IMG/VR virus record: IMGVR_UViG_2531839202_000008
Coordinates: 4,798 to 68,797 of that record
Direction: 5' to 3' (one strand)
Source: a virus
Taxonomy: Duplodnaviria > Heunggongvirae > Uroviricota > Caudoviricetes
DNA length: 64,000 bases
This document shows positions 1-64,000 of this stretch, piece after piece. Below the pieces are notes generated by a model. The model ran no database searches. It worked only from the letters and a program-made list of their open reading frames with translations, and was not told where the DNA came from. Both the position numbers and the translations under genes were made by a program. How positions within the stretch are numbered: the stretch's first letter is position 1; every line of letters begins with the position of its first letter.

Positions 1-1
1 G

Positions 2-1300
2 ATGGGCATCACGGTTAGCGGTGGTACCCCGATCCCCATCGGTACGCCATGGTCTCGGTACTCCCCGATCCAGCAGCGCATCGACATCTCGCCGTTCCTA
101 TCACTGGAGTATTTCGAGATCTGGCGCCTACAACCCTCGGTGCGCCGCGTCGTGTCGTTCCTGGCGCGCAACATCGCCCAACTCGGCATCGGGGTATTCG
201 AGCGCCAGTCAGAGGCCGAGCGAGCCAAGGTGTTCGAGCACCCCCTGGCCAAACTGCTGTACCGGCCCAACCCCAAGATGACGCCGTATCGGTTCAAGTC
301 AACGCTCATCCATGATCTGGGCATCTACGACGTTGCCTACTGGCGCAAGCTGCGTGTTGGATCCAAACTGGTTGGCCTCCAGCACCTACCGCCCCGGCTG
401 GTGACCCCGGACAACTACAACTCACCGGGCCTGTCCCCCACCGCTTTCAAGGTGGCCGGTCCCGCTGGCAGTGCCGGTGAAGTCATCCCCGCTGATGACG
501 TGTTCTATGTGCGCGGCTACGGCGGCATCTACGACATCGGCATTTCGCCGTTGGAGTCGCTGCGTCAAATCCTGCGCGAAGAGTGGTCGGCCAGCGACAT
601 GCGCGACCAGATCATGCGCAACGGCGCCCGCATGTCCGGATACCTTTCCCGGCCCAAGGAGGCCCCCGCGTGGACCAAGGAGGCTCGCGCGAAGTTCAAG
701 GAGTCCTGGCGTTCTCAGTACGCGGGGGCCGACGCCAGCCAAGCGGGCGGCACCCCAGTGCTGGAGGACGGCATGACGTTCGTTCAGGCCAGCCAAACCG
801 CAAAAGACTTGCAGTACATCGAGGGCCGCAAGCTCACCGACGAAGAGGTATGCCGGTCCTACTTCATCCCGCCGCCCATGATCGGCATCCTGGACCGGGC
901 CACGTTCGCCAACATCACCGAGCAGCACGCCATGTTGTACCAAGACACCCTCGGCCCTCTGCTCGAACAGATCGAGGACGAGATCGACCTCCAGCTGCTC
1001 CCCGAGCTGGAGCCTGTGACGCCAGAGCGATTCTTCTGCGAGTTCAACCTGCGCGAGAAGCTGACGGGCAATTTCAAGGACCGCGCCGGGATCATGCAGA
1101 CCGCCGTCGGCGGACCCTGGCTAACCATCAATGAGGCACGCGCCCTGGACAATCGGCCACCCGTGGAGGGCGGCGACGACCTGATCAAGCCGCTGAACCT
1201 CACTCAGAACGGCGACCGCAACCCGATACCGGCTGACGACCAGGCCCCGGAGCAACCGGCTGACAACGAAGCCACCGACGAACTCGACGACGACGAGTAA
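2..1300 (+). CDS. Phage A portal protein (5' end outside window)
   Basis: 432-aa ORF open from the window edge, directly upstream of protease and capsid; size and position fit an HK97-type portal. Confidence 0.75.
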   Translation: MGITVSGGTPIPIGTPWSRYSPIQQRIDISPFLSLEYFEIWRLQPSVRRVVSFLARNIAQLGIGVFERQSEAERAKVFEHPLAKLLYRPNPKMTPYRFKSTLIHDLGIYDVAYWRKLRVGSKLVGLQHLPPRLVTPDNYNSPGLSPTAFKVAGPAGSAGEVIPADDVFYVRGYGGIYDIGISPLESLRQILREEWSASDMRDQIMRNGARMSGYLSRPKEAPAWTKEARAKFKESWRSQYAGADASQAGGTPVLEDGMTFVQASQTAKDLQYIEGRKLTDEEVCRSYFIPPPMIGILDRATFANITEQHAMLYQDTLGPLLEQIEDEIDLQLLPELEPVTPERFFCEFNLREKLTGNFKDRAGIMQTAVGGPWLTINEARALDNRPPVEGGDDLIKPLNLTQNGDRNPIPADDQAPEQPADNEATDELDDDE

Positions 1301-1313
1301 GGGAGTACCACCC

Positions 1314-2093
1314 ATGCGCACCAAAATGGCGAACATACAGATCAAGGCCGGACCCGACGACGGGCTCGCTGAAGGTCAGTTCACCGCGTACGCCAGCGTA
1401 TTCAGCAACATCGACAGCTACGGCGACGTGGTAGTCAAGGGCGCATTCGCCAACTCCCTTGCCGAGTGGGCGAAGTCGGGCAGTCCGATACCGCTTCTGT
1501 TCGGGCACAACATGTCCGATCCGGACTACAACATCGGGCACGTCGAGTCCGCGGTGGAGGACGAGCACGGACTGCTCGTTACCGCGCAGATCGACACCTC
1601 CAACCCCAAGGGGTTGCAGGTGTACAAGATGCTCAAGGGCCGCCGCGTCAATCAGATGTCTTTCGCCTACGACATTCTCGACGGCGGCATGGCCGAGCGG
1701 CCCAAGGCCGGTGCGACCGTCGGCGAGGACGGCACCGTGCCCACCGAATCGTTCTACGAGCTGCGCGAACTCAAGCTCTACGAGGTGTCGGTGGTGACCA
1801 TCGGCGCCAACCAGGACACCGAGATCCTTGCCGTCAAGGCACGCGAAATCGCAGCGGACACCAAGGCTGGCCGCGTGCTGTCGGCCAAAAACGAGAGCGA
1901 ACTACGAGACGCACACGAGGCCATCAGCCGTGTGCTCTGCGCTCTCGGCAGCACACCTGACGAGGACAAGGCCAGCGAATCCGGCCCGTCTGAGCCAGCG
2001 CCCGAAGCGGCGCCCGTTCAGGCCAACCGCAAGTCGCCCGTCGCATCCTCGGCGCACAAGTTGATCGAGCTGGAACTAGCCAGCGCGATCTAA
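1314..2093 (+). CDS. Capsid maturation protease (HK97-like, S78 family)
   Basis: SD GGGAG before ATG; LLFGHN motif; sits between portal and capsid. Confidence 0.7.
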   Translation: MRTKMANIQIKAGPDDGLAEGQFTAYASVFSNIDSYGDVVVKGAFANSLAEWAKSGSPIPLLFGHNMSDPDYNIGHVESAVEDEHGLLVTAQIDTSNPKGLQVYKMLKGRRVNQMSFAYDILDGGMAERPKAGATVGEDGTVPTESFYELRELKLYEVSVVTIGANQDTEILAVKAREIAADTKAGRVLSAKNESELRDAHEAISRVLCALGSTPDEDKASESGPSEPAPEAAPVQANRKSPVASSAHKLIELELASAI

Positions 2094-2119
2094 ATCCAAA
2101 GAATCAGAAGGAGATTCAC

Positions 2120-3415
2120 ATGTCTGCACGACTGTTGCAGCTCAAGGAGCGCGCCGACGCGGCACTCAAGACGGCGCGCGACATCGCAGAGAAGGCCGAG
2201 GCCGAAGGCGGCCGCGACTTCAAGGACAACGAGCAGGTCGAGTACAACACCGCCGTGGCGGCCGCCAAGGACATCTTGGAAGCCATCAAGGCGGTCAAGG
2301 CCGATGAGGCAATCTTGGCCGAGGCCAAGACCTTTGCCGACAACATCGGCGTCCCGGAAACCAAGGGCGGCCATGCCGAGCTCAATTTGAGCCTCGGTAC
2401 GACCGTGATCCAGTCGCCGGAGTTCAAGGCGATGATGGATCGATTCAAGACCGGCAACGGCGAGTTCCGCATCCCGGACCGCGCCAAAATCCAGTCCGAC
2501 GCGATCTCGCTCAAGTCGTTGTTCGTGGGTCAGTCCCGCACCAGCGCTGGCGCGTTCATCGTCCCGGACCGCACCGACATTGTGGAGATGCTGGGCCGTC
2601 GGCCGTTGCGTCTGCGCGATCTATGCGCCAAGCGTCGCACCACCTCCGATGTGGTGGAGTACGTGCGCGAGACCAGCCACACCAACAACGCCGCTCCGGT
2701 TCCGGAAGCCAGCAGCGCAGCGGCGCCCACCGCGCCCGGTTCGGCCGGCCCACTGGTGACCGACCCGAACGGCGGCTACAAGCCCGAAGGCTCGTGGGCA
2801 TTCGAGGTCAAGCAGGCCACGGTCAAGACCATCGCCGAGTGGGTGCCGGTCTCCAAGCGGGCACTTGCCGACGTGGCGCAGCTGGAGGGCCTGATCAACG
2901 ATGAGCTCCAGCTCGATATCGCCGAGGCCGAGGACAACCAGTTCCTCAACGGCAACGGCGTGGGTGAGAACCACACCGGCATCCTGAACACCTCCGGCAT
3001 CCAGACGCAGGCGTTCACGACCGACATCTTCACCTCCCTGCGCAAGGCGATCACGAAGCTGCGCACCGTGGGCCGCGTACAGCCGAACGCGATCCTGGTC
3101 TCTCCGGCAGTCAAGGAGCAGATCGAGCTCACCAAGGACGAGATGGGCCGGTACTACTACGCCGGACCGTTCAACACCGGAGTGACCACCTTGTGGGGTC
3201 TGCCGGTCGTCGATTCGGAGATCATGCCCGACACGCACGCACTGCCCGGCGACTTCTCCAAGGCCGTCATCTGGGACCGCGAGCAGACCAGCATCACCAT
3301 GACCGACTCGCACGCGGACTTCTTCATCCGCAACCTGGTGGCGGTGCTGGCCGAGGAGCGCAACGCGTTCGGCGTCACCCGCCCGCCCGCCTTCTGCAAG
3401 ACGGCGGTGGCCTGA
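2120..3415 (+). CDS. Major capsid protein with N-terminal coiled-coil delta/scaffold domain
   Basis: 431 aa; Ala/Lys/Glu-rich N-terminal 100 aa; position after protease; SD AGGAG. Confidence 0.8.
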   Translation: MSARLLQLKERADAALKTARDIAEKAEAEGGRDFKDNEQVEYNTAVAAAKDILEAIKAVKADEAILAEAKTFADNIGVPETKGGHAELNLSLGTTVIQSPEFKAMMDRFKTGNGEFRIPDRAKIQSDAISLKSLFVGQSRTSAGAFIVPDRTDIVEMLGRRPLRLRDLCAKRRTTSDVVEYVRETSHTNNAAPVPEASSAAAPTAPGSAGPLVTDPNGGYKPEGSWAFEVKQATVKTIAEWVPVSKRALADVAQLEGLINDELQLDIAEAEDNQFLNGNGVGENHTGILNTSGIQTQAFTTDIFTSLRKAITKLRTVGRVQPNAILVSPAVKEQIELTKDEMGRYYYAGPFNTGVTTLWGLPVVDSEIMPDTHALPGDFSKAVIWDREQTSITMTDSHADFFIRNLVAVLAEERNAFGVTRPPAFCKTAVA

Positions 3416-3672
3416 TGACTCTGCGCGAGTACGAAGTGGCCACCGGCGACCCCTGGGGCCGCACAACCACCATCCAGCTCTCCGACGAGGACGCCAAGGC
3501 GCGCGGCTTGATCCCGCACACCAAGGCCGACACCAAGGCTGACACCGAGGACGACGCTGGCGACGGCGACAAGGCCGACGGCGGGGATGCTGGCGGCGAG
3601 AAGCAGGCCAAGGCACCGGCCAACAAGGCCGCGCCGAAGGCTCCCGCCCACAAGGGCAGCGCCGAGGCCTAA
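3415..3672 (+). CDS. Hypothetical head-associated protein (acidic, Lys/Ala-rich tail)
   Basis: TGATG overlap with capsid stop; high GC3. Confidence 0.4.
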   Translation: MTLREYEVATGDPWGRTTTIQLSDEDAKARGLIPHTKADTKADTEDDAGDGDKADGGDAGGEKQAKAPANKAAPKAPAHKGSAEA

Positions 3673-4265
3673 TGCCCGAGCTGAACGAGGCTGCCGTCGA
3701 GCAGTACACGCAGGGGCGGCTGGTCGCCGATGATCCGGAGACTGGCCGCCTTCTGCGGGCAGCGCTGGCCGCTGCTCGTGCGTACTGCGGATGGCACGTG
3801 ACGCCGGTCAAGACCGGCGACACGGTGGAGCTTGACGGGCCGGGCGGCAACACGCTGATGCTGCCCACCCTCAAGCTCATCTCGCTCGCCGAGATCCGCG
3901 AACGCAGCGCACGCTACGGCGGGGCCACCGATGAGACGGTCTACTCCCCTGCCCAACTGGAGATCTCACGGCAGGGCATGGTCCGCAAGAGGCCCGGAAT
4001 CGCACCCGGCCCGCCGTGGTGGACGCACGAGCTCGGTGCGTTGAGCGTCACGATGACCCACGGCTTCACCGACGACGAGGCCGCGAACTGGCAAGGCGCC
4101 ATCTTGTCCATGGTTGACCGGGTATCAACCATGATCGGCGGTGGCCCGTTCATCGGCATCGGCCCGTTCCAGTACGGGGCAACTACGTCATCGAGCGCTC
4201 ACTCACAATTCAGCGACGCCGAACGCGCCACGTTCGACCTCTACCGACTCGAGCCCACGCCGTGA
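3672..4265 (+). CDS. Head-to-tail adaptor/connector
   Basis: TAATG coupling; position in head-tail joining block. Confidence 0.45.
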   Translation: MPELNEAAVEQYTQGRLVADDPETGRLLRAALAAARAYCGWHVTPVKTGDTVELDGPGGNTLMLPTLKLISLAEIRERSARYGGATDETVYSPAQLEISRQGMVRKRPGIAPGPPWWTHELGALSVTMTHGFTDDEAANWQGAILSMVDRVSTMIGGGPFIGIGPFQYGATTSSSAHSQFSDAERATFDLYRLEPTP

Positions 4266-4612
4266 CCGAGTGGGTGACGGTCACCCCGCTTGGCGGCAAG
4301 GACCCCATTACCGGCGACCAGCTGCCCGACGGCGCACCGCTGCGCCTGTTGGCCTACGAGGTTGCGCCCGGTAACACGCTGTTGCGGTTCGGGATTGGCG
4401 GCGATCTCGACTCGGTGGAATTCACCACCTACCTGCCGTTGCGCCACCGGGGCGCGGGCGGGGTGTGGACAGCGACCGCAGCCGTGCTGGCCAAGCCCTT
4501 CCGCATCGAGGTACGCGACCGCAAATGCCTTGGCCGCATGCAGGAATGGAACTCACGTGGCCGGGGCGGTATCGCCGTGCTGTGCCACTCCGCGACCGGC
4601 AAGGGCACCTGA
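4262..4612 (+). CDS. Head-tail connector / head closure protein
   Basis: GTGA overlap; synteny. Confidence 0.4.
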   Translation: MTEWVTVTPLGGKDPITGDQLPDGAPLRLLAYEVAPGNTLLRFGIGGDLDSVEFTTYLPLRHRGAGGVWTATAAVLAKPFRIEVRDRKCLGRMQEWNSRGRGGIAVLCHSATGKGT

Positions 4613-5001
4613 TGCGTGTGCAGGCCGCCCCCGCGCCGCTGCTGCGCGCCTGGCTGGCCCCGAAGTTCTCCGGCGTGACCGTCGCCGACGCGGTGCCCGA
4701 CGAATGGACACCCGACGAGGCGCCGGTCATCGTGCTTGCCGACGACGGCGGCCCCGTCGTCGTGGCCTGGTCCGGGCAGATCGTGCGGTCCTATCACGTC
4801 ATTCGCATCACCGCGCGCGGACGAGTCCGTACCGCCGTCGGTGAACTCGCCCGCATAGCGGCGGGCCACCTGTCCACCGCCCGCCTGCCGGGCATCAAGG
4901 TCCACGGCGTCGGCCCGGTACTGGAGTCTCGAGACCCCAAGACCGGGGCGGTGCTCGCCTCCACGCTGGTCAATGTCCAAGCACGAGCCAGGCAGATCTG
5001 A
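4612..5001 (+). CDS. Head-tail joining / tail completion protein
   Basis: ATG overlapping previous stop (TGATG); synteny. Confidence 0.4.
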   Translation: MRVQAAPAPLLRAWLAPKFSGVTVADAVPDEWTPDEAPVIVLADDGGPVVVAWSGQIVRSYHVIRITARGRVRTAVGELARIAAGHLSTARLPGIKVHGVGPVLESRDPKTGAVLASTLVNVQARARQI

Positions 5002-5252
5002 TGGCCAAGAGCCCGACGTTCAAGCTCAACAAGAAGGCCATCGCCGAACTGGCCAAAGGCGCAGCCGCACAGGCCGTTGTCACATCGGTTGCCAACGACA
5101 TCGCGGCCGCGACCGGCATCGAGGCCGAGGTCGTCGAGTACACCACCGACCGCGCTGTGGCTGCGGTCAAGGTCCGCGCGTTCGACCAGGCCGCCGACGG
5201 CGTGCTCTCCCGCGCGGCTGCCAGCGCCGGAATTCACATCGCTACCAAGTAG
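5001..5252 (+). CDS. Hypothetical (tail terminator-like position)
   Basis: TGATG coupling; small Ala-rich protein before major tail gene. Confidence 0.35.
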   Translation: MAKSPTFKLNKKAIAELAKGAAAQAVVTSVANDIAAATGIEAEVVEYTTDRAVAAVKVRAFDQAADGVLSRAAASAGIHIATK

Positions 5253-5267
5253 GCGGCCCAGGACCGC

Positions 5268-5300
5268 AACAAGTTTCACCGACCACCACAGGGGTTGTCG
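5268..5300 (+). terminator. Hairpin (CACCGAC..GTCGGTG) followed by TTTGT, between head block and major tail gene
   Basis: 7-bp inverted repeat seen in sequence; weak U-tract. Confidence 0.3.
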
Positions 5301-5351
5301 GTGTTTGTCCGTGCGCGCCGTCGCCCGGACTCGACAAGAAGGAGAATCACA

Positions 5352-5906
5352 ATGGCCGGCAATGCCGACAACGTGAAGCTGTGGGACGGCGCTGATGTGC
5401 TGATCTACACCGGCACGGACAGTCCGTACGACATCACCTCGCCAGCGACCACCAACAACCTGCCCGCGACGATCACCGACCCGTGGCCCGCACTGTGGAA
5501 GTACGTCGGCCTCCTGCACGGCGACAACGGTTTCGAGAACACCCGCGAGTGGAACGAAACCGACATCACCGCATGGGGTTACGGCGTGGTCAAGGTGGCC
5601 AGCAAGAACCTCAAGGTGGAACGCAAGTTCACCGCCCTGGAGGACAACGAGACCACTACATCACTGATTTGGCCGGGGTCCACGGACACGGCAATCGTGG
5701 TCCCCAAGCCCGCCAGCCGCTTTATCGCGTTCCAGCTGGTTGACGATCTCGGTCACACCACGCGCTACATCTCCAAGCTGCGTTCGCGCATCTGGGCGCC
5801 CAACGCCAACGAAAAGGAAGGCGCCGCAGACGGATACGGGTTCACCGCCCGCATCTTCCCCAATAGCAACAAGGAGCTGTTCGCGCTCCAGAAGTCGGCG
5901 GCATAG
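5352..5906 (+). CDS. Major tail protein
   Basis: SD AAGGAG 7 nt before ATG; 184 aa; upstream of chaperone pair and tape measure. Confidence 0.6.
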   Translation: MAGNADNVKLWDGADVLIYTGTDSPYDITSPATTNNLPATITDPWPALWKYVGLLHGDNGFENTREWNETDITAWGYGVVKVASKNLKVERKFTALEDNETTTSLIWPGSTDTAIVVPKPASRFIAFQLVDDLGHTTRYISKLRSRIWAPNANEKEGAADGYGFTARIFPNSNKELFALQKSAA

Positions 5907-5908
5907 CC

Positions 5909-6169
5909 ATGATCCGAGTGGAGCTGACCAAGGAAACAGAGCATTTCCCCGCTGGCGCGGTCATCGCGGTCGATGAGAACTCAGCCAAGGCGCTCATTGC
6001 CCGCAAGGAGGCCAAGCTCGTTGGCGAGGTCGAGCCCGAGGTGGTCGAATCGGGCGGCGAACGGGCGCGGGCCATCAACGCCGCCGCCAAGGCCGACACC
6101 GAAGCCGAGGCCGAAGGCGAGGACCCGCCGAAGAACGAAGCCCGCAGCACCGCAAAGGGTTCCAAGTAA
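5909..6169 (+). CDS. Hypothetical small acidic protein
   Basis: 86 aa ORF immediately after major tail gene. Confidence 0.4.
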   Translation: MIRVELTKETEHFPAGAVIAVDENSAKALIARKEAKLVGEVEPEVVESGGERARAINAAAKADTEAEAEGEDPPKNEARSTAKGSK

Positions 6170-6180
6170 CCACAGCCGTC

Positions 6181-6216
6181 ACCCCGCGCCGTTTCCCTCG
6201 GCCCGGCGCGGGGTGG
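6181..6216 (+). terminator. Perfect 12-bp inverted repeat CACCCCGCGCCG / CGGCGCGGGGTG
   Basis: seen in sequence; no T-tract (intrinsic terminators in actinobacteria often lack one). Confidence 0.4.
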
Positions 6217-6256
6217 CTTCACCTGTCAATGCCGGGGAGCCGAGGGAGAATCTGAA

Positions 6257-6544
6257 ATGGCAAAGCAGACAACAAGTCCGGCCGAGGCCGAGGCGAAGGG
6301 CATCGAGACTCAGCAGGTCGCCTACGGCGGCCACGCCTACGAAGTGCCTGCCACGGTGGATGATTGGCCGATTGAAGCGCTGGAGGCAGCCGAACGAGGA
6401 CTACCATCCACGCTGCTGCGAAGCGTGCTCGGACCGGCACAGTACGGCGCGTTCAAGGCGCGGCATAACACCGTCAAGGATCTGCGGGCGCTCTCCGACG
6501 CCATCGCCGAAGCGTCCGGATTCACCGCCGCGCTGGGAAACTAG
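6257..6544 (+). CDS. Tail assembly chaperone (G form)
   Basis: SD GGGAGAA; 95 aa; immediately upstream of tape measure; ends just after slippery heptamer. Confidence 0.7.
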   Translation: MAKQTTSPAEAEAKGIETQQVAYGGHAYEVPATVDDWPIEALEAAERGLPSTLLRSVLGPAQYGAFKARHNTVKDLRALSDAIAEASGFTAALGN

Positions 6545-7008
6545 TTGCGCCAGTGATCCGCACAGTGCCTCCGACATGTGTTGCACTGCGCGGGTTTCTG
6601 GCCCTGCTCCGGTTCCACTGCGATCTCGTCGAGGCCGATCTTTCGACGTTCCATCACATCGACTACCGGGACCGCTGGCGTCGAGACTCCGAGGGGATAC
6701 GGCGGCTCACGCTGCGCATGATCCATGTACGCGTGACGCATCTACCCGCCACATCGGCTCTGTCCCTGCACTTTTCCAACGGGAAATCAGCGTGGGACCT
6801 ACACGCTCACCTCATGGCCGACATGGTGACCGCCTGGACCGGACACCAGTACGACCGCAACGGCGAGCAGGCCCACGCGCAGAAGCAAGCCACCGAGCGT
6901 CGGGAGAAACGGCGCGAGTCTGCCCGCAAACGCGCACGAGCGCACAACAGCCGAACGGTGGCCGATGACATCGCCAGAGCCAAACGCAACGCCAGAGGGG
7001 GTCAATGA
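6257..7008 (+). CDS. Tail assembly chaperone G-T fusion via programmed -1 frameshift
   Basis: -1 frame is open from the slip site to 7008; T part ends with ATGA overlap onto tape measure start. Confidence 0.55.
6535..6541 (+). promoter_or_regulatory. Slippery heptamer G GGA AAC (-1 PRF site)
   Basis: canonical X XXY YYZ motif, 3 codons before the G stop. Confidence 0.6.
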
Positions 7009-10000
7009 TGGCCGATAAGACCAACATCGGGTACGCCATGCTCCCGGTGGCGCTGTCTTTCGAGAACATCACCAAGGAGATCGCCAGCAAGCTCGGTATA
7101 CCCCTGAAAGCGGCGGGCGCCAAGGCAGGTGTGGACGCGGGCGCGGCCATCGCCGCTGGTGTCGAGCAGGCCAAGGGCAAGGTGGAATCGTCCAGCGCGA
7201 AAGTCGCCACGGCGTTGAAGAAGATTGAGGACCAAACCGGCAAGGTCAAGGTGGCCGAGGCCCAGCTACAAGCGTTGCGCGACAAGGGTGTCACCGATGC
7301 CGGGCGGCTGGCGGCGGCCGAGGAGAAGGTGGCCGCCGCGCAGCGCAACCTCACGCAGGCCGAGAACGCGCACACCAACGCCACGGGCGCGCTGCGCAAC
7401 GCCCAAGTCAACCTCGCCAAGGCCCAAAAGGATGCCGGGGATGCTGCCGAGGGCGCGGCGGTCAAGTTCGGTCTTCTCTCTCGCGTCAGCGGCGCCACCG
7501 GCAACGCGCTCGGCGCGGCGGCATCGGGTGCGCGCAGCCTAACTGGGAGCTTGGCGGGCGCGGCCGGCCTCGTCGGTGGGGTGGCCGCCGTGACCACCAC
7601 CTTGACCAAGGCGCTCACAGTCGGGTTGGACTACACGCGGTCGATGAACACTATGCGGGCGGTATCGGGCGGCACCGCAGAGCAGATGGCGCAGGTGGGC
7701 GCGCGGGCACGTGAGCTGGGCAACGACATCAGCTTGCCGGGCACCTCGGCCAACGACGCCGCTGCGGCCATGACCGAACTGGCCAAGGGTGGGTTCGATG
7801 TTCAGCAGTCGATGGACGCTGCCAAGGGCACGCTCCAGCTGGCGGCCGCTGCCGGTATCTCCGCCGCCGAGGCCGCCACCATCCAGTCCAACGCCCTGAA
7901 CGCCTTTGGCCTGAGCGCCGACTACGCGGGCAAGATGTCCGACATTCTGGCCAACGCCGCCAACGCCTCCAGTGCCGAGATCACCGATATCGCCTATGGG
8001 CTCCAGGCCGGGTCGGCGGTGGCCAACCAGTTCGGGATCAGCGCCAAGGACACCGCCGCGACGCTGGCGCTGCTGGCCAACAACGGCATCAAGTCCTCCG
8101 ATGCCGGTACGTTGCTCAAGTCCGCGCTGCTGCACCTGGCCGCACCGTCCGATCAGGCATCAGCTGCCCTCGATGCCCTCGGGGTGCAGGCCTACGACGC
8201 CCAAGGCAATTTCGTCGGGCTCGCCGCGCTCATGGGTCAGCTCCAGGAGGCATCCAAGCGGCTGACCCCGCAGATGTTCCAGGAGAACGCCGCCATAGCG
8301 TTCGGCTCAGATGCGGCCCGCCTGGCGGGCATCGGCGCCAAGGAGGGCGCCGACGGGTTCAACAAGATGGCCACGGCCATGGACCGCTCGGGGGCTGCTG
8401 CCGACGTGGCCGCCGCACGCACCAAGGGCCTGCCCGGTGCGGTGGAGCGCATCAGCAATGCGGTCGAGTCGTTCTCGCTGGCGCTCTACGACGTGATCAG
8501 CGGTCCCGCCCAACAGTGGGCCGACCGGCTCGCCGAGGGTATCGGCAAGGCCGAGGACGGATTTAAGGCGGCTGTCCCCTACGTCAAGGACTTCTTCAAG
8601 GAGATCGACCAATCGGGCGTCATCGATCTGGTCAAGGGCGCGTTCTCCACGCTGCTGGCCACCGTTACCGGCGTTGTGACAGCAGGGATCGCGGTCGGGC
8701 GGTTCTTCAACGAGAACAAGGAGCTGGCCGGGGGCCTGGCGGTCATCCTGACCACCCTGCTCGCGCCCGCGCTGGCGGCCATGGCGGTCTCGGCGGCATC
8801 GGCGGCCGCCGCGATGGTGGTCTCGGGTGCGACGACGGCCGGGTACTACGCCCTTGTCGCGGCCACCAAAGCGTGGACGATCGCACAGTGGCTACTCAAC
8901 GCCGCGATGTCGGCCAACCCGATCAGCCTTATTGTCATCGGAATTGCTGCTCTTGCAGCTGGATTGATCTACGCCTACAAGCATTCCGAGACGTTCCGGC
9001 GCATCGTCGATGCGGCCTGGAAAGGCATCAAGGAGGCCGCATCAGCGGTCGTTGATTGGTTCACCAACACGGCGTGGCCTTTCCTGCAACGCGTTTGGGA
9101 AGGAATCGCCGCTGGCTGGCGCGGGCTCGTGGACACCGCCGAAGGGGTATGGACCGGTATCCGCGACAAGTTCAACGCCATGGTCGATTTCTTCTCCAAC
9201 CTGCCATCTGCCATCAAGGAGAAGACAATTGGCATGTGGGACAGCATCAAGGACTCGTTCAAGTCGATGGTGAACGGGCTGATCATGATGTGGAACGCCA
9301 TGGCCGCCAAGCTGACGTTCACCATGCCGGATATCCCCGGTGTCCCGCGTCGCGGCGAGAGCATCCAGCCCATTCCCTCGCTGCCGATGCTGGCCGCTGG
9401 CGGGGTTGCCGGCCGGACCACCGCAGGCCGTCTCTGGGGGCCGGGGACCGGCACCAGCGACTCGATCATCGGCGTTGATACACGCGGGTACCCAACGGCT
9501 TTGGTTTCCACCGATGAGGGTGTGGTCAAGGCCGCGGCGATGCGCGGAAACGGCGCCGCTGTCGTCGCGGCCCTCAATGCCGGATGGTTGCCCTCGGCAG
9601 AGTACCTGCGCGCGATGCTCATTGACGGCGGCCTGCCCCGCTATGCCGAGGGACTGAACCCCGGCGCCGATTTTCTGCGCACCACCATCATGCAGATGTG
9701 GCCCAAGATCACTCGCATTGGTGGCCGCCGCTCCGAAGATGGCTACGGCGAACACAGCACGGGCAACGCCATCGATGTCATGATCCCCGACTACAACTCG
9801 CCCGAGGGCATGGCGCTGGGCAATAGCGTGCTGGCCTTCTTGCAGAAGAACGCCTCCACTCTCGATGTGAACGGGATCATCTGGCGCCAAACCTCATACG
9901 GATACGGCGGTAGCTTCGCCACCGGGACCGGCATGCCCGATCGCGGCACCCCGACTCAGAACCACATGGATCACCTGCATGTGATCCTGGGCAAGGGGCG

Positions 10001-10871
10001 CGGTGTGGGTGCGGTCCCGACTGCTGTGCCGACGGCGGCGCTCTCCGGCGGTGCGGGCGTGTCCGCTCCGCTGTCGGCGGGCGGCGGTGCGGGTGGCGGT
10101 GTCCCCGCTGGTGCGACCGCTGGCGTTGGCCCCAATGGTGAAGCGGGCTACTACCAGAGTGATCCGCGCAAGGTGCGCGACGCCGAGCAGAAGGTGGCCG
10201 ATGCCGATGACCGGGTGAAGCGCGCCGAGCAGCGGGTGGCCGAGCTGAGCAAGAAGGCCAAGGAGTCCGAGCGGATGACCGCGCAGGACAACCTGGAGAA
10301 GGCCAAGCGTGAAGCCCGCGATGCCCGAGATGACTTGGAGCAGACCAAAAAGGGCAAGTTCACCGAGACTAGGCAACCCAAGGGCGGCAATGGTATTGGC
10401 GGTGCCGGTGGCGGCGGTGACCTCGGCGGTGCGGGCGGCATCTTCGGATCGTTCCTCAAGGAGACATTCGGTCTTGACGGGTCATGGCTGCCGGACATCT
10501 CAAACTTCGGTCCCCTCAAGATGTTTGACTCATTCATGACGGCCTTCAAGGGGCCGATACAGGGTGCCATCGACGGTCAGCTCGGCATCCAGCAACCCGG
10601 CTGGACACCCGGCTCGGACTGGCAGCCGTCCTCGGCAGCCCCGGTGTCCGCTGGCGGTACCGCCGCGCCCGGTCAGGGCAACGCCCCCGGCACCGAGGGC
10701 GGTCTGAACATCGCGGGCCTGAACCTGCCCGGTTTCGCACCGCCCAACGTCGATGCCTCAATCCAGGTCACCGCGAACGGCCCCGGCGCCGACGAGATCG
10801 CCACGGCGGTCCGCCGCGCCGCACCCGACCAGCAGACGCGGCTGGGCGCTGCGATCCCGACGGGCTTCTGA
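7005..10871 (+). CDS. Tape measure protein (1288 aa) with embedded LAS-type metallopeptidase motif
   Basis: length; Ala/Gly-rich coiled-coil; HSTGNAID and HMDHLH motifs near 9.75-9.98 kb. Confidence 0.9.
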   Translation: MMADKTNIGYAMLPVALSFENITKEIASKLGIPLKAAGAKAGVDAGAAIAAGVEQAKGKVESSSAKVATALKKIEDQTGKVKVAEAQLQALRDKGVTDAGRLAAAEEKVAAAQRNLTQAENAHTNATGALRNAQVNLAKAQKDAGDAAEGAAVKFGLLSRVSGATGNALGAAASGARSLTGSLAGAAGLVGGVAAVTTTLTKALTVGLDYTRSMNTMRAVSGGTAEQMAQVGARARELGNDISLPGTSANDAAAAMTELAKGGFDVQQSMDAAKGTLQLAAAAGISAAEAATIQSNALNAFGLSADYAGKMSDILANAANASSAEITDIAYGLQAGSAVANQFGISAKDTAATLALLANNGIKSSDAGTLLKSALLHLAAPSDQASAALDALGVQAYDAQGNFVGLAALMGQLQEASKRLTPQMFQENAAIAFGSDAARLAGIGAKEGADGFNKMATAMDRSGAAADVAAARTKGLPGAVERISNAVESFSLALYDVISGPAQQWADRLAEGIGKAEDGFKAAVPYVKDFFKEIDQSGVIDLVKGAFSTLLATVTGVVTAGIAVGRFFNENKELAGGLAVILTTLLAPALAAMAVSAASAAAAMVVSGATTAGYYALVAATKAWTIAQWLLNAAMSANPISLIVIGIAALAAGLIYAYKHSETFRRIVDAAWKGIKEAASAVVDWFTNTAWPFLQRVWEGIAAGWRGLVDTAEGVWTGIRDKFNAMVDFFSNLPSAIKEKTIGMWDSIKDSFKSMVNGLIMMWNAMAAKLTFTMPDIPGVPRRGESIQPIPSLPMLAAGGVAGRTTAGRLWGPGTGTSDSIIGVDTRGYPTALVSTDEGVVKAAAMRGNGAAVVAALNAGWLPSAEYLRAMLIDGGLPRYAEGLNPGADFLRTTIMQMWPKITRIGGRRSEDGYGEHSTGNAIDVMIPDYNSPEGMALGNSVLAFLQKNASTLDVNGIIWRQTSYGYGGSFATGTGMPDRGTPTQNHMDHLHVILGKGRGVGAVPTAVPTAALSGGAGVSAPLSAGGGAGGGVPAGATAGVGPNGEAGYYQSDPRKVRDAEQKVADADDRVKRAEQRVAELSKKAKESERMTAQDNLEKAKREARDARDDLEQTKKGKFTETRQPKGGNGIGGAGGGGDLGGAGGIFGSFLKETFGLDGSWLPDISNFGPLKMFDSFMTAFKGPIQGAIDGQLGIQQPGWTPGSDWQPSSAAPVSAGGTAAPGQGNAPGTEGGLNIAGLNLPGFAPPNVDASIQVTANGPGADEIATAVRRAAPDQQTRLGAAIPTGF

Positions 10872-11938
10872 TGGCGCTACCGGCAGATACCTCCTGGGGT
10901 GCGCTTCCCGAGCGGATGCGCGCCGAGCACATCGAGTGCCGCATCATCGACACGACCGGCAACGTGTGGCACCTGTCGGGTCCCAACGCGGGCGTCGAGG
11001 GCGCCATGATCAACGGCGCCATTGACGGGCTCGGTGAGATCCCCGGCAAGGGTGTGTGGTCCGAGACCGCCAACAGCGCCCCCTACTTCGAGCGGTGGAT
11101 CGACGGCCGCCACGAGATCGCATTCCGGGCGCTATTGATCGATGATCACGCATTCGGCTGGTATGGGACGCGCCGACGGTTCATGGACGGCCTCAAGGTC
11201 GATACCCCCTCGTGGTTCACCGTCACCTCACGCCTGTACGGCGAGGTCTGGTTGCCGGTGCTGCGCGACTCGGTGCACACCATCTACGAGGACGACCCGA
11301 CCGCCGATGACACCAACTACAGCCTTCATGAGCTGGTGCTGGCGGCCTCTGGTGATCCCCGCTGGCGGCGGCCCGACCGGGTGGGCATGTGGCAATCGAC
11401 CAACGGGCAAAAGGTCGGCTCGATCCGTGTGGTCAATCGCAGTGACGTACCGATCAGGCCCTACTTCATCTGCGAAGCACCAGGGCGGATCAAGCTGCCC
11501 GATGGGCCGGCCGCTGTCATCACCGCCCCGGACGCCGAGGACCACATCGACTTTCCCGGCCTGCTGGGACTGTTCGGCTTGTCCTGGCTCACCCCGCGCG
11601 GTCTGCGTCGGCACCGCGAGCCCGAAATGGTCATCGACTTCACGCTCTACGAGGACGAGCACACTCTCATCGACACCGACCCCTGCAACCGCATTGCCAT
11701 CAGCGACAAAGACCCGGTGGACAACATCGGGTTGCAGTTCATCCGCAACTCCGAGATCGCTTCACTGATCACCGGAAACGCTGGCGAGCGCGGCCAAACC
11801 ATCATGGAGCGGCTACGCGGGCAGGGCTTCTCGGTGCCGATCCCGGCACGGTCGGAGGCCTCGCTGCCGGTCTACCACTCCCGACCAGGCGGCCGCATCT
11901 GGTGCGTGGTACCGCAAAGGTTCGACCATGCCACCTAG
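10871..11938 (+). CDS. Minor tail protein (distal tail protein position)
   Basis: TGATG coupling to tape measure; synteny. Confidence 0.55.
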   Translation: MALPADTSWGALPERMRAEHIECRIIDTTGNVWHLSGPNAGVEGAMINGAIDGLGEIPGKGVWSETANSAPYFERWIDGRHEIAFRALLIDDHAFGWYGTRRRFMDGLKVDTPSWFTVTSRLYGEVWLPVLRDSVHTIYEDDPTADDTNYSLHELVLAASGDPRWRRPDRVGMWQSTNGQKVGSIRVVNRSDVPIRPYFICEAPGRIKLPDGPAAVITAPDAEDHIDFPGLLGLFGLSWLTPRGLRRHREPEMVIDFTLYEDEHTLIDTDPCNRIAISDKDPVDNIGLQFIRNSEIASLITGNAGERGQTIMERLRGQGFSVPIPARSEASLPVYHSRPGGRIWCVVPQRFDHAT

Positions 11939-13625
11939 CGCCATGACCGGCGCGGTGATGGACCGGCTGGAGTCTCAGCGGTACGCCTACATCAACAGGC
12001 CGCCCCAAGTCCCGCTCTTTCGGGTGTGGGATAAAGACTTTCGGCTGCTGTGTCAGATCGCCGACCCCGAAGAGGCGGTCTGGGAAGAGCTCGACGACAA
12101 GGTAGGCGGCGCTCAGGTCACCATCGCCGGGCAGCGGTTCGCCTGGCTGCGCAAGCTCATCACGCGGGACATCCCGTATGACGAGAACCTGATGCTGACG
12201 GTAGACCCCGATGTCACCAACCCGCACGACTTCATGGCCCGGTGGGGTGGCTGGATCGATGACATCGACGACATCGTGGAGGCTGGTCAGCCAACTCGAA
12301 CAGTGTTGAAGTGCACTAGCTTTCGTGATCATCCGAACTTTGTCAGCGTCGCGGCCAACCCTATCTTTCCGCCGGAGGTGCAGGCGCCCAAGATTTTCAT
12401 GAACGGCGGCCCGACGGCCTGGACCTGCGCAAGTACGGCTTTTATCAACCTGTTTCGCATCTACACTCTCAACGGTTTTCACCCAATCCCACGAAACCTG
12501 TTCGCCCCCAAGACATGGCTGGAAAACCTGCATATCTTGAATTGGCCGATTCAGGTTATGCCGATGGTGCCGCTGCTGGACCAGACGCGGTGGTGCGTGC
12601 TCTCGTCGCGGTGGAAGTCGCTGGAAGAGGCGCAGGCGCCACTGCTCAAGGACGCGGGCGTGACGTGCCGCGCCTATACGTGGCTGCCCACAGATCCGGC
12701 CCCCTACACCATGTTTGGCCCAGAGCTCGCCGAACTGTTCCGCCCGAAACGGGCCTGCATCATCTTGTCCTACGAGGACAACTCGGGTGTGGGCGGTCCC
12801 ACGGGAACGCTCATCGACGGCGCTATGAACCTCATCGCAGCAACACTGGATGACTTTCTGGCATCGACGATCATTCCGCTGGACCAAGACGGCGACGGCA
12901 TCCCCGACCCGTTCATCCGCAAGTTACTCGGCGTAGCACCCAAGCCTTCCCCCTACACGTATCGGGACGCCGAACATGGCGGTATCCGTAAGTCCACCAT
13001 GTCAATTCACAAACGGCGCGCCGTCACCATCCTGACGGGCGGCAAGAGCCCGGCATGGCTCAACCAGGCCATCAGCTTCATGATCCGCTACGGCCTGGCC
13101 CAGCTTTCCCAGGTGATCAACTACGGCCTGGGCGCCTACCAGCAATACGGTGTCAACGGGCTTGACAATCTCTATCAGGGGCAGCTCGACGACGTGTTTT
13201 TGCCATTCATGCAGTGGCGCAACCCATTTGCCTCTGCCAAGGCCGGACCCTATGCCCGCAACGAGTTCATGGCCTCGGGCTCCGGATCGGCGTACACCGT
13301 CAGCTCGATACAGGCCATCGCCGACGGCGACCACAAGAACCGCGCCTATGTCTCGTTCAACCAGGACGTGGGCGATGTGGCGCCGTTCGTGATTGACAAG
13401 GATTTCGGCCTGGGACACCGAGTCAACGTCGAGCGTTCCGAGATTCTGTACACCGAGCAGGTCAAGGGCATCCGTCGCACCCTCAAGCGCGGTGAGCCTT
13501 GCCGCCCAACACTTCTCGTGGGCGATGACACTCGCGAGGAAGACGGGCTATTGCGGGCATTCCGCACCATCGGCGACGTGGCCAACTTCGCCGCAACCAT
13601 CGCATCCGCAGGAGGCATGTTCTAG
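11928..13625 (+). CDS. Minor tail protein (tail-associated, 565 aa)
   Basis: synteny; carries NSGVGGPTGTLIDGA motif also present in the small early protein at 26589. Confidence 0.55.
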   Translation: MPPSAMTGAVMDRLESQRYAYINRPPQVPLFRVWDKDFRLLCQIADPEEAVWEELDDKVGGAQVTIAGQRFAWLRKLITRDIPYDENLMLTVDPDVTNPHDFMARWGGWIDDIDDIVEAGQPTRTVLKCTSFRDHPNFVSVAANPIFPPEVQAPKIFMNGGPTAWTCASTAFINLFRIYTLNGFHPIPRNLFAPKTWLENLHILNWPIQVMPMVPLLDQTRWCVLSSRWKSLEEAQAPLLKDAGVTCRAYTWLPTDPAPYTMFGPELAELFRPKRACIILSYEDNSGVGGPTGTLIDGAMNLIAATLDDFLASTIIPLDQDGDGIPDPFIRKLLGVAPKPSPYTYRDAEHGGIRKSTMSIHKRRAVTILTGGKSPAWLNQAISFMIRYGLAQLSQVINYGLGAYQQYGVNGLDNLYQGQLDDVFLPFMQWRNPFASAKAGPYARNEFMASGSGSAYTVSSIQAIADGDHKNRAYVSFNQDVGDVAPFVIDKDFGLGHRVNVERSEILYTEQVKGIRRTLKRGEPCRPTLLVGDDTREEDGLLRAFRTIGDVANFAATIASAGGMF

Positions 13626-14068
13626 TGACCGAGGCTCAGGTCTTCCCCGAATTTCCCTATGACCGCAAGTTCACCCGCGCTGAGCTCGACGAGATAACCG
13701 ACGAAGCACGCAAGCTCGCCGACGCCATGCGCGACGGCCAGGCCCCCAACGGCGCCACACTGTGGATCGACGAGAGCATGCTCCAACTCTGGTGCGTGCA
13801 CGGCGTTTTGGCCGGTGTGCGGGTGCATCCGGATCTGGCCTACATCGTGGCCATCAAGCAGCCCGATCAGCACGCGGTATTCGAGGATTCCGTGCAGTGG
13901 GTGCTGCGCGAGGACGCCCCCGAGATCGATCCCGAACAGGACGAGGCCGAGGCCGAGCGGATTGCCACCGCACTGACGCAACGACTTCCCGACGAGGTGC
14001 GCCGTCTGGTGGCGCAGAAGATGACCGAGGCCTTCAACGAGGCGAACAAGGAGGACAGCCGTGGTTGA
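13625..14068 (+). CDS. Hypothetical protein in tail block
   Basis: GTG start overlapping previous stop; acidic 147 aa. Confidence 0.4.
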   Translation: MTEAQVFPEFPYDRKFTRAELDEITDEARKLADAMRDGQAPNGATLWIDESMLQLWCVHGVLAGVRVHPDLAYIVAIKQPDQHAVFEDSVQWVLREDAPEIDPEQDEAEAERIATALTQRLPDEVRRLVAQKMTEAFNEANKEDSRG

Positions 14069-15164
14069 CGTATTGCCCAGTGCCCCAGTCTGGCTGGGTG
14101 ATCATCGCGGATTGTTGAGGTTCTACGCCTACCAGCGCAAGCCCGGTGACCCGCCCCAAACCATCGGCACGTTCACCCTCGATTCCGAGGATGCCGTGGT
14201 GGTGCTCAACGCGCTCAAGGGCGAAAAGGGCGAGCCGGGCACCCCCTCGCCCATCATCCGTCCGCAGTGGGGCCACGGCTATTCCAGCGTCGCGGCGCTG
14301 CATGCCGGAGAGAACACCCTGACGACGCTGGACGCGGGCCGCGCGTGGTACATCAACGGCACCTGGAACATCTGGACCGGCAGCGCGTGGCGCCAGGAGC
14401 AGGGCAGCCTGGAGGGGCCTCCCGGCCCCACCCCGGACCTGTCGATGTCCGCCGAGATCGTCCCGCAGCCGGTCTCGGGGCCGTACGGCGAGATCGTGGT
14501 GGACCGCAGCGGTACCGACGAAGATCCGCACTTTCACCTCAAGATCCCCGGCATTCCCGGTCCGCAGGGCGACAACTCGACGATCCGGGGCTCGCTGGAC
14601 TACGACAACAGCGCCGACCCGCTCGATGGCCAGGGCATCGTCTTTGACATCACCAGCGGCAAGTTCAAGCCCGGCGATATGTCTCCCTACGCCGCCGAGC
14701 TGTACACGATCCCGCAGGGCGCATTCCAAAACGGCAGCTTCTCCACGGGCGAGCAGATCATCGCGCAACTGACCATCGAGGCACGCTCGACAGCCTGGTA
14801 TCCCGACGTGATGGGCCACGTGCGGTGGCGCCGCGCCATCTTGTCCTCGGCGCAGGTCCAGATCGAGGTCCGCATCGAGCCGGAGAACAGCTCACCGTCG
14901 GTGCCGGGCAACGCCCCGATCTGCGCGCTGGGGCCATTTGACCCGTCCACGCTGGACACCACGACCGTCTCGCACATCGCCCCGCACTTCTCCCACGAAG
15001 GCGACCCGATGCGCGCGGTGTCGCCCACCTCGGCGGTCGGGCGCATCCCGGCCGGCCAGGCGGTGAACGTCTATGTGATCGCCCGCCGCATCGGCGGTAA
15101 CGGTTCGTACATCATCGACGCCGAATGGTCCCAGCTGGCCCTGCGCGCCTACCCCGTGAGCTGA
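14061..15164 (+). CDS. Minor tail protein with short collagen-like Gly-X-Y stretch
   Basis: GEKGEPGTP segment; synteny. Confidence 0.5.
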   Translation: MVDVLPSAPVWLGDHRGLLRFYAYQRKPGDPPQTIGTFTLDSEDAVVVLNALKGEKGEPGTPSPIIRPQWGHGYSSVAALHAGENTLTTLDAGRAWYINGTWNIWTGSAWRQEQGSLEGPPGPTPDLSMSAEIVPQPVSGPYGEIVVDRSGTDEDPHFHLKIPGIPGPQGDNSTIRGSLDYDNSADPLDGQGIVFDITSGKFKPGDMSPYAAELYTIPQGAFQNGSFSTGEQIIAQLTIEARSTAWYPDVMGHVRWRRAILSSAQVQIEVRIEPENSSPSVPGNAPICALGPFDPSTLDTTTVSHIAPHFSHEGDPMRAVSPTSAVGRIPAGQAVNVYVIARRIGGNGSYIIDAEWSQLALRAYPVS

Positions 15165-15165
15165 C

Positions 15166-17631
15166 ATGCCCAGAGTGGTTGACCGGCGCCCGCGCCGGGT
15201 CGCGGACAAAGACCCCCTTGCCGGGCTACTGGGCTATGACCTCACCGAGGCCGCCGAGTACGCCGGTCAGGGCATCCGCGACTTCATGTTGCAGATCCGC
15301 GACACGTGGGCGCAATGGCTCAGGGACGCCACGGGTATCGACCTGACGGCCGCCAATGAGTTTTTCGATTACCTTGTCTCCGAGTTTCTTTCACGCAGCC
15401 AGCTCGACCTATCGAGCCCGCAGAAGTTCGTCGAAAGCCTCGGCGACCTACTGCGGACCGGCGCCGAGGAACTGTTTAACAACAGCGTCATCGCTATCTC
15501 GCGTATCGGCAACATCATCCAGGACTTGATCAACGGTGCGGGCGAGTTCCTGACCGCCGACAGCGTGAAAACCAACCCATTCTGGTCTTGGGATTCCGTG
15601 ATGCCCGGCTTCATCTCGGGCGGCTCAATTCGCGCGACCGCCAACGGCACACAGCAGGTCATGCGTTCAGAGCCTTTCCGGGTTTTCCCTGGCCAGACCT
15701 TAGAGCTGCGCGCCGCCTCGCAATGGACCGGCGCCGCCGCCACCGCAGGATCAAACCCGGTCAAGGTCGGATTCACCCCGTTCGATGAGGCAGGCAATCC
15801 GCTGGCCGATGTCATTCGCGGCACCTTGCAACCCTCCGGTGATCATGGCTGGCAATGGGTTCCAGTACAAGAAAAATGGCCGGTGCCCACCGGAGTCAAG
15901 TACGTCTCGCAGCTGCTCATCCTCGATAGCGGCGCAACGGCTGGAACCTTCCGATTCTCCAATGCCTCGGCGTGGGCGTCGAACCTACTCGATATCGAGC
16001 TGGTCAAGGATCTGCGCGGGATGGTCGATGCCATCGGCGGAACGGTCAACTCCGAGGCAGCCGACATTGCCGCACGCCTACAAGCGATTACCGCTGACGG
16101 CAAGATCACCGCGACCGAGATTGTCGGCCTGATTCAGCAGGCCCAAGTCTCGGGTCTGGTGATCATCCAAACGGTTCTCAATCAGATCCGCGACGTTGTC
16201 AACGGCAACGTGGTCACGCCCATCAACAATATCGTGCAGGACTTCATCGCCTGGTTTGGCTTGAATCAGAACAAGACTCAGAAGCTCACCAGCGGTGGCT
16301 ACTTGAGCACATCCGATGTAGTCGGCAATTTCGATATGAGCCGGGTCGATGATCTTGTCGATAACCTCGGCAACATCCTGTCCGGGGTCAAGGACGGCGC
16401 CGACGGCGTGGGCACCGGCACCACGGGCGCTATCGGGGACCGCATCAATCAGGCCAAGGACTCGCTACTGGCGCTGCTGGGCCTGTCTCAAGATGCGCTC
16501 AAAAGCGCTATCGCCGCACAGACCACCCTGCAAGAGCAGGAGACCGAGCAGAACACCGGCGACGGCAACAGCTACAGTTTCGTGTTCTCCGGGGCAGACG
16601 GGGCCGCGCTGAATGCGACCGATTGGACCACCGGCCCCACGCCCGGCGATATCACCATCCGGGGCGACTCGGGATATGCGGGCGTCAAGAACGGCAACCC
16701 TGACGGGTACTACTTCGCCAGCCCCAACTACACCTATGCCAGCGACGGACAGTCGGCCTCATTCGTGCTCGGCAACACCCAAAACGGAAACTACTACTCC
16801 GGGGTGTTCATTCGCTGCAACGCCGATCGCACCACCGGCGCCTACTGCCTGGCCAAAGAGGGCGAGGTCCTCGTCGGCAAGTTCACCCGCTCGGGCACCA
16901 GCTGGACGTTCGCCACACCGATGACCTTTCAAGGCGGGCTGTCATCGGTCAAACAGGGCGCCCGTATCGAAATCCGTTGCAGCGGCAACAACTTCTTTGT
17001 CCGCGTGAACGGCAAGCCGGTCACCTCAGCGACCGATGTCGCGGGCACCATCGGCGCCGGGCCGGACTATCGATACGCCATGTTCATCGAGCAGCGGGCA
17101 ACGTCGTGGTTCACCTACGACTCCTACCGCATTGCAGCATTCGCCATGTCCGATTACAGCCCCTCGGGAGGTAGTGCCACCTTGTCGAACGCGTGGAGCC
17201 TAACCCGCTCGTCCACATCGGGTTTCACCTATACCGACCCCATCACCTCAGCGGGCCTGCTACCGGCGTCGTTTTTCACCTTCACCGACTACGCCAATGG
17301 CGTCACCATCACCGACCTTGGCCGGGGCGCGGTGACCGTGGATCAAGCCGGGCTCTACAAGCTGGCCACCACGTGTCGCCCATACTCGGCCAAAGGTCCG
17401 GTGACCCCGCATTGGTGCCTGTACCGCAACGACGTTCAGGTCACCGGCGCCATCGGCCCCGGCGCCGAATTCGAAATCCTGCTCAACGCAGGCGACAAGA
17501 TCCAACCCGCCCTGATCGTCGTCGACTACGACGTGCGCTCCAACGGCTCCACCGGCTCGGAAACCGTTGTCTCGCGCACCATCACCCAAGTGTTCGGCGT
17601 GGCCTCCTTCACCGGCCGAAAACTCATCTAA
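15166..17631 (+). CDS. Minor tail protein (821 aa, fibre/receptor-binding candidate)
   Basis: size; Gly/Ser/Thr-rich beta-type sequence; synteny. Confidence 0.55.
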   Translation: MPRVVDRRPRRVADKDPLAGLLGYDLTEAAEYAGQGIRDFMLQIRDTWAQWLRDATGIDLTAANEFFDYLVSEFLSRSQLDLSSPQKFVESLGDLLRTGAEELFNNSVIAISRIGNIIQDLINGAGEFLTADSVKTNPFWSWDSVMPGFISGGSIRATANGTQQVMRSEPFRVFPGQTLELRAASQWTGAAATAGSNPVKVGFTPFDEAGNPLADVIRGTLQPSGDHGWQWVPVQEKWPVPTGVKYVSQLLILDSGATAGTFRFSNASAWASNLLDIELVKDLRGMVDAIGGTVNSEAADIAARLQAITADGKITATEIVGLIQQAQVSGLVIIQTVLNQIRDVVNGNVVTPINNIVQDFIAWFGLNQNKTQKLTSGGYLSTSDVVGNFDMSRVDDLVDNLGNILSGVKDGADGVGTGTTGAIGDRINQAKDSLLALLGLSQDALKSAIAAQTTLQEQETEQNTGDGNSYSFVFSGADGAALNATDWTTGPTPGDITIRGDSGYAGVKNGNPDGYYFASPNYTYASDGQSASFVLGNTQNGNYYSGVFIRCNADRTTGAYCLAKEGEVLVGKFTRSGTSWTFATPMTFQGGLSSVKQGARIEIRCSGNNFFVRVNGKPVTSATDVAGTIGAGPDYRYAMFIEQRATSWFTYDSYRIAAFAMSDYSPSGGSATLSNAWSLTRSSTSGFTYTDPITSAGLLPASFFTFTDYANGVTITDLGRGAVTVDQAGLYKLATTCRPYSAKGPVTPHWCLYRNDVQVTGAIGPGAEFEILLNAGDKIQPALIVVDYDVRSNGSTGSETVVSRTITQVFGVASFTGRKLI

Positions 17632-17656
17632 CCCCACACCACAGGAGAACTCACCC

Positions 17657-17962
17657 ATGACCACACCGCAAGCACCCACCGCAGAGGACACCGAGGCTCT
17701 AATAGACCCCCCGGCGCCCTCACCCACCCCGGATCCACCCGCGCCAGAACTGTCGCAGGAACCGTCCACGGCACCGCAGACCCCGCAGATGCCCGAGCCG
17801 GGCACCACATTCACCATGCCCGAGCTACCCGGAATCACGTTCACGGTAGTGCGCGGTGGCCTCAACGACGAGGGTAAAACCAACCCCGCCAACTGGATTG
17901 CAATCACCGGTACCGACGACGACGGAAACATGGTCTTCCGGGCGGGGTTCGCAGGCCCCTAA
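17657..17962 (+). CDS. Pro/Thr-rich hypothetical protein
   Basis: SD AGGAGAA 6 nt upstream of ATG. Confidence 0.45.
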   Translation: MTTPQAPTAEDTEALIDPPAPSPTPDPPAPELSQEPSTAPQTPQMPEPGTTFTMPELPGITFTVVRGGLNDEGKTNPANWIAITGTDDDGNMVFRAGFAGP

Positions 17963-19117
17963 ATGCCCTGGTCTACAGACCCGAGCATCGCCCCTGGCCG
18001 CTCGGGCGGTAAGTGGTACCCGAACCCGCACGTACCGGCACCGGCGCCGACTGGCCGGTGGCACGCGGTAATCGGACTCGATAGCGCACTGGCGGTGATG
18101 TGCGTCGGGCACGTCGAGCTAGTAGCCTTGCAAGCCCTCGGCGTGGTGCTGTCGGTGCACGCCGATCGCGCGCTGGCATTGACGGCGGTCTACCAGCTGG
18201 CGACCAAGCGGCCAGTGTTGGTGACCCGCGATCTGCAACTACAGGCCACGTTCCAACAGGACCTCGCGCTGGCGCTGACCATGGAGCGGGCACTGTTCCT
18301 GGCCAAAGTGATCGGCGCGGACCTCAGTAGCGCACTGGAGATGACCGGCACCATCGGTTTGCAACGGGTGGCCGCGATCGATCTGACGCGCAACCTCACC
18401 GCGCCCCGCTCGATCAGTTTCGACAAGCTGCTGCCCGTTGGGCTCACACGCACCGTGGCGATGTCCTCGGCCCTGGTGACCGAACGCGTCGCCAAGATCG
18501 ACGCCGCCCTGTCGGTAACCATGACGCGGGCATGCAGCCTCGGCTATCCGCCAGGCGGGCTGCCCACGCTGGCCACCTACACCACGGCCGGGGCGTTCAC
18601 CCACAACATCGTGCGCAACGCCGACTACATGGACTGCGTTGGATGCGGCGCCGGGGGAGGCGGGGGCGGCGGTGACGGCGGTCTAGGCAGCACAGGACAA
18701 GGCGGACGCAAGGGCGGATGGAACAACGCCACCGTAGCCCGCAACATCGATCTGCCTGGATCGGCGCTGACGATCACCGGCACCGTGGGCGCGCCGGGAA
18801 CTGCGGGCGCCAAAGAGAAAGACGGCGGGCCGGGCGGTGACACCACGTTCTTGGTCAACGGAATCACCACAACGTGTGCCGGTGGGGCGGGCGGTAAAGG
18901 CGCCTACGCGGGAAACGGACTGAACCAGCCCGGCGAGGCTGCGGGCAACACCACCGTCAACGGACAGCCCTACAGCGGCGGCGCGCAAGCGGGCACCAAC
19001 ACCAACGGCAACTCACCCGGAGGCGGCGGCGGCCCCGGCTCGGGCGGCGCTTTCGGCTTCGCCAACCCCGGCCGCGTCGGCGGAACGGGCATAGCACATA
19101 TCCGGTCGTATCAATAG
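17963..19117 (+). CDS. Minor tail protein with Gly-rich C-terminal domain
   Basis: GGGGGDGG and GGxGG runs typical of actinophage minor tail proteins. Confidence 0.55.
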   Translation: MPWSTDPSIAPGRSGGKWYPNPHVPAPAPTGRWHAVIGLDSALAVMCVGHVELVALQALGVVLSVHADRALALTAVYQLATKRPVLVTRDLQLQATFQQDLALALTMERALFLAKVIGADLSSALEMTGTIGLQRVAAIDLTRNLTAPRSISFDKLLPVGLTRTVAMSSALVTERVAKIDAALSVTMTRACSLGYPPGGLPTLATYTTAGAFTHNIVRNADYMDCVGCGAGGGGGGGDGGLGSTGQGGRKGGWNNATVARNIDLPGSALTITGTVGAPGTAGAKEKDGGPGGDTTFLVNGITTTCAGGAGGKGAYAGNGLNQPGEAAGNTTVNGQPYSGGAQAGTNTNGNSPGGGGGPGSGGAFGFANPGRVGGTGIAHIRSYQ

Positions 19118-19132
19118 AAAGGGAAATCCACT

Positions 19133-19525
19133 ATGGCATGGGGAATTTCGGCCTACCTGGCGAACAAACTGCTCGATCACATCTGCCGCAACGCCGCCTA
19201 CACACCACCGGCGACGGTGTACGCCAAGATGCACACCGGCGATCCCGGCGCGGCCGGAACGGCCAACGCGTCCTCGGTGCCCACCCGGTACGCCTGCGCG
19301 TTCAACGCGGCGGCATCCGGGTCGATCACCCAATCCAATACCCCCGAACACACCCTCGGCGCCACGGAAACCATTGCAGGCGTCTCATTCTGGGATACCC
19401 CCGGACCTACGGGCGGCAACTTTCTGTGGTCTTCCCAGGCGACCGCGAGCAAGTCGGGGGCTAGCGGAGACATCATCCGCATCAACAGTGACTCACTGAC
19501 CCTCGCGCCGTTGGCCACGACATGA
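19133..19525 (+). CDS. Hypothetical protein (minor tail-like)
   Basis: SD AAGGGAAA; 130 aa. Confidence 0.4.
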   Translation: MAWGISAYLANKLLDHICRNAAYTPPATVYAKMHTGDPGAAGTANASSVPTRYACAFNAAASGSITQSNTPEHTLGATETIAGVSFWDTPGPTGGNFLWSSQATASKSGASGDIIRINSDSLTLAPLATT

Positions 19526-19668
19526 TGCGCCGCCAGCTGCTCGGCGTGGGCGCGCTGTGTCTTGCCCTGTTCGCCGCCGCATTCCGCCTCGGCTGGTGGG
19601 CCTCCGACCAGCTGTCCTCCTACGCCCAAGAGATCGACCCCGGCATTGAAAGGTTGTACACACGATGA
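19522..19668 (+). CDS. Small 48-aa membrane protein, not in ORF track
   Basis: ATGA overlaps on both sides; one hydrophobic helix LLGVGALCLALFAAAF; directly upstream of lysin A. Confidence 0.4.
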   Translation: MMRRQLLGVGALCLALFAAAFRLGWWASDQLSSYAQEIDPGIERLYTR

Positions 19669-20318
19669 GCTTTCGCACCGCATACGGCAATACAGTGTCC
19701 GAGAACGGTTGGCGCATGTGCAACCGAGACGAATGTGACATCGTGCGCATCGACGAGCTCTACCTCGTCGATACCGCACCGCTGCGCAAGGGCGCCCCGC
19801 TGACCATCCTCGGCGCCTGGCTGTACTGGTATGACCGCAACGTCGAAGAGATCGACTCCCCGGTCTGGGGCTGGTCGCTGGAGAACGAGGTGGCCAACTC
19901 AAATCACCTGGCGGGCACAGCCGTTGACGTGAACGCACCCAAGTATCCATGGAAGCAGTACACGATGTCAGCGGCCAAGATCGCCAAGGTTCGCCAGGGC
20001 CTCAATCTGTTTGAGGGGTCTGTCTACTGGGGGCGCACCTGGGGTGAGAAGAACATCGGATCGCCGGACGAAATGCACTACCAGATGGCTTGGCCCGAAG
20101 GCGATGCGCGAAACGCCGCATTCGCCAAGAAGCTCCAAGACGGATACCTCGGCATCTACCAGGCATCCCCACCCGTGATCGTGCCCCCGGCAAAGGTCTG
20201 GCCGCAAACGGCAACCGATCGCGAGCTGCTGGAGTACATCGCCGCCCAGCTCGGACCCGGAGATCCGGCATGGGCATCCAAAGGTATGACCTTGCGCGAC
20301 AAGGTGTGGTCCAAGTGA
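19665..20318 (+). CDS. lysA: Lysin A, single-domain M15/VanY-type peptidase
   Basis: SNHLAGTAVD (SxHxxGxAxD) zinc-peptidase motif; position before lysin B. Confidence 0.7.
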   Translation: MSFRTAYGNTVSENGWRMCNRDECDIVRIDELYLVDTAPLRKGAPLTILGAWLYWYDRNVEEIDSPVWGWSLENEVANSNHLAGTAVDVNAPKYPWKQYTMSAAKIAKVRQGLNLFEGSVYWGRTWGEKNIGSPDEMHYQMAWPEGDARNAAFAKKLQDGYLGIYQASPPVIVPPAKVWPQTATDRELLEYIAAQLGPGDPAWASKGMTLRDKVWSK

Positions 20319-21490
20319 TCCGCATCGGCGACCGCAACCAGGCCGTCCGGCAGTGGCGCGCCGTGATGAACGACTGGTTTGGGCCGCTGTACACCCGGCT
20401 ACTGGGACCGCTGCCCCGCGACACCGACGAATTCGGTCCCCGCGCCGCGTCCTGGGCAGCCGAGTACCAGCGCCGCACCGGCCAGGTCCCCACCGGCGAA
20501 GTGTCCGATAACGACCTGCGCGCGTTGGGTATTGCGCCCCCGGCCCCGCCCGAGGGCCGCCACCTCGGGCTGATGTTCCGGGGCACCGGAGGCATCATCG
20601 GCCAGGACTACGTATCTCGTGTTATGCAGGCTGTGGCCAACCTCGTTGAAGAGGTACACCCCGAGTTCGCCGCGACCATGGGTGGTCTGCCGGTCGGCGC
20701 TGCTGGCGGTCCGGGTGACATTTCGATGGCCAAGGCCGTGGACATCGCCGTGGCCGACGCCAAACGCATTTTCCTGGAGCGCTACCGGATCAACCCCAAC
20801 ATCAGGGTCGTCATCGGCGGGTACTCGGCGGGCGCCGTCGCGGCGGCCAAGTTCCGTGCCTGGCTGGCCGAGCACTACCCGGATAACTACCTGTGCTCAT
20901 TCAGCATCGGCGACCCCACGCGTCCGTATGGTGGCAGCTACTACGGCGGTCCCGTCCTTGCTGGACAGGGCATTTCATCGTGGCGGTTCGGCGATGTCAA
21001 GGACTACCGGCACTGCTGGCTCACCGAGCCTGGCGATATGTACGGCAACATTCCCCTCGGCGTGGTCGGGGACATCATGGACGACTGTTTCGACATGGTG
21101 ACAGCGTTTCAGCTCTCGGATCCACTCGGGGCCGCTGGCGCCATCCTGCCGAAAATCCCCGAGATCGCCACCAAGGCCTTGGGTATCGAGCTGCCCGCCG
21201 TATTCGGCGCCCTCTCTGGCGGCCCGGCCGGCATTGCAGCCATCGGCCTGCCGCTGGTCATGGGCGGGCTACAGGGCCTACTTGGGTGGGGCGATGTCAA
21301 CAAGCTGACCGGCCCGGCCGCCGCAGCACAGGCCGCGATCATCGCTCTGCGGTTCGTCACCGCCAATCCCCCGACAGCGCCACACATTCAGTACGAATTC
21401 CGTGAAGTGTGGCCCGGCCAAACCTATCTCGGTCTGGCCATCCAGCACGTGCGCGACTGGTGCACCCGCACCCCCGCCATAGCCGCGTAA
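20315..21490 (+). CDS. lysB: Lysin B, mycolylarabinogalactan esterase with N-terminal peptidoglycan-binding domain
   Basis: GTG start overlapping lysA stop; GYSAG (GxSxG) serine esterase motif; PGBD-like N-terminus. Confidence 0.8.
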   Translation: MIRIGDRNQAVRQWRAVMNDWFGPLYTRLLGPLPRDTDEFGPRAASWAAEYQRRTGQVPTGEVSDNDLRALGIAPPAPPEGRHLGLMFRGTGGIIGQDYVSRVMQAVANLVEEVHPEFAATMGGLPVGAAGGPGDISMAKAVDIAVADAKRIFLERYRINPNIRVVIGGYSAGAVAAAKFRAWLAEHYPDNYLCSFSIGDPTRPYGGSYYGGPVLAGQGISSWRFGDVKDYRHCWLTEPGDMYGNIPLGVVGDIMDDCFDMVTAFQLSDPLGAAGAILPKIPEIATKALGIELPAVFGALSGGPAGIAAIGLPLVMGGLQGLLGWGDVNKLTGPAAAAQAAIIALRFVTANPPTAPHIQYEFREVWPGQTYLGLAIQHVRDWCTRTPAIAA

Positions 21491-21516
21491 CCACCACCCC
21501 TCGAAAGGATCTCGAA

Positions 21517-21729
21517 ATGCCCAACGACAACGTACGGTTGGCAATTCATGCCGCCAGCCTTCTCACCTTTCTCATTGCTGTGGCGATCCTCGTTGGCGTC
21601 AACCAGCTGGAGAGCTCCGAAGCGCTCCAGTGGATCACCATCGGCGCCGGTCTGATCACTGCCGGGCTGTCCACAACCAAGATGATTCAGGACCGGCGCG
21701 GCGGTGGGCCGGACGGGTCGGCTCAGTGA
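21517..21729 (+). CDS. Holin (70 aa, 2 TM)
   Basis: SD AAAGGA; two hydrophobic helices; follows lysin B. Confidence 0.6.
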   Translation: MPNDNVRLAIHAASLLTFLIAVAILVGVNQLESSEALQWITIGAGLITAGLSTTKMIQDRRGGGPDGSAQ

Positions 21730-22088
21730 TCCTGCCACCGGTACCGATCACCGAATGGCCCCCATTGCCTCCGCTGGCCCGCGACGGCTGGGAACTGGCC
21801 ACCTGGATTGTCATCGCCCTGGTCGTGCTCGTCCTCGGGATATACCGCAAGGATCTTCGCGCCGTGCTCCACCAGGTCAAGAACAGCCACGAGACCAACC
21901 TCCGCGACGACGTGGACGGAGTTGGCGACCGACTCGACGACGTGCTCGACCGGCTCGAAGAGTTCGGCCGCGACCTACGCGGAATGCGCTCCGATATCGG
22001 CGGCCTACGCGGTGAGCTGAGAGAAGAACGCAAGGACCGCTTGGCATTTGAGCACCAGGTAACAGAGAAACTGCGCGGCTCAAACTAG
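21726..22088 (+). CDS. Lysis-cassette membrane protein (1 TM plus coiled-coil)
   Basis: GTGA overlap with holin; TM WIVIALVVLVLGIY then charged coiled-coil. Confidence 0.5.
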   Translation: MILPPVPITEWPPLPPLARDGWELATWIVIALVVLVLGIYRKDLRAVLHQVKNSHETNLRDDVDGVGDRLDDVLDRLEEFGRDLRGMRSDIGGLRGELREERKDRLAFEHQVTEKLRGSN

Positions 22089-22094
22089 CCGACC

Positions 22095-22136
22095 AAAAAC
22101 GCCCCTGCTCAAATCCACTGAGCAGGGGCGTTTTTC
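22095..22136. terminator. Bidirectional intrinsic terminator
   Basis: 11-bp perfect stem GCCCCTGCTCA/TGAGCAGGGGC, A5 upstream, T5 downstream, between convergent genes. Confidence 0.7.
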
Positions 22137-22143
22137 GGCATTC

Positions 22144-22713
22144 CTAAGCCTTATTGGCTTGACATGACGGCACAACGTGATCGTTGGTGATCGCATGCAG
22201 GTACCAAACGTTCTTGACTTGCGCCAGCTCAAAGGTTGCTTCCGATGCTGCCGGAGCCTGGATTTGAGGGTCGTTGATTGTTCGCTGCGTGACGGACGTG
22301 TACGTGTAGCAGATGACCAGTGTTGCGGTGGACGCATTCAACGCAGTCGCGGATGTGGCGGCGAGATTCAAAGGGCCGGTTGGGTAGCTTTCGGCCTCGT
22401 CGGTTTCTTTGTTGCGGCCCACCGTTCCCAGTGAGCGCACATCTTCAAAGAGCGCATTCCATGCCGTCCCCTCCAACTGTGGATCAACGACAGCCACGTA
22501 CCGACGGTAGCTGGGACTGCCTTGCCCCGGTGCTCGGTAGCCTTCCACGGCTGGCCATATGTCCTTGGTGAACCTGGTGACTACCCCGTCCGTGTCGGGT
22601 GTTGAAATGGTGGACGTGCTCGCGGCGGGCGTTGTCTCGGGCGCGTTCGTTGCGGTGCAGCCCGCCACCATCGCAACCAACAGCAGCGAGGCGAAAAGCC
22701 TTGTGGGTTTCAC
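22144..22713 (-). CDS. Secreted lipoprotein (prophage-expressed moron candidate)
   Basis: signal peptide with lipobox LVAMVAGC; same orientation as integrase and repressor. Confidence 0.6.
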   Translation of the reverse strand: MKPTRLFASLLLVAMVAGCTATNAPETTPAASTSTISTPDTDGVVTRFTKDIWPAVEGYRAPGQGSPSYRRYVAVVDPQLEGTAWNALFEDVRSLGTVGRNKETDEAESYPTGPLNLAATSATALNASTATLVICYTYTSVTQRTINDPQIQAPAASEATFELAQVKNVWYLHAITNDHVVPSCQANKA

Positions 22714-23051
22714 GGATTGAGCCTCAGCACATCGGTTATCCGCCCGTCCCTGTTTGCATTGTCGATGCGCACCGGCACCCCCGAGTAGGGCGCGTCAGTC
22801 TTTCCATGCCTGGTCGCGCGCCGGGCCGGGGCCAAGGCTTTGGTCGTATCCGGGCGGGTTATCGGCCATGGGGATCGTCTTGCCGGGGATCATGGTCGGC
22901 TTGGCCCCGTTGGGGTACGGGGGGTTTCCATCGGCGCCGCCGATCGGCCCGGAGGCAATGCCGGTGACGGTAAACGTTAAGTCGCCACACAATCGGACAC
23001 ATCAAGAGAACCGACGCCGAGCTGTGATCAGGGCGATGGCCGCGACCAAAC
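22714..23051. other. 338-bp non-coding region downstream of int; candidate attP
   Basis: no codon-biased ORF; inverted GGTTATCCGCCCG / CGGGCGGGTTATC elements. Confidence 0.25.
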
Positions 23052-23996
23052 CTATGCCGGTAGATCATCCAGTCGCCGGAATGAATCGACCATGCGGGCT
23101 ATCCGGGCCGGAGCCACAGCCGTGTAGATAGCGGTTGTGGAGGGGTCTGTGTGTCCAAGGAACTCCTGTACGACCCGTAGGTCTTCATGCTCGATACCCG
23201 ACGATCCAGCCCAGTGACGCAGCGAGTGAAACGTCGAGCGGGTACCGGACTTGTGGAGCCAGTCGTTCGAAAGCTGCGAGATCTGTTGGGGTGTGACTGG
23301 GCCAGTTCCCCGCTCGCGCCGAAAGCACAGCCCCTCGGGTGCAAGCGCCGGTTCGACCATTTGCCAAGCCCACTCGGGCAGCGCTGTGACTCGCTGGTAT
23401 TCACCCTTGGTGCGCGTGAGCCGAAGGAACACCCCGCCCTCTGGGCGCCGTTCGATGTTATCCCGTTCGAGGTGGGCCACCTCTTTCGCGCGCAACCCGG
23501 CATATGCCGCCAGGATCAACCAAGCCCGCATCCGTAGGGACGGCGCATGCAGGATGGCACGCTCCATCGCCTCGAACACGATCGGCCTCGGTAAATTGCG
23601 CTTCTTGCGAGGAGTCACCAGCAGAGCGGCCGGGTTGTCAGCCCGGTACCCCCGCTGATGTATGTAGACGTAGTAGGGGCGCACCATCGCCGTCTTGTTG
23701 CGCAGCTGGTCCAACGGCACACTGTCTTGCCACGCCTCCAGCTCCCGTTCCGTGGCGTCAACAGGGTCACGCCCCAGGAAATCCACCAGGTACTGCATAT
23801 GCATCCGGCGCAGCTTGATCGTGCGCTCCGCACGACCCGCCCGCAGCATCCACCGGCAATGCTCGTCGAGGTAGGACACCCCATAGCCATAGTGCCCACC
23901 CGGCAACGAATTCAATTGTGCGCCCCCATCATTCAGCTCAACGACTGGGGCCGAAACTAAGGTCAGGTGCCCATTTCCACGGGCGTTTCTGGTCAC
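23052..23996 (-). CDS. int: Tyrosine integrase
   Basis: C-terminal HSLRHWAGS ... LGHTDPSTTAIYT (R..HxxR..Y catalytic signature). Confidence 0.9.
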   Translation of the reverse strand: MTRNARGNGHLTLVSAPVVELNDGGAQLNSLPGGHYGYGVSYLDEHCRWMLRAGRAERTIKLRRMHMQYLVDFLGRDPVDATERELEAWQDSVPLDQLRNKTAMVRPYYVYIHQRGYRADNPAALLVTPRKKRNLPRPIVFEAMERAILHAPSLRMRAWLILAAYAGLRAKEVAHLERDNIERRPEGGVFLRLTRTKGEYQRVTALPEWAWQMVEPALAPEGLCFRRERGTGPVTPQQISQLSNDWLHKSGTRSTFHSLRHWAGSSGIEHEDLRVVQEFLGHTDPSTTAIYTAVAPARIARMVDSFRRLDDLPA

Positions 23997-24134
23997 CGTT
24001 TGACTACCTTCTCGTCACCTACAAATAACGTCTGGGTGTTTCCTGTGAGCCACAGTTAGCCGCGCTATCTGCGCATTGGCGCGTGAGGTGCAGCTACGGC
24101 ACTACCGCAATTGGTTAACTCGATGTGCCCTAAA

Positions 24135-24389
24135 TCAGCGCTCAGCGAAGAACGACGCGACGCGATCACCTTTGCCGATCCCCCGAAAGTGCAGCCGCTC
24201 ACGGGTGCGGGATTGCCCCTCGCCCCACAGCATTACGCCATTCAGCGCGTAGACGACATTCGCGTAGGCGGGCGTGCCAGGTAGCCGGTATGTGCACTCA
24301 CGCACCGGCCCCGCCGCATCCGAATTACCACCGTTGGATATCCAGCCGTAAACGAAGGCCACACGGCCATGAAGCTGTGCGTCGGTCAC
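24135..24389 (-). CDS. Hypothetical 84-aa protein between integrase and repressor
   Basis: reverse-strand ORF with reasonable GC3 in the lysogenic block. Confidence 0.35.
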   Translation of the reverse strand: MTDAQLHGRVAFVYGWISNGGNSDAAGPVRECTYRLPGTPAYANVVYALNGVMLWGEGQSRTRERLHFRGIGKGDRVASFFAER

Positions 24390-24423
24390 GCGACAGCCCG
24401 AGCTTCCGATTTGCTGACCATGC

Positions 24424-24807
24424 TCACGAGGCGATCCGCTCAGACTCGCCTACCGGCGCAACCCACACAATTCGACCAGCGCCCTGACCTCGCTTACTGA
24501 AGCAACTCAATTTGTCTGACGTTGCAGCCGAGCCCGTAGGGTCGGCGTCATCCTCGGGAGCCAATGGCCCGCCCCACATTAGCCAGTCACGGTCAACACC
24601 GAGCGCCATCGCGATCTGACGGACCTTCACATTGACCCGCCGCGCGGCGCGGCCGAGTTCCATGCTCTGCCACTCACCAAAGGTCAATCCACATTGGTCA
24701 GCAGCCGCTCGCTGCGAGAGCTTTCGCTCCTGCCTTACCAGGACGAGCCGATTGGCCAAAGAGTCGGATGGCACCCATCCGACGTGCGCCTCAGTCATAA
24801 CCGTCAT
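24424..24807 (-). CDS. Immunity repressor (XRE-family HTH)
   Basis: LSQRAAADQCGLTFGEWQSMELG helix-turn-helix; divergent from Cro-like gene. Confidence 0.75.
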   Translation of the reverse strand: MTVMTEAHVGWVPSDSLANRLVLVRQERKLSQRAAADQCGLTFGEWQSMELGRAARRVNVKVRQIAMALGVDRDWLMWGGPLAPEDDADPTGSAATSDKLSCFSKRGQGAGRIVWVAPVGESERIAS

Positions 24808-24931
24808 GCACTAAACGTTATCAACACGCATGACACAGTGCAACACTTTGTTACGCGTTGACATGCCAATAATCATATAGGCGGCGTTTCACCCCTTGAC
24901 GCACTTGTAAGTCAATGACTTAATTACATCC
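24808..24931. promoter_or_regulatory. Divergent early promoter/operator region
   Basis: AT-rich; TTGACG-18 nt-TTAATT ending about 7 nt before the ATG at 24932 (leaderless); 15-bp perfect palindrome TAAGTCAaTGACTTA at 24908..24922. Confidence 0.4.
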
Positions 24932-25132
24932 ATGTCATCCCCAACCCGTGAGCTGATCGAGATTCAGCTCGGCGCGACCAAGCGGAAGTCGTTGACCGGC
25001 CTGGTGCGCCAGGGCCGACAGGCTGGCCACGGTTGGCGCAAGATCGCAGATGCCGTCTCCCGTGAGTCTGGAATCCCGGTGTCGCACACCACAATTGCGC
25101 GTTGGTTCGAGAATGAGGCGGTGACCTCATGA
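24932..25132 (+). CDS. Cro-like HTH DNA-binding protein
   Basis: 66 aa; IPVSHTTIARWF helix; divergent from repressor. Confidence 0.55.
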   Translation: MSSPTRELIEIQLGATKRKSLTGLVRQGRQAGHGWRKIADAVSRESGIPVSHTTIARWFENEAVTS

Positions 25133-25620
25133 GCGCCCTGTCTCACCCCGCCGACGAGCGCCGCATACGCGAGATCGTCCGCGATGAGCTAGCCGCGCAA
25201 GCTGCCCGCACGGCCTCGTTCGCACTGGCAGAGGACTACGCCCCGGTCATCTATCTACCGGCCGTTATCAATCGGCGGCCCGACGAGCAGCACGGGGATT
25301 GCGGGACCAATCAGGAAGAGGTTCCGAACGGTCGCACCGGAACCGGCGTCGGTGAATCCCAGATCGACCACGTTGACGGTTCCGTTTCTTGCCGCACGTA
25401 TGGCCGCCGAGACACCCTTGGCCTGCTCGGGCAGAAGCTCAATCGCCTGGCCCGCGTAGTGCAGAACGTGCGTCGGCTCGCCACCAATCTCAATGCTGTC
25501 CATAGTTCTCCCTCGTCGGCTGGTAGCACGAGGGTACGAGGGGTGGGTGGCCCCGCTACCACGGCCACCCACCCCGAATGGAAGCCACGCGGAACCGGCT
25601 CGGTCGGCGGTGCCGAATGA
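25129..25620 (+). CDS. Hypothetical early protein
   Basis: ATGA coupling at both ends (25129 and 25617). Confidence 0.45.
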   Translation: MSALSHPADERRIREIVRDELAAQAARTASFALAEDYAPVIYLPAVINRRPDEQHGDCGTNQEEVPNGRTGTGVGESQIDHVDGSVSCRTYGRRDTLGLLGQKLNRLARVVQNVRRLATNLNAVHSSPSSAGSTRVRGVGGPATTATHPEWKPRGTGSVGGAE

Positions 25621-26429
25621 GCGCCGTTGAGCTGTTCACCTACGCGAACTCCCAGAGCGTCCGCGTCGTGCGGGGTCCCGAGGATCAGCCGTGGTTCGTG
25701 CTGGCCGACCTCTGCCGGGTACTCGATATTGCGAACGTGGGGAACGTCCTCGCCAGGCTCTCCGACGCTGATAAGAGTTCAATCCGCCTGACGGATGGAA
25801 CCGCAGGGAACCCCAACAAGGCCATCGTGTCCGAGCCGGGTATGTACGAGGTCGTCATCCGTTCGGACAAGCCCGAGGCGGCGAAGTTCCGGCGTTGGAT
25901 CACAACCGAAGTACTCCCCGCTATCCGTAAGACGGGCACGTATAGCCGCTACCCTGCACAGCCCACCGAGTTGCCCTCCAAGCGCCAGCTTGCCCAGATG
26001 GTGATCGATGCCGAGGACCGCGCCGAGGCCGAGACCCGTGCTCGCGTTGAGGCTGAGTCGCGTGCCAAGGAGTTGGCCATTCCGGCGTCGGCGTGGTCGC
26101 ACATGGCTGACTCGACCGGCGACTACGCGGTAGACGACGCTGCCAAGGTTCTCTCGCGCGATCCTGCGATCAACATCGGTCGGGGCCGGTTGTTCTCATT
26201 CATGGCCGCCGAGGGGTGGATCTTCCGCGACAAATCCACCAGCCGGTGGAAGGCCTATCAGACACAAGTCGATACCGGCCGTCTGGTCGAAAAGCTCGGC
26301 TCGCCCTACCTGCATGAGCCGACCGGCGAAATGAAGCTGCCCGCGCCCACTATCCGGATCACCGCCAAGGGTCTAGCGGAGCTGCATAAGCGGCTGGGCG
26401 GGGCCGAGCAACTGCCCCTACTCGCATAG
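25617..26429 (+). CDS. Antirepressor (Bro-N / KilA-C type)
   Basis: N-terminal FTYANSQSVRVV..PWFVLADLCRVLDI Bro-N-like; C-terminal antirepressor-like. Confidence 0.65.
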   Translation: MSAVELFTYANSQSVRVVRGPEDQPWFVLADLCRVLDIANVGNVLARLSDADKSSIRLTDGTAGNPNKAIVSEPGMYEVVIRSDKPEAAKFRRWITTEVLPAIRKTGTYSRYPAQPTELPSKRQLAQMVIDAEDRAEAETRARVEAESRAKELAIPASAWSHMADSTGDYAVDDAAKVLSRDPAINIGRGRLFSFMAAEGWIFRDKSTSRWKAYQTQVDTGRLVEKLGSPYLHEPTGEMKLPAPTIRITAKGLAELHKRLGGAEQLPLLA

Positions 26430-26588
26430 CGAAATCTGTTTCACCACAACCGAATAGGAAAACCCCGACGGCGGGCACTCTCGCCAAAGAACCACCCACC
26501 GTCGGGGCCACTTCAACCAGCCTACAAGGAGGCCGGTCATGCCCCACCGTATCTACACCCCTGCACAGAGTGTCGGGGGTGGTGCCCG

Positions 26589-26921
26589 ATGACCATCGGA
26601 CACGTCTCGCACCAGACCCCGCACGCCAGCGTCGTCGTCTCTCTCGGCGCCATCAAGGCGGTTCGCCTCGGCACCGGCATTGACCGCGGTGTCGAGGTCG
26701 AATTCGAGGGCGGCACGCTGCTGACCCTCGCCCCGGAAGTGCTCGACGACATCATGCGCGAACGGGTACAGCAGGTCGTCGCTCAGATGGACAACTCGGG
26801 CGTCGGCGGTCCCACGGGAACGCTGATCGACGGCGCCGCCCGCCTCGGCGGGGTGCTCGGGTGCGAGCCGTGGAGAGATCCGTGGTCGGAGCAGGGCAAC
26901 CGATCGGGGGCAGCGCGATGA
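26589..26921 (+). CDS. Hypothetical protein sharing a 15-aa motif with minor tail protein
   Basis: preceded by a coupled 17-codon uORF with SD AAGGAGG (26539..26592). Confidence 0.45.
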   Translation: MTIGHVSHQTPHASVVVSLGAIKAVRLGTGIDRGVEVEFEGGTLLTLAPEVLDDIMRERVQQVVAQMDNSGVGGPTGTLIDGAARLGGVLGCEPWRDPWSEQGNRSGAAR

Positions 26922-27208
26922 CAAATATCATTATGCGCCATGCCTTTTGGACGGTCGCACTGCTGGCGTTCGTCTATGCCATCGTCGCTCTGTTCGATCA
27001 GCGCTACGCCCAATTCGCCGTCGTCATGGCTCTATTCGGTGTCGCGCTCGGCATTGATCTGTGGGTGAACCGGCGCGGCTGGTACCGCGACCGGGCAGCG
27101 GTCCTGCTGTTCATCGCCGCTCTCACCATCGGTGTTGCCGCCCTGTTCTCCGTACCCGCCGCGTACGCCGCCCTAACCACCTTCTCTCAGAACGGACTAC
27201 ACGAATGA
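26918..27208 (+). CDS. Small 3-TM membrane protein
   Basis: ATGA coupling; three hydrophobic helices. Confidence 0.45.
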   Translation: MTNIIMRHAFWTVALLAFVYAIVALFDQRYAQFAVVMALFGVALGIDLWVNRRGWYRDRAAVLLFIAALTIGVAALFSVPAAYAALTTFSQNGLHE

Positions 27209-27552
27209 ATCTGCCCGAGGCCAAGATTGCGCCCGAATCAATTCCCGCCCTGACCGACCCCTACGGCGACATCAGGGGTATCAACAACGCCGCGATCATC
27301 ATCGGTCTACAGAGCAAGCACGTCTATGCCGGGACCGTCCCCGAGGCGGTGGTACGCCAGCGGCGGGCCAAGAACCGCGCGGCGCGGCGCGCTCGGCGGG
27401 GGAACATCTCGGCCTTGCGCCGACAGGCCCGGCTCAACCGGAAGGTGCGCCGTCCTAGCCGCCGAATGCCATACGACATGGGCCACTTGATTGGTACGGC
27501 GCCGGGTGCCCCATGGCTGATCCACGAGCCGGAAGCTGGTGCGGCCGAATGA
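27205..27552 (+). CDS. Arg-rich hypothetical protein (nucleic-acid binding?)
   Basis: ATGA coupling; RRAKNRAARRARRG stretch. Confidence 0.4.
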   Translation: MNLPEAKIAPESIPALTDPYGDIRGINNAAIIIGLQSKHVYAGTVPEAVVRQRRAKNRAARRARRGNISALRRQARLNRKVRRPSRRMPYDMGHLIGTAPGAPWLIHEPEAGAAE

Positions 27553-27707
27553 ACCCCATCTACGAGCCCTACGCCAACCTCGCTGAGTTCCACGAGTCCA
27601 TCAGCTACGGCAAGCACTCCAGCGGGCGTGTCTACTGCGGCCCATCCACTCCCGGCTACACCCCACGGCACCGCGCCGAGGACAACGCCAAGGTAGGTGC
27701 GTAATGC
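27549..27707 (+). CDS. Small hypothetical protein (52 aa)
   Basis: ATGA coupling both sides. Confidence 0.3.
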
Positions 27708-28000
27708 CAGAGCCAACACGGGCATTGCTCGAAATGGTCGCCGAGGTGGCGGACAAGCTCCAAGACCTCACGGCCCAGATCGAACCGGCTTCGCCGACAT
27801 ACCACTCGGGGCGCGCTTGGAGTCCGGAAGGACTGCGTGGATACGTGACCAGGTGGACCGCTGTGCTCGATGAGCGAGACGCCCTCAAGCGGGCGCTCAC
27901 TGAGACATTGTGGGAGCTGCCCGCTGGTGCGAATCCTGATTATGCCGCCGCCGCGATCCTGCATCACTTTGACGTTAAGCCGAAGGGAGGCAAGGCATGA
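27704..28000 (+). CDS. Hypothetical protein
   Basis: TAATG coupling; 98 aa. Confidence 0.45.
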   Translation: MPEPTRALLEMVAEVADKLQDLTAQIEPASPTYHSGRAWSPEGLRGYVTRWTAVLDERDALKRALTETLWELPAGANPDYAAAAILHHFDVKPKGGKA

Positions 28001-28188
28001 CGCTCGCGTGGACCGAGAAGGTGGACGAGCTGCGTTCGCTCGGCTACCAGGACTGGGAGATTGCCAAGAAGCTCGGGAACTCGCCCGCGACGTTTCAGCG
28101 TATGGCCTTGCGGCACAACAAGGGTGTTGACGACCTCATGAACACCCTTGCGCGAGAAGAGAAACTGTCGCGGGGGTGGGTCTCGTGA
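27997..28188 (+). CDS. HTH DNA-binding protein (sigma-70 region-4-like)
   Basis: LGYQDWEIAKKLGNSPATFQRM helix-turn-helix. Confidence 0.5.
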   Translation: MTLAWTEKVDELRSLGYQDWEIAKKLGNSPATFQRMALRHNKGVDDLMNTLAREEKLSRGWVS

Positions 28189-28400
28189 AGACGCATCCGG
28201 TGGGCGTGGGCGATTGCCCCGCCGTCTTCGGCGCCTACTTCTGCACCCGCGACGACGGTCACGACGGCAGCCACATGGCGGCCGGGATCGGCGAGGTACT
28301 AGCGGTCTGGGATTCCGAGTTGGCCTGGTGCAACGGCGACCGCGAGGGCGGGCTGTGGTTCGGCAACACCGGGCGCGAGTGGGTCGAGGTCGCCGAATGA
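28185..28400 (+). CDS. Hypothetical protein
   Basis: GTGA coupling; 71 aa. Confidence 0.4.
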   Translation: MKTHPVGVGDCPAVFGAYFCTRDDGHDGSHMAAGIGEVLAVWDSELAWCNGDREGGLWFGNTGREWVEVAE

Positions 28401-29284
28401 GCGAGCAGATTCCCGCCGAAGATGGCATGTACAGCGGCATTCCCGATGAGGTCTACCACGGCGACCGCACCAGCTTGTCGTCGTCCGGAGCCCGCGCGCT
28501 GCTGGCGCCGTCGTGCCCCGAGATCTTCCGCTACGAGCAGTTACAGCCCCCGGCACCCAAACCCCAGTACGACTTTGGTCACGTGGCCCACAAGTTCGTA
28601 CTCGGCGAGGGCAGCGAGATCGCAGAGCTGGACCCGGCCATTCACGGGCTGAACAAGGATGGCTCCCCCTCCAAGGCGCCCACATCCACGGCGATGTGGC
28701 AGGAGGCCGCCGAGGCGGCACGCCAGCGCGGCCAGATCCCGATGCACATCGCCGAGGTGGCCAAGGCGCGGGCAATGGCGGCCAAGGTCCGCGAGCACCC
28801 GCTGGCCGCCGCGCTGCTGGCCGATGGGACACCGGAACTCTCCGGGTACTGGCACGACCCTGAGACCGGCGTACGGCTGCGATTCCGGCCCGACTGGCTG
28901 CCTAACCCCGGCCGGGGCCGCCTGATCGTCGTGGACTACAAGACGGCCACCAGCGCCCACCCTGGCCACTTCGCCCGCGCCGCTGCGGACTACGGATACC
29001 ACCAGCAAGTCCCCTGGTATCTCGACGGCCTGGCCGCCTGCGACATCGCCGACGATGCCGCGTTCGTGTTCATCGTCCAGTCCAAGACGCCGCCGTTCCC
29101 GGTCTCGGTCATCGAGCTCAAGCCCGACGACATCGAGCTCGGCCGGCGCCGCAACCGCAAGGCCATCGACCTGTACGCCCAATGCGTCGCCGATGACCAC
29201 TGGCCCGGCTACGGCGACCACGTGCACTCGGTATCGCTCCCCAGTTACGCCACCTACCAGCAAGAAGGAGAACTCGATCAGTGA
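28397..29284 (+). CDS. Cas4/RecB-family PD-(D/E)XK exonuclease
   Basis: IVVDYKT and FIVQSK nuclease-core motifs; paired with downstream annealase-like gene. Confidence 0.6.
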   Translation: MSEQIPAEDGMYSGIPDEVYHGDRTSLSSSGARALLAPSCPEIFRYEQLQPPAPKPQYDFGHVAHKFVLGEGSEIAELDPAIHGLNKDGSPSKAPTSTAMWQEAAEAARQRGQIPMHIAEVAKARAMAAKVREHPLAAALLADGTPELSGYWHDPETGVRLRFRPDWLPNPGRGRLIVVDYKTATSAHPGHFARAAADYGYHQQVPWYLDGLAACDIADDAAFVFIVQSKTPPFPVSVIELKPDDIELGRRRNRKAIDLYAQCVADDHWPGYGDHVHSVSLPSYATYQQEGELDQ

Positions 29285-30402
29285 CCGTCACCCCCTACCA
29301 GCCCATCTCGCCCGCACCGCGTACGGCAGTCAGCCAGGCCACCTCAGTCGAACAGTCGCGCGCCGTCGCCGAGGTCCAATCCGCCGTCATCGTGGCCCAG
29401 CAGATCCCGCGTGACATGCAGCGGGCCGAAGCGGAGATGCGCGATACGTGCAATCGATCCGCGATGGCGAAACAGGCCTTCTACCAAGTGCCGAACCGAG
29501 GCAACGGCGCATCGGTGCACCTCATGCGCGAACTCGCGCGGGTCTGGGGCAACGTGCAGTACGGCGTCAACGAACTGCACCGCGACGACTCCCGGGGCGA
29601 GTCGGAGGTTCAGGCGTGGGCGTGGGATGTGCAGACCAACACCCGCTCTACGCGCACCTTCATCGTCCCCCATGCCCGCATGTCAAAGGGGCGCCGCCAA
29701 GAACTCACCGACCTCGGTGACATCACGAACAACAACAACAATGCGGGCGCTCGCGCGGTCCGTGAGTGCATCAACGCCATCTTGCCCAAGTGGTTCACCG
29801 AAGCGGCACAGGACATCTGCAAGGCCACGCTGGAGAACGGCGAGGGCGTGCCCTTGCCCAAGCGCATCGAGGACATGATCGCCGGATTCCGCGCCATCGG
29901 CGTCTCCCAGGCGCAATTGGAGACCAAGATCGGCAAGAAGCGCGGCGCCTGGGATGCGGGCGATGTCGCACAGATGGGCATCACCTACACCTCGATCACC
30001 CGCGACGGCTACGACAAAGCCGAGATGTTCCCGCCGGTCGCAGGAGTGACAACCGACGAGATCAAGGCCAAGGCCCCGGACAAACCGAAGACCGATGCGG
30101 CACCAGCTCCCGAGCAGGCACCAAGCCCCGAGAAGGTCGAGGAAGCACCTGAGGCCAACCCCGCTGAATACAACTCGCGCGGTGAGTTTCTGGCCACCAA
30201 AAAGACCATCGGCACCATCCGTGGCCTGCTCGGCAACGCGGGCTATTCCCTGCGCGGCGATGCGGCCACCGTCAAAACGCTCACCTATCTGGCCACTGTC
30301 GTCGGCCGCGAAATCGCCGATATCAACGACCTATCCGAAGCCGAGGCAGAGGTAGTGACCGACGTTCTGAACCAACCCACCACAACAGAAGGGAATGAAT
30401 AA
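29281..30402 (+). CDS. Putative single-strand annealing protein (RecT-like), family not confirmed
   Basis: position immediately after exonuclease with GTGA coupling; 373 aa with acidic C-tail. Confidence 0.35.
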   Translation: MTVTPYQPISPAPRTAVSQATSVEQSRAVAEVQSAVIVAQQIPRDMQRAEAEMRDTCNRSAMAKQAFYQVPNRGNGASVHLMRELARVWGNVQYGVNELHRDDSRGESEVQAWAWDVQTNTRSTRTFIVPHARMSKGRRQELTDLGDITNNNNNAGARAVRECINAILPKWFTEAAQDICKATLENGEGVPLPKRIEDMIAGFRAIGVSQAQLETKIGKKRGAWDAGDVAQMGITYTSITRDGYDKAEMFPPVAGVTTDEIKAKAPDKPKTDAAPAPEQAPSPEKVEEAPEANPAEYNSRGEFLATKKTIGTIRGLLGNAGYSLRGDAATVKTLTYLATVVGREIADINDLSEAEAEVVTDVLNQPTTTEGNE

Positions 30403-30404
30403 CC

Positions 30405-30746
30405 ATGTCCGACAACGACACCGAGAAGAAAGAGGAAGGCACCGAACTCGCGCCCGGCGACATCACCGAGTTCATCGTCGTCTTCACCCAACTCAACAAG
30501 GGCCGCACGCAGGTCGAAGCAACCAAGGCGCTGCATGAATGCGTCGAGGCCGCGATGGCCACAGGCAAGAAGACCGGCACCGTCACGATCAAGATCAAGG
30601 TCGAGCCGCTGGAGTCCGGCGCAGTCAGCCTCGTACCCGATGTCACCAGCAACCCCGCCAAGGACCCGGCCGGGACGATCTTCTTCGCCGACGGCGAGGG
30701 CGGCCTATCCCGCGACAACGCCAGCATGCACTACGGCCTCAGGTAA
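30405..30746 (+). CDS. Hypothetical protein
   Basis: 113 aa; good codon bias. Confidence 0.45.
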   Translation: MSDNDTEKKEEGTELAPGDITEFIVVFTQLNKGRTQVEATKALHECVEAAMATGKKTGTVTIKIKVEPLESGAVSLVPDVTSNPAKDPAGTIFFADGEGGLSRDNASMHYGLR

Positions 30747-30773
30747 CCCAACCCACCCGAAGGAGTAACACCC

Positions 30774-31610
30774 ATGTCCGACAACACCATTGCACTACCC
30801 AAGCACGACGCCGATCTGATCGACGAGCCCGACGCCGACACCCCGCTGTACCTCGTCACCGCCAACGGCGAGAACGGGCTCCAGACCGAGGTTGTCGACG
30901 TACGGGGCAAGGTACCCGCCGCATTCCCGCCGCGCGCACCTGAGCGCCGAACCGTCACCGACACAGCCTCATTCCTTGCCGAGGTCACGCGCCGGCCACT
31001 ACTCCAAGGCCTCTCGACCGTCTGGGGCAACCGCGACAAGGGACAGGTCAGCGTCATCTACAACGAACTCGGCACGGACGCGACGGCGGACTACACCCGC
31101 CGAAACGATCTGCTCACTCTTCAGTTCGTCGCGGACCCGGACTGGGCGACCCTATTCAAGGCCGCTGACGGCGAGTACCACGGCCAGGAGAAGTTTGGCG
31201 ATTTAATCGAGCAGGCCGGACACCTGATCACCAGCCATCCGGCCGCCGAGGTCGTTGAAATCGTCGACAGCATCCAGTCATCCAGCAATGGGTCATTCAA
31301 GTCTCAGATCAAGCGCGACACCGGAAGTCAGCACCTCACCTACAGCGAGGAAGTCACCGCATCGGCGGGCACCGCCACCCGGCCACTTGAAGTACCGCGA
31401 GAGATCACGCTCGCTGCGCGGCCGTTCGAGGACTACCCGCTGATCGAGGTGACGTGCTGGCTGCGCCTGCGCGTGAGCCAGGGGCAGCTGTTCCTGGGGT
31501 TGTTCCCCAAGCCGTATGAGCACTTGGTGCGCGATGCCTGGACGCAGAAGACCGGCGAGTTGTCCGAAGCACTCGGGGTGCCCGTCTACGCCGCCAACCT
31601 CGGCAAGTAA
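30774..31610 (+). CDS. Hypothetical protein (278 aa)
   Basis: SD GAAGGAG before ATG. Confidence 0.5.
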   Translation: MSDNTIALPKHDADLIDEPDADTPLYLVTANGENGLQTEVVDVRGKVPAAFPPRAPERRTVTDTASFLAEVTRRPLLQGLSTVWGNRDKGQVSVIYNELGTDATADYTRRNDLLTLQFVADPDWATLFKAADGEYHGQEKFGDLIEQAGHLITSHPAAEVVEIVDSIQSSSNGSFKSQIKRDTGSQHLTYSEEVTASAGTATRPLEVPREITLAARPFEDYPLIEVTCWLRLRVSQGQLFLGLFPKPYEHLVRDAWTQKTGELSEALGVPVYAANLGK

Positions 31611-31621
31611 GCGGACCAACG

Positions 31622-32485
31622 ATGCCAGTATCCATGTGGTTCTTCCTGATCTTGGTCGTCATCGCCGTGATCGCGGTGATTGTCGGGCTGTTCATGCAGC
31701 GCGGCAACGACAAACGAGTCTGTTTCGGCAGCGCGGGTGTGGCATTCCTGTTCGCGCTGGTTTTCCTGGTGTTCGCCTCGACCACTGTGGTCGGCACTCG
31801 CCAGATCGGTATCGAGACGACGTTCAGCCGTCCGACCGGCACCACGCTGACCAACGGTCTGCACCTCAAGGCGCCATGGACGGAGGTCACCGAGATGGAT
31901 GGCGCCGTGCAGATCGACCAGCACACAGGCGATCACCGAATCAAGGTACGACTGGGCAACAGCTCCACCGCGGACGCCGATGTCTCGGTGCGCTGGCAGA
32001 TCAAGCCGGACGCCACGCCCGATCTGTTCGTGCAGTACAAGACGTTCGACAACGTGCGGTCCAACCTGGTCACCCGGAATCTGCAAGTCGCGCTCAATGA
32101 GGTGTTCGCCTCATTCGATCCGTTGGCGCCGCAGAACCTCGACCGCTCGCCGCTGCCCGAACTCTCGGAGAAGGCGAAGGTGATCCTGGCCGCCAAGGTC
32201 GGCGATCAAGTCGAAATCTTGGACGTGGCAGTGCCGACCATCGACTACGACGACGGCACCGAGCAGAAGATCAACCAGCTCAACCAGGAACGCGCCGCGA
32301 CGGCTGTGGCCGAGCAGGCCAAGAAAACGGCCGTGGAGCAGGCCAAGGCCAACGGCGAGCTGGCGGGCTCGGTCTCACATGACCCCAACGTCCTGGTCTC
32401 CAAGTGCCTGGACATCGCCCGTGAGAAGGGCCTGGCGCTGCTGTGCTGGCCCACCCCCGTCATGCCCACCATCCCCACCAAGTAG
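31622..32485 (+). CDS. SPFH/band-7 (HflK/C, stomatin-like) membrane protein
   Basis: two N-terminal TM helices then band-7-like core (QIGIETTFSRPTG..LHLKAPWTEV..VRWQIKP) and Ala-rich coiled-coil tail. Confidence 0.6.
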   Translation: MPVSMWFFLILVVIAVIAVIVGLFMQRGNDKRVCFGSAGVAFLFALVFLVFASTTVVGTRQIGIETTFSRPTGTTLTNGLHLKAPWTEVTEMDGAVQIDQHTGDHRIKVRLGNSSTADADVSVRWQIKPDATPDLFVQYKTFDNVRSNLVTRNLQVALNEVFASFDPLAPQNLDRSPLPELSEKAKVILAAKVGDQVEILDVAVPTIDYDDGTEQKINQLNQERAATAVAEQAKKTAVEQAKANGELAGSVSHDPNVLVSKCLDIAREKGLALLCWPTPVMPTIPTK

Positions 32486-32495
32486 AGGAGACCTG

Positions 32496-33029
32496 ATGTC
32501 CCGCAACCTCATCGTCGTAGACCTGGAAACAACCGGCCTCGGCCCGCAGTGCGCGCCGATCGAGGTTGCGGCCATCAACGTCGACACCGGAGAAACACTC
32601 GAATTCGTGCCGTACGTCGACCTGTCCAGGGTCTCGATCGAGCCCCAGGCCTTCGCCATCAACCGCTATTTCGAACGCGGTGTGTATGACGCAATGCTCA
32701 ATCCCGACGACACCATCACAGCGTGGAGCGACCTCGCCGACATCCTGAGCGGCAACACCTTTGCCGGATCGAACCCGACATTCGACGCAGCCATGGTCGC
32801 ACGCAAGGTTGGCACGCACTGGCACTACCGCCTGGCCGACCTCGCCGCCTATGCTGCCCCGGCTCTCGGGCGCGACCCGTCCGAGCTGCCGGGACTGGCC
32901 GACGTGCTCGCCGCCCTCAAGATCGAGAACCGTTGCCCACATTCGGCACTCGGCGATGCCGAGGCAACAGCCAAGGCATTCACGAAGCTGCGCGACATCT
33001 ACGCAGAACAGCGGGAGTCCGCGCGATGA
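32496..33029 (+). CDS. DnaQ-like DEDD 3'-5' exonuclease
   Basis: Exo I motif IVVDLETTGL; Exo III-like HSALGDAEAT; SD AGGAG. Confidence 0.75.
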   Translation: MSRNLIVVDLETTGLGPQCAPIEVAAINVDTGETLEFVPYVDLSRVSIEPQAFAINRYFERGVYDAMLNPDDTITAWSDLADILSGNTFAGSNPTFDAAMVARKVGTHWHYRLADLAAYAAPALGRDPSELPGLADVLAALKIENRCPHSALGDAEATAKAFTKLRDIYAEQRESAR

Positions 33030-33442
33030 CCGCCCCGTCCATCTCCCGTCGCTACATCGACGCCACCCCCGTGCGCGAGCACCTGCAGAAGCTACAGGCG
33101 ATCGGCTGGACCATCAACGCCATCGCGGCCGCCAACGGCCACCCGGGAAAGCTCGTCACTACTCTGCGCCAGATCCTTCGCGGCCAACAAACCTGCGCCC
33201 CATCCACCCGCGACTACGTGATGTGGATGGACCCCGAACTCCCTCCCGAGACCGGAAAACCGTTCGTACTCAAATGGTCCGAATACGTGTACATCGGCGT
33301 ACCCGACCATGCGGCTGCACGCGAAATGGGCATCACCTACAACTCCATGTCGGAACAGCTACGGCGCAACGGTTTCCAGCCATCTGCACTGCTGTATGAG
33401 CTGGCCCGCGAGGAACGCGAGAAAGCCAAGGCACCTGCATGA
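33026..33442 (+). CDS. HTH DNA-binding protein
   Basis: ATGA coupling; helix-turn-helix-like segments. Confidence 0.4.
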   Translation: MTAPSISRRYIDATPVREHLQKLQAIGWTINAIAAANGHPGKLVTTLRQILRGQQTCAPSTRDYVMWMDPELPPETGKPFVLKWSEYVYIGVPDHAAAREMGITYNSMSEQLRRNGFQPSALLYELAREEREKAKAPA

Positions 33443-33963
33443 TGCTCACCGAAGATCAACGCTGGCTATTGCGGATGGTCGGCGGGTGGGAAATGCGCGA
33501 CTGCCTCATCGGTCCCGCAGGTGTCACCCGTTTGATGCAATCCTGCTACGGCGGCACCCGCCTGCCTACCGACGGATATCCGTTTCACCTCAAGGGATTT
33601 GAGTGCGGACACGGCAAGATCGTGTCGAGGGGCATCCCCGTCGTCACCGTGACCACCGCGCAGCTGAACAAGTTCGCGCGCTCCCTGCCAGTCGAGCTTG
33701 TCGCCGAGATGCGCGGGTGCGCCACCGCCGCGCAGCGCAATAACTTACTTCGCCACCAGTTCTGCCACTGCGGGAGCGAACCGTGCGGGTACGCGTACAT
33801 GGGCGACCGCATTTGCCCGCCGACCGAGCAGCAGGAAGCCGACGCCAAGGCCGAGTTCTGGCGCTGCCAGGACTGGACCGACGACTTGCTCGACCGCGCA
33901 CTCGGGTTCACAACGGAAGACCAGCCGGTCGGACAGCTGGAGCTGTTCGGAGTCGGCGCATGA
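33439..33963 (+). CDS. Cys/His-rich hypothetical protein
   Basis: ATGA coupling; CxH and CxC clusters. Confidence 0.45.
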   Translation: MMLTEDQRWLLRMVGGWEMRDCLIGPAGVTRLMQSCYGGTRLPTDGYPFHLKGFECGHGKIVSRGIPVVTVTTAQLNKFARSLPVELVAEMRGCATAAQRNNLLRHQFCHCGSEPCGYAYMGDRICPPTEQQEADAKAEFWRCQDWTDDLLDRALGFTTEDQPVGQLELFGVGA

Positions 33964-34163
33964 AGCACGCGTTTTGCGATAGGTGCGGGCGCTACTGCAT
34001 CGTGCGCAACCACCGCGATTGCATGTGCCATGACTGCGAGCTGGGCATGAATTCCATAGCGGCGATGCTCAACCCGCGCTGGGCACGACCGATGACTAGC
34101 AGCGAGATCCAGCTCGCCTATACCTGGCTGATGATCGAGCTCGGCTCGAAAGTGAGTGCGTGA
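33960..34163 (+). CDS. Small Cys-rich protein
   Basis: ATGA coupling; CDRCGRYC..CMCHDC. Confidence 0.4.
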   Translation: MKHAFCDRCGRYCIVRNHRDCMCHDCELGMNSIAAMLNPRWARPMTSSEIQLAYTWLMIELGSKVSA

Positions 34164-34291
34164 TGGCCCGCACCCCCGAGAGCACCAAGGCATACCAGTC
34201 CGGCCTATGCGTGGACTGCAAGACCGAGCCGCACAGCGCCGGTCGGCCGCGATGCGAGAAGTGCCATACGAAATTCAGAAGGGGTGAGTGA
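34164..34291 (+). CDS. 42-aa zinc-ribbon peptide, not in ORF track
   Basis: ATG directly after previous stop; CVDC..CEKC. Confidence 0.35.
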
Positions 34292-35427
34292 TGGCCGATC
34301 CCACAATCCGCGTGCTGTCCCTCGGCGCTGGTGTCCAGTCGACGGTGCTGGCGCTCATGGCCTGCGACGGCACGCTGCCTGGTCTGGACGCAGCGGTGTT
34401 CGCCGATACCGGCTGGGAGCCACCCGCGGTCTATGAGCAGGTGGACCGGCTCGCCGCCGAGCTTGCCCGCGTAGACATTCCGTTGTACCGGGTCTCATCC
34501 GGCAACCTGCGCGCGGACACTCTGGACCCGGAAGCGCGATTCGTTTCGGTGCCATGGTTCACCTTGGCGCCCAAGGCTACCGAGGTGCCTGTTTATGGCG
34601 TATGCGCACCCTGCGGCGGCTCCGGCCGTGGACCATCTGACGAGCCTGATTCATGTTCGGTGTGCGGTGGCGACGGCCGTGGGTCGATCGTGGGCACCAG
34701 GCTAGCCACTGCCACTGAACGGCACGGCATGGGGCGCCGCCAGTGCACCAGCGAGTACAAGCTCAAGCCGATCAAGGTCAAGGTGCGCGAGCTGCTGGGC
34801 TACCCGCATCCGACACCGGTGCCGCGTGATGTGTTCGCCGAGCAGTGGATCGGCTTCTCTACCGACGAGATCCACCGCGTGCGCAACCGTTTGGACGTGA
34901 ACTACTCCCGGCCGCGTTACCCGCTGCTCGATCTAGGCATGTCCCGCAAGGACTGCCAACGCTGGCTGGAGCGCGCGGGGTGGGGCCACACCGCCAAGAG
35001 TGCATGCATCGGGTGCCCGTTCCACGGCAATGCCCAGTGGCGGTACATGTACGAGCGGCGCGATATCTGCGCGACGTGTGGCCATTCCCGCGATGACCAT
35101 TGGCGCGGTTTCGACGAACCGAAGGCGTGCGCGCATCTGTACAACCGGGACCAGCCCGAAGAGATCGCCGATCTGTGCATGTGTAAGCGGTTCCACTCCC
35201 TCTGGGACGACGCGGTCGATTTCGACCGCCGCATCCGCAAGGGCGGCGCCTCGGCCAATCCACTCGACGGCGAGGCGTTCCTACACCGCTCACGAGTTCC
35301 GTTGGACCTGGCACCAATCGACCGCGTGACACGTGCCGAGTACGCCGACATGCAGCTCGACCTATTCGAGGACGGCGACCCGGACGGCTGCTCACCGTAC
35401 GGCTGCCGCAGCGGGGAGGTGGCGTGA
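34291..35427 (+). CDS. PAPS-reductase-like (PP-loop) protein with C-terminal Cys clusters
   Basis: VLSLGAGVQSTVLA PP-loop motif; CAPCGG..CSVCGG and CIGCPFHG..CATCGH clusters. Confidence 0.65.
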   Translation: MADPTIRVLSLGAGVQSTVLALMACDGTLPGLDAAVFADTGWEPPAVYEQVDRLAAELARVDIPLYRVSSGNLRADTLDPEARFVSVPWFTLAPKATEVPVYGVCAPCGGSGRGPSDEPDSCSVCGGDGRGSIVGTRLATATERHGMGRRQCTSEYKLKPIKVKVRELLGYPHPTPVPRDVFAEQWIGFSTDEIHRVRNRLDVNYSRPRYPLLDLGMSRKDCQRWLERAGWGHTAKSACIGCPFHGNAQWRYMYERRDICATCGHSRDDHWRGFDEPKACAHLYNRDQPEEIADLCMCKRFHSLWDDAVDFDRRIRKGGASANPLDGEAFLHRSRVPLDLAPIDRVTRAEYADMQLDLFEDGDPDGCSPYGCRSGEVA

Positions 35428-35825
35428 TGCCCATCCGCCCCGAGAACCGCGACCGCTACCCCAAGGACTGGCCCGAGATCTCGCGCCGCATCCGGTTCGA
35501 GCGCGCGCAAGGCCGCTGTGAGTGCGAGGGCGAGTGCCTACGGGGTACACACCTCGACCGCTGCACGAACGTCAACGGACAGCCCGCATACGGCACCGGC
35601 AGCCGCGTCGTGCTGACCGTGGCGCACCTGAACCACACACCCGAGGACTGCCGCGATGAGAACCTGCGCGCCATGTGCCAGGGCTGCCACCTGCACTACG
35701 ACCTAGAGCACCACGCGCAGACGCGCCAGCGGGCCCGCACGGCGGCTCTTGAGGCACAGATGGACCCGATGTTCGGCCCCGAGATTTTGGGGTGTGAGGG
35801 GGGTGCAGAACGTGCCGCAGTCTGA
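35427..35825 (+). CDS. HNH endonuclease
   Basis: CECEGEC ... VAHLNH ... CQGCHLHYD HNH-type motifs. Confidence 0.7.
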   Translation: MPIRPENRDRYPKDWPEISRRIRFERAQGRCECEGECLRGTHLDRCTNVNGQPAYGTGSRVVLTVAHLNHTPEDCRDENLRAMCQGCHLHYDLEHHAQTRQRARTAALEAQMDPMFGPEILGCEGGAERAAV

Positions 35826-35857
35826 ATACGTGCACGCGAATCAGAGAAAGGAACACC

Positions 35858-36787
35858 GTGGCTAACTCGGCCGGAATGCTCAAGGAATCAATCTGGCGCG
35901 ACGGCCATTTCCGAGCGCTCACACGCACCGCGCAATGCACCTATGCGCAGCTGCTCAGTCAAAAGGATCTCGACCGCGCCGGGATGCAACCGCTTCAAAT
36001 CACCAAGTGGGCCAAGGGGTGCAACGAGATGTCCGTCGAAGACCTACAGGCCGACCTCGACGAGCTGGAGCGTGAACGGTTCGTGTTCTACGACGAGGAC
36101 ACTGACGAACTGTTCGTGCGCGCCTACATGCGCACCACCGAGGTCACCCGGTATCCGCAGTACCTCAAGAGCGCCTTGAAATGCGCCGTCATAGTGGCCT
36201 CGCCCAAGCTGCGCCATGAGCTGGCGGTCGAGCTACGTCGCCTGCGCAAGCCCGAGGCGACCAAGGTCGCCGATGAGATTGACCCGTCTGACCCTGACCC
36301 CGATGACACCGTGACGGAACCGTGCGAGAACCCTGACGGCACCGTGCCCGAAGGGTGCGAGAACCCTGCCGGAACCGTGAACCCTGACGGCACCCTGCCC
36401 GAACCCTCTAGGGAAAGGGTAAGGGTAGGGGTAAGGGAACTTACGTTGGTAAGTACTCAAGTTGGGGAGCGCTGCGCGCCGCCCCCCGAGTTCTGCCCCA
36501 AGCATCCTGGCGGCACCGAGGACCCGTGCCGCGCCTGCCAGCGCTACCGGGAGCAGTACTCCCAGTGGGCCGCAGACGACGCGGCTCTCGCCGCCGCCGA
36601 GCAGCGCGCACAACACCGGGGCGAGCGAGATGCCAAGCGCCAGGCAATCGCCGCGTGCCGCCTGTGCGACCAGGACGGCTACAACGGCCTCTCCGTCTGC
36701 GATCACGTCGACCGCTCGGCCACCGCCAAAGCCGGACTCGCCAGAGCCCGCGCAGCGCTCGAAAATCCCCCCGCCGCGACCGGATAG
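35858..36787 (+). CDS. Hypothetical protein with embedded repeat/ori-like region (replication initiator candidate)
   Basis: SD AGAAAGGAA before GTG; internal iterons, G-tract run and AT-rich palindrome at 36.3-36.45 kb. Confidence 0.45.
   Translation: MANSAGMLKESIWRDGHFRALTRTAQCTYAQLLSQKDLDRAGMQPLQITKWAKGCNEMSVEDLQADLDELERERFVFYDEDTDELFVRAYMRTTEVTRYPQYLKSALKCAVIVASPKLRHELAVELRRLRKPEATKVADEIDPSDPDPDDTVTEPCENPDGTVPEGCENPAGTVNPDGTLPEPSRERVRVGVRELTLVSTQVGERCAPPPEFCPKHPGGTEDPCRACQRYREQYSQWAADDAALAAAEQRAQHRGERDAKRQAIAACRLCDQDGYNGLSVCDHVDRSATAKAGLARARAALENPPAATG
36320..36450 (+). repeat. Tandem imperfect repeats plus G-quadruplex-capable tract and ACTTAC-GTTG-GTAAGT palindrome
   Basis: units GCGAGAACCCTG(A/C)CGG and CCCTGACGGCACC(G/C)TGCCCGAA each twice; GGGAAAGGGTAAGGGTAGGGGTAAGGG. 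Confidence 0.5.
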
Positions 36788-36856
36788 TCCCGAACGGCCC
36801 GAAAACCCGCCAGCGGCGACCACAGCCCCAGGAATCGATATGCGAACGGAGACACG

Positions 36857-37252
36857 ATGACCCAGAAAACGGGCCCCGAGCGGTTTACCTGCCCCGGGCT
36901 GGAAGAGGGCGGGCGCGTGGCCATCCAGCTCACCGACGGCACGCTGATCGAGGGATACCTCTACGACAGCCAGCTGCACGACGAACCGCGCAAGCCGTCG
37001 CCGTCGGCCTACACCCTCGATTCGGTGTTCGCCTTTCACAATCCCCTCGACCTGAAACTCGGTACCCCGCTCAAGCCGAACCGTCCACCCGCGACCTGGC
37101 GGATCTGCAAGGGCGATGGCGAGTGGCGAATCGAGAAGCGGCTCACCGATGGCTACGAGGCCTGGTGCCGATTCGACTCCAGCACCGAAGCGTTCGCCGC
37201 GTTCGCTGCCGGGGGTGCTCCGATGAGGCGCTCATTGGCCGGCCGATGGTGA
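36857..37252 (+). CDS. Hypothetical protein
   Basis: SD GGAGA; 131 aa. Confidence 0.45.
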   Translation: MTQKTGPERFTCPGLEEGGRVAIQLTDGTLIEGYLYDSQLHDEPRKPSPSAYTLDSVFAFHNPLDLKLGTPLKPNRPPATWRICKGDGEWRIEKRLTDGYEAWCRFDSSTEAFAAFAAGGAPMRRSLAGRW

Positions 37253-37440
37253 AGGCCTCGCGCGGGGTCTCTTGGCGCACACGCCAGCTGTGCTCGGAGT
37301 CCGACGAGCATCACGAGCGTGTGTGGTTCTGCATGACGTGCAAGGCGCTGGAACAGCGACTCGCCCCGGTATCCGAAACGCTCGCCGAACTGCTCCAAGG
37401 CGCCGACCTGTCCGTGACGATCACCAGGTGGCCTCGATGA
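37247..37440 (+). CDS. Small Cys-containing hypothetical protein
   Basis: in-frame ATG near previous stop; 64 aa. Confidence 0.3.
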
Positions 37441-37595
37441 GCCCAATGCGGCACGGCGACGCTGAGCGGATAGCCGAGCTCTGCGCCGAGGCTGGCAAGC
37501 CGCTACAGCCCTGGCAGCACGGCCTACTCCAGCAGATCGAACAGCGTGATATCGATGTCCAATTCGCCAAGATGGTAAGGGGATTCAACTGTTGA
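37437..37595 (+). CDS. Small hypothetical protein (52 aa)
   Basis: ATGA coupling upstream, TTGA coupling downstream. Confidence 0.35.
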   Translation: MSPMRHGDAERIAELCAEAGKPLQPWQHGLLQQIEQRDIDVQFAKMVRGFNC

Positions 37596-45871: not shown

Positions 45872-47432
45872 CCTGGCACCGCGTGAGTGGCCAGAGTTCA
45901 TCGGCTTGTGGCCACGCCTGAAGGGCAGTCAGACACCACGATTCGAGTCCCGACACCCCGGCGATGAATCATGGGGCGACCGGGCGGCGCGCTTGGGATC
46001 GCGAATTGGCGTGCGCTGCATGCCCTGGCAGTGGCTCACCTTACGCGCGGTGCTCTCGCTACAGGAGCCCAACGAGTGGGGCGATCGCGTCTGGACGCAC
46101 CGCGACGTGTGCATCGAGTGCCCACGTCAGAACGGCAAGACCCTGATCGTGGTGCTACGCATCATCTTCGGGATGCTGGTGCTCGGGGAGAAAATCGCCT
46201 ACACCGCCCAGGAATGGGAGACGGCCAAGGACGTATTCGGCCGCTGCGTCGATGTCATCGACCGCATCCCGTCTCTCAAGAAACGCCTACGCTCCGAGCC
46301 AACTTCGGCGGGCAACCGCGGGCTGATCAAGCTCGGCAACGGCGAGGCCAAGTTCGGGCCGCGCACCGCCAAGTTCGGTCGCGGTCTTACCGAAGTGGAT
46401 CTGCTGATACTCGACGAGGCCTACGACCTCACCGCGCAAGCCGAAGCGAGCTTGACCGGCGCGACCCGCGCCTCGACCAAGGCGACCGGGCCGCAGATCT
46501 GGTACGTCTCAACACCTCCGGTGGCCTCGGTACACCCCAACTGCCAGATCCTCACCGGGATGCACAACCTGGGCCACAAGCGGTCCCCGGATCTGTACTA
46601 CGCCCTATATGCGGTACCCGAGGGCACCGAGCTCGGCGATATCGACGCATACCGCCTGGCGCACCCCTCCCTGGGTGTCGTCGGCGATGAGCACGAGCTC
46701 GAAGCCAAACGGCGCAAGGCCCGCACCGCCGAACAGCGGGCGATCTTCACCGCCGACTACCTCGGGATCGGCGACTACCCGCCCGACGAGGACGAGGTTG
46801 GCTCGCCGATCCCGAACTGGAGCGACATGGCGAACGCCGACGCGAAGCTCACGGGAGCCCGCACCATCGCGGTGCGGCGATCCTGGAACCGTCAGGTGTG
46901 GTCAATCAGCGCCGCGCAGATGGCCGAAGACGGCAACATCCATGTCGAGGTGGCACCGCTGCGCACCGGTACGCACTCCGAGATCGCCGAGTATCTGGTC
47001 GCCAAGGTCACCGCGTGGAATCCGGTGGCGCTGGTGATCGACCGTAAGAACACCGCGCAGGTACTTGAACCGCTGCTCATCGCCGCCGGTATCGAGCCGC
47101 TGATGATCGGCACGTCCGAGATCGCGCAGTCCTGTAGCGGTTTCCTGGCAGACGCCGATGCCGTCAAGTTGTCGCACAGCGATCAAACAGTGCTCAACGA
47201 CGAGGTGGCCACCGCCAGCATGCGCGAGCTGCCGGGCGGCGATTTCGTCTGGGCCGAGGAACCCAACGGCGCAGGCATGCCGCTGATGAACGTGTCCATG
47301 GCGCACTGGGCCCTTCGCAAGTACGGAACCAAGGCGCCCGCCAAGACCGTCAGCGCCCGCACCGGGGCCGCACGAGAGCACCAAACACACCGGCATAGCG
47401 CCGATTTCGACGCGATGAGCGCCGCATTCTGA
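45834..47432 (+). CDS. Terminase large subunit
   Basis: Walker B LLILDEAYDL; 532 aa; followed by portal. Confidence 0.85.
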   Translation: MIPMTTTCSPVSDLAPREWPEFIGLWPRLKGSQTPRFESRHPGDESWGDRAARLGSRIGVRCMPWQWLTLRAVLSLQEPNEWGDRVWTHRDVCIECPRQNGKTLIVVLRIIFGMLVLGEKIAYTAQEWETAKDVFGRCVDVIDRIPSLKKRLRSEPTSAGNRGLIKLGNGEAKFGPRTAKFGRGLTEVDLLILDEAYDLTAQAEASLTGATRASTKATGPQIWYVSTPPVASVHPNCQILTGMHNLGHKRSPDLYYALYAVPEGTELGDIDAYRLAHPSLGVVGDEHELEAKRRKARTAEQRAIFTADYLGIGDYPPDEDEVGSPIPNWSDMANADAKLTGARTIAVRRSWNRQVWSISAAQMAEDGNIHVEVAPLRTGTHSEIAEYLVAKVTAWNPVALVIDRKNTAQVLEPLLIAAGIEPLMIGTSEIAQSCSGFLADADAVKLSHSDQTVLNDEVATASMRELPGGDFVWAEEPNGAGMPLMNVSMAHWALRKYGTKAPAKTVSARTGAAREHQTHRHSADFDAMSAAF

Positions 47433-47446
47433 GAAAGGGGGCGAGC

Positions 47447-48895
47447 ATGGCCGATCAGCAGGCACCGAAGAAGACCGCCGCCCCGCGTACCGAACAGGGG
47501 TACGTGCTCAGCTCGGCCGGCGCGACCGGCTGGGGTGGACCTATCGATCAGTTCGAGCAGACTGCCGACCTGATTTGGCCGCTGTCGGTGTGGACCTACA
47601 CGCGCATGGTCCGCGAGGACGCCCGAATCTCGTCGGTGCTGCGGGCAATTGGGCTGCCCATTCGCCGCACCGCGTGGCGTATCCGGCAGAACGGCGCCAG
47701 CGATGAGGTCACCGAATTCATCGCCCGCAATCTGGGTCTGCCCATCGAGGGTGCCGCCGACGAGGACGAACCCCAGACACGAACCCGGGGCCGGTTCTCC
47801 TGGGACAAACACCTACAGCAGGCCCTTATGGCATTGCGGTACGGGCACTCGGTATTTGAGCAGGTCTACCGTCTCGAAGGCGAGGGCGCCAACGTACGCG
47901 CCGTGCTGCGCAAGCTCGCCCCGCGTCCCCAGGTGACCATCGCCAAGTGGAACGTCGACCGCGACGGCGGTCTGATCTCGATCGAGCAACACCCCTCCAG
48001 CGGGTTCACCATGACATCGAGCGGAGTGGCGATACCCGCTGGCGGGCCGCTGGATTCGACCATTCCCATCAACCGGCTGGTCGTGTATGCGTACGAGCCC
48101 GATCCGGGTGTGTGGATCGGCAACAGCCTGCTGCGGCCTGCCTACAAGCACTGGAAGCTCAAAGACGAGCTGATGCGCATCGAGGCCGCCGCAGCACGCC
48201 GCCATGGCATCGGCGTCCCGTGGATCAAGGGCAACGAGAACGACTCTCAGGACGAAGAGCGCATGGACGCGCTGCTCGATGTCGCCTCTAAGTACAGCGG
48301 TGGCGAGTCGTCCGGCCTGGCCCTGGCTGAGGGCCAAGAGGCCGGGATCATGTCGCCATCGGGCACCCCGATGGACCCGCGCCGTGCGATCGAGTACCAC
48401 GACCACCAGATGGCCCTGGTTGCGTTGGCGCACTTCCTGAACCTGGACGGTAAGGGCGGCTCGTACGCGCTGGCCAGTGTGCAAGCCGACACGTTCGTGC
48501 AGTCGGTCCAGACGGTCGCCGAAGACATCCGCAACACCGCACAGGCCCATGTCGTCGAGGATCTGGTCGACCTCAATTTCGGCGAGGACGAACCGGCGCC
48601 GCTGCTGGTGTTCGATGAGATCGGTTCGCGCCAGGACGCTACCGCCGCGGCGCTGCAAATGCTGGTCAACGCAGGACTGTTGACACCCGATGCCCGTCTT
48701 GAGGCCTTCATTCGCTCGGCTACCGGCCTGCCTGGGCCCGACCCCAACGCGCCCGAGGGCCAACCCGAGCCCGCCGGTGAATCCGCCGCCGCGCCCCGCA
48801 ATAGCGGAGGGCCGGTGCGTGTGCGCACCCATACCCGAGCGCGCCCCGGTGGCGCCAGCACGGCCACGAGGAACGGAGACCCGACGCTGTGGTGA
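47447..48895 (+). CDS. Phage B portal protein (distinct sequence from Phage A portal)
   Basis: SD AAGGGGG; 482 aa; between terminase and ClpP protease. Confidence 0.8.
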   Translation: MADQQAPKKTAAPRTEQGYVLSSAGATGWGGPIDQFEQTADLIWPLSVWTYTRMVREDARISSVLRAIGLPIRRTAWRIRQNGASDEVTEFIARNLGLPIEGAADEDEPQTRTRGRFSWDKHLQQALMALRYGHSVFEQVYRLEGEGANVRAVLRKLAPRPQVTIAKWNVDRDGGLISIEQHPSSGFTMTSSGVAIPAGGPLDSTIPINRLVVYAYEPDPGVWIGNSLLRPAYKHWKLKDELMRIEAAAARRHGIGVPWIKGNENDSQDEERMDALLDVASKYSGGESSGLALAEGQEAGIMSPSGTPMDPRRAIEYHDHQMALVALAHFLNLDGKGGSYALASVQADTFVQSVQTVAEDIRNTAQAHVVEDLVDLNFGEDEPAPLLVFDEIGSRQDATAAALQMLVNAGLLTPDARLEAFIRSATGLPGPDPNAPEGQPEPAGESAAAPRNSGGPVRVRTHTRARPGGASTATRNGDPTLW

Positions 48896-50142
48896 CCAAG
48901 AATCTCAAGGCGGGCCAACGGCCCCCGTGGTACAGCATCCGCAACGCGGCCAAGACCGATGACGGCCCGGCCGAGCTGCTGATCTACGACGAAATCGATT
49001 CGTGGTACGGCATTTCCGCCGAACAGTTCGCCCGGGATCTGGCCGCGATCGACAACGATGCCATCACAGTGCGCATCAACAGCCCCGGCGGCTCGGTGTT
49101 CGACGGCATCGCCATTCTCAACGCGCTACGTGATCACCCCGCCACGGTGACCGTCGTGGTTGACAGCCTCGCGGCCTCGATCGCCTCGGTGATCGCGATG
49201 GCGGGCGATGAGATCGTGATGAACCGCAACAGCCAGATGATGGTGCACAACGCGTGGGCGGTGTGCGTCGGAGATGCCCGCGATATGGAGAAGAGCGCGG
49301 CGCGACTGGCCCAGCACAACACCAACATTGCGCAGATCTACGCCGACCGGGCAGGGGGCACTGTCGAGGACTGGCTCGACGTGATGGCCGAGGAAACCTG
49401 GCTGCTCGCAGATGAAGCGGTCGAGGCCGGTTTGGCCGATCGTGTCGTCGAGCTACCCGAGCCTGACTCCAAGTCGGCTGCCGCGCGTGCATCGGTGTTC
49501 GATCTGTCGGCGTTCCGCTATGCCGGGCGCCAGTCCGCGCCTGCGCCACGAATTCCACTGGTGCACAACAAGACCCCTCGGCCCGAGAAGGGCGAGGTCA
49601 ACAGAGGAAAGGAGCCCATTGTGGCAACCCTGAATGAGGGCCTCGCCAAGCTGCTCGGTATCGATGCCGACGCCGACGACGAGACCATTTTGTCTGCTGC
49701 CGCCGAAGCGCTCGAAGAGCGTGCTGACGACGGCCAGGAGAGTGACGAAACCCCGCCCGCTGCACCGACTTTGGAGCAGGCGACCGCGCTGGTCGCGAAG
49801 GCGGGCCTGACGGTGGTCGAGCGGGCCCAGTACGAGGCCACCGTCGCGGCCGCGCAGGCGGGCGCCGAGGCGCGCGCACAGCAGTTGCGCGAGGGTGACG
49901 AGCGTGTGGTCGATCAGGCCATCGCTGACGGCAAGGTCGCCCCGGCGCGTCGCGAGCACCACTTGCAGGCGCTCGCCGCCGACCGCGAGGGCCACACCGC
50001 CGTGCTGGCCGCGCTGGCACCCGGGCTGATCCCTCTCGCCGAGACGGGGCATTCGACGCAGCCCGCAGACGGTCCGGTGCCCAATGACCTGAGCTGGTTT
50101 GACTCCGCGCCCACCGCGCCGAGTTCGGAAGGGAAGGAATAG
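48889..50142 (+). CDS. ClpP-family (S14) prohead protease fused to Ala-rich scaffold-like C-terminus
   Basis: INSPGGSV and SIASVIAMAGDEIVM ClpP motifs; coiled-coil C-terminal half. Confidence 0.75.
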   Translation: MVTKNLKAGQRPPWYSIRNAAKTDDGPAELLIYDEIDSWYGISAEQFARDLAAIDNDAITVRINSPGGSVFDGIAILNALRDHPATVTVVVDSLAASIASVIAMAGDEIVMNRNSQMMVHNAWAVCVGDARDMEKSAARLAQHNTNIAQIYADRAGGTVEDWLDVMAEETWLLADEAVEAGLADRVVELPEPDSKSAAARASVFDLSAFRYAGRQSAPAPRIPLVHNKTPRPEKGEVNRGKEPIVATLNEGLAKLLGIDADADDETILSAAAEALEERADDGQESDETPPAAPTLEQATALVAKAGLTVVERAQYEATVAAAQAGAEARAQQLREGDERVVDQAIADGKVAPARREHHLQALAADREGHTAVLAALAPGLIPLAETGHSTQPADGPVPNDLSWFDSAPTAPSSEGKE

Positions 50143-50145
50143 ATC

Positions 50146-50523
50146 ATGACCAACGAGAACGTGGGCGTCTACGAGCCCGGCCGCGATATCACCGGCCGCG
50201 CCACAGCTGCCGTCACCGGTAAGCGGTTCCTCAAGATCAGCGGCAACCGCACCGCCACCGGCAACATCGCCGTGGCGCCTGCTGATGCGGCGGGCCGGGT
50301 GTGCGGCGTCTCCAAGTACGACGCGGCCAGCGGCGACATTGTTGGTGTGGCGCGGGGCAATTCGCGTGTCACCTACGTGACCGCCGACGGCGCGCTCGCC
50401 GCATTCGATGAGGTCGAGGTCGGCACGGCCGGCAAGGCCAAGAAGTTCGCCAGCGGCGTCGCCGTTGGCTACGCACTGTCCGCGGCCACCGATGGCGCCG
50501 ACGCCGAGATCAGCCTCTACTAG
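50146..50523 (+). CDS. Head protein (decoration/DUF2190-like), tentative
   Basis: 125 aa Gly/Ala-rich between protease and capsid. Confidence 0.35.
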   Translation: MTNENVGVYEPGRDITGRATAAVTGKRFLKISGNRTATGNIAVAPADAAGRVCGVSKYDAASGDIVGVARGNSRVTYVTADGALAAFDEVEVGTAGKAKKFASGVAVGYALSAATDGADAEISLY

Positions 50524-50539
50524 GAAAGGGCTACCCACC

Positions 50540-51451
50540 ATGACAACATCTCCCGTCGCGTACCCGCTGGGTGCGCCGGTCATCAATGACAACAAGATCT
50601 CGGTCGACCTGGCATATAAGCAGCCCGGCCGGATCACCAAGCGGCTCTCGGACCTGACGCTGCAGAAGTTCATTGCCCCGGAACTGTTTTCGTCCTCGGG
50701 GGCGAGCACCACCGCCGGGGCGATCATCTACGACGTGATCCGCATCAACGAGCTGTACACCAAGAACGATGTGGAACAGCGCGGCCCGTCCGATGAGTAC
50801 ACGATCGTGCAGGGTGAGCGCACGCAGCCCGAGGTCGCCAAGTCCGAGGACTGGGGTGGCAAGTTCTGGATGTCCGATGAGGCGATCCGGCGCAACGACC
50901 GCGCCCAGATGGACCGCCTGACCACACAGCTGGCGAACACGCTGGTGCGCAAGATCAATCAGCGCACCGTGGCCGTGCTGGAGGCCGTTATCGCCAGTCT
51001 CGGCGGCGCGGGTGTCATCCCCGGACACGACTGGGGCAACGTCACCCTGACCGGCAACAACCCGACCCCGAACAACGCCCGGCCATTCGCCGACATCATC
51101 GCCGCGCAGCTGGCCGCCGATGTCGAGGAATTGGGCTACGTCTACAACGTGTGGGTCGTCAACCCCGTGCAGTACGCGGACCTGCGCATCGCCTACGGAC
51201 CGGACTTGCCGCAGATCCTGGCCGACGCCGATATCTCGATGTTCCGGTCCAACCGCGTCGCCAATGGCAGCGCCTACGCGGGTGTACGCGGCGGTGTCGG
51301 GTTCCTGGACTACGAGCAGATGCTCTCGACCGAGACCTGGCGCGAGCCCAAGACCAAGCAGAACTGGGTCCAGTCTTCGGTGCTGCCGATCATGGGCGTC
51401 ACTGACCCGTACGCGGTCAAGAAGGTGACCGGATTGAAGGGCGCCCCGTAA
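50540..51451 (+). CDS. Phage B major capsid protein
   Basis: SD GGAAAGGG; 303 aa; synteny. Confidence 0.7.
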   Translation: MTTSPVAYPLGAPVINDNKISVDLAYKQPGRITKRLSDLTLQKFIAPELFSSSGASTTAGAIIYDVIRINELYTKNDVEQRGPSDEYTIVQGERTQPEVAKSEDWGGKFWMSDEAIRRNDRAQMDRLTTQLANTLVRKINQRTVAVLEAVIASLGGAGVIPGHDWGNVTLTGNNPTPNNARPFADIIAAQLAADVEELGYVYNVWVVNPVQYADLRIAYGPDLPQILADADISMFRSNRVANGSAYAGVRGGVGFLDYEQMLSTETWREPKTKQNWVQSSVLPIMGVTDPYAVKKVTGLKGAP

Positions 51452-51900
51452 TGCCCGAGGTCACAGAACATCGGGTGACTGCGGCGACATGGGAATACCT
51501 CACGCCCGCAGGCACTCGGCGGCGCGCGTTTTTCGGCGAGCTCGTCACGCTCACCGACGAAGAGGTCCAGCGCGGCCTCGCCGTCGGTGCACTCGGCGCC
51601 CAGCTGCCGGCCGAATCGACCGATCCCGAAAGCGACTCGGCCGAGGCGGATGCCACCGATGACGGCGACACCGACAGCGGCGACGGTGGGGATGGCGATC
51701 CCAGCTCCACCGCAGGCGATTCCGGGAACCCGAGCCAGGCCACCGGTACCGAGGGTGATGCGCCCCGTAAGAAGCCGCTCAAGGCCGCGACCAAGCCCGT
51801 CCTGGTCGACTGGCTGATGGCCAACGGCACGTATGACCGTGACGAGCTGGAGGCACAGGAGAAGGACGACCTGTGGGCGCTGATCGAGGCCACGGACTAG
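51451..51900 (+). CDS. Acidic hypothetical protein
   Basis: TAATG coupling; Asp/Gly/Ser-rich middle. Confidence 0.45.
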   Translation: MPEVTEHRVTAATWEYLTPAGTRRRAFFGELVTLTDEEVQRGLAVGALGAQLPAESTDPESDSAEADATDDGDTDSGDGGDGDPSSTAGDSGNPSQATGTEGDAPRKKPLKAATKPVLVDWLMANGTYDRDELEAQEKDDLWALIEATD

Positions 51901-51904
51901 TTTC

Positions 51905-52267
51905 GTGACCGACTTCCTTGACGTAGAGGCGTTCGCCGCCATGTTCCGGCCGCTGTCGGCAGCCGAGAAACTGGTGGCGGCGCCTCTACTGACGGTCGTC
52001 TCCGATTGGATACGCGACAAGAAACCGGCCATTGCCAACGATGACCCGGCGGCCAAGGTGGTCACATTCGAGGTCACCCGGGACGCGCTGATGTATGGCG
52101 AGTTCGGCCCGGTCTCATCGTTCACCAAGACGGTGGCTCATCGCACCAAACAGGCTGCGATCGATCGCGAAGCCGTCGAGAAGTTCATCGCACGCCGCCA
52201 CTACCGCATGCTCGGCCTGGCGCTACAGGCCAAGGCGCGCGGCCACTTCCCCAGGGGTGACTACTGA
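51905..52267 (+). CDS. Head-to-tail adaptor
   Basis: synteny. Confidence 0.45.
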   Translation: MTDFLDVEAFAAMFRPLSAAEKLVAAPLLTVVSDWIRDKKPAIANDDPAAKVVTFEVTRDALMYGEFGPVSSFTKTVAHRTKQAAIDREAVEKFIARRHYRMLGLALQAKARGHFPRGDY

Positions 52268-52674
52268 TGGACACCCTGGGCGGGCAGCGGCTCGCGATCG
52301 TGTGGGATGTGCCGGTGCTCGACGGGCAGGGCGACCCGATCCTGGACGAGTACCGCAAGCCGCAAGTCACCGAACGCGTTGTATGGGTCGATAACTGCCT
52401 GTTCGAGGTGCAGTCGACGGCCGAGGACAACCAGGCCATCACCACCACAACCACTGAGCAATCGTGGGCGTTCCTGCCGGTCGTCGATGGTCACATACCT
52501 GCTGTTGACGGCAGTGGTGCCGCCGCGCCGGTCGCGGTCGCCGACATCCGATCGGCGCACCGGATTCGCCACCTGGACCGCGATCACAGCATGGTCGGTG
52601 ACGCGGTGCTCGAATTCGACCTCGACGGCCGCGAAGATCATGTGTTCTGTACCTGCCAGCGCAGGGTCGGCTGA
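52267..52674 (+). CDS. Head closure / connector
   Basis: TGATG coupling; synteny. Confidence 0.45.
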   Translation: MDTLGGQRLAIVWDVPVLDGQGDPILDEYRKPQVTERVVWVDNCLFEVQSTAEDNQAITTTTTEQSWAFLPVVDGHIPAVDGSGAAAPVAVADIRSAHRIRHLDRDHSMVGDAVLEFDLDGREDHVFCTCQRRVG

Positions 52675-53033
52675 TGGCCGCAGATCGCAGACCCAACCCA
52701 CTGGTCGCGTTGGGTGTGCCGCAGTCCGAGATCGACAAGGCGATCCACATCTCGGCGCAAGCCAAAGCCGAGAAGGCGCGCGTCGGCAAGGAGATGGCCG
52801 CACACGCCAAGTCCATCTCGCCGGTCGATCACGGCGACTACGGCGCGGCGTGGAAAGTGCAGCAGGGCAAGGGCCGTGACGATGACACCAAGGTCATCAA
52901 CGACAACTTCAAAGCCCACTGGATCGAGGACGGCACCGGGGGCACCAGCCCGACACCGGAGTTCGCCGTCGCGGCCCGCACCGCCATCGCGTTCGGCGGC
53001 ACCGCCGCCGATGTCATCAACAGGCCCGACTGA
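52674..53033 (+). CDS. Neck protein (HK97 gp10-like position)
   Basis: TGATG coupling. Confidence 0.45.
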   Translation: MAADRRPNPLVALGVPQSEIDKAIHISAQAKAEKARVGKEMAAHAKSISPVDHGDYGAAWKVQQGKGRDDDTKVINDNFKAHWIEDGTGGTSPTPEFAVAARTAIAFGGTAADVINRPD

Positions 53034-53443
53034 TGACCGTCGCGCTGCATGAGCAGATGCCCCCCAACGCGATCGTGATGATGCTCGCCCACCTCGCACC
53101 GCTGGGCCCCTGCGACATCGAACGCAAGCCCGACGATCCGCTGCCGTTCCGCCAAGTCAACATGATTGACGGCACCTACGACGCAAACCTGTTCTACTGC
53201 ACCGCTGTCCTGTCGATCCACACCTTCGGCAAGACGATCACCGAGGCGCAGCGCGAGGGCATCAAGACCGATCAGCGGATCATGCGGCTCGGCGACGAGA
53301 TCGTCGATGTGCCCATGCCCGATGGCACGGCCGCCAACGTCGACTACATCGACTTTCAGCAGCTCTCCACGCTGCGCGAATACAAGGCCGACAACGCCTT
53401 TCGCTTCAAGGCGATCTGCGAGCTCGGCCTGTCGTTCAACTGA
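53033..53443 (+). CDS. Tail terminator
   Basis: TGATG coupling; synteny. Confidence 0.45.
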   Translation: MTVALHEQMPPNAIVMMLAHLAPLGPCDIERKPDDPLPFRQVNMIDGTYDANLFYCTAVLSIHTFGKTITEAQREGIKTDQRIMRLGDEIVDVPMPDGTAANVDYIDFQQLSTLREYKADNAFRFKAICELGLSFN

Positions 53444-53533
53444 TCGTCGCGGTCCCCTGATCGCGTCGCGGCATCCGCCGCACCTCAATCGCCGGAACCC
53501 TTTCCGGTTCATCACCCATGGAAGGAGCGTCAC

Positions 53534-54613
53534 ATGACGCAACCCGAAACCGGCGCTGACTGGAGCGTCGGCGGATTCACCGACACCGATAGCCGTTTCG
53601 CTATCCGAGGCCCGCTCGTTGCCGTATTAGCGCGCGACTATCGCGGCGCGGCCACTGATATCAGCCCGCATCTCTTCAACCCGCTGGCCAAGGATGGCAA
53701 GCTGCGCGCGGACCTGTTCGCCCGCCGCAAGGTCGGCGGGTACTGGGTCAACAACCCCGAGCCCAACCAGGGGTGGCTGTTCCTCGGCGCCAACACCAAG
53801 ACTGGCGGCCCCGAGCGTGAGCCGAACATTGATGTCAGCCCGCTGGAGATCTTGCAGTCGAATTACCCGATCGAGAAGGACATCACCAAGATCGAAAAGA
53901 CGGTGAAGTTCACCCCGATCGAGACCTTGAACCCTGTCGTCAAGGCCCTGCGCAATAACGTTCCGCTGCAGGATGAGGACGGCAACCTGCTCGTGGCAGA
54001 ACCGGGCCAAGGCGACTATTTCGTGGGCACCCCGCTGGAAGCCGATTTCGTTCCCCGCCAGCTGCTTTTGGTGCGCGCACGGTCCCGGGCCGGCGGCAAG
54101 CTGTACACCGTCGAACCCATCCCCCTGTGCAAGCTGACCAAGATCGGCGCGGCCAAGATGGACACGGAAGACGCCGACGCCAACGAGCTGGAGTTCTCGC
54201 TCGAACCTGACCCGTTCTTCCTGATCCCCGATCCGCGCAACCCGGGCATCCTGATTCCCGGCCTGGACGGCGAATGGGTCGGCGGCAAGGGCTGGACCAC
54301 GATTCAGGGCGCCCCCAAGGTGTCGAACACCCCGCCGACGGTCACCCCCGGTGCCGCCGGTAAGGCCTCGATCGTATTCGCCGACCCCACGGGCGCTGGC
54401 GATCCGTTCACCTTCGCCGCCGAAAGCACCGTCGATGACGGGACCACCTGGCTGCCCGCCGAGCTCGATGGGCCCGCGGTCTCGTCCGGTGGCAACACCA
54501 CGGTCAAGGTCAAGACGGTGGCAGCCGGTGCAACCAAGTTCCGCGTGAAGGTGACCGGCACCAACGGCGCTTCGGTCTACACCCCGAAGTCTGCCGCCGC
54601 GACCATCGCCTGA
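53534..54613 (+). CDS. Major tail protein with C-terminal Ig-like domain
   Basis: SD GGAAGGAG; 359 aa; C-terminal beta-rich Thr/Val/Gly repeat typical of Big_2 domains. Confidence 0.65.
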   Translation: MTQPETGADWSVGGFTDTDSRFAIRGPLVAVLARDYRGAATDISPHLFNPLAKDGKLRADLFARRKVGGYWVNNPEPNQGWLFLGANTKTGGPEREPNIDVSPLEILQSNYPIEKDITKIEKTVKFTPIETLNPVVKALRNNVPLQDEDGNLLVAEPGQGDYFVGTPLEADFVPRQLLLVRARSRAGGKLYTVEPIPLCKLTKIGAAKMDTEDADANELEFSLEPDPFFLIPDPRNPGILIPGLDGEWVGGKGWTTIQGAPKVSNTPPTVTPGAAGKASIVFADPTGAGDPFTFAAESTVDDGTTWLPAELDGPAVSSGGNTTVKVKTVAAGATKFRVKVTGTNGASVYTPKSAAATIA

Positions 54614-54620
54614 TGAACCC

Positions 54621-54658
54621 TCACCTGGCGGGCGTCGGGCTGCGCCCGCCAGGTGAGC
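54621..54658 (+). terminator. Perfect 15-bp inverted repeat CTCACCTGGCGGGCG / CGCCCGCCAGGTGAG after major tail gene
   Basis: seen in sequence; no T-tract. Confidence 0.45.
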
Positions 54659-54712
54659 CCCACCCCCATTCCAGCCCGAAACCCCAAGCCCACCAGCCCG
54701 AAAGGAACAATC

Positions 54713-55159
54713 ATGAGCTCCGAAGACACCAAGGACGTTCTACACCCCGTCGACCCCAGAAAGGCACGCGAGCAGGCCGCCGATCACCTCGGATTCATGG
54801 CAGGTGTGCCCTTTGATCTCGGCGACGGCGAGATGTGGGAGCTTCCCAACCCGGCGTTTCTCGATACCGAGCAGCGCAAGCGGTACCGCGACTACCAGCG
54901 GGACATGAAAGCCCTCGACAAGGAAACCGTCGATCATCCTTTCATCGACGGCAAGACCATCGAGCAGAACGTCTATCCGTATCTCAAGGACGGCAAGGAT
55001 TACGACCCTGACGAGCAGCTGTGCATCGCACTCATGGGTGAGGACATCTACGCCAAGTTCCTCGCCGCGGGCGGTGTTCCCGGCCAGATCGATACGCACT
55101 GGAAGGTGATGCAGCGCCAGCTGGAGGAGCGGACAAAGATCGACTCCAAAAGTAATTGA
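54713..55159 (+). CDS. Tail assembly chaperone (G form)
   Basis: SD AAAGGA; acidic 148 aa; upstream of tape measure. Confidence 0.55.
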   Translation: MSSEDTKDVLHPVDPRKAREQAADHLGFMAGVPFDLGDGEMWELPNPAFLDTEQRKRYRDYQRDMKALDKETVDHPFIDGKTIEQNVYPYLKDGKDYDPDEQLCIALMGEDIYAKFLAAGGVPGQIDTHWKVMQRQLEERTKIDSKSN

Positions 55160-55220
55160 GGCAGTAGCGCTGTGGTGCCGTTGGCCCAATGCGATCGAGG
55201 CTGATCTTCGTTTTCGCGGT

Positions 55221-55583
55221 GTGCGCATCGCTGATTGGCACCAGGGCACCCGCGATGAGCGCGGCGCCCTGGTGCTTTCCAGCCGCCAACTACTGTCGCT
55301 GATCCACCAGCTGCCCGAAGACTCAGAGTTCAAAACCCATGCGCCGCCGCCGTTTGGGCGCGACGGCGACTGGACGGTCATGCAGAAGATTGCCGCTGAG
55401 ACACACAACGAGCTCGCGGCATACCGGGCCAGCCAGTACGCGGGCACCCCGCACGAATACATGTACACCAAGTACTCATCGCCGCTGGATTCTCGCAGAC
55501 AGCACGAACTTGACTCCGCTGAAAACGAATTCATCGAGTCGGCGCGAGAAGAGTTGCTAGATGACGTGTTTGGCGACCAATGA
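55221..55583 (+). CDS. Tail assembly chaperone T segment (expressed by frameshift from G; not -1)
   Basis: no SD; frame open from 55110; overlaps the G ORF end in the +1/-2 frame. Confidence 0.4.
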   Translation: MRIADWHQGTRDERGALVLSSRQLLSLIHQLPEDSEFKTHAPPPFGRDGDWTVMQKIAAETHNELAAYRASQYAGTPHEYMYTKYSSPLDSRRQHELDSAENEFIESAREELLDDVFGDQ

Positions 55584-55597
55584 TCAGGAGGTGAACC

Positions 55598-64000: not shown

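What the first reader, a model, noticed from the sequence alone, without database searches (positions are those of the whole stretch)
55107..55583. Phage B chaperone pair cannot be joined by a -1 shift; needs +1 or -2
G (54713-55159) is in frame 2. The SD-less downstream ORF (55221-55583) is in frame 0, and that frame is open from 55110. The 50-nt overlap (..CGG ACA AAG ATC GAC TCC AAA AGT AAT TGA) contains CC AAA AG, but no X XXY YYZ motif lies in the -1 direction. A +1 or -2 recoding event in a tail chaperone is uncommon.
Basis: seen in the sequence. Interest (0 to 1): 0.5.

Follow-up and report, generated by a model that had tools for sequence, protein, structure and literature searches.

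The report
Known +1 frameshift in tail chaperone
The two tail-assembly chaperone reading frames of this Mycobacterium abscessus prophage are indeed joined by a forward (+1) or -2 ribosomal slip at a conserved AAA-AGT site, but the same site is already annotated this way in hundreds of related mycobacteriophages, so it is an ordinary member of a known group.

Summary
G (54713-55159) and the downstream frame (open 55110-55583) overlap by 50 nt. The downstream frame is +1 (equivalently -2) relative to G. The -1 frame stops at TAA 55153-55155.

The window here is a cluster MabC M. abscessus prophage, 100% identical over the query (54600-55700) to prophiGD43A-3. Both halves match one fused tail-assembly-chaperone profile, PHROG 978.

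All homologous pairs examined in mycobacteriophage clusters F, I, J, N and O and in the Mab prophages carry an in-frame GAY-NCN-AAA-AGT at the junction, in the same +1 arrangement. That covers 80 IMG/VR loci with 20 distinct junction contexts. Cluster E is the exception: its homologue uses -1 at C_CCA_AAC.

Among 29 distinct MabC sequences, variation between the G stop and the annotated GTG falls on T-frame third positions (4/1/17). The GTG itself is absent in 12 of the 29. Independent initiation and sequencing error are therefore very unlikely.

GenBank already joins this site as +1 in Fruitloop, Renaud18, JangDynasty, Optimus, Shweta and Tapioca. It joins it as -2 in phiGD57-1 (same cluster, identical site) and in Yeet/HokkenD.

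Best mechanism: tRNA-Lys slips +1 on A_AAA_AGU while the rare AGU codon waits in the A site. I found no experimental proof. The finding is already known and of low interest.

The parts
53534..54613 (+). Major tail protein gene, immediately upstream of the chaperone pair
   Evidence: Annotated 'major tail protein' in the 100%-identical record MW584182. ORF listed.
54700..54706 (+). Shine-Dalgarno-like GAAAGGA, 6 nt upstream of the G start codon
   Evidence: Read directly from the sequence.
54713..55159 (+). Gene G: the short tail assembly chaperone (148 aa), made by standard translation
   Evidence: PHROG 621 E=1.1e-43 and PHROG 978 positions 7-156. Annotated as tail assembly chaperone in MW584182 and OQ417974.
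55110..55159 (+). 50-nt overlap in which both the G frame and the T frame are open
   Evidence: Topen 55110, G stop 55157. Upstream of the slip site, variable columns follow the G-frame third position (1/2/6), not the T frame.
55142..55153 (+). Conserved junction context GAC TCC AAA AGT (Asp-Ser-Lys-Ser in the G frame)
   Evidence: Unique in the window, 0 of 100 shuffles. GA[CT] [TC]C[CG] AAA AGT in all 20 distinct junction contexts of 80 IMG/VR loci and in 9 of 10 GenBank representatives.
55148..55153 (+). Proposed slip site A_AAA_AGU. tRNA-Lys on AAA 55148-55150 re-pairs with AAA 55149-55151, and the 0-frame A-site codon is the rare AGT 55151-55153.
   Evidence: conservation. AAA is 14.1% of Lys codons, and AGT is 4.5% of Ser codons and the 5th rarest sense codon. 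The GenBank fused proteins of six related phages equal the K|V join at this site.
55152..55583 (+). T extension read after the shift (143 aa plus stop). The predicted G-T fusion is 54713..55150 + 55152..55583, 289 aa.
   Evidence: model; the fusion matches PHROG 978 in one stretch, residues 12-284 to profile 7-280 of 288, E=1.1e-66; invariant or near-invariant columns K1 V2 A5 W9 P13 I16 D19 L20 lie upstream of the GTG.
55153..55155 (+). TAA that closes the -1 frame directly after the site, so a -1 slip cannot reach T
   Evidence: Read from the sequence (frame 1...CTC CAA AAG TAA).
55160..55220 (+). Stretch annotated as intergenic in the exact-match records, but under T-frame coding constraint
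   Evidence: variable columns by T-frame codon position are 4/20, 1/20 and 17/21 among 29 distinct MabC sequences. There is no ATG/GTG/TTG in this frame before 55221.
55221..55223 (+). GTG used as the start of the separate 120-aa 'hypothetical protein' in some records. It is not a conserved start.
   Evidence: annotation; the codon is GTG in 17, GTA in 8, ATC in 3 and GTC in 1 of 29 distinct sequences. No SD-like sequence lies upstream.
55598..59224 (+). Tape measure protein gene, immediately downstream, with AGGAGG at 55586-55591
   Evidence: Pfam PF10145 E=4.9e-21. Annotated as tape measure protein.

Best explanation
This is the G/GT-type tail assembly chaperone pair of a cluster MabC Mycobacterium abscessus prophage. 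Most ribosomes translate G (148 aa) and stop at TGA 55157. A minority shift into the +1 frame at A_AAA_AGU (55148-55153). With tRNA-Lys in the P site on AAA 55148-55150 and the rare, slowly decoded Ser codon AGU in the A site, the tRNA slips one base forward onto the identical AAA 55149-55151. GUA 55152-55154 is then read. The product is a 289-aa G-T fusion, ...IDSK-VIEAVALWCRW.... By analogy with lambda gpG/gpGT, the G part would bind the tape measure protein and the T part would recruit the major tail protein, with the shift efficiency setting their ratio.

Shown here:
- the frame relation;
- homology of both halves to one fused family;
- family-wide conservation of the site;
- coding constraint on the T frame beginning at the site;
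- lack of a conserved start codon.

Inferred:
- that the event is ribosomal;
- that it is +1 rather than -2;
- its efficiency;
- the protein functions.
For: - **Gene position.** The pair lies between the major tail and tape measure genes.
- **Homology.** G matches PHROG 978 positions 7-156, and the T frame from 55110 matches positions 151-280. The +1 fusion matches as a single stretch at E=1.1e-66.
- **Conserved site.** GAC NCN AAA AGT with T in the +1 frame is found in the window, phiGD57-1, Island3 (I), prophiGD91-2, Renaud18 and Fruitloop (F), JangDynasty (O), Optimus (J), and Shweta and Tapioca (N). It is also in all 80 IMG/VR loci, which give 20 distinct junction contexts.
- **Disfavoured codons.** AAA is 14% of Lys codons. 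AGT is 4.5% of Ser codons and the 5th rarest sense codon. There is only one in-frame AAA-AGT in 10,438 codons.
- **Periodicity switch.** Upstream of the site, variation follows the G frame (1/2/6). Between the G stop and the GTG it follows the T frame (4/1/17).
- **No conserved start.** The GTG is missing in 12 of 29 distinct relatives, and no other start codon lies upstream of it.
- **Conserved T N-terminus.** Eight invariant or near-invariant T-domain columns lie before the GTG.
- **Re-pairing.** +1 gives perfect re-pairing, AAA to AAA. The two bases before the A-run are C[CG] in 20 of 20 contexts, so a -2 slip would keep at most 1 of 3 pairs.
- **Existing annotation.** The GenBank fused proteins of Fruitloop, Renaud18, JangDynasty, Optimus, Shweta and Tapioca equal my K|V (+1) model exactly. 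A cluster F1 genome paper reports a +1 chaperone frameshift (PMC10793310).
Against: - I found no experimental evidence for a fused product (mass spectrometry or reporter) in any member of this family (literature searches). The Corndog and Catdawg proteomics tables list only the G-type chaperone ORF under the name 'tail assembly chaperone', in the passages I read.
- The same site is annotated as -2 (K|KV) in phiGD57-1, which belongs to the same cluster and has an identical site. It is also annotated as -2 in Yeet and HokkenD, and described as -2 for cluster N phage Fulbright. The field has not settled the direction.
- AGU is normally read by the tRNA-Ser(GCU) that also reads the common AGC codon (general knowledge, not checked in this host). 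The 'hungry codon' argument therefore rests on slow wobble decoding, not on a rare tRNA.
- No stimulatory RNA structure was detected (z = 0.18 and 1.03), and there is no SD-like element next to the site. The determinant of efficiency is unknown.
- The IMG/VR sample was retrieved with the peptide pattern KV[MLI][ED]A, so AAR GTN was imposed by the search. Only the choice of AAA over AAG, the preceding A and the frame relation are independent observations.
Confidence: 0.72

Rival explanations
1. The fusion is made by a -2 ribosomal frameshift at the same A-run. After AAA is decoded, the ribosome moves back two bases and reads AAA 55149-55151 again as a second Lys. This gives a 290-aa product, ...IDSK-KVIEAV....
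For: - GenBank QPO17253.1 (phiGD57-1 gp14, same cluster, identical site) equals this model exactly.
- So do the Yeet and HokkenD fused chaperones.
- The Fulbright (cluster N) paper states a -2 frameshift.
- A -2 frameshift is cited for phage Mu in the passage on tail-gene frameshifting (PMC5009743, citing Xu et al. 2004).
Against: - tRNA-Lys would have to re-pair with CCA or CGA, keeping 1 of 3 positions, in all 20 junction contexts.
- No context has a fifth A.
- The majority annotation is +1.
- The -2 fusion scores 6 bits lower against PHROG 978, although that profile is built from annotated fusions, so the comparison is partly circular.
Confidence: 0.13
2. There is no recoding. T is a separate 120-aa protein initiated at GTG 55221, as annotated in prophiGD43A-3 and prophiCCUG48898T-1.
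For: - The exact-match records annotate it this way.
- The 120-aa ORF is a 'hypothetical protein' on hundreds of M. abscessus contigs.
Against: - There is no SD-like sequence upstream.
- The codon is GTA, ATC or GTC in 12 of 29 distinct relatives, and annotated starts vary accordingly: 120, 103, 102 and 137 aa.
- The 61 nt upstream show third-position-biased variation in the T frame, 4/1/17.
- That stretch encodes the most conserved block of the T domain across clusters.
- PHROG 978 homology starts at T-frame residue 9, not 38.
Confidence: 0.04
3. RNA polymerase slips on the A4 run, deleting one A or inserting two. A minority of mRNAs then have G and T in one frame.
For: A homopolymeric A-run lies exactly at the junction and is conserved.
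Against: Four As is much shorter than the runs known to support productive transcriptional slippage, typically 7 or more (established knowledge). The conserved element includes the following GT and not a longer A-run. Not tested directly.
Confidence: 0.03
4. A single-base sequencing or assembly error, or a decaying pseudogene, splits what is really one ORF.
For: None specific.
Against: - The same frame relation and site occur in 15 GenBank Mab prophage or phage records, in 46 MabC-like sequences of which 29 are distinct, and in other clusters.
- Both frames show purifying selection.
- phiGD57-1 is recorded with a propagation host (GD35), whereas the prophi records list the carrier strain, so it appears to be a phage grown lytically; it has the identical site.
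Confidence: 0.01

Closest known systems
Mycobacteriophage phiGD57-1 gp13/gp14 (cluster MabC, MW314852)
   Same: Same prophage cluster, 90% nucleotide identity across the region. The junction ...GAC TCC AAA AGT AAT TGA is identical, as are the 50-nt overlap and the gene order. It is already annotated as a joined, frameshifted tail assembly chaperone.
   Different: GenBank joins it as -2 (K|KV, 315 aa) and starts G at an upstream GTG. The records identical to the window leave the two ORFs unjoined.
Mycobacteriophage Fruitloop gp12/gp13 and other cluster F, J, N and O chaperones (PHROG 978 family), annotated '+1 programmed frameshift'
   Same: Homologous G and T domains. The in-frame AAA AGT lies at the same alignment position, T is in the +1 frame, and the position between the major tail and tape measure genes is the same.
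   Different: Only 33-37% identity in T. In these clusters G continues 17-18 codons past the site, against 2 codons here. Their T frame reads K-V-M, which puts GTG and ATG codons just after the site; the window lineage lacks these.
Mycobacteriophage Kostya gp20/gp21 (cluster E)
   Same: Homologous T domain (PKLLEAV... aligns with KVIEAV...), with the junction at the same Pro/Ser-Lys position.
   Different: T is in the -1 frame, and the site is a canonical X_XXY_YYZ heptamer, C_CCA_AAC.
Phage lambda gpG/gpGT
   Same: The same strategy and gene position: a short chaperone plus a frameshift-extended fusion whose ratio matters for tail assembly (PMC5009743).
   Different: Lambda uses -1 on a heptamer. 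No sequence similarity was detected (Pfam gave no hit).
Phage Mu -2 frameshift
   Same: It reaches the +1 frame in a dsDNA tailed phage; Mu is cited in the passage on tail-gene frameshifting.
   Different: The Mu event is -2. Here re-pairing at -2 is not supported by the sequence. No homology was tested.
Yeast Ty1-type +1 frameshifting (CUU_AGG_C): P-site tRNA slippage opposite a slow A-site codon (established knowledge, not tested here)
   Same: The P-site tRNA can re-pair in +1 (here perfectly), and the 0-frame A-site codon is rare (AGU). No RNA structure is needed.
   Different: Different organism, codons and tRNAs. The tRNA that normally reads AGU also reads the common AGC codon (general knowledge).
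Listeria phage PSA/A118/A500 tsh +1 frameshift and bacterial prfB
   Same: A +1 frameshift in a phage tail gene or bacterial gene, driven by P-site slippage.
   Different: Those sites pair the slip codon with a stop codon in the A site (CCC_UGA, CUU_UGA), and prfB adds an upstream SD. Here the A-site codon is a sense codon and there is no adjacent SD.

Membership tests
G/GT-type tail assembly chaperone pair with programmed frameshift (lambda paradigm) | Located between the major tail protein gene and the tape measure gene | tested here: met
   53534-54613 is the major tail protein and 55598-59224 is the tape measure protein (PF10145 E=4.9e-21).
G/GT-type tail assembly chaperone pair with programmed frameshift (lambda paradigm) | Two overlapping ORFs, the second lacking its own conserved start and ribosome-binding site | tested here: met
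   50-nt overlap. No start codon in the T frame before 55221. The GTG is lost in 12 of 29 distinct relatives, and no SD is present.
G/GT-type tail assembly chaperone pair with programmed frameshift (lambda paradigm) | Canonical -1 slippery heptamer X_XXY_YYZ linking the frames | tested here: not met
   The span is 1 mod 3, so T is +1/-2. The -1 frame stops at TAA 55153-55155.
G/GT-type tail assembly chaperone pair with programmed frameshift (lambda paradigm) | A fused GT protein is made at a low ratio and is required for tail assembly | not testable with these tools
   Needs proteomics or genetics. No published data were found for this family.
Mycobacteriophage +1-annotated chaperone family (PHROG 978; Fruitloop gp12/13 type) | Sequence homology of both halves to the fused family profile | tested here: met
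   G matches profile 7-156 and T matches profile 151-280. The fusion matches in a single stretch, 7-280 of 288, E=1.1e-66.
Mycobacteriophage +1-annotated chaperone family (PHROG 978; Fruitloop gp12/13 type) | T in the +1 frame relative to G | tested here: met
   Span mod 3 = 1 in the window and in 9 of 10 GenBank representatives. All 80 IMG/VR loci agree.
Mycobacteriophage +1-annotated chaperone family (PHROG 978; Fruitloop gp12/13 type) | In-frame AAA AGT at the G-T junction | tested here: met
   55148-55153. Present in all +1 members examined.
Mycobacteriophage +1-annotated chaperone family (PHROG 978; Fruitloop gp12/13 type) | Conserved T-domain N-terminal block K-V-[ILM]-[EDQ]-A..W...P..I..DL immediately after the site | tested here: met
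   Alignment A1: K1 A5 I16 D19 are invariant, and V2 W9 P13 L20 are at least 90% conserved.
-2 frameshifting (phage Mu / arterivirus type) | tRNA(s) can re-pair two bases upstream | tested here: not met
   The bases preceding the A-run are C[CG] in 20 of 20 contexts, so at most 1 of 3 positions would pair.
-2 frameshifting (phage Mu / arterivirus type) | The product carries one extra residue at the junction (KK here) | not testable with these tools
   Needs a junction peptide from a non-tryptic digest.
prfB / PSA-tsh type +1 frameshift | Stop codon in the A site at the shift | tested here: not met
   The A-site codon is AGT (Ser). The G stop lies 2 codons later here and 17-18 codons later in clusters F, J, N and O.
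prfB / PSA-tsh type +1 frameshift | SD-like element about 3 nt upstream of the shift codon (prfB) | tested here: not met
   The upstream contexts (aagatcgactcc, cgagccgactcg, gatgccgacccg and others) contain no GGAGG-like element.
Ty1-type +1 frameshift (P-site slip opposite a slow codon) | The P-site tRNA can re-pair in the +1 frame | tested here: met
   AAA 55148-55150 to AAA 55149-55151, identical codon.
Ty1-type +1 frameshift (P-site slip opposite a slow codon) | The 0-frame A-site codon is rare or slowly decoded | tested here: inconclusive
   AGT is 4.5% of Ser codons and the 5th rarest sense codon in this prophage. The decoding tRNA normally also reads the common AGC codon (general knowledge), and tRNA levels and decoding rates cannot be measured here.

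The most novel reading that the evidence does not exclude
A_AAA_AGU may be a genuine Ty1-like +1 slip site used by mycobacterial ribosomes, with no stop codon, no SD and no RNA structure. It is conserved across at least six mycobacteriophage lineages (F, I, J, N, O and the Mab prophages). The homologous cluster E chaperone reaches the same T domain by a -1 slip on C_CCA_AAC at the same Lys codon. If so, the direction of recoding has switched during evolution at one homologous junction. That would give a natural, compact +1 reporter for mycobacteria and would settle the inconsistent +1 versus -2 annotations now in GenBank.
Probability: 0.6. Interest if true: 0.4.

Novelty: already known. Interest (0 to 1): 0.2.

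Why it matters
The value is mostly curatorial. The GenBank records identical to this window (prophiGD43A-3, prophiGD33-1, prophiCCUG48898T-1), and the many M. abscessus genome annotations that carry the ORF, call the T ORF a separate 'hypothetical protein'. Its start codons are inconsistent (120, 103, 102 or 137 aa). It should be joined to G, as was done for phiGD57-1.

Scientifically, the family offers a compact, structure-free candidate +1 site in mycobacteria. Its direction (+1 versus -2) has apparently never been determined, and identical DNA is annotated both ways. One non-tryptic mass spectrometry experiment would settle it.

MabC phages such as phiGD57-1 appear in the M. abscessus phage-therapy literature, so correct structural-gene models have some practical value.

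Tried and rejected
- **Stimulatory RNA structure.** Folding 55154-55253 and 55090-55220 gave energies no better than shuffles (z = 0.18 and 1.03). Rejected as a detectable feature.
- **Upstream SD-like stimulator.** GGAGGAG lies about 20 nt upstream in the window but is not conserved across contexts. Rejected.
- **Stop-codon-assisted +1.** The G stop is 2 codons away here but 17-18 codons away in clusters F, J, N and O. The nearby TGA follows from the T-frame codons NTT GAN (Ile/Leu-Glu). Rejected as a family-wide feature.
- **Large protein database search with the fused model.** It returned only split G-type or T-type proteins plus one full-length hit. That hit is a eukaryote gene-model artefact, so it gave no information on the junction.
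- **Genome collection scan with the T alignment.** The viral collection scan worked but used the junction peptide itself as its pattern, which limits independence.
- **Xu et al. 2004.** Not held.
- **Literature searches.** They found statements of +1 or -2 annotation but no experimental junction data.
- **Promoter and terminator scan of 53400-55800.** Nothing relevant.
- **tRNA scan of the window.** No tRNA genes.

Full report
**Observation**

The region was read directly. G runs from ATG 54713 to TGA 55157-55159 and encodes 148 aa. The other frame has a TGA at 55107-55109 and stays open to TGA 55581-55583. Its first ATG/GTG/TTG is GTG 55221. The overlap is 50 nt.

The span 54713..55583 is 871 nt, which is 1 mod 3. 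The downstream frame is therefore +1 (equivalently -2) relative to G. The -1 frame reads ...CTC CAA AAG TAA and terminates at 55153-55155, so no -1 event can link the two ORFs.

GTG 55221 has no Shine-Dalgarno-like sequence upstream. G has GAAAGGA and the tape measure gene has AGGAGG.

**What the locus is**

The segment 54600-55700 is 100% identical to three Mycobacterium abscessus prophage records: prophiGD43A-3, prophiGD33-1 and prophiCCUG48898T-1. It is 81-99.6% identical to twelve more. prophiGD43A-3 belongs to cluster MabC (PMC8092301).

The gene order is major tail protein, G, T, tape measure protein. The tape measure protein matches PF10145.

G matches PHROG 621 and positions 7-156 of PHROG 978, a 288-position profile of fused tail assembly chaperones. 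The T frame translated from 55110 matches positions 151-280 of the same profile, starting at its residue 9. That is 29 codons upstream of the GTG. A modelled fusion matches PHROG 978 in one continuous stretch, 7-280 of 288, at E=1.1e-66.

**Comparative anatomy of the junction**

A tblastn search with the T frame found 683 phage records, nearly all mycobacteriophages. I fetched representatives of several clusters and printed the overlap in G-frame codons.

| Phage (cluster) | Junction in the G frame | Frame of T |
|---|---|---|
| Window and phiGD57-1 (MabC) | GAC TCC AAA AGT AAT TGA | +1 |
| Island3 (I), prophiGD91-2 | GAC TCC AAA AGT TCT TGA | +1 |
| Renaud18 (F) | GAC CCG AAA AGT GAT GGA | +1 |
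| Fruitloop (F), JangDynasty (O) | GAC TCG AAA AGT GAT GGA | +1 |
| Optimus (J) | GAC CCC AAA AGT GGC GGA | +1 |
| Shweta, Tapioca (N) | GAC TCG AAA AGT GAT GCA | +1 |
| Kostya (E) | C_CCA_AAC | -1 |

In every +1 case the span is 1 mod 3, and the T frame continues K-V-[ILM]-[EDQ]-A. Kostya's homologue is the only exception. It places a canonical heptamer at the homologous Pro-Lys position.

A scan of IMG/VR returned 80 loci with 20 distinct junction contexts. All have GA[CT] [TC]C[CG] AAA AGT. In all of them, the frame one base upstream is open for 151-293 codons and ends 3-18 codons after the site.

That scan used the peptide KV[MLI][ED]A as its pattern, so AAR GTN was imposed by the search. 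The independent observations are the use of AAA rather than AAG, the preceding A, and the frame relation. All three hold in 20 of 20 contexts.

**Is the T frame translated from the junction?**

The T-domain alignment across ten lineages places invariant or near-invariant columns K1, V2, A5, W9, P13, I16, D19 and L20 upstream of the position of the window's GTG.

I compared 29 distinct MabC-type sequences:

- The 61 nt between the G stop and the GTG vary at T-frame codon positions 1/2/3 in 4, 1 and 17 columns.
- The 39 nt of overlap upstream of the site vary according to the G frame (1/2/6), not the T frame (2/6/1).
- Downstream of the GTG the pattern is 34/23/82.
- The codon at the GTG position is GTG in 17 sequences, GTA in 8, ATC in 3 and GTC in 1. 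Twelve of 29 therefore have no start there.

Coding constraint thus switches from G to T at the AAA AGT site. Database entries for the stand-alone T ORF have four different lengths, 120, 103, 102 and 137 aa.

**Mechanism**

In the window's own intact CDSs (43 genes, 10,438 codons):

- AAA is 14.1% of Lys codons.
- AGT is 4.5% of Ser codons, 2.3 per thousand, and the fifth rarest sense codon.
- GTA occurs at 4.9 per thousand.
- AAA-AGT occurs in frame exactly once, here.

A +1 slip of tRNA-Lys from AAA 55148-55150 to AAA 55149-55151 preserves all three pairs. The slowly decoded AGU in the A site gives it time to happen. This resembles Ty1-type +1 frameshifting, which is established knowledge and was not tested here.

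A -2 slip would require re-pairing to CCA or CGA, and no context has a fifth A. I found no unusually stable RNA structure, no SD-like element next to the site, and no conserved stop codon in the A site.

I therefore favour +1, giving a 289-aa fusion...IDSK|VIEAVALW.... This step is inferred, not shown.

**What is already known**

- Fruitloop gp13 carries the GenBank note '+1 programmed frameshift'.
- Exact-sequence look-ups show that the deposited fused chaperones of Fruitloop, Renaud18, JangDynasty, Optimus, Shweta and Tapioca equal my K|V (+1) model.
- phiGD57-1 gp14 (QPO17253.1) equals the K|KV (-2) model. It belongs to the same MabC cluster and has the identical site. The cluster J phages Yeet and HokkenD also equal the -2 model.
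- A cluster F1 genome paper reports a +1 chaperone frameshift (PMC10793310).
- A cluster N genome paper reports -2 (PMC7975880).
- The PRFect study states that SEA-PHAGES chaperone joins include both -1 and +1 classes.
- The Atkins et al. review states that tailed phages use -1, -2 or +1 for these tail genes (PMC5009743).

The phenomenon, the family and this very site are therefore already described. What is missing is an experiment that fixes the direction. I found none.

**Verdict**

The finding is real and correctly interpreted, but it is an ordinary member of a known, well-populated group. The only local defect is annotation: the records identical to the window leave G and T unjoined. Novelty is 'already known' and interest is low. 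The modest residual question is +1 versus -2, together with the apparent switch of recoding direction between cluster E and the rest at one homologous junction.

Noticed in passing
window 1-24511 versus about 24900 onward: The window holds two different prophages almost end to end. Bases 1-24511 are 97% identical to the right part (17724-43869, the record's end) of prophiGD05-2. That part includes its tape measure, minor tail, lysis and polymorphic-toxin genes. The MabC-type prophage carrying the finding follows within a few hundred bases.
   Followed up: partly
window about 24913-28900: At a fixed offset, the first ~4 kb of the MabC prophage differ strongly from prophiGD43A-3 (431-735 mismatches per kb over the first four 1-kb blocks, 40 in the next). 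The structural genes are nearly identical. This points to a mosaic or indel-shifted left arm, so the window is not from strain GD43A itself.
   Followed up: no
window 54620-54657: A perfect 16-bp G+C-rich hairpin with a 6-nt loop (dG -35.6 kcal/mol, z = -4.3, 0 of 200 shuffles) lies between the major tail gene stop and G. It has no T-tail. It may be a transcription attenuator or an RNA stability element that sets the tail-tube to chaperone ratio. The alternative GTG start of G at 54653, used in the phiGD57-1 annotation, lies inside its 3' arm.
   Followed up: partly
L008 (Kostya, NC_011056) 1492-1513: The homologous cluster E chaperone pair reaches the same T domain (PKLLEAV...) by a -1 shift on a canonical C_CCA_AAC heptamer. 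This sits at the codon position where the other clusters have AAA AGT. Recoding direction appears to have switched at one homologous junction.
   Followed up: partly
GenBank proteins AEJ92113.1 (Optimus, 243 aa) versus QDM55614.1/QED12184.1 (Yeet, HokkenD, 244 aa); QPO17253.1 (phiGD57-1): Identical chaperone coding sequence is deposited with two different joins: +1 (K|V) and -2 (K|KV). The annotation convention for this site is inconsistent between records.
   Followed up: yes
L019 (GCA_024181965.1 contig BQXS01007634.1, 1050 nt), gene 46-1023: An NCBI protein named 'tail assembly chaperone, partial [Aduncisulcus paluster]' (a eukaryote) is 67% identical to the modelled fusion. It lacks the ~50 residues around the junction: a 978-nt gene range gives 276 aa. 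It looks like a mycobacterial prophage contaminant on which a eukaryotic gene model spliced out the frameshift region as an 'intron'.
   Followed up: partly
L006, L007, L010-L012 (clusters F, O, N), just after the AAA AGT site: In the lineages with K-V-M after the site, the T frame reads AAA GTG ATG, which puts GTG and ATG codons directly after the slip site. Internal initiation cannot be excluded there from sequence alone. The window lineage (K-V-I, GTA ATT) has no such codon.
   Followed up: no
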